Shown here piece by piece: positions 1-64,000 of a stretch of 64,000 nucleotides of DNA (positions are counted from its first letter, which is position 1; each line of letters begins with the position of its first letter). Made by a program: the position numbers and the translations under genes. The DNA lies in contig JBKKBZ010000116.1 in NCBI GenBank assembly GCA_046713235.1, positions 2,742 through 66,741 on the forward strand. Direction: 5' to 3'. The notes under the pieces are model-generated. The model worked only from the letters and a program-made list of their open reading frames with translations. It did no database searches and had not been told where the DNA came from. The DNA is from Actinomycetota bacterium. Lineage in GTDB: Bacteria > Actinomycetota > AC-67.

Positions 1-1304
1 TACCGGTCGATCTCGAACGGCGAGACGTACGCCCTGTATGCGTCCCACTCCGCGCGCTTGTTGCGTATGAAGTACTCGAAGACGTGGTCGCCGAGCGCCT
101 CGCGGACGAGCTCACTTTTCTCCATCGCCGCGATGGCTTCGTAGAGATCCTCGGGCATGGACTCAATGCCGGCGGCGCGCCGCTCGGCCTCGCTCATCTC
201 GTAGATGTTGGCCGATGCCGGCGGAGGCAGCTGCTCGTTGCCGGCGATCCCGCGCAGCCCGGCCGTGAGCATCACGGCGAAGGCGAGATAGGGATTGCAA
301 GCGGGGTCCGGGGAGCGAAACTCCACCCGGAGATCACGTCCCGGCGTCGAAGGGATGCGCAGGAGCGCGGAGCGGTTTTGCTTCGCCCAGCAGATGTGCA
401 CCGGCGCCTCATAGCCGGGAACCAGGCGCTTGTAGGAGTTCACCCACTGATTACAAACGGCGGCGGTCTCTCGGGCGTGTCCGAGGATGCCCGCGATGAA
501 CGCCCGGCCGATCTTCGAGATTCTGTCGGGATCCTCGCCGTCGTAGAAGGCGTTGCGCTCGCCTTCGTATAGCGCCATGTGGGTGTGCATGCCGCTTCCC
601 CAAGCTCCCTGAATGGGTTTCGGCATGAACGTCGCGTACACCCCGGCCTCTTGGGCAACTTCCTTCACGGCCAGCCGCGACGTCATGACGTTGTCGGCCA
701 TCGTGAGCGCGTCGGTGTCACGCAGCACGATCTCGTGCTGCGACGGGGCGACCTCGTGATGGACGCTTTCGACGGAGATTCCCATCGCCTCCAGGTAGAA
801 GACCGTGCGCTTGCGCAGATCGGAGGCCACGTCCAGCGGCGTCAAGTCGAAGTACCCGCCGTGGTCGAGCGGCTCGGTGCTGGAGGCGCTTGGAAAGTAG
901 AAGTACTCGAGCTCCGGCCCGACGTAGAACGTGAAGCCCATCTCGCCGGCCTTAGCGAGCGCTGCGCGGAGCACGCGGCGTGGGTCGCCCGGGAACGCAT
1001 CGCCGTCGGGCGTCAGCACGTCGCAAAACATGCGAGCCACGCCTTGTGCTTCCGGTCGCCACGGCAGGATCTGAAAGGTCGCGGGGTCGGGCTTGGCGAG
1101 CATGTCGGATTCCTGCACGCGTGCGAACCCCTCGATGGCCGACCCGTCGAAGCCCATGCCCTCGTCGAACGCCACCTCCAGCTCTGCGGGTGTAATGGCG
1201 AACGATTTCAGATACCCAAGGACGTCGGTGAACCACAGCCGGATGAATCGAATGTCTCGCTCTTCTACGGTCCTGAGCACATACTCTGTATCGCGCGCGC
1301 TCAC
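1..1304 (-). CDS. glnA: Glutamine synthetase type I (GlnA), C-terminus truncated at window edge
   Basis: Minus-strand frame (not in ORF track because the stop lies outside the window) translates to ...KRAEWDAYRAYVSPFEIDRY at the 3' end, with internal GS motifs (NPYLAFA, EGFARVQESDMLAKPDP) and a GTG start at 1304. About 434 aa lie in the window. Confidence 0.85.
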   Translation of the reverse strand, partial: MSARDTEYVLRTVEERDIRFIRLWFTDVLGYLKSFAITPAELEVAFDEGMGFDGSAIEGFARVQESDMLAKPDPATFQILPWRPEAQGVARMFCDVLTPDGDAFPGDPRRVLRAALAKAGEMGFTFYVGPELEYFYFPSASSTEPLDHGGYFDLTPLDVASDLRKRTVFYLEAMGISVESVHHEVAPSQHEIVLRDTDALTMADNVMTSRLAVKEVAQEAGVYATFMPKPIQGAWGSGMHTHMALYEGERNAFYDGEDPDRISKIGRAFIAGILGHARETAAVCNQWVNSYKRLVPGYEAPVHICWAKQNRSALLRIPSTPGRDLRVEFRSPDPACNPYLAFAVMLTAGLRGIAGNEQLPPPASANIYEMSEAERRAAGIESMPEDLYEAIAAMEKSELVREALGDHVFEYFIRNKRAEWDAYRAYVSPFEIDR

Positions 1305-1959
1305 GCATGCCTCCGCGGCTCAAGCTTGTATCCGACGTTGCGAATCGTTCCGATGATGGATTCGTGCTCCGCGCCCAACTTAGCCCGCAAGCGCCGGACG
1401 TGCACGTCCACCGTTCTGGTGCCTCCGAAATAGTCGTACCCCCACACCTCTTGCAGGAGCTGGCTGCGCGAGAACACTCGGCCCGGCCGCTGGGCTAGGA
1501 AGCGAAGGAGCTCGAACTCCTTGTAGGTCAGGTCGAGCGGCCGTCCTCGAAGCCGCACCTGATAGGTGTCGGGGTCGATCGACAGCTCGCCGATGCGCAC
1601 CACACCCGGCGAATCGACGAGATGACTTCCGATCAGCAAGCGAACCCGTGCAAGGGTCTCGGCGGGCGTGGCCCCCTCAACGAGGAACGCATCAATTTCC
1701 CAGTCGGGCGCGAGCGTGTCCACCGCTTCTGCGGCCACCGTCACAAGCAGCCGGAGGCGAGGCGCCTGGAATCGGAGCGAACGGCATGCTTCCCGTCCGC
1801 GCGCGATGTCCTTCACCGCATCGACGACGCAGATGTCGGGAGTCGGCCCCGAGCCCAACTGGGCGCCCAGCGCCGTGTAAGCGACGCGATGTCCGGCCGA
1901 CTCGAAGATCGCTCCGAGCTGCTCGTCGTCGCGATCCGAATGGATCAGAATGTCTGCCA
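1301..1959 (-). CDS. OmpR/PhoB-family orphan response regulator, GlnR-like
   Basis: Receiver domain (ICVVDAVKD) plus winged-helix domain (LTYKEFELLRFL...TVDVHVRRLRAKL...IRNVGYKL). Chosen start is GTG at 1959 (VADILIHSD). Its stop overlaps the glnA GTG start (GTGA at 1301-1304). Confidence 0.6.
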
Positions 1960-2168
1960 CGTCGCGCCTCCGCGAAGGCCTCGAAAAGCGAAGAAACCCC
2001 AGGCGACCGGCTTCCTTGCCTGAGGTTCTAGACGCCGGTTGCGCTTCCCGGCGCCTGCCGAGCAAAGTAGCAGAGCCAGTCGCGTCTCACAAGGAGGATT
2101 CGCCTGCTCCCACCGACGAAGCGAGGTCGTGCCGCCCGGCGATTTTCGGCCGGGCATGAGGACTTCTT

Positions 2169-2984
2169 GTGCCGATGAACGACGGCGCGGAAGGACGCGG
2201 ACGCCATCTCTTTGTTGCCGGCGTGCTGGCGGTCGCCGCTTTGATCGGATTGCTGGCCGGCAAGGCCGCCCTCGCCGTCGTGACCGCGGGGGCAGCGATC
2301 CTCGGTGCGCGTGAGGTCTTCGACCGGCAGCGCCTTCGCGGGCTGCGCCCTGTTCCGCTTGTCGGCGTCGGTGCCATAGTTGGTCTTTTCGGGATTGCGC
2401 TGGCCACGGGAGAGGACGCACCACGTGTCTTCCCCTTCGTAGTTGCCTCGGCGACGGTCGCGTGTTTCGGAGCGATCATGTTGCGTAAGCGAATTGCCGG
2501 CGCGACCGAATCGATCGTGACGACGCTGCTGCTCGTCGTCGTGCTTGGAATGCTGGGAGCATACGTGGTCGTGGTGCGCGGTCTGCCGCTGGGTGTGCGA
2601 TTCGCGGCGGGGCTCCTGTCGATGGTGGCGGCGACCCAAGGCGGGAGTGCTGCCTATGCCGCATGGCGCCGCCGACGCGCCGGAAGTCATGCTCTGGCCC
2701 GCCCCGCGTGGGAGACGCGGGTTGCAGGTGCCGTAGGGTGCTTCGCCGTAGCTATGGTCGACGTCGTCGTTTTCGCGCCGGCCTTTGATCGCGGTAGGGC
2801 GCTGTTTCTCGCGGCAATCGTCATCATCTTCGTGCCACTCGGCGAGCTGTGGGTTTGGATGTTCCGGCAAGACCTCGCCGCCGAGGGTGAGCCGCTTCCA
2901 GAATTCCCCATCCTTGCGCGCGTTGCACCGGTGCTAACGGCCGCGGCCCCGTTCTTCTACGCGGTTCGAGCCCTGATCCGCTAG
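2169..2984 (+). CDS. Polytopic membrane protein, unknown function
   Basis: 271-aa ORF with multiple hydrophobic segments. Divergent from the glnR-like gene. Confidence 0.5.
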   Translation: MPMNDGAEGRGRHLFVAGVLAVAALIGLLAGKAALAVVTAGAAILGAREVFDRQRLRGLRPVPLVGVGAIVGLFGIALATGEDAPRVFPFVVASATVACFGAIMLRKRIAGATESIVTTLLLVVVLGMLGAYVVVVRGLPLGVRFAAGLLSMVAATQGGSAAYAAWRRRRAGSHALARPAWETRVAGAVGCFAVAMVDVVVFAPAFDRGRALFLAAIVIIFVPLGELWVWMFRQDLAAEGEPLPEFPILARVAPVLTAAAPFFYAVRALIR

Positions 2985-3745
2985 TGGGTCTGCTCGAGGC
3001 GCTCGTCCTTCGGCGGGTTACGCTAGCGCTCGTGCGCATGGTGCGGCGGCTCGTGGTGTTCCTGGTCCTCCTGGCCGGTCTAGGCCTCGTGGCCGGCGCG
3101 GCGCTTCAGCCGTTTGCCGAGCGCAAGATCGGCGAGACGATTCAGAAATCACTCGAGCTCGAGACACCACCGACGGTCCGCCTCGACGCCTTTCCCATCC
3201 TGGTACGTGCAGCGCAGGGCCGTGTTGCGGGCCTGACCGTTGATGGACGCAATCTCGTCGTTCAACGTCTCCGGCTCGCGCGGTATCACGTCGATGTCGT
3301 CGGTGTGGCCATCTCTTACTCCGCCCTGCTCACGGGAAATCCGCGCGCACGCGTGCAGGGTGGTGAAGCGTCGGCTCTTGTCACGCAGGAAGCCGTGAAC
3401 GCCTATCTTGCCGCGCGCAAGGAGACGGCGCGGGTGACCTTTGGAAAGGGCACGGTTCGCGTCCGAGATCGCGCGCGCTATCTCGGATCCGTTCGCAACC
3501 TCGAGGCGGTGGGACGGTTCTCGATCGATGGCCGGGATCTCGTGTTCGTCGCCGACCGCGTGACGATCGACGGCAAACCGCCCCCCGGAGCGCTGGCCGA
3601 GCGGGCAAAGCGGGACGCCGGCTTCCGCCAGCCGCTTCCGGCTCTCTTCGGGGGAATTCGCGCACGACGAATCACCGTCGAGCCGACGGGCGCCGAGCTC
3701 GTCGCCGAATTCGGTGCAACGACGATCGATCTGGGCGCCGCTTAG
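2984..3745 (+). CDS. DUF2993 (LmeA-like) family membrane-anchored protein
   Basis: N-terminal TM helix followed by a soluble domain typical of actinobacterial DUF2993. Start overlaps the upstream stop. Confidence 0.5.
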   Translation: MGLLEALVLRRVTLALVRMVRRLVVFLVLLAGLGLVAGAALQPFAERKIGETIQKSLELETPPTVRLDAFPILVRAAQGRVAGLTVDGRNLVVQRLRLARYHVDVVGVAISYSALLTGNPRARVQGGEASALVTQEAVNAYLAARKETARVTFGKGTVRVRDRARYLGSVRNLEAVGRFSIDGRDLVFVADRVTIDGKPPPGALAERAKRDAGFRQPLPALFGGIRARRITVEPTGAELVAEFGATTIDLGAA

Positions 3746-3750
3746 CGCTG

Positions 3751-5034
3751 CTAGGTGCGATAGCGTCGGAACTCGGGGACGAGGACCGCCAGAAGCATCG
3801 CGCCGGCGATACAGGCGACTCCCCCTGAGACGACGGAGGCGGTGGGCCCGAAGGCTTCGGCGACGAGTCCCGCCTCCAGATCGCCGAGCCTGGGACCGCC
3901 GGTGACAACCAAAATGTGGACGCCGGAAAGGCGCCCGCGCAAGGAGTCCGGAACGGAGGACTGGAGAATCGTCCCGCGAAACACCGCGGAGATGACGTCG
4001 GCGGCACCGGCGCCGGCGAGCAGGATCAGGGCGGCCGGCAAGTTTGAACCGACGAGTCCAAACGCGGTGATCCCCGCGCCCCAAATCGCCACCGCGATCA
4101 GCACCGCGAGACCTTGCCGGCGTATGCGTCCCACCCAACCGGCGGTGAGCGCACCGACCAGAGCCCCGGCGGCAATCGCGGAGAACAGCGCGCCGACGAC
4201 CTCCGGGCCGCGCCGGAACTGCGTCACCGCCAAGAGCGGAAACAACGCTCGCGGCATCCCGAAGATCATCGCGACGAGATCAACCGTGAAGGTCGACTGC
4301 AGCACGGGCCTGCCCTTGAGAAAACGAAATGCCTCGAGCACGGCACGGGGTCCGGAGGCAACGATGCTCGAAGCATCGCTCCGCGGTGTATGCGGGCGCA
4401 TGGCCATGGCGGCGCCGATCGTCGCGGCATACGTGAGGAGATCTACGGCGTATACCCACGCGAGTCCGGCGCGTGCGATGACGACCCCCGCGATCGCCGG
4501 CCCGACGACCATCGACGCGCTCCACATCGCCTGATTGAGCGCGATCGCCGACGGCAGCAATTCGCGCGGCACGAGGTTCGCCGTCAACGACGACCGGGTG
4601 GGCTGAGCGATTCCCGACAGGGCCGCAGACAATGCAACGGCCCCGTAGATCAGGCCGAGGGGCGGCCGGCCGGCCAGCGCGGCGAGAAGGAGCGCGGCCG
4701 ACGTCGCCGCGAGGCCTACCTGAGAGATCAGCAGTAGCTTCCGGCGGTCGGATCTGTCGACCAGCGGTCCGCCGCCGATCGTGGCAAGGATCAGCGGCAC
4801 GAGTTGCACGAGACCCACCAAGCCAACGGCTGCGGCCGACCCGGTGAGACGGAACACTTGATAGAAGACCGCGACGACCGTCATCTGATGTCCCGATGCG
4901 GATACGATCTCCCCGAACCACAGCAGGCGGTAGTCGCGCGACACGCGCAAGGGTGTGATATCGACGGCGACGAGTCGCGCGCGCTTTCGAAGGCGAGAAG
5001 CGAATCCGGGTTCGGTTGGGTCGCGCTCGTCCAC
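3751..5034 (-). CDS. MFS transporter
   Basis: 427 aa with about 12 TM segments and MFS-like signature regions. Confidence 0.75.
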   Translation of the reverse strand: MDERDPTEPGFASRLRKRARLVAVDITPLRVSRDYRLLWFGEIVSASGHQMTVVAVFYQVFRLTGSAAAVGLVGLVQLVPLILATIGGGPLVDRSDRRKLLLISQVGLAATSAALLLAALAGRPPLGLIYGAVALSAALSGIAQPTRSSLTANLVPRELLPSAIALNQAMWSASMVVGPAIAGVVIARAGLAWVYAVDLLTYAATIGAAMAMRPHTPRSDASSIVASGPRAVLEAFRFLKGRPVLQSTFTVDLVAMIFGMPRALFPLLAVTQFRRGPEVVGALFSAIAAGALVGALTAGWVGRIRRQGLAVLIAVAIWGAGITAFGLVGSNLPAALILLAGAGAADVISAVFRGTILQSSVPDSLRGRLSGVHILVVTGGPRLGDLEAGLVAEAFGPTASVVSGGVACIAGAMLLAVLVPEFRRYRT

Positions 5035-5088
5035 TCCTGCTTAGCCTAGCCCCGAACGTCCCGTCAATGATTCGGTAATAGTTGGGGT

Positions 5089-5649
5089 TCAGACGGGAGA
5101 GGACGCCGGGCTGATCATCAGCTTGCCGTGGAACTCGAGGGGCTCCATCGGGTCGATGACTTCGGAGATTGCGGCGGTCGTCACGATCTTCTGAATTCCC
5201 TTGGAGAAGCGATTGCGGTAGGTGCGAGACGTGCACCCAGCCGAGACTCCGACCGGGTTGTGCGGGGCCGGCGGCATAACAAGCTCGAGGGGACCGACGC
5301 CGTCTTCAGGCGCAAGGCCGGTGAGATACTGGCAGGTCGCCCCGAAGATCAAGCGCCCGAGCGGGTCGAACCACGAGACCGAAACGTACCCTCCTGGGAT
5401 GACCGGCATGGCGACGTGGAAGTTCGCGTGGGACTCGACGAGAGATACGTACCCCGCCCGCGTGAGGGTGAACTGCCCAACGCAATCGCCGTACCAGCCT
5501 CCATCGCCGGTCGGCGTGGTCATCCCGGAGCACTCGCCCGGAACGGCTCCCGTCGCCAGAAGCTCGTGCACGGTGGCCCGGCCCGAACCGGGGACGGCCG
5601 TCCCCAGGGCAAGCGCAAGCATGAGTATGAAAAGTCTCGATCGGCCCAT
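5089..5649 (-). CDS. Secreted hypothetical protein (signal peptide, 4 Cys)
   Basis: N-terminal signal peptide MGRSRLFILMLALALGTAVPGSG. No recognisable domain. Confidence 0.45.
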   Translation of the reverse strand: MGRSRLFILMLALALGTAVPGSGRATVHELLATGAVPGECSGMTTPTGDGGWYGDCVGQFTLTRAGYVSLVESHANFHVAMPVIPGGYVSVSWFDPLGRLIFGATCQYLTGLAPEDGVGPLELVMPPAPHNPVGVSAGCTSRTYRNRFSKGIQKIVTTAAISEVIDPMEPLEFHGKLMISPASSPV

Positions 5650-5864
5650 ATGCAGATCCCCTCAAATATTGGAGGTTCGACATTGGCTCATTGATCTCCT
5701 TCCCGGCGGACACGGGGGATCCGGCACAATGCCGCCTCGCCCGGTAGCGCGAGGTCCCTACCGGGCGCCGGGGCTTTCCGGCCCTGCTGAGGACTCCCCC
5801 AAAGGGGCTCCGAACACGCACGAGCGCGGGGCGATTGACCCCGCGCGCGCCCGTGCGACTGTTT

Positions 5865-6008
5865 CTACGGGTTGGGAGCGGCTTCCTCCCAGCCCGACTC
5901 CTCACCCGCGCGGCCACGCTTCTTCTTCATGAAGAAGAACACACCACCGACGATTGCCAGCAGCGCGGCAAGCAGGCCCTTCTTCGAGCGCTTCTTCTCT
6001 TCGGCCAT
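5865..6008 (-). CDS. Small (47 aa) single-TM protein with lysine-rich flanks
   Basis: Internal ATG at 6008 gives MAEEKKRSKKGLLAALLAIVGGVFFFMKKKRGRAGEESGWEEAAPNP. A GC hairpin lies downstream at about 5822-5848. Confidence 0.3.
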   Translation of the reverse strand: MAEEKKRSKKGLLAALLAIVGGVFFFMKKKRGRAGEESGWEEAAPNP

Positions 6009-6235
6009 ACGGACCCCTCCCAATAGACGGGACGGGAGCATCATAACGATCGCGCACGACACCCGACAATGCCCAGCCCGAAATCTGTCCGGATGGACAT
6101 GACCGTTTCGGGCTTGGAGAGTAGATATTTCGGCCCAGGAGGGGCAGGCGGGCCACCGGCTTCGCCTCTTGCTCGTCGCGGCGCTCATGGTCGGAGGGGG
6201 CGCCGATCCAGGACTGCCGGCGACTTAGGCCGACG

Positions 6236-7150
6236 TCATGGATCTTCTCGCGCCGTGCGGGTTGAGCGGATCACTCCGAAGTAGACGCCTACGAGCACGA
6301 GGATCGAGCCGACGACGAACGTGCCGGTGGTCTGCTCGTCCAGCAGCCAGGCCGCAAGCGCGATGCCAACCAGTGGCGCGAGCACGAACTCATAGGAGGC
6401 GGCGCTCGCCGACCATCTGCTGAGCACGAACAGATACAGCCCGAACACGCCCACCGTGCCGATGGTGACGAGGTAGGCCTGCGCTGCCCAGGTCGAACCT
6501 TCCTCGGGGATCTTGAAAGACTGGCCGAACAGCGGCATCAGTACGAAAAGCATCACGGTCGCCACGGCGAGGCCGATCGCATTCCTCGCCGCCGGATGCA
6601 CGGGAGGGAAGCCCTTCACAGCGATCGCGCCCTCAGCCGCACACGCCGCGGCCGCGAGGACTGCCAGCAATGATGCGACGGGCACACCTTCGTCGACGCC
6701 TCCGCGGAGGACGACCACCGTTCCCACCACGACGATCGCCGCGCCCGCAAGGCTGTCCCAGCGGAATCGCTCCTGGCCATGGGCAAGCGCAAAGATGAAC
6801 GTGAGCAATGGTCCCGTCGCCAGCAGCATGCCCGCCATCCCGGCGGGGACCTCTTGCAATCCCAAGTAGATGAATCCAAAGAAGGCGCCGAGCGAGAGTG
6901 CTCCGTACAACAGCGCGCCCACAAGTGCGCGCCCTCGCGGCATCGACGCACGAAGCACGCGCGCGACGATCGCGAAGATCACCGTGGCGATCAGGAAGCG
7001 CGACGCAGCCGCCCACAGAGGATCGATCCCCGGCTCGCGCAGTATGAGCTTGACGGCGACGACGTTACCGCCGATCCCGATCACCATGAGGAAGAACGCG
7101 CCAAGGACGGCCCGATCGGGCCGCTTGCCGGCCTCCTGCGCTTCCACCAC
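6236..7150 (-). CDS. EamA/DMT-superfamily transporter
   Basis: 304 aa with 10 TM segments and a duplicated EamA-like architecture. Confidence 0.75.
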   Translation of the reverse strand: MVEAQEAGKRPDRAVLGAFFLMVIGIGGNVVAVKLILREPGIDPLWAAASRFLIATVIFAIVARVLRASMPRGRALVGALLYGALSLGAFFGFIYLGLQEVPAGMAGMLLATGPLLTFIFALAHGQERFRWDSLAGAAIVVVGTVVVLRGGVDEGVPVASLLAVLAAAACAAEGAIAVKGFPPVHPAARNAIGLAVATVMLFVLMPLFGQSFKIPEEGSTWAAQAYLVTIGTVGVFGLYLFVLSRWSASAASYEFVLAPLVGIALAAWLLDEQTTGTFVVGSILVLVGVYFGVIRSTRTAREDP

Positions 7151-7252
7151 GTGCGACTTTATCGACAGCGCCCGATAGCATGCGTTGATGCCTCAGCGGT
7201 GTCGAAGACGCCATGCGGTCCGACCCGGCGTCAGGTTCGAACATTGTCAATC

Positions 7253-7329
<77 letters not shown>

Positions 7330-7350
7330 GCGGCCGGACAGGCTACCACT

Positions 7351-7713
7351 TCAGCCCTTTTCCGACACCGAGATCTCGATGCCGCCGACCACGTCGGCGA
7401 TGAGGTTGTAGAGAAACACGCCGCAGACGGTGATGATCGTCCAGACCACGGTCCCGAGGGCCCCGATGAGGAAGAACCACTTGAAGATCGCTCCGCCGGA
7501 GACCGTCACGGGATAATCCACGTCGGCGAACAACTGCTCGATGTCGGCGATGACCCCGAAGGCTTTCAGCATCGCGAAGATGATGGCCGAGCCGAGCAGA
7601 AAGACGAGGAGCAAGCAAAAGTAAAACAGGAGGGAGAACTTGAGGACCGACCACGGGTCGATCTTGCGGACGACGAGGCGAGCGCGGCGCCAGCCGCGAG
7701 GCGCAGCGGACAT
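7351..7713 (-). CDS. DUF3566 transmembrane protein (Rv0007-like)
   Basis: N-terminus RRARLVVRKIDPWSVLKFSLLF plus 2 TM segments. Position after gyrA matches Mycobacterium. Confidence 0.7.
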   Translation of the reverse strand: MSAAPRGWRRARLVVRKIDPWSVLKFSLLFYFCLLLVFLLGSAIIFAMLKAFGVIADIEQLFADVDYPVTVSGGAIFKWFFLIGALGTVVWTIITVCGVFLYNLIADVVGGIEISVSEKG

Positions 7714-7727
7714 CGTCTGGCCGGTCG

Positions 7728-9164
7728 CTATCCCTTGACGACCGCCAGAGGGCGCAGGCGCGCCACTCTCCTCGATAACTTCGCCCCCTCGCAGGTCTCC
7801 ACCACCGCGGACACATCCTTATACGCGGCCGGCGCCTCCTCCGCCAGCAGGCCCCATTGTGTCGCATTCACCAGCACACCGGCCGCAGCGAGGTCGGCCG
7901 CGAGCTGTCGGCCGCTGACCTGCTTCTTGGCTTGCGTGCGGCTCATCATTCGGCCGGCGCCGTGGCAGGTGGAGGAAAACGCCCGAGCGCCCTCGGCGAC
8001 ACCGGCCAGCACGTAAGAGGCCGTGCCCATCGAGCCCGGGATGAGCACCGGCTGTCCGGCCTCACGAAACGCATCTGCCAGCTCCGGGTGGCCGGGGCCG
8101 AACGCCCGCGTGGCGCCCTTGCGGTGAACGCAGAGAAGCCGCTCGCGCCCATCCACGTCGTGCCGTTCCAGCTTGGCAAGGTTATGCGAGACGTCGTACA
8201 CGAGCCGAAGGCCGAGATCCTCGGCACTCCGGCCGAAAACGGTCTCGAAGCACCGGCGAACCTCGTGTGCCAGAAGGTGCCTGTTCGCCCGGGCGAAATT
8301 CGCCGCCGCGGACATCGCCGACAGATACCGCTCACCTTCCGGCGTTCCCACCGGGGCACACGCGAGCTGCCGATCCGGGACGGTGATCTTGTATGCGGCC
8401 ATCGCCCGGTCGAACTTACGGACCTCGTCGGTGCAGACTTGGTGGCCGAGTCCTCGGGATCCGCAGTGCATCATCACCGTGATCGTCCCGGGCTCGAGGT
8501 CGAAGGCCGCAGCGGCGCGCTCGTCGAAGATTTCCTCGATCGCCTGGATCTCGAGGAAATGATTGCCGGCACCGAGCGATCCGAGCTGCGTCGCGCCGCG
8601 CTCGCGTGCCCGATCGCTTACCGCGTCGGGATCCGCTTCGAGGCGGCCCCCGTCCTCGCACCGCTCCACGTCCGAGGGCCAGCCGACACCGCGCTCGAGC
8701 AGCGCAACCACTCCGTCGGTGAGCACGTCCCGCATCTGGGCACCGTCGAGCTTCATGAGACCGTCGCGGCCCGTCCCCCGGGGTATGCGGCGCGCCAGCT
8801 CGTCGATCAGACGCTGCATCGCCGGCGCTGCTTCGGCGAGCAAGAGGTCGCTTCGCAACAGTCGCACACCGCAACAGATGTCGAATCCGACGCCCCCCGG
8901 TGTGACGACGCCGCCATTCTCGACGTCGGTCGCCGCAACCCCGCCGACGGGGAAGCCATAGCCCCAATGCACGTCGGGCATCGCGAACGAAGCGCGAACG
9001 ATGCCGGGAAGCATCGCCACGTTGGCCACCTGATCGAGGGCTCGATCCTCTTTCGCCTTTACCAATAACCCCTCGCTGGCAAAGACGTGGCCCGGCACGA
9101 CCATACCCGCCCGGGCGCCCACCGGGATCTGCCATTCGTACGGTCCGAGGCGGAGCAGGTCCAT
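7728..9164 (-). CDS. rtcB: RNA-splicing ligase RtcB
   Basis: Motifs DVHWGYGFPVGG, NHFLEIQ and C-terminal STCHGAGRMMSR. Start taken at the second Met (9164); an upstream ATG at 9203 would overlap archease by 31 nt. Confidence 0.85.
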   Translation of the reverse strand: MDLLRLGPYEWQIPVGARAGMVVPGHVFASEGLLVKAKEDRALDQVANVAMLPGIVRASFAMPDVHWGYGFPVGGVAATDVENGGVVTPGGVGFDICCGVRLLRSDLLLAEAAPAMQRLIDELARRIPRGTGRDGLMKLDGAQMRDVLTDGVVALLERGVGWPSDVERCEDGGRLEADPDAVSDRARERGATQLGSLGAGNHFLEIQAIEEIFDERAAAAFDLEPGTITVMMHCGSRGLGHQVCTDEVRKFDRAMAAYKITVPDRQLACAPVGTPEGERYLSAMSAAANFARANRHLLAHEVRRCFETVFGRSAEDLGLRLVYDVSHNLAKLERHDVDGRERLLCVHRKGATRAFGPGHPELADAFREAGQPVLIPGSMGTASYVLAGVAEGARAFSSTCHGAGRMMSRTQAKKQVSGRQLAADLAAAGVLVNATQWGLLAEEAPAAYKDVSAVVETCEGAKLSRRVARLRPLAVVKG

Positions 9165-9172
9165 CGGGGCCT

Positions 9173-9577
9173 CTACACGTCGACGTAGACCCGAGCCATC
9201 CATTCGGACCTAGTCTTGGACACGGTCAAGCCGTGATAAGTGACCGCCTTGATCATGGGGCCGGCCGGCTCGGAGTCGATAACCACATAGACGTCCCCCT
9301 CCGCACGAGTCGGCGACACCTGCCGGAGGTCGGCGCCTACCACAAGCTCGCCTCGGGTCTCGAAGCGGTACAGGCACTCCTCCAGGAACTGGACGAGGGT
9401 GTCCTCAAGGTCGGACCCCTCGACCAGGATCGCCCGGGCGTCGTCGGAATCGTCGGGCTCGTCGTCGAGGATGATCGCCGCAAGGGCGCGAGCCGCGTCG
9501 GCGAACAGGACGGGAAGCTCGGGCGCACGCACCTCGATTCCCACGTCCGCCGTGTGGGGGATGATCTCGTACGGCAT
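9173..9577 (-). CDS. Archease (RtcB activator)
   Basis: MPYEIIPHTADVGIEV... N-terminal archease signature, 134 aa, immediately upstream of rtcB. Confidence 0.75.
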   Translation of the reverse strand: MPYEIIPHTADVGIEVRAPELPVLFADAARALAAIILDDEPDDSDDARAILVEGSDLEDTLVQFLEECLYRFETRGELVVGADLRQVSPTRAEGDVYVVIDSEPAGPMIKAVTYHGLTVSKTRSEWMARVYVDV

Positions 9578-9581
9578 CCTG

Positions 9582-12032
9582 CTACTCCGCCTCTACCTCC
9601 GCGATCACCGGGGCCATCGCCGAGATCTGCTGATCCTTGTCGAGGCGCATAACCCGGACCCCCTGAGTGTCCCGCCCCATCCGGGAGATGTCCTTGCAGG
9701 CCATTCGGATCACTACCCCGCTGGAAGAGATGAGGAAGACCTCGTGACCGGGCCGGACGACCATGGCGCCGCGGATCTGGCCGCGACGGGAGGTCAACCG
9801 CGCAGTCTTGACACCCTTACCTCCTCGCCGCTGGCGCGGATAGTGGGTCAGCATCGTGCGCTTGCCGAAGCCGGACTCGGTGACGATGAGTAGCTCCCCA
9901 TTCGGGTCCACGACGTCGAAGGCGACCAATTCGTCGTTGCCTCCAACCCGCATCCCGATGACCCCGGTTGCGGTGCGACCCATCGGCCGGACGTCGTTCT
10001 CGTCGAACGTGATCGAATAGCCGCCTCTCGAGACCATGATGAGCTCGTCCTCGCCCGTCGTCGCGCGAACCTGAACGACTTCGTCGTCTGCGCGCAGGTT
10101 GACGGCGATGATGCCGTCGCGGCGCGAAGAGTCGTACGCCGAGAACAGGGTCTTCTTGATCACGCCGCGTTTCGTCGCGATGACGAGATACTTACGCGTC
10201 GCGTAGTCGCGGGTATCGATCACCGCGGCGATCGACTCGTCCCCGGCCAGAGGAAGCAGGTTGCGCAGGCTGATCCCGCGTGCGGTGCGGTCCTTCTCAG
10301 GGATCTCGTGCGCCTTGATGCGGTAGACCTTGCCGCGATTCGAGAAGAACAGCACGTAGGAAAGGTTTGTCGTCGTCAGCATCTGGCCGACGATGTCTCC
10401 TTCCTTGGGCTTCGCGCCGCGTATCCCCTTGCCACCCCGTCCTTGGGTCCGGAAGACGTTCGACAGCACGCGTTTGATGTACCCGGACCGCGTGATGGTA
10501 ACGACGACGTCGTCGTCGGCGATCAAATCCTCGACGTCGATATCGCCCTCATCGCTGCCGATCTGGGTGCGGCGCTTGTCGGCGTGGCGGGACCGGATCT
10601 CGCCCAGCTCGTCCTTGATGATGCCGCGAATGCGCATCGGATCGGCGAGGATCGCTTTGTATTCGGCGATCTTCGCCGACAGCTCTGCGTGCTCCTCCTC
10701 GATCTTCTGGCGCTCGAGCGCCGCCAGCCGGCGCAACTGCATGTCCAGGATTGCATTCGCCTGGATCTCGCTCAGACTGAACCGTTCCATCAGGGCGGTC
10801 CGCGCCTGATCCGCGTTCGCCGAGGCGCGGATGAGCGCGATGACGGCATCGAGGTTCTGCAGCGCCACCAGCAGCCCTTCGAGGATGTGCGCACGTTCCT
10901 CGGCCTTGCGCAAGCGGAAGCGCGTCCTGCGCGTGACGACGTCGATCTGATGAGCGATGTACGGTGCCAGCACTTGAGGAAGCGACAGCGTCCGCGGGAC
11001 GCCGTCGACGAGCGCGAGGCAGTTCACGCCGAACGAGTCCTGCAGCTGCGTGTGCTTGTAGAGGTTGTTCAGCACGACTTGTGGAATGGAGTCCCGCTTC
11101 AGCTCGATGACGAGCCGCAGACCCTGCCGGTTCGACTCGTTTTTCAATGCCTTGGCCGTCGCAGGGATGCCGGTTATGACCTTCTTCTCGATCAACTCGG
11201 CGATCTTGGCAAGGACCCGATCGCCGGACACCGTGTACGGCAGCTCGGTGACGATGATGCGCTGCTTGCCCGACGCCGTCTCCTCGATCACGGCTTTGCC
11301 GCGAACCTTGACCGAGCCGCGGCCGGTGGTGAACGCATCCTTGATGCTTTCGCGCCCCATGATGATGCCGCCGGTCGGAAAGTCCGGGCCCTTGACGTAC
11401 TTCATCAGTCCGGCAACGGTGATCTCGGGATCGTCGATCATCGCGATCGTGGCGTCGATGACCTCTCCAAGATTGTGCGGCGGAATGTTCGTCGCCATAC
11501 CGACCGCGATCCCGCTGGATCCGTTCACGAGCAGATTGGGAAACCGCGCCGGCAGCGGCATCGGCTCGACCTCTTCGCCGTCGTAGTTGGGCAGGAAGTC
11601 GACGGTCTCTTCATCGATGTCGCGAAGCAGCTCCATCGCAAGCCAGGTAAGCCGGCATTCGCTGTACCGCATCGCCGCCGGCGGATCGCCGTCGACGGAT
11701 CCGAAGTTTCCATGCCCCTGGATCAGCGGTGCGCGCATCGAGAAGTCCTGCGCCATCCGAACCAGCGCATCGTAGATCGCTGTGTCGCCGTGGGGATGGT
11801 ACCGACCCATCACGTCACCGACCACGCGGGCCGACTTCTTAAATGGGCGGTCCGGCCGGATGCCCTGCTCGTTCATGCCGTAGAGAATCCGTCGGTGTAC
11901 CGGCTTCAAACCGTCGCGCACATCGGGCAGCGCGCGTCCGACGATGACCGACATCGCGTAGTCGAGGTAGGAACGCTTGACCTCCTCTTCGATATCGATC
12001 GGTTCGATGTTGGGCTCGAGCGGAAGTGTCAT
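9582..12032 (-). CDS. gyrA: DNA gyrase subunit A
   Basis: [27 protein letters not shown] and the rest of the 816-aa length are GyrA-like. Confidence 0.97.
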
Positions 12033-12036
12033 CGGC

Positions 12037-13953
12037 TCAGATGTCCACGAACGCGTCCTTCGCGTTCCGCTGGATGAACTCCCGGCGAGACTCCACGTCC
12101 TCGCCCATGAGCACGGTGAAGATCTGGTCGGCCACGGCGGCGTCGTCGAGCGTCACCTGGAGGAGCCGCCGTGTCTCCGGGTTCATCGTGGTATCCCACA
12201 GCTCTTCCGCGTTCATCTCGCCGAGACCCTTGAACCTCTGGATCGGAACCTTCTTGTTCGCCGGCGCCCCGGCGAGCACCTCGTCGCGCTGCCGGTCGCT
12301 GAAGGCGTAGCGCTTCTTTCCCTCGATCACGAGCCGGTAGAGCGGCGGCTGCGCGACGTAGACGTGTCCGGTTTCGACCAGCAAACGCATGTGCCGGAAG
12401 AAAAAGGTCAGCAGAAGCGTGCGGATGTGTGCGCCGTCGACATCGGCGTCGGTGAGGATCACGACCTTCCCGTAGCGCAGCTTCGACACGTCCGACTCCT
12501 CCCCGATGCCTGCCCCGATCGCGGAGATGAGTGCGAGGATCTCGTTGTTCTCCAGGACCTTGTGGAGACGGGCCTTCTCAACGTTGAGGATCTTTCCTCG
12601 GATGGGAAGGATCGCCTGAGTCTCCCGGTTTCGGGCCTGCTTGGCGCTCCCGCCCGCCGAGTCTCCCTCGACAATGAAGACCTCGCACGCATCGGGGTCG
12701 TTCGATGAGCAGTCGGCGAGCTTGCCGGGCAGACCCCCAGCATCGAACGCACTCTTCCGCGCGATGTCGCGCGCCTTCTTTGCGGCGAGCCGGGCGCGGG
12801 CGGCCTGCGTGGCCTTCGCGACCACGCGGCGTCCTTCGGTCGGATGCTCCTCGAACCACTCCGCCAGCCGCGCGTTCAGCGTCCGCTCGACGAACGCGCG
12901 GATCTCGGTGTTGCCGAGCTTGGTCTTGGTCTGTCCCTCGAATTGCGGCTCTCGAAGCTTTATCGACACGATCGCAACGAGGCCCTCACGAATGTCCTCG
13001 CCTTGAAGGTTCTCTTCCTTTTCCTTCAGCAGACCCTTGGCCCGGGCGTAGCGGTTCACGACGTTCGTGAGCGACTTCTTGAAGCCCTCCTCGTGCATTC
13101 CACCTTCGTGGGTGTTGATCGTGTTCGCGAAGGTGTAGATGGAGTCGTTGAAGCCGGCGTTCCACTGGAGCGCCATCTCGATCTCGCGCTCCTCCTCGGC
13201 GGCCTCGAAATAGATGATCTTGTTGAGGGTCTCGCGGCCGGCGCTCAGCGCCTTCACCATGTCTGCGATGCCGCCGGTGAAGCGATAGGTCTGCTCGTTC
13301 TTCGGGTGGGTTCGCTCGTCGGTGAGGGTGATCGACACACCCTTGGTCAGGTAGGCGAGCTCCTTGAGCCGTTGCTGAAGCACGTCGAACTTGAACTCGA
13401 GGTCCTCGAAGACCTGCGGATCGGGCCAGAAGTCGACCGTGGTCCCCGACTTCTGCGATGGTTTACCGCGCTCGAGCTTGGAGGTCGCCTTCCCTCTCGC
13501 GTAGCTTTGCTTCCAGGTGAAACCCTCGCGGTGGACCGTGACCTCGAGGCGCTCGGAGAGGGCGTTCACCACGGAGACACCCACCCCGTGGAGACCTCCG
13601 GAGACCGCATAACCCTTGCCGTCGAACTTTCCGCCGGCATGGAGCACCGTGAGCACAACCTCGAGCGCCGGACGCTTGTCCTTGCGGCCGGGGATCGGCT
13701 GGACGGGGATCCCTGCGCCGTTGTCGGTCACGCGGACTCCCCCGTCGGCCATGAGGACGGCGTCGATCTTGTCGCACCGGCCGGCCAGCGCTTCGTCGAT
13801 CGCGTTGTCGACAACCTCGTAGACCAGGTGATGGAGTCCCCGCGGACCGGTGGAGCCGATGTACATTCCGGGCCTGCGGCGAACCGCTTCGAGCCCCTCC
13901 AGAACCTGGATTTCGCTCGACGTGTAGCTCGTAACCGGCTTGGCCAAGCTCAA
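12037..13953 (-). CDS. gyrB: DNA gyrase subunit B
   Basis: GHKL ATPase and TOPRIM motifs ([26 protein letters not shown]), 638 aa. Confidence 0.97.
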
Positions 13954-14130
13954 CTCCTCCAGGGCGTGCCGAAGCCCCGGGGAAGGGGCTCGGGGGGCCG
14001 GATCGGGCGACCGTTTCGAAGACCAATTCTAGCACGTCAGAGGCCTTTTTCGGCACCTCGGAGGCGCCGGTTTCGCCTCCTTCGGAGCATGTCCGACGAG
14101 CCGGACCTCACCTCCGCGGCCGGCTCCCCC

Positions 14131-14475
14131 TCATTCCTGTCTGGCCCGGCCTACGACGGCCCGCACCCGAGTCACCGATCCGGGCGGTAAGACGCCCGCG
14201 ACCCGCTCCAGCAAGGTTGCAGAAAGCAGCGTGAGCTCGGTGGCCCACGTGGGATTCTCGGCGCGAACGAAGAGCTCGCCGTCGACGAGCTTCACCGGTT
14301 CGCATCGGGCCGCGACGGTGGCCCCTACGATCTCCGCCCACCGCGCGGCAAGCTTGCCCAGAGCAAGCCGCTCCGACCAGCCGGGCCGATGACTGAGGTC
14401 CTCAATCAGCTCACCGAGACGCCGCGGGTCCTTGCGCCGCGGGTCCGTGTTGCCGTCATCACGCCGCATCGACAC
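14131..14475 (-). CDS. dciA: DUF721/DciA-like protein (helicase-loader family, Rv0004-like)
   Basis: 114 aa. Lies between recF and gyrB as in Mycobacterium. The DUF721 call rests on gene order and family sequence pattern; no specific motif was identified. Confidence 0.6.
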   Translation of the reverse strand: MSMRRDDGNTDPRRKDPRRLGELIEDLSHRPGWSERLALGKLAARWAEIVGATVAARCEPVKLVDGELFVRAENPTWATELTLLSATLLERVAGVLPPGSVTRVRAVVGRARQE

Positions 14476-15562
14476 GTCCCTCGCCGACGTGGAAGACCTT
14501 GGCTTCGAGCGAATCGGGAACCGCCCCCGGATCGGCCGCCGTGATGATGGCTTGCGCTCCGTCGGGCAGGGCGGCGGCCACTCGCTCGCGCCGCGCCGGG
14601 TCGAGCGGCTCGAGGGCGTCGTCGAGAAGCAGGACCGGCTCGTCCCCGCCCGTCGCTTCCCTCACCGAACTCCACGCCGCGAGCGCGAGCGCGAGCGTCA
14701 CCACCCACGCCTCTCCCTGCGACGCATGGGTCCGTGCCGGCAGGCCGTCGATCCCGAAAGCGACGTCGTCGCGATGAGGCCCCACCAGCGTCATCGCGCG
14801 GATGATCTCGTCCGATCGGCGCTCCTCAATGCGCGCGAGCATCGCCGCTGCCCAAGCTGCTGCGTCTGTTCCCACCCCGGGATGAGGAATGTTCGGACGA
14901 TAGGCGATCTCGAGCAGCCCGCGTCCCGCCACCGCCGCCCAGGCCGCGGCGGCGTGCGGCGCCAGCGCGCGGATGGCGGCTTCGCGCCTCGCCGAGATCT
15001 CTCCGCCGGAGGCCGAGAGCTGCGCGTCCCAGACCTCGATCCCGTCGGGCCTGCGCCCGGCCGACTCCCGTAGCAACGCGTTGCGCTGTCTAAGCGCGCG
15101 TTCGTAATCGCGGAGCACCCCGGCCAGCCGCGGCGTCACTTGCACGAGGATCTCATCGAGGAAGCGCCGGCGCTCGAGCGGATCTCCCCGAACGACCTCG
15201 ACCCGCTCCGGCGCAAAGAGACATGCACGAAGCACGCCGAGAACCTCGCGCTTGCGCCGAAGCGGCTCCCCGTCTAGCCGAACCCGGGACGCCCCCTGAG
15301 AACGGATCTCTACCTCGACCACCTGCTGCCTCACGTCGCGCTGCGTGTGAGCCCGAACGACGGCGCTCACACGGGACCGCTGGATGAGCGCCGGATCGGG
15401 GGCCCGGTGCGAGCCGAGAGTCGCGGCGTACCACGCTGCCTCAACGATTGAGGTTTTACCCGACGCGTTCGGTCCGACCAGTGCCACGCGTCCGGACGGG
15501 ATCGCGAGATCGAGTCCTTCCCAGCACCGGAACCCGTTCAGCTCGAGACGAGCGAGCCGCAC
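14459..15562 (-). CDS. recF: DNA replication/repair protein RecF
   Basis: Walker A GPNASGKTS and an SMC-like N-terminus (LELNGFRCWEGLDL). Confidence 0.9.
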   Translation of the reverse strand: MRLARLELNGFRCWEGLDLAIPSGRVALVGPNASGKTSIVEAAWYAATLGSHRAPDPALIQRSRVSAVVRAHTQRDVRQQVVEVEIRSQGASRVRLDGEPLRRKREVLGVLRACLFAPERVEVVRGDPLERRRFLDEILVQVTPRLAGVLRDYERALRQRNALLRESAGRRPDGIEVWDAQLSASGGEISARREAAIRALAPHAAAAWAAVAGRGLLEIAYRPNIPHPGVGTDAAAWAAAMLARIEERRSDEIIRAMTLVGPHRDDVAFGIDGLPARTHASQGEAWVVTLALALAAWSSVREATGGDEPVLLLDDALEPLDPARRERVAAALPDGAQAIITAADPGAVPDSLEAKVFHVGEGRVDAA

Positions 15563-15570
15563 CCCGCCCT

Positions 15571-16662
15571 CTAGGAAAGGCGTACCGGCATCAGTAGGTA
15601 CTGGAAACCGTCGTCCTGCGCGCCACGTAGCAGCGCCGGCTTTAGGCCGTCGCGCACCGACAAGATCAGCTCTGGTCCCTCGACCGCAGCGATCCCGTCG
15701 CTGAGATACCCCGGGTTGAACGCCACGGTCAGCGCTTCTCCCTCGAAAGTCGCGGCCACGTGCTCCGAAGCCTCTCCAAGATCTTGCGTCCCCGACGTCA
15801 GGCGCACACCTTCGGGCGAGAGATCGAGACGGACGGGCGCACCCTGCTGCGCGAGAATACCGACGCGCCTCACCGACTCGGCGAATGCTTCGCGCTCGAG
15901 ACGAAGGACATTGGGCTGGGCGTCTGGAACCAGTTGCCTCCAGTTCGGAAACTCACCCTCGATCAGACGAGTGGTGAGCCTGCGGGTGCCGGCCTCGACC
16001 CCGGCCTGCGTCGTCCCGAGCGCCAGTCGTACCTCGCTTTCATTGTCGGCGGCGCGCGCCGCTTCGCTCAAGGCGCGCCCCGGCACGACCCGGCGGAGCT
16101 CCTCGTCCGGCCCCGACCACGTGAGTGATCGCACGGCAAGCCGGTAGCTGTCGGTCGCCACCAAGGTAAGGGCGGAAGGACCGGCCTCCAGCAGGACGCC
16201 GGTCAAGATCGGCCGAGCTTCGTCGCGCGAAGCCGCCCGAGCCACCTGACTCACCGCGGAGAGGAAGAGCTTGGCGTCCAGTACACCGGTGTGGCCTTGG
16301 TCGGGAGCGCCGAGCGCAGGGAAATCGTCTGCAGGAAGGACGCGGAGCGTGAACTCCGCGGCACCTCCGACTATGCGAGCTTGAGACGCGTCGGTTTCGA
16401 GGAGAACTCCTCCTTCGGGAAGAGCGCGCACGATCTCGCCGAGCAGACGCCCCGGAAGCACGGCCCGGCCCGGCTGCTCTACCTGCCCCTCGATCTCCGC
16501 CCGGCCGGCGACCTCAAGGTCCGTGCCGGCGAACACGACTTTTCCTTCCCCTGCCTCGATGAGAACCCCGCCGAGCACCGGGAGCGTCGCCTTGCTTCCG
16601 ACCGATCGAAGAACCCATAAAACGACGTCGGCGATCTGGTCACGCTCGATCCGGATCTTCAC
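15571..16662 (-). CDS. dnaN: DNA polymerase III beta sliding clamp
   Basis: 363 aa with the three-domain clamp pattern. Sits downstream of dnaA. Confidence 0.9.
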   Translation of the reverse strand: MKIRIERDQIADVVLWVLRSVGSKATLPVLGGVLIEAGEGKVVFAGTDLEVAGRAEIEGQVEQPGRAVLPGRLLGEIVRALPEGGVLLETDASQARIVGGAAEFTLRVLPADDFPALGAPDQGHTGVLDAKLFLSAVSQVARAASRDEARPILTGVLLEAGPSALTLVATDSYRLAVRSLTWSGPDEELRRVVPGRALSEAARAADNESEVRLALGTTQAGVEAGTRRLTTRLIEGEFPNWRQLVPDAQPNVLRLEREAFAESVRRVGILAQQGAPVRLDLSPEGVRLTSGTQDLGEASEHVAATFEGEALTVAFNPGYLSDGIAAVEGPELILSVRDGLKPALLRGAQDDGFQYLLMPVRLS

Positions 16663-16848
16663 GGTTTCACACCTCCAGGGAGAATCGTACTTCGCGGCTG
16701 TGACAGAACCTTATCCACCCGATCTGTATCCAGGCTTTTAAAGGAATAATTCTGTAGTAACAGTCGTAGGGGCTGGGGACGCTGTGGAGAATGCCACGCC
16801 TTTGGGGAATTCGGCCGTCCCCCGCTGTGCACGGTGTCGTGGATGACA
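16663..16848. promoter_or_regulatory. Candidate oriC (dnaA-dnaN intergenic region)
   Basis: DnaA-box-like 9-mers: TTATCCACC (16711-19), TGTGGAGAA which is the reverse complement of TTCTCCACA (about 16784-92), and TCGTGGATGACA (about 16837-48). An AT-rich stretch (cttttaaaggaataattctgtagtaacag, about 16735-16765) stands out against the high-GC background. Confidence 0.6.
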
Positions 16849-18225
16849 TCAGGCCGATTCCACCTGCTGCGCGGTTCTTCTTCGGATTCTCGCCGTCAAC
16901 TCTTGGACCTGTGAATAGATTTGGCGGTGCTCGCCCATCAGCTTTCGGATCTTGCCATCGGCGTGCAAAACCGTGGTGTGGTCTCGTCCGCCGAAGATCT
17001 CGCCTAGCTTCGGAAGGGACAGCGGGGTCAGCTCCCGGCACAGGTACATGGCCACCTGCCGGGCCAGTACGATCGGGCGCTGGCGCGACGGACCCAGGAG
17101 ATCGCCGCGCGAGATGCCGAAGAACGAAACGCATTCCGCGATAACGACGTCGGGCCGGATCTCGCTGGCGCCCTCGGGAGCCAGCAGCGGGTTGAGAGCC
17201 TCTCGTGCCAGCTCCAGCGTCAGCGGCAGTCTCGACAGGGAGGACCACGATACGACCCGGATGAGCCGGCCCTCGAGCTCACGGATGTTGTTTTGCACGC
17301 GAGTCCCGATGAACTCGAGGACGTCATCGGGAACCTCGAAGCCTTCCGCCCGGGCCTTATTGTGGAGAATCGCCACCCGGGTTTCGAGATCAGGGGGCTG
17401 AACATCGGTGATAAGACCCCATTCGAAGCGGGTGCGCAGGCGATCCTCCAGCGAGGCGATGGCGCTCGGTGGCCGGTCGGAAGAGATGACTATCTGCCGG
17501 CCGTCGTTGTAGAGGGCGTTGAAGGTATGAAAGAACTCCTCTTGGGTGCGCTCACCGGTTGCCAGGAACTGGATATCGTCTACGAGCAGCACGTCGGTCT
17601 CGCGGTAACGCCGGCGGAACGCCGGCATCTTCTCCTCCCGCACGCCGCTGATGAACTCGTTCATGAATTGCTCGCTCGACACGTACCGCACGACCGCGGT
17701 CGGGTAGAGCGAACGGACGCAGTGTCCAATCGCGTGAAGCAAGTGGGTCTTTCCTAGACCGGCTCCCCCATAGATGAAGAGCGGGTTGTACGACCGGGCC
17801 GGTTGCTCGGCGACCGCCAGTGCCGCCGCGTGGGCGAACCGGTTCGAGGGACCGATCACGAACGTGTCGAAGCTGTATTTCGGAATGAGCTGCGAAGCTT
17901 CGGCGGCCGCGCGCAGTGGTGCCGGTACCGGGTCGGCCGGAGCGTCGAGGTCGAACACCTCCGGGGGCGCCGGCCGTGCGTCGACCGTGACCGATAGAGA
18001 AAGCGGCCTCTCCGCGGCAGCCTGCAGAGCCTCCGTGACTAGGCCTGCGTATCTTGTCTCCAGCCACTCCTTGGCGAACGCACTCGGGACTCCGAGGACG
18101 ATTTCGTCCCCGGAGAGGCTGAGCGGCCGGCTTCCTTCGATCCAGGTCTTGGCGCCGGGTGAGGGCAAGCGGTCACGCAGCGTCGCAAGGGTCCTCTGCC
18201 AAATTACGTCAAGTTCGTCGCCCAC
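16849..18225 (-). CDS. dnaA: Chromosomal replication initiator DnaA
   Basis: AAA+ Walker [12 protein letters not shown] and a domain IV HTH. Start chosen as GTG at 18225, preceded by AGGGAGG. The in-frame ATG at 18399 would add a non-DnaA-like N-terminus. Confidence 0.88.
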
Positions 18226-18234
18226 GGGCCTCCC

Positions 18235-18266
18235 TGGTCCACAATGGTTATCCACGGTTGTGCAAA
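18235..18266. promoter_or_regulatory. DnaA-box cluster upstream of dnaA
   Basis: TGGTCCACA (18235-43), TTATCCACG (18248-56) and TTGTGCAAA directly upstream of the dnaA start. A further TTTCCACAG lies at 18384-92. Confidence 0.5.
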
Positions 18267-18501
18267 ACCCTGGGGAAGGATTCACGCGTAGACAAACAGC
18301 AACTTCGCGAGGCCGAGGGAAGGAAGGGCTTGCCCAGTCGCCGACGCTCATCGGCGGACGAGCGGGCGCGAAGATACCATCGGTTTCCACAGACCTCAAG
18401 AGCGGGAAAGCGCCTCACTTTTGCCCCTCTCTAACGGTGACGAGAGGCGCCGATCGGCACGGTTGCGCCCCCACAGGCCGACCCGTAGACTGCGGACTTC
18501 G

Positions 18502-18636
18502 ATGAAGCGCACCTATCAGCCACACGTTCGGCGGCGGAAGCGCACGCACGGGTTCCGTGCACGTATGAAGACGCGCGCCGGCCGCGCCGTGCTTGCTCGC
18601 CGCCGGCGCAAGGGTCGCGCCGAGCTGACCGTGTGA
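18502..18636 (+). CDS. rpmH: 50S ribosomal protein L34
   Basis: [42 protein letters not shown]. Confidence 0.9.
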
Positions 18637-18995
18637 CCCGGGCTCCCCGCCCGACCATGAAGCGAGCGAACCGCCTCAGGGCGCCCAGCGAGTTCGCGCA
18701 TGTCTACAGCACCGGACGACGCATTCAAGGCGACGGCGTTGCTGCCACCATCGCTTTCTCCCAGGAGCGGGCGCCCCGCGTGGCCGTCACTTGCGCGCGG
18801 CGGTTCGGGACCGGCGTGGCCCGCAACCGGGCAAAGCGACGTCTGCGCGCCGCTATCGCCCCGCTGATCCCGCGCCTGCGGCCGGGATCCGAGACCATTC
18901 TTCAGGCAACCCCTGCGGTGCTCTCCATGAGTTTCCAGGTACTGCACTGGGAGATCATGGAAGTCCTTCGAAAGGGCCAGGTCCTGGATGCTTAG
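18633..18995 (+). CDS. rnpA: RNase P protein component
   Basis: [21 protein letters not shown]...[11 protein letters not shown]. Overlaps the rpmH stop by 4 nt. Confidence 0.8.
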
Positions 18996-19221
18996 GGCCC
19001 TCGCCATCGGGGTTCTCCGGCTCTACCAGGTAACCGCCGGGCGGGTGACCGCCGGGCACTGCCGGTTCCATCCCACGTGCTCGGAGTACGCCCTTCAGGC
19101 GGTGCGATCAGGTGGAGTCGTCCGCGGCATTTTCCTGGCCTCGTGGCGGATCCTTCGTTGCGGGCCGTGGAACCGGGGCGGCGTCGACTACCCGCCGCAT
19201 TCGGCGCGGTCCCATGGCTGA
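18988..19221 (+). CDS. yidD: Membrane protein insertion efficiency factor YidD
   Basis: LYQVTAGRVTAGHCRFHPTCSEYALQAV signature. Confidence 0.8.
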   Translation: MLRALAIGVLRLYQVTAGRVTAGHCRFHPTCSEYALQAVRSGGVVRGIFLASWRILRCGPWNRGGVDYPPHSARSHG

Positions 19222-20359
19222 GCTCTGGGGAGCAATCTTAGGAGGCTTCGGCTTCGCCCTCGATGCCATCTTCCGGGTCGTTCCTTCATACGGCGTAGCG
19301 ATCATCCTGCTCACGCTGGTCGCCCGGGCGCTCATCGCCCCCTTGGGCGTGAAGCAGATCAAGAGCATGCAGCAGATGCAGAAGTTGCAGCCGGAGGTAA
19401 AGAAGCTCCAGCAAAAGCACAAGGGCGACCGTCAGAAGATGAACGAAGAGCTAATGAAGCTCTACCGGGAGCACGGGGCAAACCCGCTCGGCGGCTGCTT
19501 TCCCCTCATCGCGCAGTTCCCCGTTTTCATCGCGCTCTATGCGGTGATTCGCGCCGTGGTGCCTTTCCAGGCCGCTACCGAGTCGCCGATTGCCCAGCTC
19601 CCCAAGGCGACCATCTGCACGCCGGCCGGCGCGACCGGGGACCCGCTCGTTCCCTCGGTCGGCGGTGAGGCGCCGGCTGCGGTCAGCTGCGACATCAAGG
19701 ACGGGACCGAGAGCTTCAAGATCAAACAGTGGAGCACCAGGGTAGGTACTGCGGTCGCCCAGCCGCCCTCCTATCTGGCCCGCTGCAACGTACAGGGCAC
19801 GGACGCCTTCGTTTGCGCCTCGCCACTCGGGACGGGTCACCTACCCAAGGACGGGAAGCTGTTCCGACAGCTGGTCGAGGGCAAGGGGCAGTTCCTCGGC
19901 ATGCATTTGGCTTGCTCGCCTAACCAGGCGGGAAGCAGCAACGGCATCCGCCAATGCACCTCCAGCGCCAAAAAGGCCGCCGGCCCGGCCCTGATCATGT
20001 ACTACCTGCTGGTCCTGGCGATGGCCGGGACGACGTTCTTCCAGCAGCGCCAAATGATGAAGAAGGCTCCTCCTCAGCAGGCGCAGCAGATGAAGGTGAT
20101 GGGCGTCATGATGCCCGTCGTTCTCGGGTTTTTCTCTCTCCAGTTTCCGGCTGCCCTGTCCGTCTACTGGATCACCGGAAACATCTGGACGATCGTCCAG
20201 CAGAAGGTGATCATGGACAGGCAGGAGGCCGCTCAGGCTGCCCAGCCCGCTCCGAAGCCCGAGCCGGGTAAGAAGCCCGGGGGCAACAGCAAGAGGCCCG
20301 GGGGCAACAGCAAGAAGCCCGGCGAGAAGGGAAAAGGGCCGACCAAAGGTAAGGGGTAG
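19214..20359 (+). CDS. yidC: Membrane protein insertase YidC
   Basis: Start at MAELWGAILGG overlapping the yidD stop. Conserved YidC TM core, an about 120-aa Cys-containing loop insert, and a Lys/Gly-rich C-terminal tail. Confidence 0.85.
   Translation: MAELWGAILGGFGFALDAIFRVVPSYGVAIILLTLVARALIAPLGVKQIKSMQQMQKLQPEVKKLQQKHKGDRQKMNEELMKLYREHGANPLGGCFPLIAQFPVFIALYAVIRAVVPFQAATESPIAQLPKATICTPAGATGDPLVPSVGGEAPAAVSCDIKDGTESFKIKQWSTRVGTAVAQPPSYLARCNVQGTDAFVCASPLGTGHLPKDGKLFRQLVEGKGQFLGMHLACSPNQAGSSNGIRQCTSSAKKAAGPALIMYYLLVLAMAGTTFFQQRQMMKKAPPQQAQQMKVMGVMMPVVLGFFSLQFPAALSVYWITGNIWTIVQQKVIMDRQEAAQAAQPAPKPEPGKKPGGNSKRPGGNSKKPGEKGKGPTKGKG
20273..20322 (+). repeat. 21-nt tandem repeat in the yidC tail (GGNSKRP/GGNSKKP)
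   Basis: agcccgggggcaacagcaaga occurs twice in tandem, then a partial third unit. Confidence 0.7.
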
Positions 20360-21082
20360 GTGCGAGAGGCGGTCGAGACCGAGGGGCGTACGGTCGAGGA
20401 AGCCATCGACGCGGCGCTGGATCTCCTCGGAGCGACCGATGACGAGGTCGAGATCAAGGTCCTCGCCGAGGGAGGCACCTGGCGGGGCAATGAGATCGCG
20501 CCGGCGCGAGTCCGGGTCGGTTTTCGCGATGAGCTCAGTCCCCAGGAGCGAGCCGAGCGAGAAGAGCGCGTGCGGGAGGAGCCTCTAGATCCGGCGCTCG
20601 GGGAAGAGATCCGCCGACAGGCCGAGGTTTGCCGTGATTTCCTGGTGGGGCTGCTCGAAAAGATGGATATCGAGGCCGAAGTTACCGCGTCGACCGGCCG
20701 GGACGGGGTGGAGTTGGAGATCGAGGCAGACGGGGACGACGGGGCGCTGCTCATAGGCCGGCACGGCCTGACCCTCGATGCGCTCCAGCTGCTTACGCGG
20801 GCTCAATCCTCACGCAGCGGTGGGCCTCGATTGCCGATATCCCTCGAGATCGCCGGATATCGAGCGCGCAGGAGGGCTTCTCTGCACCATCAGGCCGGGC
20901 GCGCTGCGGAGCGCGCCCGTCGGACGGGACGTAGCATTGCCTTGGCCCCCATGACCCCTCTTGAGCGCAAGGTCGTCCACGAGGCGATTGCCGAGCTCGG
21001 GGGCGTGCGATCCCGCAGCGAAGGGGAAGCCCTCGATCGACATGTGGTGATCGAGTGGGACCAATCGCATTCCAACGGTTAG
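20360..21082 (+). CDS. Jag/KhpB-like RNA-binding protein (Jag_N, KH, R3H)
   Basis: GTG start. C-terminal R3H motif PMTPLERKVVHEAIAELGGVRSRSEG. Position after yidC is conserved. Confidence 0.75.
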   Translation: MREAVETEGRTVEEAIDAALDLLGATDDEVEIKVLAEGGTWRGNEIAPARVRVGFRDELSPQERAEREERVREEPLDPALGEEIRRQAEVCRDFLVGLLEKMDIEAEVTASTGRDGVELEIEADGDDGALLIGRHGLTLDALQLLTRAQSSRSGGPRLPISLEIAGYRARRRASLHHQAGRAAERARRTGRSIALAPMTPLERKVVHEAIAELGGVRSRSEGEALDRHVVIEWDQSHSNG

Positions 21083-21096
21083 TTTCACGGGAAACA
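21081..21096. promoter_or_regulatory. parS-like site (AGTTTCACGGGAAACA)
   Basis: 14 of 16 match to the TGTTTCACGTGAAACA consensus. Sits at the jag/rsmG junction, where origin-proximal parS sites typically lie. Confidence 0.4.
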
Positions 21097-21704
21097 TGGA
21101 CGCGTCCTCGGTTGTTGCCGGGCTGCTCCACGAGTTGAGCCTGCCCGATCAGGTGCTCTCCCTGTTGCTCGCGCACGCGCAGGCCGTGGCCCGGGAGGCG
21201 GATCGCCTGGGGCTTGTCTCGGATCGAGACGTCGAGCGGGTCCTGCTCAGGCATACGGCCGACTCCCTCCTCGTCGCCCTAGCCCGTCGCCCCGCCGCGG
21301 GAGAGCGCTGGGTGGACGTGGGATCGGGCGCGGGATTCCCGGGCTTGGTCCTTGCGGCGGCGTTCCCTGCGACCCGGTTCGTCTTGCTCGAACCGCAGCA
21401 GCGCCGCGCCGGATTCCTCGACCTGCAGATTCTCACGCTCGGCCTCACGAACGCCGAAGTGCTGCGGCAACGCCTCGAGCAGTTTCCGCGGTCCTGGGCC
21501 GACGTGATCGTCGCTCGGGCGCTCGATCGGCCCCATAGCAGTCTTCTGCTCTTGCAGGAACCTCTGGTTGATGGAGGGATGGCGTTGATTCTCGGCGGGC
21601 CGGGGACCCCGGCTCCCGCCGGCGCCACAATCGTCGACGTCGCTCGTCCTTCCGTGGAGTCTCCCGGGATGGTGTTTATGATGGCCAAGGAGCCTAGAGT
21701 ATGA
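21096..21704 (+). CDS. rsmG: 16S rRNA (guanine527-N7)-methyltransferase RsmG/GidB
   Basis: SAM motif VDVGSGAGFPGLVLA. Conserved position. Confidence 0.85.
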   Translation: MDASSVVAGLLHELSLPDQVLSLLLAHAQAVAREADRLGLVSDRDVERVLLRHTADSLLVALARRPAAGERWVDVGSGAGFPGLVLAAAFPATRFVLLEPQQRRAGFLDLQILTLGLTNAEVLRQRLEQFPRSWADVIVARALDRPHSSLLLLQEPLVDGGMALILGGPGTPAPAGATIVDVARPSVESPGMVFMMAKEPRV

Positions 21705-21748
21705 TCCAGTTTTTGCCAGATAGTAAAGCCTACAAACCAGGATAACCG

Positions 21749-22615
21749 ATGGAAGATTCTGGGATTATTTTTTCATTCTGCAACCAGAAGGGCGGGGTGG
21801 GCAAGACGACCACCGCGGTCAATCTCGGCGCATGCCTTGCCGAGGTGGGCGCCAAGGTTCTTCTCGTAGACGTGGATCCTCAGGGAAACGCGTCCTCGGG
21901 GGTCGGCATCGTTCGGGATCAAGGCGCCGTCGGCACCTACGAGCTGCTGGGTGGCGCAGGCCTGGACGAGGCCGTCACGACGACGTCGGTGCCCGGTCTG
22001 GACGTGATTCCGTCGTCGATGGACCTGGCCGGAGCGGAGATCGAGCTCGTTTCGGCGCTGGCGCGCGAGTCCAAGCTGCGCGGCGCGCTGGCCCCAGCGC
22101 GGAGCCGTTACGACTACATCCTCGTAGACTCCCCGCCGTCGCTCGGCTTGCTGGCGATCAACGCGCTGGTGGCAGCCGACGCCGTAATCATCCCGATCCA
22201 GTGCGAGTACTACGCGCTGGAGGGCCTGGGACAGCTCCTGCGCACGATCGATCTCGTTCGCGAGGGATTGAACGGCGATCTCGAGATCGGGGGCGTCGTG
22301 CTCACCATGTACGACGCACGCACCAGGCTGTCGGAGCAGGTGGTGAACGATGTGCGCGCCCACCTCGGGGACGTCGTCTTTCGCATGGTCATTCCGCGTT
22401 CGGTTCGGCTGTCTGAAGCGCCGGGCTATGGAAAGCCGGTGACACTCTACGATTCGGCATCGCGAGGTGCGTTTACCTACAGGGCGCTGTGTCGTGAGCT
22501 CGTGCACCGCTGGCCACGGGGCGCCGCCGCGGCGCTGCTCGACCAGCCGGCCGCGGTCGTGAGCCTGGACGATCGAGTCGAGCGTTCGGCCGGCGTCGAG
22601 AGGAGAGCAGGGTGA
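21749..22615 (+). CDS. parA: Chromosome partitioning ATPase ParA/Soj
   Basis: Deviant Walker A CNQKGGVGKTTTAVNLG. Has an about 35-aa C-terminal extension. Confidence 0.9.
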   Translation: MEDSGIIFSFCNQKGGVGKTTTAVNLGACLAEVGAKVLLVDVDPQGNASSGVGIVRDQGAVGTYELLGGAGLDEAVTTTSVPGLDVIPSSMDLAGAEIELVSALARESKLRGALAPARSRYDYILVDSPPSLGLLAINALVAADAVIIPIQCEYYALEGLGQLLRTIDLVREGLNGDLEIGGVVLTMYDARTRLSEQVVNDVRAHLGDVVFRMVIPRSVRLSEAPGYGKPVTLYDSASRGAFTYRALCRELVHRWPRGAAAALLDQPAAVVSLDDRVERSAGVERRAG

Positions 22616-23475
22616 GCAGAGCAGCGGGAGGACTCGGCAGGGGGTTGTCGGCGTTGCTGCAGCCGGACTCCGGCATTGGCTATCGCGACGTGCCGGTCGG
22701 GGACATCGTCCCCAACCCTCGGCAGCCGCGTCGAACCTTTGACCCTCAAGCCGTCGATGACTTGACGGCGTCGATTCGCGCCGTCGGCGTCTTGCAGCCG
22801 GTCGTGGTACGCAGGGATGGAGAACGATTTCAGCTCGTGGTTGGTGAGCGTCGCTGGCGTGCCGCGATGAAGGCCGGCCTGGAGCGCATCCCCGCGATCG
22901 TTCGCGAGACCGACGACTTCTCGATGCTGAGCGAAGCGCTGATCGAAAATCTTCAGCGGGAGGACCTCAATCCACTCGAGGAGGCGGCGGCCTTTCGCGC
23001 GCTGATCGAGGACGGGGGACTGACTCACGACGACGTTGCGAACCGGGTGGGTAGAAGCCGGGCCGCGGTGACGAACGCGCTCCGGCTGCTCGGCTTGGCG
23101 CCGGGCGTCCAGGAGCGCCTCGCTTCCGGGGCGCTCTCGGCGGCACACGGCCGGGCGATTGCCGCGCTCGCGGATGCCGCAACGCAGGAGCGAGCGGCTA
23201 CCCGCGTTCTGGCTGAAGGGCTAAGCGTGAGGGCAGCCGAGGAACTCGTCCGGCGGCTCGCGGCGTCCGGAGAACGGCTGGCGGAACGCGCGGCAAAGAC
23301 CCGACGCGCGCCGCCGGAGAGGCCGCCGGGAATCCTGGAAGTGGAGCGCCGGCTGTCGGATATGCTGGATACGCGCGTACGCATCCGCACAACGGGCCGG
23401 CGCGGGAGCATCGAGGTCGAGTTCGCCGACCTCGAGGACCTCGAGCGGATCTGGCGCGCGATCGCCCCCAAATAG
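22612..23475 (+). CDS. parB: Chromosome partitioning protein ParB/Spo0J
   Basis: GERRWRAA box, HTH and a C-terminal dimerisation domain. 4-nt overlap with parA. Confidence 0.9.
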   Translation: MSRAAGGLGRGLSALLQPDSGIGYRDVPVGDIVPNPRQPRRTFDPQAVDDLTASIRAVGVLQPVVVRRDGERFQLVVGERRWRAAMKAGLERIPAIVRETDDFSMLSEALIENLQREDLNPLEEAAAFRALIEDGGLTHDDVANRVGRSRAAVTNALRLLGLAPGVQERLASGALSAAHGRAIAALADAATQERAATRVLAEGLSVRAAEELVRRLAASGERLAERAAKTRRAPPERPPGILEVERRLSDMLDTRVRIRTTGRRGSIEVEFADLEDLERIWRAIAPK

Positions 23476-23499
23476 CGACCGTACACACAGGAGCGTCCG

Positions 23500-24669
23500 G
23501 TGGAGTTCCGCCGCATCGATCGCCTGCCGCCCTACGTTTTCAACGTCGTCAACGAGCTGAAGGCCCTGGCCCGGCGAGAAGGAGACGACGTCGTCGACCT
23601 CGGCATGGGGAATCCTGATCTCGCGACCCCTGCTCGCGTCGTCGAGAAGCTCGTCGAGGCGGCGCAAAACTCGCGCAATCACCGCTACTCGACGAGCCGG
23701 GGCATCCCCAAACTCCGATCGGCGATTTGCGATTGGTACCGGCGCCGCTACGGGGTCCGGCTTGATCCGGAAACGGAGGTTACCTCGACGATCGGGGCCA
23801 AAGAGGGTCTGAGCCATCTGGCCTGGGCGCTGGTCGAACCCGGAGACACCTGCCTCGTTCCGGAACCGACTTACCCCATCCACACGTTCTCGCTGGCCCT
23901 GGCCGGAGCACAGGTGCGCTCCGTACCTCTCGGGCCGGAGGAGGATGTCTTCGCGAATCTTCTGGCGGCATATGAGAGCACTTGGCCGCGTCCCCGCGTT
24001 GTGCTCACGAGTTTTCCGCACAACCCGACCACGGCGTGCGTCGACCGAACGTTCTTCGAGCGGCTCGTGCAGTTCGCGCACGAGCGTAACCTGATGGTGA
24101 TTCACGATTTCGCCTACGCGGACTTGTGCTTCGACGGCTACCACGCGCCGAGCTTTCTCGAAGTTCCCGGTGCCATCGACGTCGGCGTCGAGGTGTTTTC
24201 GTTGTCGAAATCCTTCTCGATGCCCGGCTGGCGCATTGCCTTCGTGGTGGGCAACCGGGAGATGGTCGGCGCGTTGACGCGCCTGAAGTCCTATCTCGAC
24301 TACGGCGTGTTCCAGCCGATTCAGATCGCGGCGATCATCGCGCTCAATGAGTGCGAGGACGAGACCAAGGTCTTCAACGACATCTACCGCTCACGGCGCG
24401 ACGCGCTCATCGAGGGGCTGGCTCGCGCCGGCTGGGAGGTGCCCTCGCCGAAAGCGACGATGTTCGTCTGGGCGGCCATTCCCAACGAGCACAGAGAGAA
24501 GGGGTCTCTGGAGTTCGCGAAGATGCTCCTGGCCGAAGCCAAGGTGGCCGTCGCGCCGGGGATCGGGTTCGGCCGGGCCGGCGACGGCTTCGTGCGATTC
24601 GCGCTCGTGGAGAACGAGCATCGCATTCGGCAAGCCGCTCGCGGCATCAAGCGTGCCCTGGGAGGTTGA
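23500..24669 (+). CDS. PLP-dependent aminotransferase, class I (alanine/aspartate aminotransferase-like)
   Basis: GTG start. [15 protein letters not shown] matches the SxSK PLP-lysine motif. 389 aa. Confidence 0.8.
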
Positions 24670-24676
24670 TGAGGAC

Positions 24677-24814
24677 GTGACGGAAGACGTTCGGAGTCGT
24701 GGGATCGCCGAAGGCAGCGAGGTGCGGCGCGCCACGATCGCGGTCGCGCTCGGCGCCGCCGTCGGCGTCGTACTCGGATTCCTGCTACGGAGAGACGACC
24801 GCGAGGAGCACTGA
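24677..24814 (+). CDS. Possible 45-aa single-TM peptide
   Basis: GTG start. Sequence VTEDVRSRGIAEGSEVRRATIAVALGAAVGVVLGFLLRRDDREEH. Its stop overlaps the next ATG (TGATG). Confidence 0.25.
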   Translation: MTEDVRSRGIAEGSEVRRATIAVALGAAVGVVLGFLLRRDDREEH

Positions 24815-25440
24815 TGGGCCGGCGGATCCAGGACTTGGCGCTCGGGACACTGGACCAGTTGCCGCTCAGGTGCCGGGGATGCGTTTTCTGGGAGCTCTCG
24901 CCACTGGAGCGGGCCCTTGCGATGGAGCACGATCCCGAATTCGAAAAGGAGGCCTGGGTTTCCTCGGTCTCCCTGGAGTCCGGGAACTGCGGAAAGACGG
25001 CCTACGTCGACGGCCGGCCGGCCGGCTACGCGCTTGCGGGACTCCCGGAGGACTTTCCACGCGCCGACTTCTTTCCCGCGAAGGTGTCGAAGGACGCGTA
25101 TCTGCTCGCCACGCTTTACGTCATCCCGGAGTTCGCCGGACGGGGTATCGGCAAAGCAATGATCCAGGCGGTGTTGAGGGACGCAAAGGAGCGCGGGAAG
25201 CGAGCGCTCGAGTGCTTTGCAGACCGCCGTTGGGCCGGCCCCGATTGCATGATCCCGGCCGAGTTCTGCGAGGCGGTGGGCTTCAAGATCAAGCGTGACC
25301 ACATGCGGTTTCCGTTAATGCGGATCGATGTGCGTTCGCTGGCCAAGGTCGCCGAAACCATGGAGGCGGCGGTGGAGGCTTTCCTAGAGGCCGTTCGGGT
25401 GACAGAGCCTGCCACCCGTCCCGCAGGCATGCGGCCCTAG
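24814..25440 (+). CDS. GNAT-family N-acetyltransferase
   Basis: AcCoA-binding-like motif PEFAGRGIGKAMIQAV. 208 aa. Confidence 0.6.
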   Translation: MGRRIQDLALGTLDQLPLRCRGCVFWELSPLERALAMEHDPEFEKEAWVSSVSLESGNCGKTAYVDGRPAGYALAGLPEDFPRADFFPAKVSKDAYLLATLYVIPEFAGRGIGKAMIQAVLRDAKERGKRALECFADRRWAGPDCMIPAEFCEAVGFKIKRDHMRFPLMRIDVRSLAKVAETMEAAVEAFLEAVRVTEPATRPAGMRP

Positions 25441-25448
25441 CGCGTTTG

Positions 25449-26540
25449 CTAGGCAGGGACGGCGGACGAAGCGAATCGCCCGACGGCCTCCGCCAGCGCG
25501 CCGGCAAGCATGCGGCGGAACCTATCGTCGGCGAGTAGCGCCTCATCGGCCGGGCTCGTCAGGTAAGCGGGCTCGAGGTGAACCGCCGGCATGCGAGTCT
25601 CTCGCAAAATCGGCCACGTCTTGGCGTGCGTCCGGCCGTCGGTGAGGCCGAGCCCACACACGGCCGATTGGCAGAGATCGGCGAGTCTGGCTCCTACCTG
25701 AGACTCGAATCGCTCGTGTCCGTAGTAGAAGGTTGCCGATCCGCTCGCCGCCGAATCGGTGTGTGCCGCGGTGTGGATCGAAAGAAAGATGTCGGCGGAA
25801 AGGCGATTGGCAAGATGTGCCCGTTCCCGGTCGGTTGGGTTCGCCATGTCGTCACGCGTCAGGAACACCGATGCCCCGGAAACCGCGAGGCGTTCCTCGA
25901 GATGCCGGGCGACGGCATACACGCAGTCGGCTTCTGCCAGGCCGTCCGGACCCACATCTCCGCGGTCGGGACCGCCATGTCCCGGGTCGATCACTACGAC
26001 CAGCCCGGGCGTGCCGGCAAGACGGCGAAAGGACTCGCGCTCACGAATCGGCCCCACCTGAGGAACGGTTGGGTGAGCGAGATGGGGAAGGCCGGCCAGC
26101 GCGCGAACCGTCGATTCCCCGACGATCGCGTCGGGGGGGAGTCCGTAATTCTCCTGAAACTCGCGCAACGCAAGCGCGGTTCGGGGCCCGAGAATGCCGT
26201 CGACCCTGCCGGCGTCGAATCCGAGCGCGCTCAACCGCTCCTGAAGCTCCCGCACGTCGTCGCCGCGGATCTGTGGGGAACGCAGATACAGCGTGCGATC
26301 GCCCAGCCGCCAGGAGGCCTCCACTAGCTCGCGCCAGGTATCGGGACCGACGAGACCGTCTACGAGAAGACCTCGCGCTTGCTGGAAAGAGCTGACGGCT
26401 TGAGCCGTTCCGGAACCGAACGCCCGGCTCCCCTCGTCCTCGCCTACCGAATGGCCGAGAGCGATCAGCCGCTGCTGGATGTCGCGGACTGCTCGTCCTC
26501 GGGCTCCCGGTCCGATGACCATGGCGCTATCCTTCCCCAA
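25449..26540 (-). CDS. cwlM: CwlM-like N-acetylmuramoyl-L-alanine amidase with two PG-binding domains
   Basis: Two PG_binding_1-like repeats (LVDGLVGPDTWREL, VDGILGPRTALALREFQ) and an Amidase_3 core (VVIDPGHGG...SIHTAAH). Confidence 0.8.
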   Translation of the reverse strand: MGKDSAMVIGPGARGRAVRDIQQRLIALGHSVGEDEGSRAFGSGTAQAVSSFQQARGLLVDGLVGPDTWRELVEASWRLGDRTLYLRSPQIRGDDVRELQERLSALGFDAGRVDGILGPRTALALREFQENYGLPPDAIVGESTVRALAGLPHLAHPTVPQVGPIRERESFRRLAGTPGLVVVIDPGHGGPDRGDVGPDGLAEADCVYAVARHLEERLAVSGASVFLTRDDMANPTDRERAHLANRLSADIFLSIHTAAHTDSAASGSATFYYGHERFESQVGARLADLCQSAVCGLGLTDGRTHAKTWPILRETRMPAVHLEPAYLTSPADEALLADDRFRRMLAGALAEAVGRFASSAVPA

Positions 26541-26685
26541 TCGTCCCCTCGAAGCGAACTCCTGGAGTGGGCAGATCTCTGCTGTGGGGGTCTCGTCGTT
26601 GAGAGCACCGGCCGGGTTCGAATCCGTTCACCTCCACAACCGCTTCTGGCCTGCGCGTTTGAGAAATGCACCCCACCGGTTCGCG

Positions 26686-26701
26686 AACCGGCGCGCCTCG
26701 A
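26686..26701 (-). terminator. Perfect 16-bp palindrome CCGGTTCGCGAACCGG, probable hicAB terminator hairpin
   Basis: Sits about 34 nt downstream of the hicB stop on the minus strand. The minus-strand sequence after it is GGTGGGGTGCATTTCTC, which is relatively T-rich. Confidence 0.4.
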
Positions 26702-26734
26702 GATCGGTTGCCGCGACTTGTGGGCTGGGCAGGG

Positions 26735-26950
26735 CTACCGAGCGTAGATGGCGGGCCGATAACGGGGGCGCGGAATCGGTCGCCCTTCCTCACGGGCTGC
26801 CGCGAGCCACGCTTCCTTCGCGCGGTTGACTTCCGCGACCGCCTCCTCGGGAGTCTTGCCGAAGGCGGAGCACGCCTCAAGGTCGGGGATGTCGGCGATG
26901 TAGCCGCCGTCCTCCTCGCTGTAGAAAACGTTGATGTGGTAGTCGCTCAC
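26735..26950 (-). CDS. hicB: HicB-family (UPF0150) antitoxin
   Basis: YHINVFYSEEDGGYIADIPDLEACSAFGKTPEEAVAEVNRAKEAWL is the classic HicB-like N-terminal fold signature. Confidence 0.7.
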   Translation of the reverse strand: MSDYHINVFYSEEDGGYIADIPDLEACSAFGKTPEEAVAEVNRAKEAWLAAAREEGRPIPRPRYRPAIYAR

Positions 26951-27279
26951 CGGTCCTCCCTGAGCTTCAAAGCATACCGTTCAACGAGCTTCATGAGCTG
27001 ACGGACCTGGTAGGGCTTCGCCTGACCGCTCACCTCTTGGAGGTTGACGAGCTCCGAGAGGTCCGGATGGCCGTAGATGTGATGACTCCCTGAGACCCGC
27101 TTTCGCTCGAACCCAAAGGCCTCCACGAGCCGGGCAAGATCATCGAACGAGACGTTCTTCACCGATCCTCGGGCTACGCGGCGAAGGAGCTTGCGAGGAT
27201 CCACGAGAACCACCCTATCGGGGACCGCCGTCACAATACCGAGGTCGCCGTTCGTGTGGACCGCGACCGCTGAGTCCAT
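26947..27279 (-). CDS. hicA: HicA/YcfA-family toxin (putative mRNA interferase) with N-terminal extension
   Basis: DLARLVEAFGFERKRVSGSHHIYGHPD matches the HicA core. 4-nt overlap with hicB and toxin-first order. Local GC is clearly lower than its surroundings. Confidence 0.55.
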   Translation of the reverse strand: MDSAVAVHTNGDLGIVTAVPDRVVLVDPRKLLRRVARGSVKNVSFDDLARLVEAFGFERKRVSGSHHIYGHPDLSELVNLQEVSGQAKPYQVRQLMKLVERYALKLREDR

Positions 27280-27484
27280 CTTGGAGAAGGTCGCGCGGGG
27301 TCGCGTGGCCCTCGCACAAACCGCCGGTTAAACATGAGACACCACACTAGGGAAGCCCCGAGTTCAGCCCGCCCTCCCGCGCCGAGGGGAGCGTTGCGGA
27401 CGCCCCGTAGCCCGGCAACGGGCTCAACTCGCGTGGATCGGTCGGGATTGTTGTGGCACTCGACCAACTGGTCGGCCACCTCGG

Positions 27485-27814
27485 TTAGGTGATGAATTCC
27501 TGGAGTTCGCCGAGGATCTGGGCCTTGCCTCGGGCGCCGACCACGCGGCGCTTTTCGACCCCATCCACGAAGAGCAGCATGGAGGGGATCGACATGATCC
27601 CGTAGCGCATCGAGGTTTGGGGGTTTGAGTCCACGTCGAGCTTGACGATGGTCAGGTTCCCCTGCTTTTCCTGGGCGATTTCCTCAAGGACCGGGGCCAC
27701 CATATGGCATGGCCCGCACCAGTCCGCCCAGAAGTCGACGAGGACGGGCGTACCGGCCTTGAGAACCTTCTCCTCGAAATCCGAATCGGTGACTTGGATG
27801 ATTGGGCCGCTCAT
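27485..27814 (-). CDS. trxA: Thioredoxin
   Basis: WCGPC active site. 109 aa. Confidence 0.9.
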   Translation of the reverse strand: MSGPIIQVTDSDFEEKVLKAGTPVLVDFWADWCGPCHMVAPVLEEIAQEKQGNLTIVKLDVDSNPQTSMRYGIMSIPSMLLFVDGVEKRRVVGARGKAQILGELQEFIT

Positions 27815-27902
27815 GGTGGGAATCCTCCGTGTCGATGGTCGTCAGAGTCTAATACCGAGCCTCGACGCCCGAAACGTCGTCCCGGCTCCGCCTATTCCCG
27901 GC

Positions 27903-29036
27903 TCAGATCGCTTGCCCGTGCGCCTCGATGCGCCCGAGGTCCAGCTCCACACCGAGCCCCGGCTTGGCCGGAAGAGCTATCGTTCCGTCTGCGTCTACTC
28001 GAAACGGTTCGGCGAGCATCGCGTCGCGCCCTTCGGGGACCCATCCCGGCGGGTCGTAGGGGAACTCTATGAGCGCGCCGTTCGTCGCGGCGAGCACATG
28101 AAGATTCGCGGCGAAACCGAGCCCGTTGGACCAGGCGTGCGGCATGAATCCGATGCCGAACTGCTCGGCCGTACGTGCTAGGGACAGCGCCCCGGCAATG
28201 CCACCGCTGACCGTCGCGTCCGGCTGGATGATGTCGACCGCGCGGCGCTCAATCAGCTCCCGCACCGGCCAGATGTCCCCGGCAAACTCCCCCCCGGCGA
28301 TGGGGGTGGTCGTCTGGTCGCGCAGGCGACGGTAGCCTTCGAAATCGAACTGATCCAGCGGTTCCTCCAGCCAGGCGACCCCGTACTCCTCGTACGCGCG
28401 AGCGGTCGCGAGGGCCCGTTTGAAATCCCACCGCGGTCCCTGTGCGAAGACGTCGACGCGCCATCCCTGGTTGGCGTCGGCGGCGACGCCGAACTCGTCG
28501 CCGACCGCTTCTCGGACGGTGCGCACCTCGTCGACGTCCTCACGCATGGACTCGTGGCGCGGCCGGAGCTTCACGCAGCGAAAGCCGGCCTCCCGGGCGG
28601 CCAGCGCGTCGTCGGCTCGCCGCTTGGCCTCCCGCATCTCCCCGAACGACGCGTACGCCGGGACCCGGTCGCGTGTACCGCCGAGGTAGCGATACAACGG
28701 CAAGCCGGCCGCTTTCGCGGCGAGGTCGTAGAGCGCCGTCTCGATGAACCACACGCGCAGGCCCAGCGCGCGAACGGCGGCCTCGAGGATAGGACGCAGC
28801 TCCGCGGGTCGCGATGGGTCGCGCCCGATGAGGAAGGCGCGCATGAGATTCACCGGACCACGCGGCTCGTCGGCGAACGCCACCCACCCCGCGTAGCCCT
28901 CGAGGCCATCGTCGGTGACCAGGCGATAGACCACGCATGAGTTGTTGGGATTGGCGAGGCCGGGGATCCACGCCGGCGAGAAAGGCGCCGGAAGCGGGAA
29001 ATGGCATATCCATGCGTCGATGCGGTCGATCTTCAT
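27903..29036 (-). CDS. Mandelate racemase/muconate lactonizing enzyme-family (enolase superfamily) protein
   Basis: 377 aa. MR/MLE C-terminal barrel with conserved metal-binding region (ADANQGW, EEPLD, IIQPD). Confidence 0.8.
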   Translation of the reverse strand: MKIDRIDAWICHFPLPAPFSPAWIPGLANPNNSCVVYRLVTDDGLEGYAGWVAFADEPRGPVNLMRAFLIGRDPSRPAELRPILEAAVRALGLRVWFIETALYDLAAKAAGLPLYRYLGGTRDRVPAYASFGEMREAKRRADDALAAREAGFRCVKLRPRHESMREDVDEVRTVREAVGDEFGVAADANQGWRVDVFAQGPRWDFKRALATARAYEEYGVAWLEEPLDQFDFEGYRRLRDQTTTPIAGGEFAGDIWPVRELIERRAVDIIQPDATVSGGIAGALSLARTAEQFGIGFMPHAWSNGLGFAANLHVLAATNGALIEFPYDPPGWVPEGRDAMLAEPFRVDADGTIALPAKPGLGVELDLGRIEAHGQAI

Positions 29037-29402
29037 CGGCGTCCCCCTGGTCGGTCGGCGTGGCTATCCTCGCACAGGGCCCGAACCGTGCGTCAAGCTG
29101 CTGAGGTAGGATGCGCTTTCGTGCCCCGCTATCTTCGTTGGATTGCCGCGGCGACGAGTGCCGTGATGGTGCAGTTCGCGTTCTTCGTAGGCGTCGGCGC
29201 GGTAGCGGTTGGAACCGGGAACAAGGAGCTGTCGGGAGGGATCGGGCTGTTGGTTACGCTCGGCTCGACGCTGGTGCCCGTTCTCGTGGCGCTTGCAGTC
29301 AACGATTGGCTTGCCCGCCGCTACCCGGCCACGGCGCAAGAGTCTTCTGAAACCGGGGCGGCCGGGCGACTCGCGCCGGTCGAGCCGTCAGTGCCCGAGT
29401 GA
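29001..29402 (+). CDS. Possible small membrane protein
   Basis: Two hydrophobic helices (AAATSAVMVQFAFFVGVGAVAVG and LLVTLGSTLVPVLVALAV). Start is uncertain and it overlaps both neighbours. Confidence 0.3.
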   Translation: MAYPCVDAVDLHRRPPGRSAWLSSHRARTVRQAAEVGCAFVPRYLRWIAAATSAVMVQFAFFVGVGAVAVGTGNKELSGGIGLLVTLGSTLVPVLVALAVNDWLARRYPATAQESSETGAAGRLAPVEPSVPE

Positions 29403-30314
29403 CTCGAGGTAGCGCTCGGCGTCGATAGCCGCCTGACACCCCATGCCGGCAGCGGTCACGGCCTGGCGGTAGATGTGATCGACAACGTCGCCGCACGCAA
29501 AGACACCCTCCACGCTGGTCGCCATGCGCGGGTGCGCGACCCGGATGTATCCCTCCGCGTTCATCTCGAGCTGGCCTGCGAAAAGCGTGCTGTTGGGGTC
29601 GTGACCGATGGCCACGAAGAGACCCCCGGTCTCGAGGTCGGTGGTGTCGCCCGTTTTCACGTGCCGGAGCCGCAGCCGGTCGACTTTGCCGTTTCCCCCG
29701 AGGACGTCCTCGACAACGGTGTCCCAGATGAAATCGACCTTGGGGTTGGCAAAGGCGCGCTCCTGCATGATCTTCGATGCGCGTAGCTCGTGGCGCCGGT
29801 GCACTACGGTGACCTTGGTTGCAAACCGGGTTAGGAACACAGCCTCTTCGACGGCCGAGTCTCCCCCGCCGGCGACGACGAGCGGAACACCTCGGAAGAA
29901 GAAGCCGTCGCAGGTGGCGCAGGTCGAAACCCCGCGGCCCAGGTACTCGCGCTCGCCTGGAACACCCAGCATCCGGGCGCGCGCGCCCGTGGAGACGATG
30001 AGCGTTTTCCCTTCGTAGGTCGCGTCGCCCGACTCAACGACGAAGGGACGTGTCCCGAGATCCACCCGAGTGGCGTCGGCGGTGATGAACTTGGCACCAA
30101 ACCGCTCCGCCTGCGCGCGGAACTTTTCCATCAGCTCGGGGCCGAGTATGCCGTCGGGGAAGCCGGGATAGTTCTCTACCTCGGTCGTCAGCATCAGCTG
30201 TCCGAGGGGTGTGGCGCCCTCGATGACCAGCGGGTCGAGCTGCGCGCGGGCCGCGTACAGCGCGGCGGTGAGGCCGGCCGGCCCAGAGCCGACGATTATG
30301 ACGTTCTCGGACAT
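29388..30314 (-). CDS. trxB: Thioredoxin reductase
   Basis: FAD motif IIVGSGPAGLTAA and the redox-active CATCDG. Confidence 0.9.
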   Translation of the reverse strand: MSENVIIVGSGPAGLTAALYAARAQLDPLVIEGATPLGQLMLTTEVENYPGFPDGILGPELMEKFRAQAERFGAKFITADATRVDLGTRPFVVESGDATYEGKTLIVSTGARARMLGVPGEREYLGRGVSTCATCDGFFFRGVPLVVAGGGDSAVEEAVFLTRFATKVTVVHRRHELRASKIMQERAFANPKVDFIWDTVVEDVLGGNGKVDRLRLRHVKTGDTTDLETGGLFVAIGHDPNSTLFAGQLEMNAEGYIRVAHPRMATSVEGVFACGDVVDHIYRQAVTAAGMGCQAAIDAERYLESLGH

Positions 30315-30388
30315 ACGAACCTCGCACGTGGGAAGGAAGTCCGAGGATTCTAACGCAGGGGCTTACCCGCCTCTTCCGTGATCCCGGC

Positions 30389-31177
30389 CTAGATCGGGCG
30401 TTGCGCCCAGTAGAGAGTGAAGCAATCCGACGGACGAAGGACCCAGACTTCGGCCCTCGTCGGGCTGCCCTTGGGCGCGACGAAGAAGAGCACGTAGGCT
30501 TCGCGACCTTCGAACGTCGCGACCTCGTAGCGCTGGGGATCAAGCGGCGCATCGGCTCCACGGACGACGTCCTCGGCGCATTCGAGCAGCCCGGGTGGAG
30601 CCGTTGTAAAGGCCGTCCCTGTTTCGTATTCACCCGAGGCGGGACTAGGTATTAGCGTGTCCTTCGAGGTGCTTCTTGCGGTTCCCCTCTCGGTGGACCC
30701 GTCCACGGCAACGGTGCCGAACGCGGCCAGCTCGGCCGAGGCTGAAGCCCGGTCGTAGGTGCGTCCGGCGAGCACGGTGACCTGCTGATCCGAGGCTCCG
30801 GAGGTGTTCTCCCGGAGTGCCGAGTTGCCTCCCTGTCGAGAGACGTCGCGCAGGCTGAGCAGTCCGATCGCCAGCAATCCGGCTGCCGCCGCACCGGCGG
30901 CCCATCCCCAGCGGCGGGTCGCTTTGCTGCGCGCGGGGGAGACGACCGCGAGGCGACGTGCCTCGGCGACCCGGTCGGTGATGAAGGCTGCGGAGACCTC
31001 ATCGAGCGCCACCGGCTCGAGGGAACGCAGGTCGCCGACCGTCGCCCGCAGCGCCTCCAGGGTGCGGCGGCACTCCGCGCACTCGGGGAGGTGATCGTCG
31101 ATGCCGGCGCGGTCGGCGGCGTCGAGCTCTCCGTCGAGATAGGCGGAGAGCAGGTCGAGCTGGTCGTGTTTACTCAT
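30389..31177 (-). CDS. Anti-sigma factor, ZAS-type (HxxxCxxC) with TM segment and extracytoplasmic domain
   Basis: Start at MSKHDQLDLLSAYLDGELD with HLPECAECR. The start overlaps the sigma-factor 3' end. Confidence 0.7.
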   Translation of the reverse strand: MSKHDQLDLLSAYLDGELDAADRAGIDDHLPECAECRRTLEALRATVGDLRSLEPVALDEVSAAFITDRVAEARRLAVVSPARSKATRRWGWAAGAAAAGLLAIGLLSLRDVSRQGGNSALRENTSGASDQQVTVLAGRTYDRASASAELAAFGTVAVDGSTERGTARSTSKDTLIPSPASGEYETGTAFTTAPPGLLECAEDVVRGADAPLDPQRYEVATFEGREAYVLFFVAPKGSPTRAEVWVLRPSDCFTLYWAQRPI

Positions 31178-31769
31178 CGGGTCTCGCCACCTTAGAGGGT
31201 TCTTCCTCCCCCTCGGGTTCCAAGTGCCCGAGAATACGTGCCAATTCGAGCCGGGCACGATGGAGGCGGCTCTTTACCGTCCCGATCGGAATTTTCAAGG
31301 CAAAGGCGACTTCGGAGTAGTCCAGGTCCTCGAGGTCGTGAAGAACGACGACTGCCCGGTGATCCGGGCTCAGCGAGGCGACGCCTCGGCGGACGGCTTG
31401 GGCGCGGTGCGCTGCCAGGGCCAGTTCCTCCGGCCCGGGGCCGGCATCGGCCGTCTCGGGAACGTCGTCGAGCGCAGCGTGGTCGCGCCGGCTGCGGCGG
31501 CGACCGAGGTCCACGGCTGCGTTCACGGCAAGCCGGTGAAGCCAGGTGGTCAGTTTCGCCTCGCCGCGGAACGACCCCAGCGAGCGATAGGCCGTCACGA
31601 ACACTTCCTGGGCCACGTCGAGGGCGTCCTCGTGACGCCCGCACACGCGAAGCGCCACCGCGTACACCCGCGTGCGGTGGCGGGAGACGATCTCATCGAA
31701 GGCGGCAGTTTCCCCGGCGAGATGCCGCCGGACCAGCTCGGGGTCGGTCGCGCGGGTGGGGTCGGTCAT
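31170..31769 (-). CDS. ECF sigma-70 family sigma factor (SigM-like position)
   Basis: Region 2 (DALDVAQEVFVTAYRSLGSF) and region 4 (LDYSEVAFALKIPIGTVKSRLHRAR). 199 aa. Confidence 0.85.
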   Translation of the reverse strand: MTDPTRATDPELVRRHLAGETAAFDEIVSRHRTRVYAVALRVCGRHEDALDVAQEVFVTAYRSLGSFRGEAKLTTWLHRLAVNAAVDLGRRRSRRDHAALDDVPETADAGPGPEELALAAHRAQAVRRGVASLSPDHRAVVVLHDLEDLDYSEVAFALKIPIGTVKSRLHRARLELARILGHLEPEGEEEPSKVARPDE

Positions 31770-31776
31770 CGACGCC

Positions 31777-32943
31777 TCAGCCGCCGTCGTTCACGTATAC
31801 CCGCTCGATGTGGGAGCCCACGAGCAGGCGGCGGGCCTCGATGCGCACGACGTCTCCCACGGCCACTCCCGGAACGTCGCCGACATCGACGGTTGCTTGC
31901 TGCATCGAGATTCGTCCGACGACGGGCGCCCGTCCGCCGCGTACCGTAACCGCGCGCGGGGACGAGCGACGGCCGGCGACGATCGCCGCGACGCGCAAGC
32001 CGGCTCGCGCCGCTTCCGACCAGGATTCGGTTCGGGCGGCAGGCTCGAGGCCGAATCCGTCGGCGTATCCGACCGGGATGGTGGCAACTCGCGTCGGCCG
32101 CCCGGCGCGCCACTCGCTCCCGTACCCGACACCTTCGCCGGTTGCGACCGTTCGCAGGCTGACGATGCGTGCGAACCAAGAGAACGGATCCTCCAGCGGC
32201 ATCGGTGCGCGAACGTGCGGAGGATCGAGACCGTATAGGAGCGTTCCCACGCGCACCATGTCGTAGCGCGCCTCCGGGTGGGCAATCGTCGCCGCGGAGT
32301 TTGCCGCATGGAGGATGGTCCGGGCGGCTCTCTTTCCCAGCGCCGTCCGGACGCGCTCGAAGGCCGCGATCTGAGGAGAGGCCGACGCGGTCCCGGCGGC
32401 CGCGAAGTGGGTCCAGATACCTTCGAGCGAAATGTGGTCATCCCCGGCCGCCCGGCCGGCAACGACCACCGCGTCGTTGGGCGAAACCCCCAGGCGTCCC
32501 ATTCCGGTGTTGACCTTCATGTGGACATGCGCGCGCTTCCCGCCGGCCTCGGCGGCAGCCGAGATGGGACCGAGATCTTCGGATGAGGCGACGCATAGGG
32601 TGAGGTCGAGGGCGATCGCGTCGCGGATCAGGTCTGCCGGAATCGGAGTGAGCAGCAGGACGGGCGTGGAGATCCCCGCTGTGCGGAGCTCGCGTGCCTC
32701 TTCCCATCGGGTGACCGCGAGCATGCGAGCCCCGGCGTCGGCCAACGTGCGCGCGACGGCAACGAGCCCGTGGCCGTAAGCGTTGGCCTTCACCACGGCG
32801 CACACGGGAACGCCGGCGTGTGCCGCAACGGCCGCAAAGTTGTTGCGTATGGCGTCGAGCGAGATCTCGATCCACGTGGACGCACCCCGGGGGATCCGCC
32901 CGGCATCACCGGGAGATCCAAGGTCAGTCGGCGAGCGAGCCAC
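31777..32943 (-). CDS. alr: Alanine racemase
   Basis: PLP-lysine motif AVVKANAYGHG. 388 aa. Confidence 0.85.
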   Translation of the reverse strand: MARSPTDLGSPGDAGRIPRGASTWIEISLDAIRNNFAAVAAHAGVPVCAVVKANAYGHGLVAVARTLADAGARMLAVTRWEEARELRTAGISTPVLLLTPIPADLIRDAIALDLTLCVASSEDLGPISAAAEAGGKRAHVHMKVNTGMGRLGVSPNDAVVVAGRAAGDDHISLEGIWTHFAAAGTASASPQIAAFERVRTALGKRAARTILHAANSAATIAHPEARYDMVRVGTLLYGLDPPHVRAPMPLEDPFSWFARIVSLRTVATGEGVGYGSEWRAGRPTRVATIPVGYADGFGLEPAARTESWSEAARAGLRVAAIVAGRRSSPRAVTVRGGRAPVVGRISMQQATVDVGDVPGVAVGDVVRIEARRLLVGSHIERVYVNDGG

Positions 32944-34012
32944 CGCTGCCTCGCAGAGCCTTGAGCGCTCTCATTGCCACCGGCGCACCGTATCGCCATC
33001 CTCGGTACATCACCGAACGCAGCGGGAGGTCCAGCTCGCCGACGTACTCCACGTAGCGCGCGCCGAACCCGGCCTTGAACCGATTCAGCCCGGCAAGGTG
33101 CTCTTCGGTCGGCTTGCCGTTACGCATGGGCGACACCCCGCGAAAATCGTAGGTCTGAAAGCCTCGGTCGTGCGCCCAGCGGATCATCGTCCACTGGAGC
33201 AGATGATTCGGCATGACGTTGCGATCCCGGCTCGACGAGGCGCCGTAGGTATACGTCGCGCGAGACCCGAACGTGAGCAGCATCGCCCCGGCGATCGCGC
33301 GACCCTCGTACCGCGCGAGGAACATCGCGAGCCGGCCGGCCGGCGTCAGGACGTCGACCAGGCGCTCGAAGTACTCGCGGCCGCGAATGAGGAAATGGTC
33401 CCTGCGCGCCGTCTCGAGCAGCAGGTCGTAGAAGACCGGAAGTTCGTCTCGTCCGGCCTCGGAAACTTCCACTCCCTTTCGCTCGGCCAGCCGGATGTTG
33501 TACTTCCATTTCTTGTGGAACCCTTCGTGCACGCTGTCGATGCCGGGGGCGAGATCGAGGACCATGACCGCGCGCGGTTGTACGCCACCGAATCGTCCCG
33601 CCCCCGACGGACGAAAACCTGCGGCCGCCAGGGCACCCGCTTCCGCGATGCCCATCGGAATCGGAGGATCACACTTCAAGAGGATTGCCTTTCCCGCTCG
33701 CCGCTCGACCTCGGCAAGTATTGCCCCAAGAGCCTCTGGTTGCCGGTAATCGAGCACCGGGCCACGCGGACAGTACAGAATCGGAGGCGCCCCACGAACC
33801 GGTCTCGTTTCCAGAACCTGAGCCGCTGCGACGATCCCGTGGCCGCCTTGGACGAGGATCCGATGGGGGACCCAGCCGCCGGTGCGCTTGACCTCCCCCC
33901 AGGCGAAGGATTGGAGAACGTCGGCGAAGGGCGAGCGCGCAACGAAGTCGTCGTAGAGATCCCTCTCGTGCTCGCCGGCGATGCGGGGCCGCAAGGCCCC
34001 TGAGTCGATCAA
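32924..34012 (-). CDS. FemAB/FemX-family peptidoglycan bridge-forming aminoacyltransferase-like protein
   Basis: FemAB-like core (FLQSFAWGEVK...KWKYNIRLAERKG...ATYTYGASS). Start set at TTG 34012 overlapping the upstream stop (TTGA). The ORF track extends to 34222 within the neighbouring gene. Confidence 0.65.
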   Translation of the reverse strand: MIDSGALRPRIAGEHERDLYDDFVARSPFADVLQSFAWGEVKRTGGWVPHRILVQGGHGIVAAAQVLETRPVRGAPPILYCPRGPVLDYRQPEALGAILAEVERRAGKAILLKCDPPIPMGIAEAGALAAAGFRPSGAGRFGGVQPRAVMVLDLAPGIDSVHEGFHKKWKYNIRLAERKGVEVSEAGRDELPVFYDLLLETARRDHFLIRGREYFERLVDVLTPAGRLAMFLARYEGRAIAGAMLLTFGSRATYTYGASSSRDRNVMPNHLLQWTMIRWAHDRGFQTYDFRGVSPMRNGKPTEEHLAGLNRFKAGFGARYVEYVGELDLPLRSVMYRGWRYGAPVAMRALKALRGSGGSLAD

Positions 34013-35397
34013 CCTGCCGCCTCGAATGTGATTTCGGCGACGGCGGCCTGGAACGGGAGGTTGCTTCCCGAGCCGGCGTTGGCAAGCTCCGTTATCCACA
34101 GCAGCCAGTAACGACCCTGGTTTTCCCCGGACGGCTTCACCGCGCCGTCGGAGCTGGCCGTAAACGACGCGACGACCCTGTAGTCGGCCGCAGACCCTCC
34201 GGCCGCGCCGGAGACTCGCCATTCACCACGCCAGCCGGCGATGGGGCTGCGCAGACGGATCGTATCGACGCGCACGTTGGCTCCGAGATCGAAGAGCAGG
34301 CCGACGCCGGGCTTGGAGCCGCCGAGGTTTGCCGACGCGTAGCCCACAGTCGTCCATGCGCTGGTGGCGTCACCGTCGAGAACCAGCGCTACCTTTTCGG
34401 GGTGTTCGCTGCCGTTTCCGGGATTCGGGTCGAAGTCCCGGACGGCTGCCACGGATAGCGCCCCCCGGGGCGAAGGGGAAGGGGATGCCGCGCCCTCGCG
34501 TCGCTGGGGAAGGAGCTTCGCAACGGTCAAGCCGGCGACGATCGCCCCGGCCGCGACGCCGAGGAACAACAAGAGCGCGAGCAACCACCGGCCCTCCGTT
34601 CGCAGGTAGCCCGGCTCCCGAGCGGCCGGCGGTGCCTTGGGGGCTGCGAACGGCTCGACTGCGTCGAGAAAGCTCGGCAGGTCCGAGTGCCCACCGAGAG
34701 CGCGTTCGACGGCCGAAGCGAGTTCCGCAGTCACCCCGCGCGATCCTGTCAGGGAGGTGCCCGGTGTGTTGGGCGGGCGGCCGGTGAGCATGTGGACGGT
34801 GAGAGCGGCCAGTGCCCGAAGGTCTGCCTCTGCCGGCTCCTTCGGATCGGGACCTGGGTACCCCTCCGGCTGTACCGGTGGATCGGCCGGCTCTCCTCGC
34901 GCTCCTCCGGCAAGCATCGCAACCTCCACCAGGCCGGGTCCGAGCAGCTTGGCTCGGCCTTCCTCGTCGAATGCCACCCAGGCCGGACCGATGGCGCCGT
35001 GCGTCCGCCCCGCTTGATGAAGGACCCGGAGCGCGGCCCCGACACTGGATGCCACCCGCGCCGCCTCGGCAACCGGGAGCGTGCCGTCGCGCAGCCGCTC
35101 GGCGAGCCGCCCGCCCGTCGGGTGCTCGGTGACCAGGTACGGCGGATCGTCGCCGCAGTCGTAGATCTGCACCAGACGCCGGTCGACGAGCTGGGCGTCC
35201 CGTGCGGCGATGCGCAGAAGCGCCTCGCGGGTCCCGGCATCGCCGGCAACATCGGGACCCAGCATGTGAACGAGCACCGGCCGGTTCAGGACGGTGTCGC
35301 GCGCCTCCCAAACCGGCCCGGCCGGCGCCGGCCACGCCAGACGTTCCACGCGGTAACGCCCCGCGATCACGGTGCCGGTTCGCACGACGTCTTTCAT
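34009..35397 (-). CDS. Pseudokinase-TM-extracellular domain protein (homolog of the C-terminal module of mycobacterial MviN/MurJ)
   Basis: Kinase-like fold with degenerate catalytic residues (VLVHML replaces VAxK; HQAGRTHGAIGPAWVAF replaces HRD-type). Followed by one TM helix (WLLALLLFLGVAAGAIVAGL) and an about 190-aa extracytoplasmic domain. Confidence 0.6.
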   Translation of the reverse strand: MKDVVRTGTVIAGRYRVERLAWPAPAGPVWEARDTVLNRPVLVHMLGPDVAGDAGTREALLRIAARDAQLVDRRLVQIYDCGDDPPYLVTEHPTGGRLAERLRDGTLPVAEAARVASSVGAALRVLHQAGRTHGAIGPAWVAFDEEGRAKLLGPGLVEVAMLAGGARGEPADPPVQPEGYPGPDPKEPAEADLRALAALTVHMLTGRPPNTPGTSLTGSRGVTAELASAVERALGGHSDLPSFLDAVEPFAAPKAPPAAREPGYLRTEGRWLLALLLFLGVAAGAIVAGLTVAKLLPQRREGAASPSPSPRGALSVAAVRDFDPNPGNGSEHPEKVALVLDGDATSAWTTVGYASANLGGSKPGVGLLFDLGANVRVDTIRLRSPIAGWRGEWRVSGAAGGSAADYRVVASFTASSDGAVKPSGENQGRYWLLWITELANAGSGSNLPFQAAVAEITFEAAG

Positions 35398-35444
35398 TTG
35401 GATAAACGCACCCTCCCAGCGCGGCGGGTAATGTCGAGAGACGG

Positions 35445-35834
35445 TCAGACGGAAAATGCTCGCGCGCTCGAACGCACCCTGACGAACCTCCTGAGTGGTC
35501 CGATTCGGTGAATGAAGAGGGTCTTGGCCTCCCTGGCTACGGTGACATTGACCCGCTCCTGGCCGCCTGCTCCTGCGTCGTCCGCAGAGAACCCGACGAG
35601 AACGGATCCCTCTCGGCGGACGATCTTCTCGGCTTCCGCACGTGCCGCCCGAACGTCGCGCGAATGCGCGAAAACGCCGACTGCCTCCTGGGCGGCGGTT
35701 CGGGAGGCGTTGTCCGCGCCGACGTTGGCGATCACGATTGCCGCGCCCTCAAAGAGCAGCACGCCGGCGACGGCCAGCCCGACGAATACCCGAAGGAACC
35801 ATCCGATGAGGATGCCGCCGCGCTCGCCGCTCAC
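35445..35834 (-). CDS. TadE-like/pilus-assembly-like small membrane protein
   Basis: N-terminal ERGGILIGWFLRVFVGLAVAGVLLFEG resembles the TadE N-terminus. Start overlaps the murJ stop. Confidence 0.35.
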   Translation of the reverse strand: MSGERGGILIGWFLRVFVGLAVAGVLLFEGAAIVIANVGADNASRTAAQEAVGVFAHSRDVRAARAEAEKIVRREGSVLVGFSADDAGAGGQERVNVTVAREAKTLFIHRIGPLRRFVRVRSSARAFSV

Positions 35835-37513
35835 ACCCTCGATCCTCGCACGAAACGCGCGAGTACGGTGCGAACCAGGGGGCGCGACTCCTCCATGCGC
35901 AGCAGCACGGCAAGTCCGGCATAGACGGCGATCCCGGACGCCACACCCGCCGCAACCTCCAGCATCTGCCCGGAGAGCGCGGTCGTATCGACGGCATCGG
36001 CCACTGCGCGCGAAGCGGCCCAGGCCACCGCTCCGGTCGCGGCGGACGCACCGAGAATCTTGGCGTGGCTTACGGCCACCCGGCGCCCGTCGATGCCGCC
36101 CAGCTTGCGCCGGAGAATCGCACCACCGATCACCGCGGCCAGGAGGTACGACGCGGCGTGCCCCAGGGCGAGACCCGGGACGCCCAGCGCGGCAAACAGC
36201 GGGAAGTTGACCACGATGTTGAACGCGGTCGACCAGAAGTTGATCAGCCAGGGCGTCCTCGTATCCTGCCGGGCATAGAGCGCTCGCGTTTGCTGTTGAA
36301 ACACGGCGAAGCCACCGAGTCCGAGCGCCATGAACGCGAGCGTGTCGGCTAAGAGTTCCGTGGATCCCCGCGAGAACACCCCATGCTCGAGAAGGAGCCT
36401 GACGATGGGCGTGGCGAGGGCGACGAACCCGGCCGCGGCCGGCAGCACGACGAAGGAGGTCATGCGCGTGCCGGTGGAGAGGTCCCGGATGAAGCTCGTC
36501 CTGTCGCCCCGTACGTGATGCGCCGAGAGCGCCGGGATCAGGGCTGTGAAGACGCTAACCGCAAAGATGCCGTACGGCAGCTGATACAGCGCGTAGGCGC
36601 CTAGAAACGCCGTCACCCCGCCGTTCACTCGGTTCGCCAGGGCGAAAACCATCCAGAGCCCGACCTGATTGATCGCGACGAAGGCAAGCGAGTACTTGGC
36701 GAGATGCCCGACGCGGCGGACGGCGGGATGTCGCCACTCCCACGCACGGAAGCTGTACCGGCCGGGCAGTTGACGAATGTACGGCCACAAGATGAGCGTC
36801 ATCACGACGACCCCCAGCGTCGTCCCCCCTCCCAACAAGAGCTTGTCGGCCGTCGTCAGATCGGTGAGCTGGAGGATCCCTTCCGGGTTCTTGATCCGGA
36901 AGGCAACAAACGTGGCCGCGACGATCACGTTGTTCAAGACCGGAGCAAACATCGGCGGCGCGAAACGCCGGTGTGCCGTGAGGAGGCCCGTCAGCACGGC
37001 GCCTGCGGCGTAGAAGATCATTTGGGGCATCAACAGCCGCAGCAGAAACGCACCGATTTCGTTCTGCTGGGAGCGCAAAGGCTCGGGCGCGCGGAAGGTG
37101 TACATCCGGATAAGCCAGGGAGCGGCGAGCACCGTCACGACGACCAGTGCCGCGGCCGCCACCACCGCAAGATTGAGAATCGTTGAGGCCAGCCGCCAGG
37201 ACTCGTCACGGTCCCGCGTGGTGAGATACTCGACGAAGACCGGAACGAAAACGGTTGCGAGAATCTCTCCCAGGATCAGTTGGTACACGACGTTGGGTAG
37301 GTTGTTTGCCAGGTTGTACGTGTCGGGGACCTTCGATTCGACCCCTCCGATTGCCCAGGCCATCACCGAAAGCCGCACGAAGCCGGTCGCCCGGGACAGC
37401 GTGGTGCCGACGCTCATCACTGCGGTCGCCCTCGTTAGCGAGATTCCGGCGTGCAGGTCCGGGGCCTCCGGGGCGGCAGGCTCGGGCGCGGCCGGGCGAT
37501 CCGCTTCGCTCAC
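35831..37513 (-). CDS. murJ: Lipid II flippase MurJ/MviN (membrane domain only)
   Basis: 560 aa with about 14 TM segments and the MurJ pattern. No fused kinase-like domain. Confidence 0.85.
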   Translation of the reverse strand: MSEADRPAAPEPAAPEAPDLHAGISLTRATAVMSVGTTLSRATGFVRLSVMAWAIGGVESKVPDTYNLANNLPNVVYQLILGEILATVFVPVFVEYLTTRDRDESWRLASTILNLAVVAAAALVVVTVLAAPWLIRMYTFRAPEPLRSQQNEIGAFLLRLLMPQMIFYAAGAVLTGLLTAHRRFAPPMFAPVLNNVIVAATFVAFRIKNPEGILQLTDLTTADKLLLGGGTTLGVVVMTLILWPYIRQLPGRYSFRAWEWRHPAVRRVGHLAKYSLAFVAINQVGLWMVFALANRVNGGVTAFLGAYALYQLPYGIFAVSVFTALIPALSAHHVRGDRTSFIRDLSTGTRMTSFVVLPAAAGFVALATPIVRLLLEHGVFSRGSTELLADTLAFMALGLGGFAVFQQQTRALYARQDTRTPWLINFWSTAFNIVVNFPLFAALGVPGLALGHAASYLLAAVIGGAILRRKLGGIDGRRVAVSHAKILGASAATGAVAWAASRAVADAVDTTALSGQMLEVAAGVASGIAVYAGLAVLLRMEESRPLVRTVLARFVRGSRV

Positions 37514-39504
37514 ACCGGGGCCCGGTTCCGCGAGCGGCTACGCAGCGCCCTGCGCATCCACGTGAGGAAGAGCGCAATCGCTCCGCCGAGGGTGATGATG
37601 AGCGTCACCGCACTAACGCGAGTCGAGCGCACGACCAGCTCGCTCTGCCCGACGGGGGCGCCGTCGAGGGTCTCCAATCGCACGACGACGGGGAAGGATC
37701 CGCTGACCCGTGTCTCTGCTTGGAACGTCATGGTGAAGACCCGCTGGGCCACCGTCACGTTGCGGCTCGCGCCTCTCGGGAAGCGCATTTTCGTCGAATC
37801 GAGCGTGACCCGCACGCGCACCGGTTGACCGGTGCCGTTGACGAGCGTGACCGGAATCTGAGCGATTCGCGATGTCAGGGTCACCCGGCGCTCCGGCACC
37901 CTGATCAAGTCCAGTGTGCGCTCGGCGCGCCCCCGTGCAGCACGTGCGAGGATCGAACCCCGAGAGGGATCGGCGATCCAGTCCGCGGACTGGGCCGCCA
38001 GGATGAGACGCTCCAGAAGCTCGACCGGCCTCTCGGGCTCGAGCACCCGTACGAGTGTGTCCACGGCCCGACGAGCCGCGCGAGCAGCAGACAGCGCCGG
38101 CCGGTCGGGGTCCGTGGAGCTGTCGAGAGCGAGTACCTTGTCGGTTGGGGGGAGCGCGGATGCGGCTTGGGTGGCGGTGAGAAGGCGGACCCATGGAGCG
38201 CCTGCCAGCGCGTCGAGAAGCGCGCCTGCTGCAGCCGAGTCGGGCGACGTCGGGGTGCCGACAACGAGCAATCGCTCGGAGGCAAGCGCCGGGAGCTCGA
38301 AGAACGAAGCGGCGGTCTCTGCCACCACGCCCTGCGCGGCCAGGACCGGATCGCGCCTGCTGCTCAATCGGTCGCGAATGGCGGGATCGACGACCAGGCC
38401 CGTCAGTCGAACCTGATTTCCGCCGGCTAGTGCTTGGGGGCGATCGAATCCGAAGTTCGTCAGGCTTTGGGGGAGGGACTCGGGCGCGATGGCCACCACC
38501 CGGGCACCAGTCGCGGCGATCGCGCCGGCCGAGCGCTTGTCGAGACGGAAATCCGGGGGCACGAACAGTCCCGGCGTGGCCGGGCGCCCGAGCAACCGCC
38601 GGATGCGCTCATCTTCGGAAGAGAGTTGCAGGCTCAGCTCGCTCTGCATCCGGTTCGACAGCAACCCGATGATGTCGGCGCGGGAATAGGTCGAAGAAGC
38701 CAGGTCGATTGCCGGCGACCCCACCGCGCGGCGGAGGGCGGCGAGCGCCCGACGCGCTCCCACCGCGGTCGGGTCGCCGGGATGCACGGCGCGCCTGCCG
38801 CCGGCCGGGTAGCCGTCCCCGGCGTCGTCGAGCTGGTCGAGCGTCAGTCCGGTCGGCGCGATCGTGACCGGAGCGCTGGGGCGGGAAGCAAGTGCCTCGA
38901 TCACCGCCCGGAGACCTGCTCCCGGCGCCAGGTGGCGCTCGATCGTTCCGGATGGGTAGACGCCGCGGGCATCGAATGCGGCCGGCAGATGAACCGGGTA
39001 GATCCACGCGACGTTCAGCCGGCTTGACGGCGGCGTGAAGAAGAACGGCACAGCCGTTGTCGCGTGGGCCAGGTCCCGGCCACCGGATATAAGGCGCACC
39101 GACACGGGATACACACCATCGCGGCCCTGGGCGCGAAACGTCCCGGCAAGGGTACCGAGATCCCGGGTCAGGGTTCGGACCCGGCGCTCCCCGGAGACGA
39201 GCGGTTCGACTTGGTCTGTCGTTACAACGAGAACATCACCCCCGGGGTTGCCGTCGAGGGCCGCACGAAGCTCCGATCGCGAGAAAACCCGGTTGTGCAC
39301 GGAGATTCTGATCGTGAGATCCTCGAGCGGGATGGATCCGGGGTTCGTGAGCGCGAACGTCACGCTCAGCAGGCGATCCTGACCGACGAAGGGGGAAACC
39401 CCCAGGAGCGTGAACCCGGGGTCCCGGTCTTGGGCAAGTCCGGATCCGGGAAGTGTCCCCAGGAGGAGTCCGAGCGCGAGGAGAGCGGCGCGTACGATCC
39501 GCAC
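37510..39504 (-). CDS. Secreted/exported conserved hypothetical (Rv3909-like, DUF6049-type)
   Basis: Signal peptide MRIVRAALLALGLLLGTLPGSGLA. 664 aa. Syntenic with mycobacterial Rv3909 next to mviN. Confidence 0.5.
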   Translation of the reverse strand: MRIVRAALLALGLLLGTLPGSGLAQDRDPGFTLLGVSPFVGQDRLLSVTFALTNPGSIPLEDLTIRISVHNRVFSRSELRAALDGNPGGDVLVVTTDQVEPLVSGERRVRTLTRDLGTLAGTFRAQGRDGVYPVSVRLISGGRDLAHATTAVPFFFTPPSSRLNVAWIYPVHLPAAFDARGVYPSGTIERHLAPGAGLRAVIEALASRPSAPVTIAPTGLTLDQLDDAGDGYPAGGRRAVHPGDPTAVGARRALAALRRAVGSPAIDLASSTYSRADIIGLLSNRMQSELSLQLSSEDERIRRLLGRPATPGLFVPPDFRLDKRSAGAIAATGARVVAIAPESLPQSLTNFGFDRPQALAGGNQVRLTGLVVDPAIRDRLSSRRDPVLAAQGVVAETAASFFELPALASERLLVVGTPTSPDSAAAGALLDALAGAPWVRLLTATQAASALPPTDKVLALDSSTDPDRPALSAARAARRAVDTLVRVLEPERPVELLERLILAAQSADWIADPSRGSILARAARGRAERTLDLIRVPERRVTLTSRIAQIPVTLVNGTGQPVRVRVTLDSTKMRFPRGASRNVTVAQRVFTMTFQAETRVSGSFPVVVRLETLDGAPVGQSELVVRSTRVSAVTLIITLGGAIALFLTWMRRALRSRSRNRAPV

Positions 39505-39512
39505 GGCAGCGC

Positions 39513-39524
39513 GATGCTAGCATC
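39513..39524. promoter_or_regulatory. Perfect 12-bp palindrome GATGCTAGCATC in a 41-bp divergent promoter region
   Basis: Lies between the minus-strand start at 39504 and the plus-strand start at 39546. Confidence 0.35.
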
Positions 39525-39545
39525 CCGGACGGAAGGGGGAAGCCA

Positions 39546-39911
39546 ATGGCCGCGGACGTGCTCGTCGGCGTTGCGATCGGCGTTGTGGCCGGGGTGCTGG
39601 CGGGGATGTTCGGTATCGGAGGAGGAATCCTCATCGTTCCCGCGCTCGTGCTCCTTGGGCTGACCCAGCATGAGGCGAGCGGGACCTCGCTCGCGGCTCT
39701 TGTGGTTCCCGTCGGGATTCTCGGCGTCTTCGAGTACGCCCGGCGTTCGCAGGTGCGATTCGTCTATGCCATCGGCCTGGCGATAGGGCTCACGCTGGGG
39801 GCCTGGCTGGGGGCTCGCTTTGCCGGCCGCTTGTCGAACACAGACCTTCAGCGCGCTTTCGGCGTCATCCTCGCAGCCGCCTCCGTGCGCTTTCTCTTCT
39901 TCGCGCGCTGA
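39546..39911 (+). CDS. TauE/SafE (TSUP/DUF81) family half-size membrane transporter
   Basis: MAADVLVGVAIGVVAGVLAGMFGIGGGILIVPALVLLG has the GxGGG motif. Confidence 0.55.
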   Translation: MAADVLVGVAIGVVAGVLAGMFGIGGGILIVPALVLLGLTQHEASGTSLAALVVPVGILGVFEYARRSQVRFVYAIGLAIGLTLGAWLGARFAGRLSNTDLQRAFGVILAAASVRFLFFAR

Positions 39912-39978
39912 CCTCCTGGGCGGCGCCCCACAGACCGGCGCCGTCTTCAAGGGTGTCGAGCCGGGGGTTCCCTGCGGG

Positions 39979-40191
39979 TTACTTCGAGCCGCCCTTTCGC
40001 CCGATCCGCTGGTAGAACTCGACCCCGTAGCGCCGCTTGGTGGACTCGCCGCCCTTCTTCCCACCGAGCCGCCCGATCTTCCCAAAGAACTCGTCGCCGT
40101 GGCGCTGCTTCGTGGCGAGTCCGCCCTTGCGTCCCGCTTCCGCTCTGGTCATCTTGCGCTTTTCTGCAGTGTCCTCCGCGAACACGGGCAT
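39979..40191 (-). CDS. KGG-repeat general stress protein
   Basis: 70 aa with repeated GGxxT/KxxxGxEFYxxIGxKGG motifs. Confidence 0.6.
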   Translation of the reverse strand: MPVFAEDTAEKRKMTRAEAGRKGGLATKQRHGDEFFGKIGRLGGKKGGESTKRRYGVEFYQRIGRKGGSK

Positions 40192-40358
40192 ACCTCCTCT
40201 ACCTCCGGTCCGGTTCGACCCATTCTTTCCCTACCCGAGGTCTTGGGCCCATAAACGCTCGGTCCGGTGGGCGTCCCTGAGGCCGGGGGTGCCCGGGGGT
40301 ATCAAGATCGATCTCAGCAGGGCCGATTGAAGGAGAGATACCTCACGAGCGGGAGCCC

Positions 40359-41438
40359 ATGGCCCAGATAGAGATCGACGACCTGCTGAGAATGACGGCC
40401 GAGCGCAAGGCCTCCGACCTCCACCTCCGGGCCGGAGGTCCCCCGTACGTGCGGGTGGACGGCGAGCTGTACCAGCTCGACGGCATTTCCTTGACGCCGG
40501 CCGACGCCGAGCGCCTTGCGTTCAGTCTCATGACGGAACAGCAGGCGCGGGAGTTCAACCGGACCAACGAGCTTGATTTCGCCTACACCGTCCCCGGGCT
40601 GGCCCGCTTCCGAGTCAACGTCTTCCGCCAGCGGGGCAGCCTCGGCGTGGCCGTGCGACGCGTGCTGCCCGGCGGGTCGTCGTTTGATGCTCTCGGCCTC
40701 CCTCAGGTCGTGCGGAAACTGGCCGACGAGCAGCGAGGGCTAGTGCTCGTCACCGGAATGACGGGCTCGGGAAAGACGACCACGACGGCGTCGATGATCC
40801 ACCACATCAACATGACCCGCCGTTGTCACATTGTGACGATCGAGGATCCGATCGAGGTTCTTCACGACGACCGGATGGCGATCGTCGATCAGCGGGAAGT
40901 AGGGATCGATACCGCCGACTTCTCGGTGGCGCTCCGTCACGTTGCCCGGCAAGACCCGGACGTGATCTTCATCGGCGAGATGCGCGATATCGAGACGGTA
41001 AAGGCGGCGCTGCAGGCGGCCGAGACCGGCCACCTTGTCGTCTCCACGCTGCACACCTTGAATGCGACCGAGACGGTCAACCGCATCATCGACTTCTATC
41101 CGCCGCACCAGCAGATGCAAGCGCGCCTCTCGCTTGCGGGAACCCTGAAGGGGACGGTCTCGCAGCGGTTGCTCCCCCGAACCGACGGCAAGGGCCGGAT
41201 CCCGGCCGTCGAAGTCTTGATCATGACCGGGCGCGTCTACGACATGATCATCAACCCCGAGAACACCCACCTGATCGAGGACGTCATTGCCGAGGGAGAT
41301 TTCTACGGGATGCAGACCTTCGATCAGCACCTGCTGGGGCTCTATCGTGAGGGCCTTGTGACGATCGAGAATGCGGTTGCCGCCGCGAGTTCTCCGCACG
41401 ACTTCACGCTGGCGGTTCGTCAGGCCGGTCTGGCCTAG
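40359..41438 (+). CDS. pilT: Type IV pilus retraction ATPase PilT-family
   Basis: Walker A GMTGSGKTTT, Asp box, His box (HLVVSTLHT) and the PilT-specific C-terminal region. Confidence 0.85.
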   Translation: MAQIEIDDLLRMTAERKASDLHLRAGGPPYVRVDGELYQLDGISLTPADAERLAFSLMTEQQAREFNRTNELDFAYTVPGLARFRVNVFRQRGSLGVAVRRVLPGGSSFDALGLPQVVRKLADEQRGLVLVTGMTGSGKTTTTASMIHHINMTRRCHIVTIEDPIEVLHDDRMAIVDQREVGIDTADFSVALRHVARQDPDVIFIGEMRDIETVKAALQAAETGHLVVSTLHTLNATETVNRIIDFYPPHQQMQARLSLAGTLKGTVSQRLLPRTDGKGRIPAVEVLIMTGRVYDMIINPENTHLIEDVIAEGDFYGMQTFDQHLLGLYREGLVTIENAVAAASSPHDFTLAVRQAGLA

Positions 41439-41523
41439 TTCGCCACAACCTCGCGGCAGCGCGGCGCCGGCCCCACGTTCAATCGCCGAATCATCGGTCC
41501 GGCGAAGGTATCCTGAGCACGCC

Positions 41524-42948
41524 ATGTCCTTGCCACCTGAGGTGACCGCTCGAATCCGCGAGCTGATAAAGGTCCCTGCGGTCGCCGAGGACCTGGCGAA
41601 GCGCTTCGCAGCCGCCGGCCACGACTTGTATCTCGTCGGCGGGTCCGTGCGCGACGCGCTTCTGGAACGCCGTAACGAGCCGGATCTCGACTTTGCGACC
41701 GACGCACGCCCGGAGCGCGTGCTCGAGATCGTCAAGCGCTGGGCCGAGGGCACCTGGATCACCGGCATCAAGTTCGGGACGGTAGGAGCGAACAAGCAGG
41801 GAAGGCGATTGGAGATCACGACCTTCCGCGAGGAGCACTATCCGGAGGATTCCCGTCAGCCGCAGGTGCGTCACGTCGCAACGATCGAGGACGATCTGGC
41901 TCGCCGCGATTTTACGATCAATGCGATGGCCTACCGGCTTTCGGATCGTAGGTTCGTCGACCCGCACGGCGGTCTCGGTGACCTGGCGTCGAAACGGCTT
42001 CGAACGCCTCTGTCGCCGGAAGTGTCGTTCTCCGACGACCCACTCCGGATGCTGCGGGCGGCTCGATTCGCCGCCACGCTCGACCTCGCGCCCGACGAGG
42101 CGCTGACGGATGCGATGCGCGCCCAGCGCCACCGGCTGAGGATCGTCTCGGCCGAGCGAATTCGGGACGAGCTGGAGAAGCTTCTGGATGCCGCGCAACC
42201 CTCTACGGGCTTGGATCTGGCAACTGAGACGGGTCTGTGCGACCTGTTCTTGCCCGAGTTACCGGCGCTCCGGCTCGAGCAGGATCCGATTCACAGGCAC
42301 AAGGATGTTTACCGGCACACGCTCGCCGTGGTGGACAAGATCGCAGCCTCGGATCCCGGCCCGGAGCCGGATACCGAGCTCCGCCTCGCCGGACTCTTGC
42401 ACGACGTCGGCAAGCCGGCGACCCGTCGCTACGGACCCGAGGGCGTGTCGTTCCACCATCACGAGGTCGTCGGTGCGGAGATGGCCGAACGACGCATGCG
42501 CGCGCTTCGCTTCTCGACGGAGCAAATCCAGGACGTCACGCAACTGATCGCGATGCACCTGCGCTTTCACACGTTTCGACTCGGATGGAGTGATTCGGCA
42601 GTGCGGCGTTACGTCCGCGACTCCGGTCCTCTCCTCGACCGGTTGAACCGGCTCGTCCGCGCAGACTGCACGACGCGCAATCCCTTCAAGGCTCGCCAGC
42701 TTGGGCTCGCCATCGACGAGCTCGAGGAGCGTATCGCCAGGCTTGCCGCCGATGAGGATCTCAAGAGCATCCGGCCTCCGCTTAACGGTCACGATGTCAT
42801 GCAGCATCTGCGAGTGCCTCCGGGAGCAATTGTCGGCGAGGCGCTCGACTTCCTCCTCGAGGTCCGGCTGGACCGCGGCGAGTACGGCCGGGAAGAAGCC
42901 ATGCGCTTGCTCGACGAATGGTGGCACCAACGCAACGAGGGGCCGTGA
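41524..42948 (+). CDS. cca: CCA-adding enzyme / poly(A) polymerase family with HD domain
   Basis: NTase motif LYLVGGSVRDALL...DLDFAT, RRDFTINAMA and an HD domain (HHHEVVGAEMAE). Start at MSLPPEV. Syntenic with mycobacterial pcnA. Confidence 0.8.
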   Translation: MSLPPEVTARIRELIKVPAVAEDLAKRFAAAGHDLYLVGGSVRDALLERRNEPDLDFATDARPERVLEIVKRWAEGTWITGIKFGTVGANKQGRRLEITTFREEHYPEDSRQPQVRHVATIEDDLARRDFTINAMAYRLSDRRFVDPHGGLGDLASKRLRTPLSPEVSFSDDPLRMLRAARFAATLDLAPDEALTDAMRAQRHRLRIVSAERIRDELEKLLDAAQPSTGLDLATETGLCDLFLPELPALRLEQDPIHRHKDVYRHTLAVVDKIAASDPGPEPDTELRLAGLLHDVGKPATRRYGPEGVSFHHHEVVGAEMAERRMRALRFSTEQIQDVTQLIAMHLRFHTFRLGWSDSAVRRYVRDSGPLLDRLNRLVRADCTTRNPFKARQLGLAIDELEERIARLAADEDLKSIRPPLNGHDVMQHLRVPPGAIVGEALDFLLEVRLDRGEYGREEAMRLLDEWWHQRNEGP

Positions 42949-42972
42949 CGGCCCCTCGTCCGCGCCGCGCGT

Positions 42973-43368
42973 CTATTTCTTGCTTGCGGTGAAGACCTCG
43001 CCGATCTCGTCGATGAGATCGAGAAGCTTCTGGCCGTCTTTCGGGTCGAGGGACTTCTTGCACTGACCCGCCTGCTTCGTCGCCGACCAGAACAGCTCGT
43101 GGAGGTTCGGAAACTTGTCGAGGTGCTCGGGCTTGAAATAGTCGGTCCAGAGCACCCACAGGTGGTGCTTGACCAGCTCCGAACGCTCCTCCTTGACCTG
43201 GATTGCGCGGGTTCGGAACTGCTCGTCGTCGTTCTGCTCGTACTTCTCCATGGTCGCCTTGACCGACTCCGCCTCGATTCGGGCTTGAGCCGGGTCGTAC
43301 ACTCCACAAGGCAGGTCACAGTGCGCATGGACGACGCGCGACGGAGCGAACCACTGCGAGAGTGTCAC
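42973..43368 (-). CDS. sodN: Nickel superoxide dismutase precursor
   Basis: 14-aa leader MTLSQWFAPSRVVHA followed by the Ni-hook HCDLPCGVYDPAQARIEAESVKA. Confidence 0.85.
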   Translation of the reverse strand: MTLSQWFAPSRVVHAHCDLPCGVYDPAQARIEAESVKATMEKYEQNDDEQFRTRAIQVKEERSELVKHHLWVLWTDYFKPEHLDKFPNLHELFWSATKQAGQCKKSLDPKDGQKLLDLIDEIGEVFTASKK

Positions 43369-43423
43369 CGAGGGCCTCCTTCAATGCCGGTGTCCGGACC
43401 ATCACGTATACCATCCGGGATCG

Positions 43424-43771
43424 ATGAAGGGCATTCGAGCTCTCGCTTTGCTCGCCGCCGCCGGGCTGGCGACGGCCTGGAAACGGGCCCGGCTCTTCCC
43501 CGTCCGGGTGCAAGGGCCGAGCATGGAACCCACGCTGCACGCCGGAGACCTCGCGGCAGTGTCTCCACGTATACCGGCATACGTCGGCTCGGTGGTCGTC
43601 GTGCGATCGGGCGGCAGGGAGATTATCAAGCGGGTGGGAGCCATCTCGCCGGGCGGGATCGAGCTGGCGGGCGACAACCGGAGGGCAAGCACCGATCTCG
43701 TCGTACCGACCGACGATGTCGCGGGGGTCGTCGTGGCACGCTACTGGCCGCGCCCCGCGATGCTGCTCTAG
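43424..43771 (+). CDS. sodX: S26-family signal-peptidase-like protease (NiSOD maturation protease SodX-like)
   Basis: Catalytic Ser motif GPSMEPTL. 115 aa. Divergent from sodN. Confidence 0.7.
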   Translation: MKGIRALALLAAAGLATAWKRARLFPVRVQGPSMEPTLHAGDLAAVSPRIPAYVGSVVVVRSGGREIIKRVGAISPGGIELAGDNRRASTDLVVPTDDVAGVVVARYWPRPAMLL

Positions 43772-43784
43772 CCGGGCTGGCGGA

Positions 43785-44669
43785 TCACGCCTCGGCGACG
43801 CTCTCGGACTCCAGGAAGCGCGCCGCGATATCCCTTGCGGCGTCCAGCAGGCGCTGGGTCTGCGAGAGATCGTTGTAGCGGATGTTGCTCGAGTCTACGG
43901 CCGGAAGAACGACGATCTCCGCGACGTCGTTGTATCGCGTAAGGTCGAGATCGAGCCGCACTGCGCGCGAATGGGTGAACGCCTGAACGAGTACGTCAAG
44001 CGGCCGGCGGATCGGCTGCGGCTGGTTTTTCCGAAGCCCGCACGTCAGCAGGTAGATCTTCCGCGCCCCGAGATCGACTGCGCGTGAGATCGGGGCGTTG
44101 TTCACGACCCCGCCGTCAACGTACAGCTCGTCGTCCACTTGTATCGGTGGAAAGATTCCGGGAAGCGCCGTCGAGGCGAGGACCGCTCGCATGAGCGGGC
44201 CCTCGGTGAACCAATGCTCAGCGCCGGTGCGCAAGTTCGTGGCAGAGATGTGCAGCGGTACCACCGTCTCTTCGAACGTGCGGACGGGCAGACGCTCGAT
44301 CAGCCGCCGGAGGCCTTCGTTGGGATAGATGTGGTCGCCTCGAGCCACGATATGCCACGCGCGAGAGAACCTGCTGCCGGGGAAGATGTCCTCGGTGCGC
44401 ACGCCGACCCAGATCTCGGCGAGCTCGTCGGCGGAGGCCGCAGTCGGCGTGCAGGCGAGGAACGCGGCGTTGAGGGAGCCGACCGAAGTTCCTACGAGCA
44501 CGTCGGGGATGATCCCGGCGTTCGTGAGTGCCTGGAGCTGACCTGCCTGAATTGCCCCGAGCACGCCGCCGCCGGAGAGCACGAAGGCAGTGCGCGGGGG
44601 CAGGTGGGCAACCCCAGAGGCAGCGTAACCGCGCCGTCTGAGCTTCCGCACGTATCCACCTAGACCCAC
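43785..44669 (-). CDS. Patatin-like phospholipase
   Basis: Oxyanion-hole motif SGGGVLG and GxSxG nucleophile motif GTSVG. Confidence 0.75.
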   Translation of the reverse strand: MGLGGYVRKLRRRGYAASGVAHLPPRTAFVLSGGGVLGAIQAGQLQALTNAGIIPDVLVGTSVGSLNAAFLACTPTAASADELAEIWVGVRTEDIFPGSRFSRAWHIVARGDHIYPNEGLRRLIERLPVRTFEETVVPLHISATNLRTGAEHWFTEGPLMRAVLASTALPGIFPPIQVDDELYVDGGVVNNAPISRAVDLGARKIYLLTCGLRKNQPQPIRRPLDVLVQAFTHSRAVRLDLDLTRYNDVAEIVVLPAVDSSNIRYNDLSQTQRLLDAARDIAARFLESESVAEA

Positions 44670-44730
44670 GGTCGCTCCTCGTTGAGGATCTCGGAGTTCA
44701 TCCCCCCCAGCAGGATAGCCACCGAATGGG

Positions 44731-46365
44731 TCATCCTCGGCTAGCCCGTTCGGGCCCGTCTCCCGGTAGACCCAGCAGTGCCTGTGCGACCAGGGGAACC
44801 GGCATGGACCCCTCGTTGAGCACCCGGTCGTGAAACTCCGTTAAAGAGAATTTCGGCCCCTCCCGCCGCTTGACCTCCCGGCGAAGCCGGAGGATTTCCT
44901 CCTTACCGATCGCGTAGGACATCTGATAGCCGGGGGTAAAGGCGTACCGGCGGACCTCTGCCTCGGCGTTCGGGCGCTCCACGTCGGCCTCGCGGACGAG
45001 CATGTCCACCGCCTCCTCGACGGTCATCGTCCCCTGATGCAGGCGCATGTCGATCACAACCCGGCACGCGCGCCACAGCTCGTCTTTTAACTGGCATAGG
45101 CGCGACTGCGGAGAGAGCAGCCCCTGCTCGTGGCCGAGCTCTTCGCAGTAGAACGCCCAGCCTTCGATGAGCAGCGGGGAGTCGCCCAGCCGCCGGACGC
45201 GCGACGGATGCCGGTTGGCCCGCGTGAGCTGGAGATGGTGGCCGGGATAGCCCTCATGCAGTGCCACGACGGGGATCGCCGCGCGGGCATGGTCTTTGAG
45301 TGCCTCGAGGTTCCCGTCTGGCGGGGTGACCCAGAAGATGCCGCGCTGATCCTCCTCGAACGCGCCCGGCACCGTATAGGCGGCGAAGGGCATGGTGTGG
45401 CGCCAGAACAGCGGTGTCGCCATGACGTCGAGCGGCGCGTCGGACGCCGGCGTCGCCAGGCGCCGATCCCGGACGACCTGTTCCGTCCAGCGCATCGCCT
45501 CGGCATACGCGTCCACGAGGGCGTCGGGCGACGGAACGTCCTTCTTCGTTTCGGCAACTGCCGAGCGCCAGTCGGGAAAGCCGAGCGACCCGGCGACGGC
45601 CGAGATCTCTTCGCCGATACGCCGAAGCATGTCCTCTCCGCGAAGTGCGATCTCGTCGGGTGCGTCGGGCAACAGGTGATGGGCGGCGACGATCCTCGAG
45701 AGCAACTCCGCACCGACGGCCGTCGGTGCGGTGCTCCGCGCCAGGTAATCGTCCCGAAGCCATGCGGCGTGCTCGCGTAGCGCCTCGGCCGCGGGCCCGG
45801 CGGCCTCGCGAACGGCGCGGCCTGCTGCGCCGAGCGGTTCCACCCATGCCGGTATCTCGTCCTCGATCAACCCCACGCCGCCTTCTGCCGATTGAATTGC
45901 CGTCTCCGTGAGCACGCGCGGGGTGTCGGTCAGCGTGGCACGTGATCGCGCCAGGTAGGCCGGGAGCTCTCCGAGCCGCCCGGCAAGTGATGCGGCGCGC
46001 TCGTGCGCCGGAGCGAACTCCCGCTGCATCAGGAAAAAAAGTCCGGTGAGCGCGAGATCGACCGCCTGATCCGGGTTCCGCTGCCACCATCGGGTGTCCT
46101 CGGCCTCGAGCAGCTCGGAATCCAGGAGATGAAGGAGGAAGCGACGGTCGATGCGGTCCGCCTGGGATGCGGGGGCCGTATCCTCTACCCCTCGCCGCAA
46201 CGCCCGGAGCGCCGATGCGTATGCGGCTACGGACTCGTCGGTGTAGGTCCCGAGATCGCCGTCGCGGTCGTGCAAACCGAGCAACGTACCGGCGACGGGA
46301 TGCGTCGAGGCAAGAAGCTCGATGAACCGGTGCCCGATTGACTCCAAAAGCTCGTGGGTAGTCAT
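44731..46365 (-). CDS. DUF885-family putative metallopeptidase
   Basis: HEGYPGHHLQ motif. Start at MTTHELL (46365) forms an ATGA overlap with the upstream MFS gene stop. Confidence 0.7.
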   Translation of the reverse strand: MTTHELLESIGHRFIELLASTHPVAGTLLGLHDRDGDLGTYTDESVAAYASALRALRRGVEDTAPASQADRIDRRFLLHLLDSELLEAEDTRWWQRNPDQAVDLALTGLFFLMQREFAPAHERAASLAGRLGELPAYLARSRATLTDTPRVLTETAIQSAEGGVGLIEDEIPAWVEPLGAAGRAVREAAGPAAEALREHAAWLRDDYLARSTAPTAVGAELLSRIVAAHHLLPDAPDEIALRGEDMLRRIGEEISAVAGSLGFPDWRSAVAETKKDVPSPDALVDAYAEAMRWTEQVVRDRRLATPASDAPLDVMATPLFWRHTMPFAAYTVPGAFEEDQRGIFWVTPPDGNLEALKDHARAAIPVVALHEGYPGHHLQLTRANRHPSRVRRLGDSPLLIEGWAFYCEELGHEQGLLSPQSRLCQLKDELWRACRVVIDMRLHQGTMTVEEAVDMLVREADVERPNAEAEVRRYAFTPGYQMSYAIGKEEILRLRREVKRREGPKFSLTEFHDRVLNEGSMPVPLVAQALLGLPGDGPERASRG

Positions 46366-47948
46366 GTGCCGGAATCCTCTCTCGCTGTTCCGATCGGAGT
46401 GGCCCGCTCGATCTCCCACAGCGAAGCGTTCTCATTATAGGAAAGTCGAACGCGCTGGCCGGCCGCTCGGACGACGAATACGCGGCGCCGCACTCCATCG
46501 CGTTCCTCCAAGGCCCGCCACACGACGTCCTCGATCGGTATCTCGCGATCGCCCAGGAGGATGGCTCGCGGAGCCTCGTCGGCGCGCGACCCGGAATATG
46601 AGCGCACATTCACGAGCTCCCCTGCGGAGAAGGGGGACGCAATCGTTTCCTTTCGGGTAGCGGCAGGCTTGCGGTGTCCCCAGCGTCGCTCGAGCTTCCA
46701 TTCCCACACCGCGAATCCTCCTGCGCAGAGCAGGAACGCAAGCGCGATAGCCCCCACTGCCGCTCGTGTACCGGCGCCCAACCCGTATGCTGCCGCGATG
46801 ATCGCGATCCCGACTACCCGGGCGATATTGAACAGCACGTCGTAGACTGCGAAGGCTCGTCCCCGGACGTCATCGGCCATCTCCTGCTGGACGATCGTAT
46901 CCACGGGGATCTTGGCGAACGCATAGGCGACGCCGACGACACCGGCTCCGGCGACGAGAGTGACCCGGTTGAGGCTTACCACGCCGAGCGAAGCGCCGGC
47001 TGCGGCGATGAGAAGAGCCGCGGGAATCAGGATGTCGTGGCGCAGCCGTCGCCCCACAACGGGGACCAGGATGACTCCTGCGCCGATTCCGATCGCGAGG
47101 ACGGCGAGCAGACCGAAAGCGGACCCCTCGTCGAGCCGAAGCTCGGCGATAAAGTAGTGAACGATCACGCCAATCATCGCCCCGACCAGCACCTGCAAGA
47201 TCCCCACGGCCGTCAGACCGAAAACGACCCTGTGGTCGGCGCGAACACGGCGCAGGCCCTCCACCATCTCGTCGGTAACTTCCCGAAGCTCATCGCGCAC
47301 GGGGGCACGTCGTGGCGTGAACCCGCGATGAACCGGCACGAGCCGTGCGACCATTGCGCTGATGGCGAATGCGACCGCGGCGAGAAGCGAGGTCCGAATT
47401 CCCCCGATTACTGCCGAGACGGCGGAGCCGATGGCCTGGCCGGAGACGTTGGCAACTGCGCCGCCGGTGGTGGCGGCCGAGTTGGCTACGAGAAGGTCAT
47501 CCTCCGGGACAAGTTGCGGCAATGCTGCCGACATCGTCGCCAGGAAGAAGCGATTCGCGGAAAGCACGACCAGAACCACGGCGTAAAACGGGATGCTTCC
47601 GGTTCCGGCGACGGCGGCGGCCGCGGGAAGAAGCGCTGCGACCGCCGCGCGCAACAGCGGCACTCTGGTGAGGATCTTTCGGCGCTCCCACCGATCGATG
47701 AAGACGCCGACGAAAGGGCCGATCACGCTGAAGGGCACCAGGGTCACTGCGCTGATGACCAGCAGATCGACGACGGGGTTGGGACTCGCACGCTCGAAGA
47801 GCAGCACGGCGGCCGCCGAGAATTGGAATAGGCCGTCCCCGAACTGGGAGACGAGTCGTGCGGAAAAAAACCGTCGGAAGCCCGCACCGGCGAAGATCTC
47901 GCGGAGGCGCTCCAGCGTGCCGACGGCGTCCTGAGTGCCGCTCGACAC
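46362..47948 (-). CDS. MFS transporter fused to a C-terminal about 110-aa soluble domain
   Basis: Start set at GTG 47948, preceded by AGGAGGG. 12 TM segments plus a C-terminal cytosolic extension. Confidence 0.65.
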   Translation of the reverse strand: MSSGTQDAVGTLERLREIFAGAGFRRFFSARLVSQFGDGLFQFSAAAVLLFERASPNPVVDLLVISAVTLVPFSVIGPFVGVFIDRWERRKILTRVPLLRAAVAALLPAAAAVAGTGSIPFYAVVLVVLSANRFFLATMSAALPQLVPEDDLLVANSAATTGGAVANVSGQAIGSAVSAVIGGIRTSLLAAVAFAISAMVARLVPVHRGFTPRRAPVRDELREVTDEMVEGLRRVRADHRVVFGLTAVGILQVLVGAMIGVIVHYFIAELRLDEGSAFGLLAVLAIGIGAGVILVPVVGRRLRHDILIPAALLIAAAGASLGVVSLNRVTLVAGAGVVGVAYAFAKIPVDTIVQQEMADDVRGRAFAVYDVLFNIARVVGIAIIAAAYGLGAGTRAAVGAIALAFLLCAGGFAVWEWKLERRWGHRKPAATRKETIASPFSAGELVNVRSYSGSRADEAPRAILLGDREIPIEDVVWRALEERDGVRRRVFVVRAAGQRVRLSYNENASLWEIERATPIGTAREDSGT

Positions 47949-48009
47949 GGTGGTCAACCCTCCTGGTGGAGGATCCTGCCGGCCGCACCCACCGGCACCA
48001 TCTCGGCGA

Positions 48010-49179
48010 TTAGCGGAGGTCGGACGGAGCCAGCAGCGGTTCGCGCGTGCCGTTGGACGGTGCGAGTCCGTTGGGATGAGCGCCGTTTCCGGAGACCGGC
48101 GTGCCGACGATGAACTCCTCGACCAGCTTTCTTGCAACCTCGTCCGGGTACTGGGCGGGCGGGGACTTCATGAAGTACGAACTCGGCCCGACGAGCGGAC
48201 CGCCGATCCCCCGGTCGAGGGCGACCTTCGCGCACCTCACGGCGTCCACGACGATCCCCGCGGAGTTCGGCGAGTCCCACACCTCGAGCTTGAGGTCCAC
48301 CGTCAGTGGGACGTTTCCGAACTCTCGTCCCTCGAGCCGGATGTGCGCCCATTTGCGATCGCTCAACCAAGGAACGTGGTCGGACGGCCCGATGTGCACG
48401 TCGTCCTTACCGAGGCTCCGGCGCATGTTCGATGTGACGGCTTGCGTCTTGGAGATCTTCTTCGACTGGAGGCGCTCGCGCTCCAGCATGTTCATGAAGT
48501 CCATGTTGCCGCCGAAGTTCAGCTGGTACGTGTGGTCGAGATGCACGCCCCGGTCTTCAAAAAGCTTCGCGAGCACGCGATGCACGATCGTCGATCCCAG
48601 TTGACTCTTGATGTCGTCGCCGATGATCGGCAGGCCGGCGGTGCGGAATCGTGTCGCCCATTCCTCGCGCGATGCGATGAAGACGGGGATGCAGTTTACG
48701 AACGCAACGCCGGCTTCCAGGGCTGCCTCGGCGTAGAAGCGCGTCGCCATCTCGCTGCCGACGGGAAGGTACGAGACCAGGACGTCGGTGCCGGACTCGC
48801 GCAGCGCCGCGGCGACGTCGACCGGGTCCGACGGTGCTTCCTCCACCATCTCGCGGTAGAACTGACCGAGCCCGTCGAGAGTGTGTCCGCGAAGAACCTC
48901 GATGCCGACCGGCGGGACATCGGCGAATTGGATCGTGTTGTTCGGTGGCGCAACGATCGCCTCGGCGAGATCCCGGCCGACCTTCTTGGCGTCCACATCG
49001 AAAGCGGCGACGAACTCGATGTCGCCGACATGGTAACGGCCGAGTGAAACGTGCATGAGACCCGGAACATCGTCATCGGGCTGCGCCCCGGCGTAAAAAT
49101 GCACGCCTTGCACGAGCGACGAGGCGCAATTGCCGACACCGGCGATTGCGACCCGGACTTTCTTTGCCTCAATGCTCAT
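48010..49179 (-). CDS. ino1: myo-Inositol-1-phosphate synthase
   Basis: 389 aa. Motifs [16 protein letters not shown] and [12 protein letters not shown]. Confidence 0.9.
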
Positions 49180-49205
49180 CTACGTCCTCCTAATCGGTCC
49201 CGCGC

Positions 49206-49778
49206 TCAACCCATACCTTCGACGGGGCGTGCGGGCTGGGGCGGCGGGGTGCCGTTTCCGCTGGTTCCGTTCCGCTCGGCCTCGAGCATGCCGTCGAGCC
49301 AGCGAATGTCGTGCTCCGCTTCATCGACGCCGTACCGCATCAACTCGAGCGAGTAGGCGTCCATCTTGTCGCGCAGCCGCTTCAGGCTCGCCGCCATCTT
49401 CGTGAGACGGTCCTGCAAGTAGCCGCGCCGTCGTTCCAACAGTCTCCGTCGAGACTCCGGCCGCATGTAGCGGCTGAAAGCAAGGCGAAGCATGAACGCA
49501 TCGCGGTCGCTCACCTCTGGGGAGGCGGCCTCGAGCTGGTCGGTAAAGAGCTGCTCACCCTTCGCTGTGATGCGGTAGACATTCTTGCGGCGCGGGGTTT
49601 CCCCGGCCGGGGTTTCGAATTCCACGGCCTGGTCTCGAGCCAGACGCTTGAGAGTCGGATACAGCGACCCGTAGGAGAAGCGCCAGAAGTGCCCCAACTG
49701 CTCGTCGAGGTTTTTCTTGAGCTCGTAGCCGTGCATGGTCTTCTCCTTGAGAAGCCCCAACACTGCAAGCTCGAGCAT
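49206..49778 (-). CDS. PadR-family transcriptional regulator
   Basis: Start at MLELAVLGLL. wHTH signature LKEKTMHGYEL...SYGSLYPTLKRL. Immediately upstream of ino1, as in Mycobacterium. Confidence 0.8.
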   Translation of the reverse strand: MLELAVLGLLKEKTMHGYELKKNLDEQLGHFWRFSYGSLYPTLKRLARDQAVEFETPAGETPRRKNVYRITAKGEQLFTDQLEAASPEVSDRDAFMLRLAFSRYMRPESRRRLLERRRGYLQDRLTKMAASLKRLRDKMDAYSLELMRYGVDEAEHDIRWLDGMLEAERNGTSGNGTPPPQPARPVEGMG

Positions 49779-49813
49779 TTGCGCTATCCTCCAGATCGCC
49801 ACGATCGGGCCGC

Positions 49814-49881
49814 CACGATATCTCGGAACGATATATCGACGCGATATATCGACGCGATATATCGAGTCGATATATTGTCGG
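49814..49881. repeat. Tandem array of a 13-bp palindromic unit (CGATATATCGACG), about 5 copies
   Basis: Three near-perfect units at 49830-49868 flanked by degenerate copies. Located in the padR/DUF5318 divergent intergenic region. Confidence 0.7.
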
Positions 49882-49958
49882 GGCTGCACCCTCGCCTGTC
49901 AAACACCACGGTCGGTGACCGAATTGCGTCCCTTGGGGTGCTTGCAGCCGGGCGTACA

Positions 49959-50333
49959 ATGCGTTCCACCATGGCAGCAGCGATCGACTACCGGATGGCG
50001 AAGCGAGCCATCCTGCGCCAGCTCCGCTACGGGCTTCTGTCCAGGCTAGATGTGTGCGACGCGCACCCCGAGCTTCTGCGCGCCGCCCGCCACATCGGGG
50101 TCGAGACCTCGGACGTGTGCCCGGTTTGTGAGAGGGAGTCTCTCCGCCTCGTCGTCTACACCTACGGCAAGGCACTGAAGCGAGGCAGCGGCCGCGTGCG
50201 CCGTCTCCAAGATCTTCACGAGTTGCGCCGCGAGGTCGACGAGTTCATCTGCTACGTGGTCGAGGTGTGCACCCGGTGCCAGTGGAACCATCTGGTGCGG
50301 TCCTACCTCACCGGACGCCGGCACGCCGTCTAG
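49959..50333 (+). CDS. DUF5318-like conserved hypothetical (Rv0049-like)
   Basis: MRSTMAAAIDYRMAKRAILRQL...CPVCERESLRLVVYTYG...CTRCQWNH shows a 4-Cys pattern. Confidence 0.5.
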   Translation: MRSTMAAAIDYRMAKRAILRQLRYGLLSRLDVCDAHPELLRAARHIGVETSDVCPVCERESLRLVVYTYGKALKRGSGRVRRLQDLHELRREVDEFICYVVEVCTRCQWNHLVRSYLTGRRHAV

Positions 50334-50419
50334 TACCGCTTTGTCCGGGCTTACCGCCCCCTCCTCCGCTTGGATGTCGGTTGTCCTGGGTAGCCTCGTC
50401 GCAGGAGGGAGTTTCAATC

Positions 50420-52516
50420 GTGAAGACACGACCACGGGCTCGGGCCTCACGCACCCCAATGAAGGGCCGCCGCGGACGCTCGCGCTTCGGTCTCGACGCG
50501 GCTCGGGTGAAGCGGTGGCTGATCTTCGCCGTCCCAGGGTCGCTCGTGCTTGTGTTGTTGCTGCTCGGCCTGGCGTACGCACTTGCCCGCGTGCCGGAGA
50601 CGTCCGACTTCGCGACGAGCCAATCGACGATCATCACCGACCGCTACAACCAGCCTTTCGCGCGGTTTCACGCTGAAGTCGATCGCTCGGACGTTCCGTT
50701 TGAGGAGATGCCGAAGTACCTGCGGGACGCGGTCATCGTTGTGGAAGACCGAACGTTCTACCGGCATGGCGGGGTCTCGGTCTCGTCCGTAATCCGAGCC
50801 GCATTCACGAACCTGGTTAACAGGGACGTGGTGCAAGGGGGGAGCACGATCACGCAGCAATACGTTAAGAACGCCTATGTCGGCCGGGAACGCACGTACT
50901 GGCGCAAGATCAAAGAGGTCATCGTTGCCATGAAGCTGGAGCGCTCGGCGTCGAAAGACGAGATCTTCGAGCAGTATCTGAACACTGTGTATTTCGGCGG
51001 GGGAGCATACGGTGTCGAGGCCGCCGCCAGAACCCATTTCGGCCGACCGGCAAAGGCGTTGTCGCTGTCGCAAGCCGCATTTCTGGCCGGAGCGATTCAC
51101 GCGCCACAGCGATACGCCGAGGATCCGGAACGCGCCCGGGAAAGACGCAACGCCGTGCTCGACACCATGGTCGACCTCGCCAAGATCTCGTCGAAGGATG
51201 CCGAGGCGGCGAAGGGGGAGACCCTGAGCTTCGTCCGGCGCCCACCCAACTTTGACACCTCGGTAGGGATCTATTTCGTCGAGGACGTGCGCAAGCAACT
51301 CATCGACGAGTTCGGGGAGAACAGGGTGTTTCGCGGAGGTCTTCGGGTGAGGACGACGCTCGATTTCAAGATGCAGCTGGCCGCCGAGGAGGCGGTGCGC
51401 AAGACACTCGATCGCCCCGACGACCCCGAGGCGGCCCTGGTCGCGGTCGAGCCGCAAACGGGGGCAGTGCGTGCGCTGGTCGGAGGTCGCGACTTCGCGC
51501 GCCAAAAGATGAACCTCGCGACTCAGGGCCGCGGCAGGCAACCGGGAAGTGCGTTCAAGCCGTTCATCCTCGCGGCGGCGCTCGATGAGGGGACGTCGAT
51601 TAAATCGACTTTCCGGGCGCCGTTTTCCATCGTGCTGAAAACCGGGTTCGAGCCGTGGGACGTGTCGAACTACGACGAGCGCGACTACGGAACCCTCGAT
51701 CTTCTCGACGCCACCGCTTTCAGCGTTAACACCGTCTACGCGCAGCTCATTCTCGAGGTCGGGCCACGCGCAGCTGCGCAGGCTGCCCAGCGCGCCGGGA
51801 TCACCAGCCCGATGTCGGCAGTGCCCTCACTTGCCCTGGGGACGAAAGAGGTGAAGCCGATCGAGCTCGCCGGCGCGTACGCGACGTTCGCCAACCGCGG
51901 CCTGCATCTTGCGCCGCACCTGATCGAGCGCGTGGTCGCCCCCGACGGAGAGGTCCTCTTCGAGGCTGAGATCGAGCCGGTGCGGGCTTTCGAAGAGAGG
52001 GTTGCGAACACCGTCAACTACGCGCTGCGCAACGTGATCGAAAGGGGCACGGGTCGCAGTGCCGCGTTCGGCCGGCCGGCAGCCGGAAAGACGGGTACGA
52101 CCGAGTTCCACGTCGACGCCTGGTTCGCGGGGTACACGCCCGAGCTTGCCGCCGCGGTGTGGATGGGGTACCCGCAGGGTGGGAAACGTATGGAGAACGT
52201 GCGCGGGGCCGCCGTGGTGGGAGGGTCGTTCCCCGCGCAGATCTGGCGCGCGTTCATGTCGGCGGTGCACAACGGAAAGCCGATCACCGATTTTGGCAAG
52301 CCGGATCTCGGCGGGGCGGTGGCATCATCGACGCCGTCGGTGGCGCCGTCACCGAGCCCGAGTGCGACCACTATTCCTCCCTCGTCGTTCTCGCCGGCAC
52401 CCTCGCTCCCGCCGAAGAAGACGAAGCCGCCGTCGCCCGGACCCTCCCCCACGTCCTCGCAGAGTTCCTCGCCGACGCCGACGCCGACGCCGGCGCCGGC
52501 ACCCGGTCCCACCTAG
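50420..52516 (+). CDS. ponA: Class A penicillin-binding protein (GT51 transglycosylase + transpeptidase), PonA1-like
   Basis: GTG start after GGAGGGA. GT51 motifs EDRTFYRHGGV and GGSTITQQ, transpeptidase SxxK (GSAFKP) and KTG (GKTGT). Pro/Ser/Thr-rich C-terminal tail. Confidence 0.85.
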   Translation: MKTRPRARASRTPMKGRRGRSRFGLDAARVKRWLIFAVPGSLVLVLLLLGLAYALARVPETSDFATSQSTIITDRYNQPFARFHAEVDRSDVPFEEMPKYLRDAVIVVEDRTFYRHGGVSVSSVIRAAFTNLVNRDVVQGGSTITQQYVKNAYVGRERTYWRKIKEVIVAMKLERSASKDEIFEQYLNTVYFGGGAYGVEAAARTHFGRPAKALSLSQAAFLAGAIHAPQRYAEDPERARERRNAVLDTMVDLAKISSKDAEAAKGETLSFVRRPPNFDTSVGIYFVEDVRKQLIDEFGENRVFRGGLRVRTTLDFKMQLAAEEAVRKTLDRPDDPEAALVAVEPQTGAVRALVGGRDFARQKMNLATQGRGRQPGSAFKPFILAAALDEGTSIKSTFRAPFSIVLKTGFEPWDVSNYDERDYGTLDLLDATAFSVNTVYAQLILEVGPRAAAQAAQRAGITSPMSAVPSLALGTKEVKPIELAGAYATFANRGLHLAPHLIERVVAPDGEVLFEAEIEPVRAFEERVANTVNYALRNVIERGTGRSAAFGRPAAGKTGTTEFHVDAWFAGYTPELAAAVWMGYPQGGKRMENVRGAAVVGGSFPAQIWRAFMSAVHNGKPITDFGKPDLGGAVASSTPSVAPSPSPSATTIPPSSFSPAPSLPPKKTKPPSPGPSPTSSQSSSPTPTPTPAPAPGPT

Positions 52517-52566
52517 CGCGCGTCGGTTGATACCGCGGCTGCGGGGAAGAGACCGTGGCGGGTCGG

Positions 52567-54216
52567 TCAGTCCAGCGCGAAGATCAGCAGCCGGCCGGAT
52601 CGACGTTTGCGCATGCCGTCCGGGAGCGGCCGGCCGGCGACGTTGTGCAAGCGCGTTCCCGGCACGAGATCAAGGTGCACGATCACCACGTCGACGCCGT
52701 AGGCGCGCAGGGCGCGCACGGAACGCTCGTCGGGGAAATCGCCGATCTGTGCGGCGAGTCGTTCGAGCCTCGGCGGAGAAAACCCCGAGTAACCGTTTGC
52801 CATCGCCGGGAAGGCCTGCGTCGTCCAGAGCATGTAGAGCCCCTGGCTCGGGTCCCCGACGTTCAGTGGTAGGTGAAGTTGCAGACGGCCGGAGACCGTC
52901 TCGATCCCCGGCGGCGGCTCGGGTACCGCTGCCGTTGGGATAGGCGCGCCGAGCCCTTCGATCGAGACCGCGAGCCCCAAGACGAGGAGCGAGTAACGGT
53001 GGTGGCCGGCGATCCGCTCGGCTCCGGCGGCCGCAAGGAGCCCAAGAGGTAGCGCCGCGAGTGCCATCAGCCGGCCCGGAGTCCGTGAGGAGTCGAAACC
53101 AGGCGCGAACTCGAGCAAGGCGCGGTAGGGATAGAAGCGCCCCGGACCCTCGACGTGCGCGCCCAAGGCGAGGGCTACGAGAGTGATCGATGCGGCGGCG
53201 AGTGCGAGCCTCCGTCGCTTGCCCCACGCTCCCCAGGTGGCGCCGACGAAGGCGAGAATCGGGACGACGAGGCCGGGGAATACGGCGTGCTCGGGCGGAT
53301 AGCTCACCCGATCGCGAAACGGCCGGGTAACTCCGGCCCAGGTTCGCGACTGCTCGGTGGCGGCGAGAAGCCCGGCGACGGGCGGTGAGAAAAGTGACAC
53401 GTCCCCGAGGCCGCGCCGGGACTCCGGATGGCGATCGGCTACGCGCAGATACGGCCGCGCCATCACGGCGGCGGCGAGGAGGAACACGGTGATCCCTGCG
53501 ACGCTGGCGGTCAGGATGGCCGCCGGCGGACGTTCTCGCCTTTTGATCAGCATGACGGAGTACCCCAGCGCAACGGCTGCCAGTCCGTAGCTGAAGGGGA
53601 CGCCGATCGTCCAGGAGATGGTCACCTGCCACGCCGCAACCAGCCAGCCGCTAATGATCGTTCCGGGACGGCGTCTCCGGTACCCGCGAACGAGGAGGAA
53701 GAACGCGAGCGCCGCCGGGCCGCTCCACAGGACGTGAAGGTGTCCGCCTTGGCTCAGGCGGAAGGGCGCATACGCAAACGCTATACCTGCGACGGCGGCC
53801 GCTCCCGGTCGGGCGCCGAGTTCGCGCGCAAGAAGATACGCGCCCAGCAATGCCACGACGTATGCGCCGATCCAAAGCAGCCCGTGGCGAATCAGCGCAG
53901 ACCGCATTCCTCGCCCGCCGATGTTGAAGGGCGCCAGACCGAGAAGAGAGTCGGTGAATGCCAGCGTGTCGCGCTCGGGTCGAAAGATGTTTGCCTGGAA
54001 GGTCCGCGCTTCGGAGCGCAGGGCGTGGCCGCCCCAGGCGGTCTGCCACGTCGTGAGCACGGGGTCGCCGAGGTCGTACGGCACGTGTGTGGCAAGTCGT
54101 GCCGGAAGGGGCCACGACATCGCGAGTGCGAGGATCCAGGCCGCGACGACGACGACGACGACCTCCCGCCGGGTTACGCTTGTCTGGTCATCGTGTTCGG
54201 ACGCGAGACTGTTCAC
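52567..54216 (-). CDS. Large polytopic membrane protein, possible GT-C-fold glycosyltransferase
   Basis: Start set at GTG 54216 overlapping the upstream gene stop (GTGA). The ORF-track 871-aa call includes about 320 aa of a non-coding-looking Arg-rich frame upstream. More than 10 TM segments plus a C-terminal extracytoplasmic domain. Confidence 0.45.
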   Translation of the reverse strand: MNSLASEHDDQTSVTRREVVVVVVAAWILALAMSWPLPARLATHVPYDLGDPVLTTWQTAWGGHALRSEARTFQANIFRPERDTLAFTDSLLGLAPFNIGGRGMRSALIRHGLLWIGAYVVALLGAYLLARELGARPGAAAVAGIAFAYAPFRLSQGGHLHVLWSGPAALAFFLLVRGYRRRRPGTIISGWLVAAWQVTISWTIGVPFSYGLAAVALGYSVMLIKRRERPPAAILTASVAGITVFLLAAAVMARPYLRVADRHPESRRGLGDVSLFSPPVAGLLAATEQSRTWAGVTRPFRDRVSYPPEHAVFPGLVVPILAFVGATWGAWGKRRRLALAAASITLVALALGAHVEGPGRFYPYRALLEFAPGFDSSRTPGRLMALAALPLGLLAAAGAERIAGHHRYSLLVLGLAVSIEGLGAPIPTAAVPEPPPGIETVSGRLQLHLPLNVGDPSQGLYMLWTTQAFPAMANGYSGFSPPRLERLAAQIGDFPDERSVRALRAYGVDVVIVHLDLVPGTRLHNVAGRPLPDGMRKRRSGRLLIFALD

Positions 54217-55448
54217 GCGGGCGCCTCTGCTCGGCGGGCCCGGTGCAGCGTGAGGAGAACGAGCAGGAGAACACCGAACGCCAGGAACCGAGCGAAGATC
54301 GCCGCGCTGAACCAGGTGTGGCTGAGAAGACCGGCGAACTCCGGGGACCAGAAACGCGTCACGAGAACGAACACGTCGAGAGCCTGAAAGGCGATCCAGA
54401 CGCCGACGGCTCGCCCCGTGGCCGGGAGGATCAGCGCCCACAGCGGGAGCAGCCACACACCGTACTGGGGCGACCAGACCTTGTTCACCATGAGAAACCA
54501 GGCCACGAGGATGAACATGGCGCTTGCCGTCGACCGGCGGATGCCGGGCGCCGCGTCGACATCGTCGGGGCTTCGAAGGCCAAGCCACTGCCACAGCCCC
54601 AGCAGCGCGAATCCGGCCACGAACAACAGTGCGGTGTTGCGGTTGAGCTCGAGCGTCGGGATGCCGATGTGCCACACGCGATCGATGTGGTGCCAGATCG
54701 AGTCCCAGTCGGCGCCGCGTTCGGCGTTCAATCTGAAGAACTCTCGCCAGCCACGCGGAGCCCCGACCGCGACCGGGAGGTTGACGGCGAGGATCGTGAG
54801 GCCGCTCACCACCGCCAGCATCGCCGCGGCGCGCTTCCGACCTTCTCGCAGACGTTGCAATGCCAAGAACGGTAAGGCGAACGCCGGATAAAGCTTGGCT
54901 GCGGCGCCGATGCCGAGAAGCAGGCCCGCCGTTCCGTCGCGGCCGGCTGAGAACGCCAGGAGCGCAAGACACATCGGAACCACGGCAAGCAGATCCCAGC
55001 TGATGCCGCCGAGTAACAACAGTGTGGGTGCGGCCGCAAAGTAGAGCGCGCGCCGCCATCCGACCAGACGTGCCAGCGCGGCCGCGCCGCCCACTATGAG
55101 CAGTCCGAACGCCACCTGGGTCAGCCAGAAATACGCGTTGACGTTTGCTTTGGGGGCGAGCTTGGCCATCGCGTACATCCATGCCCCGGTCAGCACGGGG
55201 TACTCCATGTAGCGGCCGTCCTCGCGAACGTCGAAGTACGGCACGACGCCCTCATGGAGTCCTTCGCTGTAGTACAGCGCGTACACGTCGGTGTAGCAGA
55301 GCCGTTCCAGCGACTCTTTGAGCTCGCCGCCGGCGCGCACGCACGGGATGCGAAAGATGAATCCCAGAACGACGAGCGCGGCAGCGGCGGCCACCGGGAT
55401 CGTGACGGACCGAGCCCGGCGTGGGTCGTCCGGCTCCGGAGAGCGCAT
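54213..55448 (-). CDS. GT87/DUF2029-family membrane glycosyltransferase (PimE-like)
   Basis: Start at MRSPEP (55448). Conserved N-terminal motif YALYYSEGLHEGVVPYFDVREDGRYMEYPVLTG. About 10 TM segments. Confidence 0.6.
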   Translation of the reverse strand: MRSPEPDDPRRARSVTIPVAAAAALVVLGFIFRIPCVRAGGELKESLERLCYTDVYALYYSEGLHEGVVPYFDVREDGRYMEYPVLTGAWMYAMAKLAPKANVNAYFWLTQVAFGLLIVGGAAALARLVGWRRALYFAAAPTLLLLGGISWDLLAVVPMCLALLAFSAGRDGTAGLLLGIGAAAKLYPAFALPFLALQRLREGRKRAAAMLAVVSGLTILAVNLPVAVGAPRGWREFFRLNAERGADWDSIWHHIDRVWHIGIPTLELNRNTALLFVAGFALLGLWQWLGLRSPDDVDAAPGIRRSTASAMFILVAWFLMVNKVWSPQYGVWLLPLWALILPATGRAVGVWIAFQALDVFVLVTRFWSPEFAGLLSHTWFSAAIFARFLAFGVLLLVLLTLHRARRAEAPA

Positions 55449-55505
55449 GACGGGAAGCGTATCCGAGAGCGCGCGCGATGCTCGGTCCCGGGGCCGTCGG
55501 ATAGC

Positions 55506-56213
55506 ATGGCCGGCGTGAGCGACGAGCGACCGCACCCGCGGCAGATCGTTCGGTACGCGTTTTACCGGGCGGACCCGGCGTGGCGCGGCCTGCCCGCGGA
55601 CGACCGGGCAACCGCGCACAAGGAATTGGTGGAGCTCCTGCTCGACGGGCGCGACCGCTTTCCGATGCTCCGGACGTACTCCACTGTTGGGATGCGAGCC
55701 GATGCCGACATGCTGATCTGGATGGCGGCTGCCACCCTCGAGGAGGTGCAAGACTTCGAGACGGCGATGCGGGGCACGCAGATGGGACGGTATCTGTTGC
55801 CGACGCATTCGTATCTGGCGATGACCAAGCGTTCGCCGTACGAGGACCGGCTGGATCCGTCGCGCAGGCAGAGGCTTCAGGTCAAGCCGGGCCGCGCGAA
55901 GTATCTCTTCGTGTATCCGTTCGTGAAAACGCGGGCGTGGTACGCGCTGCCCTTCGCCGAGCGCCAGAAGATGATGGACGCCCACATCGAGGTCGGTCAC
56001 AAGTACCCGACGGTGAAGCTCAACACGACGTACTCGTTCGGCCTCGACGATCAAGAGTTCGTCGTGGCATTCGAGACCGACCACCCCGACCATTTTCTCG
56101 ATCTCGTGATGGAGCTACGCGAGGTGCGATCGTCGGAGTTCACTCTGCGGGACACCCCGATCTTCACCTGTATAGCGGGAGAGCCGGCAGCCGTGCTCGA
56201 CGCGATCGGCTAA
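55506..56213 (+). CDS. hemQ: Coproheme decarboxylase HemQ/ChdC (chlorite dismutase family)
   Basis: Start at MAGVSDERP. Family motifs YLFVYPFVKTRAWY and TYSFGLDDQEFVVAFETD. Confidence 0.8.
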   Translation: MAGVSDERPHPRQIVRYAFYRADPAWRGLPADDRATAHKELVELLLDGRDRFPMLRTYSTVGMRADADMLIWMAAATLEEVQDFETAMRGTQMGRYLLPTHSYLAMTKRSPYEDRLDPSRRQRLQVKPGRAKYLFVYPFVKTRAWYALPFAERQKMMDAHIEVGHKYPTVKLNTTYSFGLDDQEFVVAFETDHPDHFLDLVMELREVRSSEFTLRDTPIFTCIAGEPAAVLDAIG

Positions 56214-56566
56214 TGCGTGGGGGTGGTCGCGGCGCGCAGTTCGGCGGTTGGGGCTGCGCGCAGGGTGAATCGGCAGTCGTACTCGCTCTCGAGGGAGAAG
56301 GAGTCGTTGGCCACCCCTTCGTCCACGTCCACGATCAACTCGGCGTCGCCGGCGTAGAGGTCGGCCAGCCACTTCGGCGACAAGATCGCCACGCCGTCGA
56401 TCTCTCCGACGGAGACGGCGTCGGGCTCGGGGAGGTAATGGTCGTAGAGGTACGGCGCGGTGGAGTCGCAGCAGCCGGTGCCGAGGATCATGACGAGCTC
56501 GGTGCGCCCCTCGTCGCGCACCCGTCGCACGGTAGCCGCGGCGGTCCCGGTGGTCGTGATCTTCAT
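56210..56566 (-). CDS. DUF779-family protein
   Basis: MKITTTGTAAATVRRVRDE...GTGCCDS is the DUF779 hallmark GCCD motif. Confidence 0.6.
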   Translation of the reverse strand: MKITTTGTAAATVRRVRDEGRTELVMILGTGCCDSTAPYLYDHYLPEPDAVSVGEIDGVAILSPKWLADLYAGDAELIVDVDEGVANDSFSLESEYDCRFTLRAAPTAELRAATTPTH

Positions 56567-56595
56567 CTTGCCCAGTGTAGCCCGGCGGGAACACA

Positions 56596-57168
56596 TTGAC
56601 GCAGAGAGGCCGCGGGATTCTGCTGCTTGCCGCGCTTCTGGGGGCGCTGGGGTCGGGGGCGACGACAGTGTTCCTCATAGGCTCACGCAATCGCGCGATC
56701 GATCGCCTGGACGTGCTCGCCTACGAAGCGAGGGTCACCGCCGAGGTGCGTGAGATGAACGTCGTCGCCGGATCGATGCTTAACCTGGCCGATCAGATGC
56801 AGCAGCGGCGTGCGGACCCAGCACTGTTTCTGTCCAAGATGCGAGAGTTCCAGGGAACCTTGGGCCTCGTCGCGGCTCGGCTGCGCGAGATACCGCTGCC
56901 TCCTGCCGTGGGGCGGGGCTCCCCGGCGTTCCCCCCGGCTGCTGCGGAATACGCGGAAGCCGCGGATCGATTCGCCGTTGGTGCTTCGTGCTACGTCGAT
57001 GTTCCTCGAAAGGGCGGTGCGAAAATTTCATGCGCGGCCTTCAACGCCGCACGCGACCGCGCCGCGACGGCGCTGTCGCGGTATCGCGCCGCGGTGGAGG
57101 CGTTGCAAGCCGCCAGGGTGAGGCTGGATCTGGGACCGAGCCCAAATTTCGGAGATCCGCCCCGCTGA
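56596..57168 (+). CDS. Secreted hypothetical protein
   Basis: Signal peptide/TM segment LLLAALLGALGSGATTVFLIG. No known domain. Confidence 0.4.
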   Translation: MTQRGRGILLLAALLGALGSGATTVFLIGSRNRAIDRLDVLAYEARVTAEVREMNVVAGSMLNLADQMQQRRADPALFLSKMREFQGTLGLVAARLREIPLPPAVGRGSPAFPPAAAEYAEAADRFAVGASCYVDVPRKGGAKISCAAFNAARDRAATALSRYRAAVEALQAARVRLDLGPSPNFGDPPR

Positions 57169-57199
57169 CATCTCCTCGAAAGTGTGACCGTCGTGGACG

Positions 57200-57361
57200 A
57201 TGGAGCGCGCCGAAGGCGTTCCTGCGGGTCTCAACCACAATTTCTTCAGTGGCCACCGGCTGTGGCTCATCGCGGGGATCCTCGGCATCCTCTCCGTGAT
57301 CATCATCGTGATGATGGTGTGGAAGCCGGGCTCGGGCTGTGGACCGCTCTACCGCTGTTAG
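57200..57361 (+). CDS. Possible 53-aa single-TM peptide with Cys-rich tail (not in ORF track)
   Basis: ATG at 57200 gives MERAEGVPAGLNHNFFSGHRLWLIAGILGILSVIIIVMMVWKPGSGCGPLYRC followed by a stop. No clear SD. Confidence 0.2.
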   Translation: MERAEGVPAGLNHNFFSGHRLWLIAGILGILSVIIIVMMVWKPGSGCGPLYRC

Positions 57362-57392
57362 GGTCCGCGACCGCCGTTCCCTGAGAAAATAG

Positions 57393-58367
57393 TCAGTCCG
57401 GACCAGCGATGTTCCTGGCGCGCCCGGAGGATCTCATCGCGCGGGCGATGGCTCGCAACGCAGCGTCGGGTCCTTCGACGATGTCCGACCACGTCACGTG
57501 GATGACCAGCCAGCCCAGGGAGGTGAGCTCGTTCCGGCGCGCCAGGTCGCGGGTCCACCGAAGCCGTCCGCCGTGCCATCGAAATCCTTCGGCCTCGATC
57601 GCGATGCGCCGCTCCGGGTAGGCGAAGTCGACGACGGCGACGAGGCGGCCTCCATCCCTAATCCGATGCTGACGAATCGGATCGGGTAAGCCGACGCTTT
57701 GAAGCGCGCGCAGAACCCTGGTTTCTAACACGCTCTGGGGGACGGGGAGGCCGTCGGCGCGGGTTTCGACGAGCGAGCGAAGCAACGCCGCGCCGGCGCG
57801 CCCATTGCGCGGGGCCTGGCCCAGTTGCCACCTCATCCGCTTCAGGGATACCAGCCCCCTTCGTAGCGCATCGTCGAGAGCCTCTTCCACCGTGCGGGCA
57901 TCGGCAGCAGCCGCGACGTCGAGCAGCGTTCGTGTCGGGGTCGTCACCGGTATCGCGTCCCGAGTCGTGACGTCACCGGGCGGCAGAGAGAGTGGCCGGT
58001 GGACGGTGCCGGGACGTTTTCGGTCGCGGCCGCGCGGCACGATCAGCTCGATCGGCCCCGCCGGGAAACCAGGGAACGCCCACAGGGCGGCGGCGGCACG
58101 GTGGGACGCGACGGCTCCCGGTCCCCAGGCAAGACACGCCGCGATTAGCGCCTGGCGCCACGTCTCCGAGGATCCGGCCAGCCGGTACACGCTCTTGTGC
58201 ACCCGCTCCCAGCTACCGGTGGCAATGCGACGATGCATCATGCCGTCGCTCGCCCCCAGCTGCCGGGCCTGCATCCGGGAGAAAACCCCGTGTTGACCGG
58301 CCGCCAGCTTTGCTATCCGCCGGTCGGCGGATTCTCGTACGATCCTACGCTCGCCCGCGAACGCCAC
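57393..58367 (-). CDS. DUF559 (very-short-patch-repair-like endonuclease fold) protein with AbiEi-like N-terminus
   Basis: C-terminal pattern RIAIEAEGFRWHG...RDLARRNELTSLGWLVIHVTW, typical of the actinobacterial DUF559 family. Confidence 0.65.
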   Translation of the reverse strand: MAFAGERRIVRESADRRIAKLAAGQHGVFSRMQARQLGASDGMMHRRIATGSWERVHKSVYRLAGSSETWRQALIAACLAWGPGAVASHRAAAALWAFPGFPAGPIELIVPRGRDRKRPGTVHRPLSLPPGDVTTRDAIPVTTPTRTLLDVAAAADARTVEEALDDALRRGLVSLKRMRWQLGQAPRNGRAGAALLRSLVETRADGLPVPQSVLETRVLRALQSVGLPDPIRQHRIRDGGRLVAVVDFAYPERRIAIEAEGFRWHGGRLRWTRDLARRNELTSLGWLVIHVTWSDIVEGPDAALRAIARAMRSSGRARNIAGPD

Positions 58368-58520
58368 TTCGTACGAGTACCACGGCAGTCGTCCGGGAGC
58401 AGCCGCTTCGGGGACCGGATCGAGACGATCGCGATCACTTTCTCGAAGTGGGCCCGGCCCGATCGTCCGAACGGAGTGAAACCGACCGAGCCCCGCCGCT
58501 CCGAGCCCGAGCCGCGCCGA

Positions 58521-60035
58521 TCACAGCCCGAGGATCTGGAACCAGAACTTCTGCTCCTTGCTCGGAAGCTGGTCTACCTGGATGTACTTCGTCTGCTGGT
58601 ACTCGCGGATGCCCCAGAGGCCGAGTTCGCGGCCGACGCCAGACTGCTTGTAGCCGCCGAACGGTCCGAAGCCGGACACCAGGTGGTAATCGTTGATCCA
58701 CACCGTGCCGGTCCTCATGCGCTTCGCCACGCCGATCGCTCGCGGGATGTCGCGTGACCACACGCCGCCGCCGAGCCCGTAGATCGAGTCGTTCGCCATG
58801 CGGATCGCGTCCTCGACGCCCTCGTAGCGGATGACCGACAGCACCGGCCCGAAGATCTCCTCCTGCGCAATTTTCATTCCGTTGTCTACTTCGCCGAAGA
58901 TCGTCGGCTTGTAGTAGTAGCCGCCCTCGTGCCCGGCAACAGTGACGGCTTCGCCGCCGGTGACCAGCTTGGCGCCTTCCTCGAGCCCGGTCCGTACGTA
59001 GCGATCGATGGTCTCGAACTGCGTGCGGTGAACGATCGGCCCCAAGTCGCTGGAGAAGTCCATTGCCGGCCCGACGGTCAGGCCCTCGGAAAGCTCCACC
59101 ATGCGGGCCACGACCTCGTCGTACAGCGACGCCGGTACGAAGCAGCGCGTCCCCGAGTGGCAGATCTGCCCCGAGTGCAGGAACGTCGCCCAGAGAGATC
59201 CCGGAATAGCGATGTCTAGGTCGGCATCCTCCAGGATGATGTTTGCGCTCTTGCCGCCGAGCTCGAGCGTGACTTTTTTCACCGTCGGAGCGGCGAGCTG
59301 CATGACGCGCCGGCCGACCTCCGTCGAACCCGTGAACGCGACCTTGTCGACGAGCGGATTAGAGGCTAGCTCCTCACCGGCCGCACCGCCGGCGCCGGGC
59401 ACAACATTCAGAACTCCCGGTGGAATGAGGTCGGACTCCGTCACGATCTTTCCGAACTCCGCGGTGGACATGGGCGTGTACGTCGCGGGCTTTACGATCA
59501 TGGAGTTACCGGCCGCGAGACCCGGCGCGACCTTCCACATCATCAAGATGAAGGGGAAGTTCCACGGAGTGATCGCCGAGCAAACGCCGTACGGCTCGCG
59601 CCGCACCATGCCCCACGCCGGCGCCGGATAGTCGATGGCCTCCACGGGCTCGTACTCGCCGAGCTTGCCGGCCATCTGCGCGGTGGCGCGCCAGTTCTCG
59701 ATGCCGAGCGGAATCGAGAACATGTTCGCCATCCGAATGGTGTGCCCGCCGTCGTGCGCCTCGATGTCGGAGAGCACGGCCTGCCTTTCCTGGAGGATGT
59801 GCCACAGCTTCACCATCCGGTCGGTGCGCTCGGCGATCGGCATCTCCGACCACACTCCCGAGTCGAAGGACGCCCGCGCGGCTTCACAGGCGCGCTTGAC
59901 GTCCTCGCGCCCGCCGCGGGCAATGCGCCCGACGACATCGCCGTCCGACGGGTCGGTGCTCTCGAACGTCGCCCCGTCTGCGGCATCGACGAACTGCCCG
60001 TCGATGAGGAGCTGATACTCGCGGATGTCCGCCAT
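58521..60035 (-). CDS. NAD(P)-dependent aldehyde dehydrogenase
   Basis: Catalytic Glu in ELGGKSANII and catalytic Cys in GQICHSGTR. 504 aa. Confidence 0.9.
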   Translation of the reverse strand: MADIREYQLLIDGQFVDAADGATFESTDPSDGDVVGRIARGGREDVKRACEAARASFDSGVWSEMPIAERTDRMVKLWHILQERQAVLSDIEAHDGGHTIRMANMFSIPLGIENWRATAQMAGKLGEYEPVEAIDYPAPAWGMVRREPYGVCSAITPWNFPFILMMWKVAPGLAAGNSMIVKPATYTPMSTAEFGKIVTESDLIPPGVLNVVPGAGGAAGEELASNPLVDKVAFTGSTEVGRRVMQLAAPTVKKVTLELGGKSANIILEDADLDIAIPGSLWATFLHSGQICHSGTRCFVPASLYDEVVARMVELSEGLTVGPAMDFSSDLGPIVHRTQFETIDRYVRTGLEEGAKLVTGGEAVTVAGHEGGYYYKPTIFGEVDNGMKIAQEEIFGPVLSVIRYEGVEDAIRMANDSIYGLGGGVWSRDIPRAIGVAKRMRTGTVWINDYHLVSGFGPFGGYKQSGVGRELGLWGIREYQQTKYIQVDQLPSKEQKFWFQILGL

Positions 60036-60107
60036 GGGTGGCCTCCCGGTGCCCGGTGAAGAAGTGCTCGAATTATCGCAGCGAGGGTCTTCCGGGGACC
60101 AGCCCGG

Positions 60108-60995
60108 TCAGCCGCGCTTTGGCTTCATTCCCAGGGCCAGCAGCGCGTCGCGGAGATCCACGAGGTGTTCGGGGAACCGCTCGGCGAATGTGCGGCGGAC
60201 GCGCTGGCGGAACCCTTCCCATAGCTTCGGGCCGAGCATGGACCTCACGAACCGGCCGACGGCTTCGGTTTCCAGACCGACGATGAGGTCCTCCCGCGAC
60301 ATGCGGAAGCGGTACTCGCGCTTTTCAACCCGGACCGGCCGCAGGCCGGCGTCGCGCAGCACCGCCTCGAGCTTGGCCGGAACCGACAGCGCCTCCGCCC
60401 AGGGAGTCTCCTCTTTTATCGCGCCGCGCAGGACCTCGATGCCGACGGCTTCCTCGACGAGCTCCCGCCACGCGCGCATGAATTGGTCCTCCCCGGCAGC
60501 CCACGTCGAGACGGCGAGCCTGCCGCCGGGCCGCAGTGCGCGAAGGAGGTCGAAGAGCGCCGTGTCGAGCTTCGTGAAGTAGGGCAGGGTGAAGCATGCC
60601 ATGGCCACGTCGAACGCCCCGTCCTGCAGCGGAAGATCGAGCACCTCGGCCGCGACCACGACGAGTTCCGGCCGTGCGCGGCGAGATACCTCCAGCATTC
60701 GGACGGCCGGTTCCACGCCGATCGTCAGGCCCTCCGGCCCGGTGATGGCGGCGGCCTCCTTGGTGCCGGCCCCCGTGCCGGCTCCAATGTCGAGCACACG
60801 TTCACCGGAGCGCACCTCCGCGACGGCGAGCAGGTCGGCGGCGACCATCCTCGTGTGGGGCGCATGGGTGCGGTCGTAGTCTTCCGCGACCGCGTCGTAG
60901 GATCGCCAATCGAACCCGGTCTCGCGCTCGCGTCCCGGCGCTTCCGAAGAAGCTCGGCGGTCGCCCGGTTCTTTCCGGCCGAAGAAGCGTCTCAT
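60108..60995 (-). CDS. Class I SAM-dependent methyltransferase
   Basis: Start at MRRFFGRK (60995). Motif I VLDIGAGTGAGT. The ORF-track N-terminal 135 aa looks non-coding. Confidence 0.7.
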   Translation of the reverse strand: MRRFFGRKEPGDRRASSEAPGRERETGFDWRSYDAVAEDYDRTHAPHTRMVAADLLAVAEVRSGERVLDIGAGTGAGTKEAAAITGPEGLTIGVEPAVRMLEVSRRARPELVVVAAEVLDLPLQDGAFDVAMACFTLPYFTKLDTALFDLLRALRPGGRLAVSTWAAGEDQFMRAWRELVEEAVGIEVLRGAIKEETPWAEALSVPAKLEAVLRDAGLRPVRVEKREYRFRMSREDLIVGLETEAVGRFVRSMLGPKLWEGFRQRVRRTFAERFPEHLVDLRDALLALGMKPKRG

Positions 60996-61046
60996 GCCGC
61001 CTGAGCCTACCGCGACAGGGTTTCGGGCCGCCGATATGCTCGCCGT

Positions 61047-61733
61047 GTGCGTGCGCGAATGGCTCCGGTTCTGCTCCTTGCCGTCACCTCGCTCGTGCCG
61101 GCGCAGTCGCGTGCCGTCGTCACCTGGACCGTCACGATTCGCGATTGCTCGTTCAGGCCCGATTTCCGCGCGATCGAGGTCGGCGACTCCGTGATGTGGT
61201 CCTACGACGAAGGGGACTGCAATCCGGCCAATCACCGAGTAAGAACCTTCGGTTCGCCACCGGAGTCGTTCGATTCGGGGGAATGCGACGGACCATTCAG
61301 CCCGGAGCCGTCGTGTTTGAACGATCAGCCCTTCAGGCAGGAGCGCTATCAGAAGGCCTTTCCCTCTGCCGGCACGTACAACTACTACTGTCCCATCCAC
61401 TCCGAAGTCGTCGGCTCGCGGTGCACAGGCAGCATGTGTGGTCAGATTCGTGTGGTCGCCGAACCGAGCATCTCTCCCCCGCCCCCGCCGCCACCAACCT
61501 CGCCTCCGCCGAGCCCTCGGCGCACCAGTCCGAGCCCGACGCCGTCGGGAACGGCAACCGGCACCGTCACGGCAACACCGACGGCTACGGCAACGGCCAC
61601 GATCCTCGGCCGCGGAGACGATGAACCCGGAGGCGGCGGCGGGTCCAGATGGCTCATCGCGCTCCTTGCGGTCGCCGTGCTCGGGGCAGCCGCATTCTTT
61701 GTCTGGCGCACCTACATCGCGGCCCCGGACTGA
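61047..61733 (+). CDS. Membrane-anchored cupredoxin (plastocyanin/pseudoazurin-like blue copper protein)
   Basis: Signal peptide. Copper site pattern YNYYCPIHSEVV...MCGQIRV. Then a poly-Pro/Thr linker and a C-terminal TM anchor. Confidence 0.65.
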   Translation: MRARMAPVLLLAVTSLVPAQSRAVVTWTVTIRDCSFRPDFRAIEVGDSVMWSYDEGDCNPANHRVRTFGSPPESFDSGECDGPFSPEPSCLNDQPFRQERYQKAFPSAGTYNYYCPIHSEVVGSRCTGSMCGQIRVVAEPSISPPPPPPPTSPPPSPRRTSPSPTPSGTATGTVTATPTATATATILGRGDDEPGGGGGSRWLIALLAVAVLGAAAFFVWRTYIAAPD

Positions 61734-61753
61734 GGCGGGAATCGCCGGCCGCG

Positions 61754-62137
61754 GTGAGGTTCCGTATCATCCGCGATGTGCGCAAGGTTTCGATCCTTCC
61801 GGTGGTGGGTCTCCTGGCCGCCCTTTTCATGGCCCTGCCCGGCGGGAACTCCGGAGAGAAGGTGACGCTGCGCGAGTCCGTCTTCGCTCCGGCAAGGAAG
61901 CACGTCCAGGTTGGGGAGACCGTCTGGTTCGACAACCGGAGCCGGAACACTCACACGGCCACGTGTCGGAACTGCCCCCGCGACACCGGCGACATTCAGC
62001 CCGGCCTGGCCAAGCCGCTCACGTTCCACAAAGAGGGAGTGTTCGTCCTGCTCTGCCGGTATCACGGTGAAGCCGGGATGGTTGTGGAGATCACCGTCGG
62101 CGAGCCAACCACGTCGCCCGCTCCGATCCCGTCGTAG
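61754..62137 (+). CDS. Second cupredoxin-like protein
   Basis: GTG start. Signal/TM segment ILPVVGLLAALFMALPGG. Type-1 Cu-like pattern HTATC...LCRYHGEAGMVVEITV. Confidence 0.5.
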   Translation: MRFRIIRDVRKVSILPVVGLLAALFMALPGGNSGEKVTLRESVFAPARKHVQVGETVWFDNRSRNTHTATCRNCPRDTGDIQPGLAKPLTFHKEGVFVLLCRYHGEAGMVVEITVGEPTTSPAPIPS

Positions 62138-62318
62138 ACGGCAGGAGAGTGTCACACCACGCAGCTACGGTTGATCCTCGTAACCGGGTCACGGATGGAG
62201 GTCCGAGGGGTGCGATGGTATGCTTAGCCGTGCGGCGGCCCGGACCACACCGTCGGCAGAGATCTCACCCCTGTTCCTTCCCAAGGGGAAGGGACCGTAT
62301 AGACCAGAGGAGGTGAGG

Positions 62319-62618
62319 ATGGCGGACCGGCGCCAATACGAAGTGATGCTCATCCTCGACCCGAGGGTCGAGGATGCCTCCATCCAGCAGGCGATCGAAC
62401 GGTATCTCGACGTCGTGCGCCAACGCGGTGGCGAGGTGACCAAGCTGGACCATTGGGGGCGGCGAAAGCTCTCCTTCGAGATGCAGCATCTCAAGGAGGG
62501 CTACTACGCCGTCGCCGCGGTGCTGGCGGAACCTGCTGCAATGAACGAGCTGGACCGCGTCTTGCGGCTCCAGGACGAGCTGTTTCGTCACAAGATCGTT
62601 CGACCCGGTAAGGATTAA
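62319..62618 (+). CDS. rpsF: 30S ribosomal protein S6
   Basis: Strong SD GAGGAGGTGAGG. MADRRQYEVMLILDP... Confidence 0.9.
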   Translation: MADRRQYEVMLILDPRVEDASIQQAIERYLDVVRQRGGEVTKLDHWGRRKLSFEMQHLKEGYYAVAAVLAEPAAMNELDRVLRLQDELFRHKIVRPGKD

Positions 62619-62651
62619 TCGGAAGTCCTTCCCCGGGAGGAGGAAAGCAAG

Positions 62652-63104
62652 ATGGCGATCGGCAACTCAGTCGTGTTGGTCGGGAACCTGACCGACGACC
62701 CGGAGCTGCGTTTCACGCCCCAAGGCGTGGCCGTGGCGAACTTCCGGATGGCCGTCAATCAGCGCTTCAAAGACCAGCAGGGCAACTGGCAAGACGGCGA
62801 GACGTCGTATTTCCGTGTGAACTGCTGGAGGCAGCTCGCGGAGAACATCGCCGAGACACTGACGCGGGGCTCCCGCGCGATCGTGAGCGGGAGACTGAAA
62901 TTCCGTCAGTGGGAAACGCAGGACGGCGAGACGCGCTCGGTCGTAGAGATCGAGGCGGAAGAAGTCGGACCGTCGCTGCGCTTCGCAACGGCGAAGGTGG
63001 AGAAGGTGGCGCGGGGCGGCGGCACTGGTGGCACGCCGGCCGGCGGCGACGATTGGGACGCTTCCTCGGCGGCGACACCGCCCGCCGACGACGTTCCGTT
63101 CTAG
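62652..63104 (+). CDS. ssb: Single-stranded DNA-binding protein
   Basis: OB fold (NSVVLVGNLTDDPELRFTPQG), Gly-rich tail, and acidic C-terminal DDVPF. Confidence 0.9.
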   Translation: MAIGNSVVLVGNLTDDPELRFTPQGVAVANFRMAVNQRFKDQQGNWQDGETSYFRVNCWRQLAENIAETLTRGSRAIVSGRLKFRQWETQDGETRSVVEIEAEEVGPSLRFATAKVEKVARGGGTGGTPAGGDDWDASSAATPPADDVPF

Positions 63105-63182
63105 AGACGCAGTGGGAGGCGGGTGACGGCTTCGGGGAAGGAGTCCGTCACCCCGTCTCCCGTTTGAGGAGGACGTTGAGAC

Positions 63183-63500
63183 ATGGGACGAGAAGGCAGA
63201 ACGCCGAAGGGGAAGGGCCGCGACCGGGATCGCGATCGCGGCCGTGATGGCGGCCGTGATGGCGGCCGTGAAGGCAAGGGCGGGTTCCGGCGTCATAGGC
63301 CCAAGGTGTGCCAGTTCTGCGCCGAGAAGGCGACGTGGGTGGACTACAAGGACGTGCAGTTGCTCCGCCGCTTCGTGTCGGACCGCGGCAAGATTCGTGC
63401 GCGCCGTGTGACCGGGACTTGCGCACAGCATCAACGCGACGTCGCCACGGCCGTCAAGAACGCTCGCGAGATGGCCCTGATCCCCTACGCAGCGCGATGA
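63183..63500 (+). CDS. rpsR: 30S ribosomal protein S18 with RD/G-rich N-terminal extension
   Basis: C-terminal [43 protein letters not shown]. The N-terminus [23 protein letters not shown] is low-complexity. Confidence 0.9.
63222..63275 (+). repeat. Short tandem repeats (gatcgc and ggccgtgatggc units) encoding the RD/GRDG tract of S18
   Basis: ggccgtgatggc repeated 3 times (third unit with one substitution) after a cgggatcgcgatcgc tract. Confidence 0.6.
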
Positions 63501-63943
63501 AGGTCATCCTGACCCAAGAGGTGCGGGCACTCGGCGTCCCCGGCGACGTCGTCGACGTAGCCGACGGTTACGGCCGCAACTATCTGATCCCACGAGGCTA
63601 TGCGCGCCGTGCGACGCCGGGATCCCTCAAACAGGTCGACGTGATCCGCCGCACCCGCGAGCTGCGTGAGATTCGCGACCGCGACAAGGCGCAAGAGCTC
63701 GCCGACCAGCTCGCGAAGTTGCGCGTGCGTATCGGCGCGAAGGCCGGCGATCAAGGCCGCCTCTTCGGACAGGTGACGCCCAACGCCGTCGCCGAGGCTA
63801 TCACCAAGGCGGGTGGCCCGAAGGTCGACAAACGCCGCCTGAATTTCGAGGGTCCGATCAAGCACCTCGGCGCCCACCCGGTGTCGATCAGGCTGCATCC
63901 CGAGGTGGAGGCCACCTTCCAGATCGAGATCACGAAGGTGTAA
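63497..63943 (+). CDS. rplI: 50S ribosomal protein L9
   Basis: [40 protein letters not shown] overlap with rpsR. Confidence 0.9.
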
Positions 63944-64000
63944 CTGCTTCTGGGCGGCGGTTTGTGGCTGCCGCGTGACGGTTTGGTCCGGGCCATGTTC

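What the first reader, a model, noticed from the sequence alone, without database searches (positions are those of the whole stretch)
26541..27484. Lower-GC HicA-HicB toxin-antitoxin island with tRNA-derived remnant and palindromic terminator, inserted between cwlM and trxC
In mycobacterial synteny cwlM and trxC are adjacent. Here a toxin-first hicAB pair is inserted with a 4-nt overlap, and its local GC is visibly lower than its neighbours. Immediately beyond the insert on the cwlM side lie a perfect 16-bp palindrome (CCGGTTCGCGAACCGG) and a 73-nt element containing an exact tRNA T-loop motif (GGGTTCGAATCC) with a 5/7-bp acceptor-like pairing but broken D/T stems. A tRNA 3' fragment next to a small accessory module is the classic footprint of integrase-mediated insertion at a tRNA att site. 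The HicA homolog carries an unusual about 40-aa N-terminal extension.
Basis: partly seen in the sequence, partly recalled or inferred. Interest (0 to 1): 0.5.

Follow-up and report, generated by a model that had tools for sequence, protein, structure and literature searches.

The report
HicAB cassette flanked by mobile-DNA scars
An intact two-gene toxin-antitoxin module, flanked by a dead tRNA-Ala gene relic and the stump of an IS630-type jumping gene, is wedged between two normally adjacent housekeeping genes; this is an ordinary patch of mobile-DNA debris, not a new system.

Summary
The core observation holds. About 0.93 kb lies between trx (27485-27814) and cwlM (25449-26522), which are adjacent in ten of the fifteen related loci, including the four nearest; the rest show no trx match or are cut at a contig end. 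It carries a toxin-first hicA/hicB pair with a GTGA overlap.

- The HicA "N-terminal extension" is a start-codon artefact. Real HicA is 85 aa, starting at GTG 27204.
- The GC dip is marginal: it sits at the 13th percentile, GC3 is normal, and hicA has the same GC as trx.
- The 16-bp palindrome is one of nine in the window and has no terminator features.

The tRNA idea is half right. ARAGORN and Rfam call nothing, but 26615-26636 is the exact 22-nt 3' end (G52-A73) of tRNA-Ala, mostly UGC, in at least 120 metagenome contigs. Upstream there is a weak tRNA-Ala 5'-half resemblance (p about 0.04).

One feature is new. Positions 27239-27349 are the terminal stump of an IS630-family element: an inverted repeat after CTAG plus the last 29 transposase codons. 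The supposed HicA extension is antisense to it.

No integrase, no intact tRNA-Ala and no second repeat copy were found, and no relative has a tRNA at this site. The relic most likely arrived with the cassette. A relative of the cassette does sit at the end of a tRNA-Leu-bounded islet.

Ordinary; low interest.

The parts
27485..27814 (-). This is the upstream boundary of the insert, and homology to L001 stops at 27484.
   Evidence: Pfam Thioredoxin 2.2e-30. blastn to L001 ends at 27484.
27350..27484 (.). 135-nt spacer of unknown origin between the trx stop and the IS end.
   Evidence: No blastn match in any locus tested (L001-L017, L138-L147, L159-L168), in plasmids or in phages. No Rfam hit.
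27239..27349 (+). Terminal remnant of an IS630-family insertion sequence. It holds the last 29 codons of the transposase (27239-27325, stop at 27329-27331), then the terminal inverted repeat, which read on the minus strand is TAGTGTGGTGTCTC (27349-27336). The repeat abuts a CTAG/TA target.
   Evidence: blastn to ISRjo2 on Rhodococcus pRHL2, E 3e-7, and to R. opacus, E 8e-8, in a 7.3-Gb library. tblastn of ISRjo2 transposase residues 333-360: 72% identity, E 1.5e-6. C-termini of IS630 transposases on 8 Rhodococcus plasmids match. Both ISRjo2 ends read C-TAG-TGGTGTGTCTC.
26947..27204 (-). hicA toxin gene, 85 aa, GTG start. The conserved RBS stretch GATAGGGTG lies at 27219-27211. The catalytic-type SGSHH motif is intact.
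   Evidence: Pfam HicA_toxin 8.2e-9. 992 homologs; most of the best 120 are 85 aa. SGSHH is invariant in the alignment. Aligns to PDB HicA chains 1whz, 4c26 and 6g26. Nucleotide homology to L016 begins at 27223.
26735..26950 (-). hicB antitoxin gene, 71 aa. It has only the HicB/UPF0150 N-terminal domain and no DNA-binding domain. Its start overlaps the hicA stop in GTGA.
   Evidence: Pfam UPF0150 2.8e-7 and HicB_lk_antitox 2.5e-5. At least 90% identical to 15 proteins from other assemblies, some annotated as HicB. Weak PDB matches to TTHA0281 and HicB3.
26676..26691 (.). Perfect 16-bp palindrome CCGGTTCGCGAACCGG, 44 nt after the hicB stop. It is probably part of the cassette's own 3' flank. 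No function is shown.
   Evidence: A collinear weak match in L016 reads GGTTCGCGCACC (77% over 39 nt). One of 9 such palindromes in the window. No terminator call.
26586..26639 (+). Decayed tRNA-Ala (UGC-type) gene relic. Positions 26615-26636 are the exact 3' block G52-A73, and 26637-26639 read CAA in place of CCA. Positions 26586-26613 resemble tRNA-Ala positions 1-31. The anticodon loop through the T-stem 5' strand is missing.
   Evidence: The 22-mer is exact in at least 120 metagenome contigs. ARAGORN tRNA-Ala(TGC) and 5 tRNA-Ala(CGC). Zero matches with up to 3 mismatches in 100 shuffles. The 5' half aligns 24/31 starting at tRNA position 1; 12 of 300 shuffles reach the score. ARAGORN and Rfam do not call it a gene.
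26556..26568 (.). Candidate junction repeat GAA[C/T]TCCTGGAGT. The second copy is at 27494-27506, inside the trx 3' end. Together the two copies bracket the insert. Weak evidence.
   Evidence: the repeat finder family D3. The local alignment score is reached by 15 of 500 shuffles.
25449..26522 (-). cwlM-like amidase gene (two PG_binding_1 domains plus Amidase_3). The real start is ATG 26522. This is the downstream boundary of the insert.
   Evidence: Pfam. The start aligns with L001, MVIRPGARG against MVIGPGARG. blastn to L001 resumes at 26526.

Best explanation
The 0.93 kb between trx and cwlM is a patchwork of mobile-DNA leftovers with one working part.

The working part is a standalone type II toxin-antitoxin cassette. 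HicA (85 aa) is inferred to be a small ribosome-independent RNase of the dsRBD-like HicA family, and it keeps the conserved SGSHH histidine motif. HicB (71 aa) has only the HicB/UPF0150 N-terminal domain. It is inferred to neutralise HicA by direct binding and cannot itself bind DNA. The GTGA overlap implies translational coupling.

The rest are scars. On the trx side lies the last roughly 110 bp of an IS630-family element: its terminal inverted repeat after a CTAG/TA target and 29 C-terminal transposase codons. On the cwlM side lies a decayed tRNA-Ala gene relic whose last 22 nt are intact.

The tRNA relic was not created by integration at this site. It was most likely carried in together with hicAB from an earlier location at the edge of a tRNA-associated island. 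The piece was then patched into the trx-cwlM spacer by illegitimate or IS-associated recombination.

Shown: the identities of the parts, and the insertion relative to relatives. Inferred: toxin activity, neutralisation, and the order and mechanism of the rearrangements.
For: Insertion:
- In L001-L004, L010, L012-L015 and apparently L011, trx is followed directly by cwlM.
- Homology to L001 stops at 27484 and resumes at 26526.

Cassette:
- Pfam hits lie above the gathering scores.
- There are 992 homologs, and most of the best 120 are 85 aa.
- SGSHH is invariant in the alignment.
- HicB is at least 90% identical to proteins in 15 other assemblies.
- Nucleotide homology to seven other cassette contexts covers only 27223-26728. 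Each context differs: TA-rich islands, ABC transporters, an exonuclease, Fic. This is a self-contained two-gene unit.

IS630 stump.

tRNA-Ala relic:
- The exact 22-mer equals G52-A73 of tRNA-Ala in at least 120 contigs.
- No match occurs in shuffles, even with 3 mismatches.
- The 5'-half resemblance starts at tRNA position 1.

Not made in situ:
- No tRNA lies at this site in relatives.
- The window has only tRNA-Ile.
- None of the 17 larger neighbouring ORFs scanned is an integrase.

Precedent for island-edge cargo: a 72%-identical hicAB lies next to the displaced 3' fragment of tRNA-Leu(CAA), inside a 4.6-kb islet bounded by a perfect 55-nt repeat. This matches the Islander definition of an island (PMC4383910).
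Against: - No donor locus with hicAB next to tRNA-Ala was found.
- The flanks 27224-27484 and 26523-26727 match nothing else that was fetched, apart from the IS stump and a weak match to L016.
- The window's own genome could not be searched for its tRNA-Ala genes or for a full IS630 copy.
- In the window the tRNA relic points towards hicAB (convergent). In the tRNA-Leu islet the fragment has the same orientation as hicAB, so the two architectures differ.
- The nearest relative available has only 68% CwlM identity, so the insertion is undated and a multi-step origin in situ cannot be excluded.
- Toxin activity is untested.
- No promoter-like site was found.
Confidence: 0.7

Rival explanations
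1. In-situ tRNA-site integration. An ancestor had a tRNA-Ala gene between trx and cwlM. An integrase-bearing island inserted into it. Later deletions and the IS630 element removed the integrase, most of the island and half of the tRNA, leaving hicAB.
For: - The relic points into the hicAB side, as a target tRNA does at the attL end.
- The 5'-half resemblance suggests that a whole gene was once present.
- Relatives of the cassette do ride tRNA-bounded islets.
Against: - No tRNA lies between trx and cwlM in any relative where the two are adjacent, across two classes.
- There is no integrase remnant, and no second repeat copy in the window.
- The scenario needs many independent deletions within 0.9 kb.
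Confidence: 0.1
2. IS630-derived shell with cargo. The segment from about 26584 to 27349 is an internally rearranged IS630 element. Its two inverted repeats survive and its transposase was replaced by the tRNA fragment plus hicAB. It was moved as a unit by a transposase supplied in trans.
For: - A gapped inverted match to the right end, GTGGGGGTCTC...ACCGGCCGG at 26584-26618, has the orientation expected for a left end.
- In L004 a MITE with the same repeat start lies in the same spacer.
Against: - 32 of 1000 shuffles reach the match score.
- The candidate left end lacks the TA/CTAG target: it reads TGC-TGTGG where TAG-TGTGG is expected.
- The same bases are equally well explained as the tRNA-Ala 5' half.
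- No other copy of such an element exists in the window or in any fetched locus.
Confidence: 0.1
3. The tRNA-like sequence is a chance match and has nothing to do with a tRNA.
For: - ARAGORN and Rfam call nothing.
- Matches to the 11-mer T-loop motif with up to one mismatch are expected about twice per window.
Against: - 22 of 22 bases equal the 3' end of a widespread tRNA-Ala.
- No shuffle gives a match even with 3 mismatches.
- The block ends exactly at the discriminator base and is followed by CAA-CCG, where many of these genes have CCA-CCG.
Confidence: 0.03
4. The relic is functional. It might be an alanine-accepting minihelix (G3:U70 is retained). Or, read on the minus strand within a hicAB-cwlM transcript, it might act as a 22-nt antisense to tRNA-Ala.
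For: - The acceptor-like pairing is 6 of 7, with G3:U70 (read directly from the sequence).
- All genes from trxB to cwlM lie on the same strand.
Against: - The T-stem is reduced to 2 pairs and CCA is mutated to CAA.
- 853 of 2000 shuffles reach the same acceptor pairing.
- There is no excess folding stability.
- The element is absent from every relative, so nothing shows conservation.
Confidence: 0.02

Closest known systems
HicAB type II toxin-antitoxin systems (E. coli HicAB, Burkholderia pseudomallei HicAB PDB 4C26, Yersinia pestis HicA3-HicB3 PDB 4P78, Thermus TTHA1913 PDB 1WHZ / TTHA0281 PDB 2DSY)
   Same: - The toxin gene comes first and overlaps the antitoxin gene.
- HicA matches the Pfam domain and has the conserved G-S-H-H histidine motif.
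- HicB has the UPF0150/HicB N-terminal domain.
   Different: - HicB is only 71 aa and lacks the RHH or HTH DNA-binding domain of the characterised HicBs. Autoregulation by HicB alone is therefore not expected.
- HicA is 85 aa, with an N-terminal segment of about 20 aa that is conserved across this mostly actinobacterial subfamily.
- Sequence similarity to the solved structures is weak (E 0.02-0.4).
Genomic islands integrated in tRNA genes (Islander definition, PMC4383910)
   Same: A fragment identical to the 3' end of a tRNA gene lies next to a small accessory module.
   Different: - No regenerated intact tRNA gene.
- No second repeat copy.
- No integrase found.
- The site has no tRNA gene in relatives.
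- The whole insert is under 1 kb.
IS630 / Tc1-mariner family insertion sequences (ISRjo2 of Rhodococcus jostii RHA1)
   Same: - The terminal inverted repeat begins TAGTG...GTCTC directly after a CTAG/TA target.
- The transposase C-terminus reads WTATAESIL.KVARGRVAL.
   Different: Only about 110 bp survive. The rest of the transposase gene and a convincing left end are missing.
tRNA-Leu(CAA)-bounded 4.6-kb islet carrying a related hicAB (L170-L172, ENA metagenome contigs)
   Same: Same hicAB subfamily (72% nucleotide identity), lying within about 300 nt of a displaced tRNA 3' fragment.
   Different: - A different tRNA, Leu rather than Ala.
- The fragment has the same orientation as hicAB.
- An intact partner tRNA is present, with a perfect 55-nt repeat.
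- There is no IS stump.

Membership tests
HicA toxin family (PF07927) | Match to the family profile above the curated threshold | tested here: met
   35.9 bits against a cut-off of 27. 992 homologs at E<=1e-5, and all 120 listed carry PF07927.
HicA toxin family (PF07927) | Conserved catalytic-type histidine in the G-S-H motif | tested here: met
   S-G-S-H-H is invariant in the alignment. It aligns with GSAHH of the 4C26 chain and GGH of 1WHZ. That this histidine is catalytic rests on the published HicA literature and is my own knowledge.
HicA toxin family (PF07927) | RNase activity that arrests growth | not testable with these tools
   Needs expression and cleavage assays.
HicB antitoxin family (UPF0150 / HicB N-terminal domain) | Match to the family profile above the curated threshold | tested here: met
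   PF21748 scores 30.8 against 27.3. PF15919 scores 24.8 against 27, just below. Cluster mates are annotated as HicB.
HicB antitoxin family (UPF0150 / HicB N-terminal domain) | C-terminal DNA-binding domain (RHH or HTH) for autoregulation, as in the characterised HicBs | tested here: not met
   The protein is 71 aa, and the Pfam match covers residues 6-62. No further domain is found. Short HicBs of 70-72 aa are the rule in this subfamily.
Type II toxin-antitoxin operon | Two small adjacent co-oriented genes, overlapping or closely spaced, conserved as a pair | tested here: met
   The GTGA overlap is at 26947-26950. The same pair, 85 aa plus 70-72 aa, occurs in every context examined.
tRNA-integrated genomic island (Islander criteria) | A displaced fragment identical to part of a tRNA gene | tested here: met
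   A 22-nt exact tRNA-Ala 3' end lies at 26615-26636.
tRNA-integrated genomic island (Islander criteria) | An intact tRNA gene of the same kind at the other end, in direct orientation | tested here: not met
   tRNA-Ile is the only tRNA in the 64-kb window. The 22-mer has no second copy, even with 3 mismatches. The rest of the genome was not available.
tRNA-integrated genomic island (Islander criteria) | An integrase gene within the island | tested here: not met
   The insert holds only hicA, hicB and an IS630 stump. The 17 larger ORFs scanned between about 6 and 34 kb are all housekeeping-type genes.
tRNA-integrated genomic island (Islander criteria) | The uninterrupted site in relatives is a tRNA gene | tested here: not met
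   ARAGORN finds no tRNA between trx and cwlM in L001-L015.
IS630 family insertion sequence | DDE transposase of the IS630 type | tested here: inconclusive
   Only the last 29 residues remain. They match ISRjo2 at 72% identity, E 1.5e-6, and 8 annotated IS630 transposases. The catalytic domain is absent.
IS630 family insertion sequence | Terminal inverted repeats flanked by a duplicated TA | tested here: inconclusive
   The right end is present after CTAG. The candidate left end is weak, at 32 of 1000 shuffles, and lacks TA.
Functional tRNA gene | Cloverleaf recognised by ARAGORN or the Rfam tRNA model | tested here: not met
   No call at default thresholds or at 85% or more of them. At 80% the call sits among obvious noise. 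No Rfam tRNA or tmRNA hit at E<=10.

The most novel reading that the evidence does not exclude
The minus-strand transcript running from hicAB into the essential cell-wall regulator gene cwlM would carry a perfect 22-nt complement to the 3' end of tRNA-Ala(UGC). It could pair with that tRNA, or be cut by HicA. That would couple alanine-tRNA status or toxin activity to cwlM expression, in a neighbourhood that also holds alanine racemase and a FemAB-type tRNA-dependent transferase. Nothing observed supports this beyond the sequence complementarity and gene order, and the element is not conserved in any relative.
Probability: 0.02. Interest if true: 0.6.

Novelty: new member of a known kind. Interest (0 to 1): 0.15.

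Why it matters
It matters little biologically.
- It is one more example of a toxin-antitoxin cassette lodging in a conserved operon near the replication origin, with the debris that records how such cassettes travel.
- It corrects the public gene model: HicA is 85 aa, not 110 aa.
- A 22-nt tRNA relic missed by tRNA finders could still be assigned to its parent (tRNA-Ala) by an exact-match scan.
- It gives a concrete case of this hicAB subfamily riding a tRNA-Leu-bounded islet that has no recognisable integrase.

Tried and rejected
- Exact look-ups of the window's Trx, HicB and 110-aa HicA in the contig index found nothing, so the source contig and the rest of its genome could not be reached.
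- Rfam at E<=10 on 26300-27700 gave only noise, snoR66 and a miRNA.
- ARAGORN with lowered thresholds gave no call at 85% or more. At 80% it called a 'tRNA-Glu' at 26551-26635 alongside equally poor calls elsewhere, so I discarded it.
- Folding of the 194-nt spacer on either strand, and of the 90 nt after hicB in five cassettes, showed no excess stability and no shared hairpin.
- The promoter and terminator scan found nothing relevant.
- The flanks are not repeated elsewhere in the window.
- The 120 tRNA-Ala loci carry no hicAB.
- Phage records have no match to the insert.
- Viral contigs hold no copy of the 22-mer and only distant HicA relatives, at most 42% identical over a full-length match.
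- A Pfam scan of flank ORFs failed on a stop codon and was not repeated.
- The 254-aa and 711-aa ORFs of the tRNA-Leu islet have no recorded Pfam hit and no PHROG or NCBIfam match, so no integrase could be assigned there.
- tmRNA origin of the relic was considered and dropped. All 114 ARAGORN-identified carriers of the 22-mer are tRNA-Ala.
Full report
**Layout**

All the relevant genes lie on the minus strand:
- trxB, 29388-30314
- an enolase-superfamily (MR_MLE) gene, 27903-29036
- thioredoxin (trx), 27485-27814
- the region in question
- a cwlM-like amidase, 25449-26522

The window is the replication-origin neighbourhood of an uncultured, deep-branching Actinomycetota genome. It holds gyrA, dnaA, yidC, rsmG and parA, an anti-sigma factor, alanine racemase and FemAB. 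The nearest species-representative genome has only 68% CwlM identity.

**Is hicAB really an insertion?**

Yes. In L001-L004, L010 and L012-L015, and apparently in the truncated L011, trx is followed directly by cwlM, with gaps of about 50-140 nt. L014 has a gap of about 2.4 kb, and L005-L009 show no trx match or are cut at a contig end. L001 also has the same trxB - MR_MLE - trx - cwlM order as the window.

Homology between the window and L001 stops at 27484, the base after the trx stop. It resumes at 26526, just before the cwlM ATG at 26522. Allowing for some native spacer next to cwlM, about 0.91-0.94 kb is extra.

**The cassette**

- HicA and HicB both pass Pfam gathering scores.
- The hicA stop and the hicB start overlap in GTGA, and L016 has the same overlap.
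- The 110-aa HicA ORF, which is also the public gene model (P0001), is too long. Most of the best 120 of 992 homologs are 85 aa.
- All 11 aligned homologs begin at residue 26 of the 110-aa ORF.
- Nucleotide homology to the closest cassette (L016, 83% identity) begins at 27223. That covers a shared GATAGGGTG ribosome-binding stretch, and in L016 the start is an ATG at the position of the window's GTG 27204.
- SGSHH, the histidine motif of HicA toxins, is invariant. It aligns to the solved HicA chains.
- HicB is at least 90% identical to 15 proteins from other assemblies. It is only 71 aa, so it has the toxin-binding domain but no DNA-binding domain.

I examined seven other genomic contexts of this subfamily. 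In each, homology to the window is confined to 27223-26728, and the neighbours are different every time:
- TA-rich islands with PIN/Phd, ParE, FitA, HEPN/MNT and MazE genes
- ABC transporters
- a 5'-3' exonuclease
- Fic

. This is a self-contained two-gene unit that moves between unrelated places.

**Composition**

The cassette GC is 0.630 against a window mean of 0.662, which puts it at the 13th percentile of 470-nt windows.

| Gene | GC | Note |
|---|---|---|
| hicB | 0.662 | equal to the window mean |
| hicA | 0.601 | low because of codon position 2 (0.36) |
| trx | 0.603 | a core gene, for comparison |

GC3 is 0.73-0.82 for the pair, within the host's 0.784 +/- 0.034. Related cassettes are likewise 1.5-8 points below their own surroundings. 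The dip therefore reflects amino-acid composition and is not evidence of recent foreign origin.

**The palindrome**

It is present at 26676-26691, but the window has nine perfect 16-nt palindromes against about three expected. It has no T-tract and no terminator call, and it is not a dominant hairpin in context.

L016 has a collinear, imperfect version, GGTTCGCGCACC. The palindrome probably belongs to the cassette's own 3' flank. No function can be assigned.

**The tRNA-like element**

Gene finders are negative. ARAGORN finds only tRNA-Ile(GAU) at 7253-7329 and calls nothing here at 85% or more of its thresholds. Rfam gives no tRNA or tmRNA hit at E<=10.

In the 114 cases that ARAGORN recognises, it is the 3' end (G52 to discriminator A73) of tRNA-Ala: 109 UGC and 5 CGC. 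No shuffle of the window yields a match, even with three mismatches. It is followed by CAA-CCG, where many of those genes have CCA-CCG.

Just upstream, 26586-26613 aligns with tRNA-Ala positions 1-31 at 24 of 31 columns. The alignment starts at position 1 and includes the G3:U70 pair, but 12 of 300 shuffles do as well.

The best reading is a tRNA-Ala gene relic. It lacks the anticodon loop through the T-stem 5' strand, and its D-arm is eroded.

Positions 27248-27353 match the end of IS630-family elements on Rhodococcus plasmids (E 3e-7 and 8e-8 in 7.3 Gb).
- On the plus strand, 27239-27325 encodes PRSPFVWTATAESILEKVARGRVALAQTA, with the stop at 27329-27331. This is 72% identical to the last 28 residues of the ISRjo2 transposase (E 1.5e-6).
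- It also matches eight annotated IS630 transposases.
- Read on the minus strand, the sequence CCC-TAG-TGTGGTGTCTC mirrors both ISRjo2 ends, C-TAG-TGGTGTGTCTC, with the family's CTAG/TA target.

The supposed HicA N-terminal extension (27205-27279) is therefore the antisense of a transposase remnant. The 135 nt between this stump and trx match nothing.

**How did it get there?**

The criteria for a tRNA-integrated island are an intact tRNA at one end, a displaced fragment at the other, and an integrase inside (PMC4383910). They fail here on several counts:
- There is no intact tRNA-Ala and no second repeat in the window.
- None of the 17 larger ORFs scanned between about 6 and 34 kb is an integrase.
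- No relative has a tRNA gene at this site.

I therefore infer that the relic travelled with the cassette from an earlier island-edge location.

That lifestyle is documented for a relative. In L170-L172, an intact tRNA-Leu(CAA) and a perfect 55-nt repeat of its 3' part bracket a 4.6-kb islet. The repeat runs from the anticodon loop to the 3' end. The last genes of the islet are a hicAB pair 72% identical to this one. In L161/L169 the fragment carries a different, compensated T-stem and a different outer flank, as expected for the host-derived side.

Two weak junction features remain unresolved:
- A 13-nt direct repeat (12 of 13 identical) brackets the insert, with one copy inside the trx 3' end. 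About 3% of shuffles reach the score.
- A gapped inverted match to the IS end lies at 26584-26618, again at about 3% of shuffles. It overlaps the tRNA 5'-half resemblance.

Neither is strong enough to choose among illegitimate recombination, an IS630-derived shell, or stepwise decay in place.

**Verdict**

This is an intact and probably functional HicAB module in a patch of mobile-DNA scars, and it is ordinary. It is wrong about in-situ integrase action, the GC evidence, the terminator and the HicA extension.

Noticed in passing
L170:6115-10810 (also L171, L172; variants L161/L169, L162): A 4.6-kb islet is bounded by an intact tRNA-Leu(CAA) and a perfect 55-nt direct repeat of its 3' part. It holds a 254-aa ORF, a 711-aa ORF and a hicAB pair. 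Neither ORF has a recorded Pfam hit or a PHROG or NCBIfam match, and there is no recognisable integrase. In L161/L169 the displaced fragment has a compensated different T-stem and a different outer flank.
   Followed up: partly
L004:4879-4982: A 104-nt MITE-like element has 20-nt terminal inverted repeats, CTAGTGTGGTGCG[C/T]CCGAAG. It is inserted at the TA of the trx stop codon, in the same trx-cwlM spacer as the window's insert, and its repeat starts like that of the window's IS630 stump.
   Followed up: partly
window 7253-7329 and 7728-9209: tRNA-Ile(GAU) stands alone, with no tRNA-Ala after it, unlike the ileT-alaT pair downstream of gyrA in mycobacteria (from my own knowledge). An RtcB RNA ligase gene lies between it and gyrA.
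   Followed up: partly
window 27903-29036: A mandelate racemase / enolase-superfamily gene sits between trxB and trx in the window and in L001. It lies near the pair in L002 and L003. This lineage's trxB-trx pair is therefore itself interrupted relative to L004 and most of the Acidimicrobiia-type loci.
   Followed up: no
window 30389-34222: Upstream of trxB lie an anti-sigma factor (zf-HC2), alanine racemase and a FemAB-family aminoacyl-tRNA-dependent transferase, all on the same strand as the trx-cwlM genes.
   Followed up: no
window, whole: The window holds nine perfect 16-nt palindromes, against about 3 expected from a first-order Markov model. Examples are GGGGACGGCCGTCCCC at 5590 and CGGGCGCGCGCGCCCG at 29974.
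   Followed up: no
window 26523-26540: The mechanical cwlM ORF starts at TTG 26540. Alignment with L001 shows that the real start is ATG 26522.
   Followed up: yes
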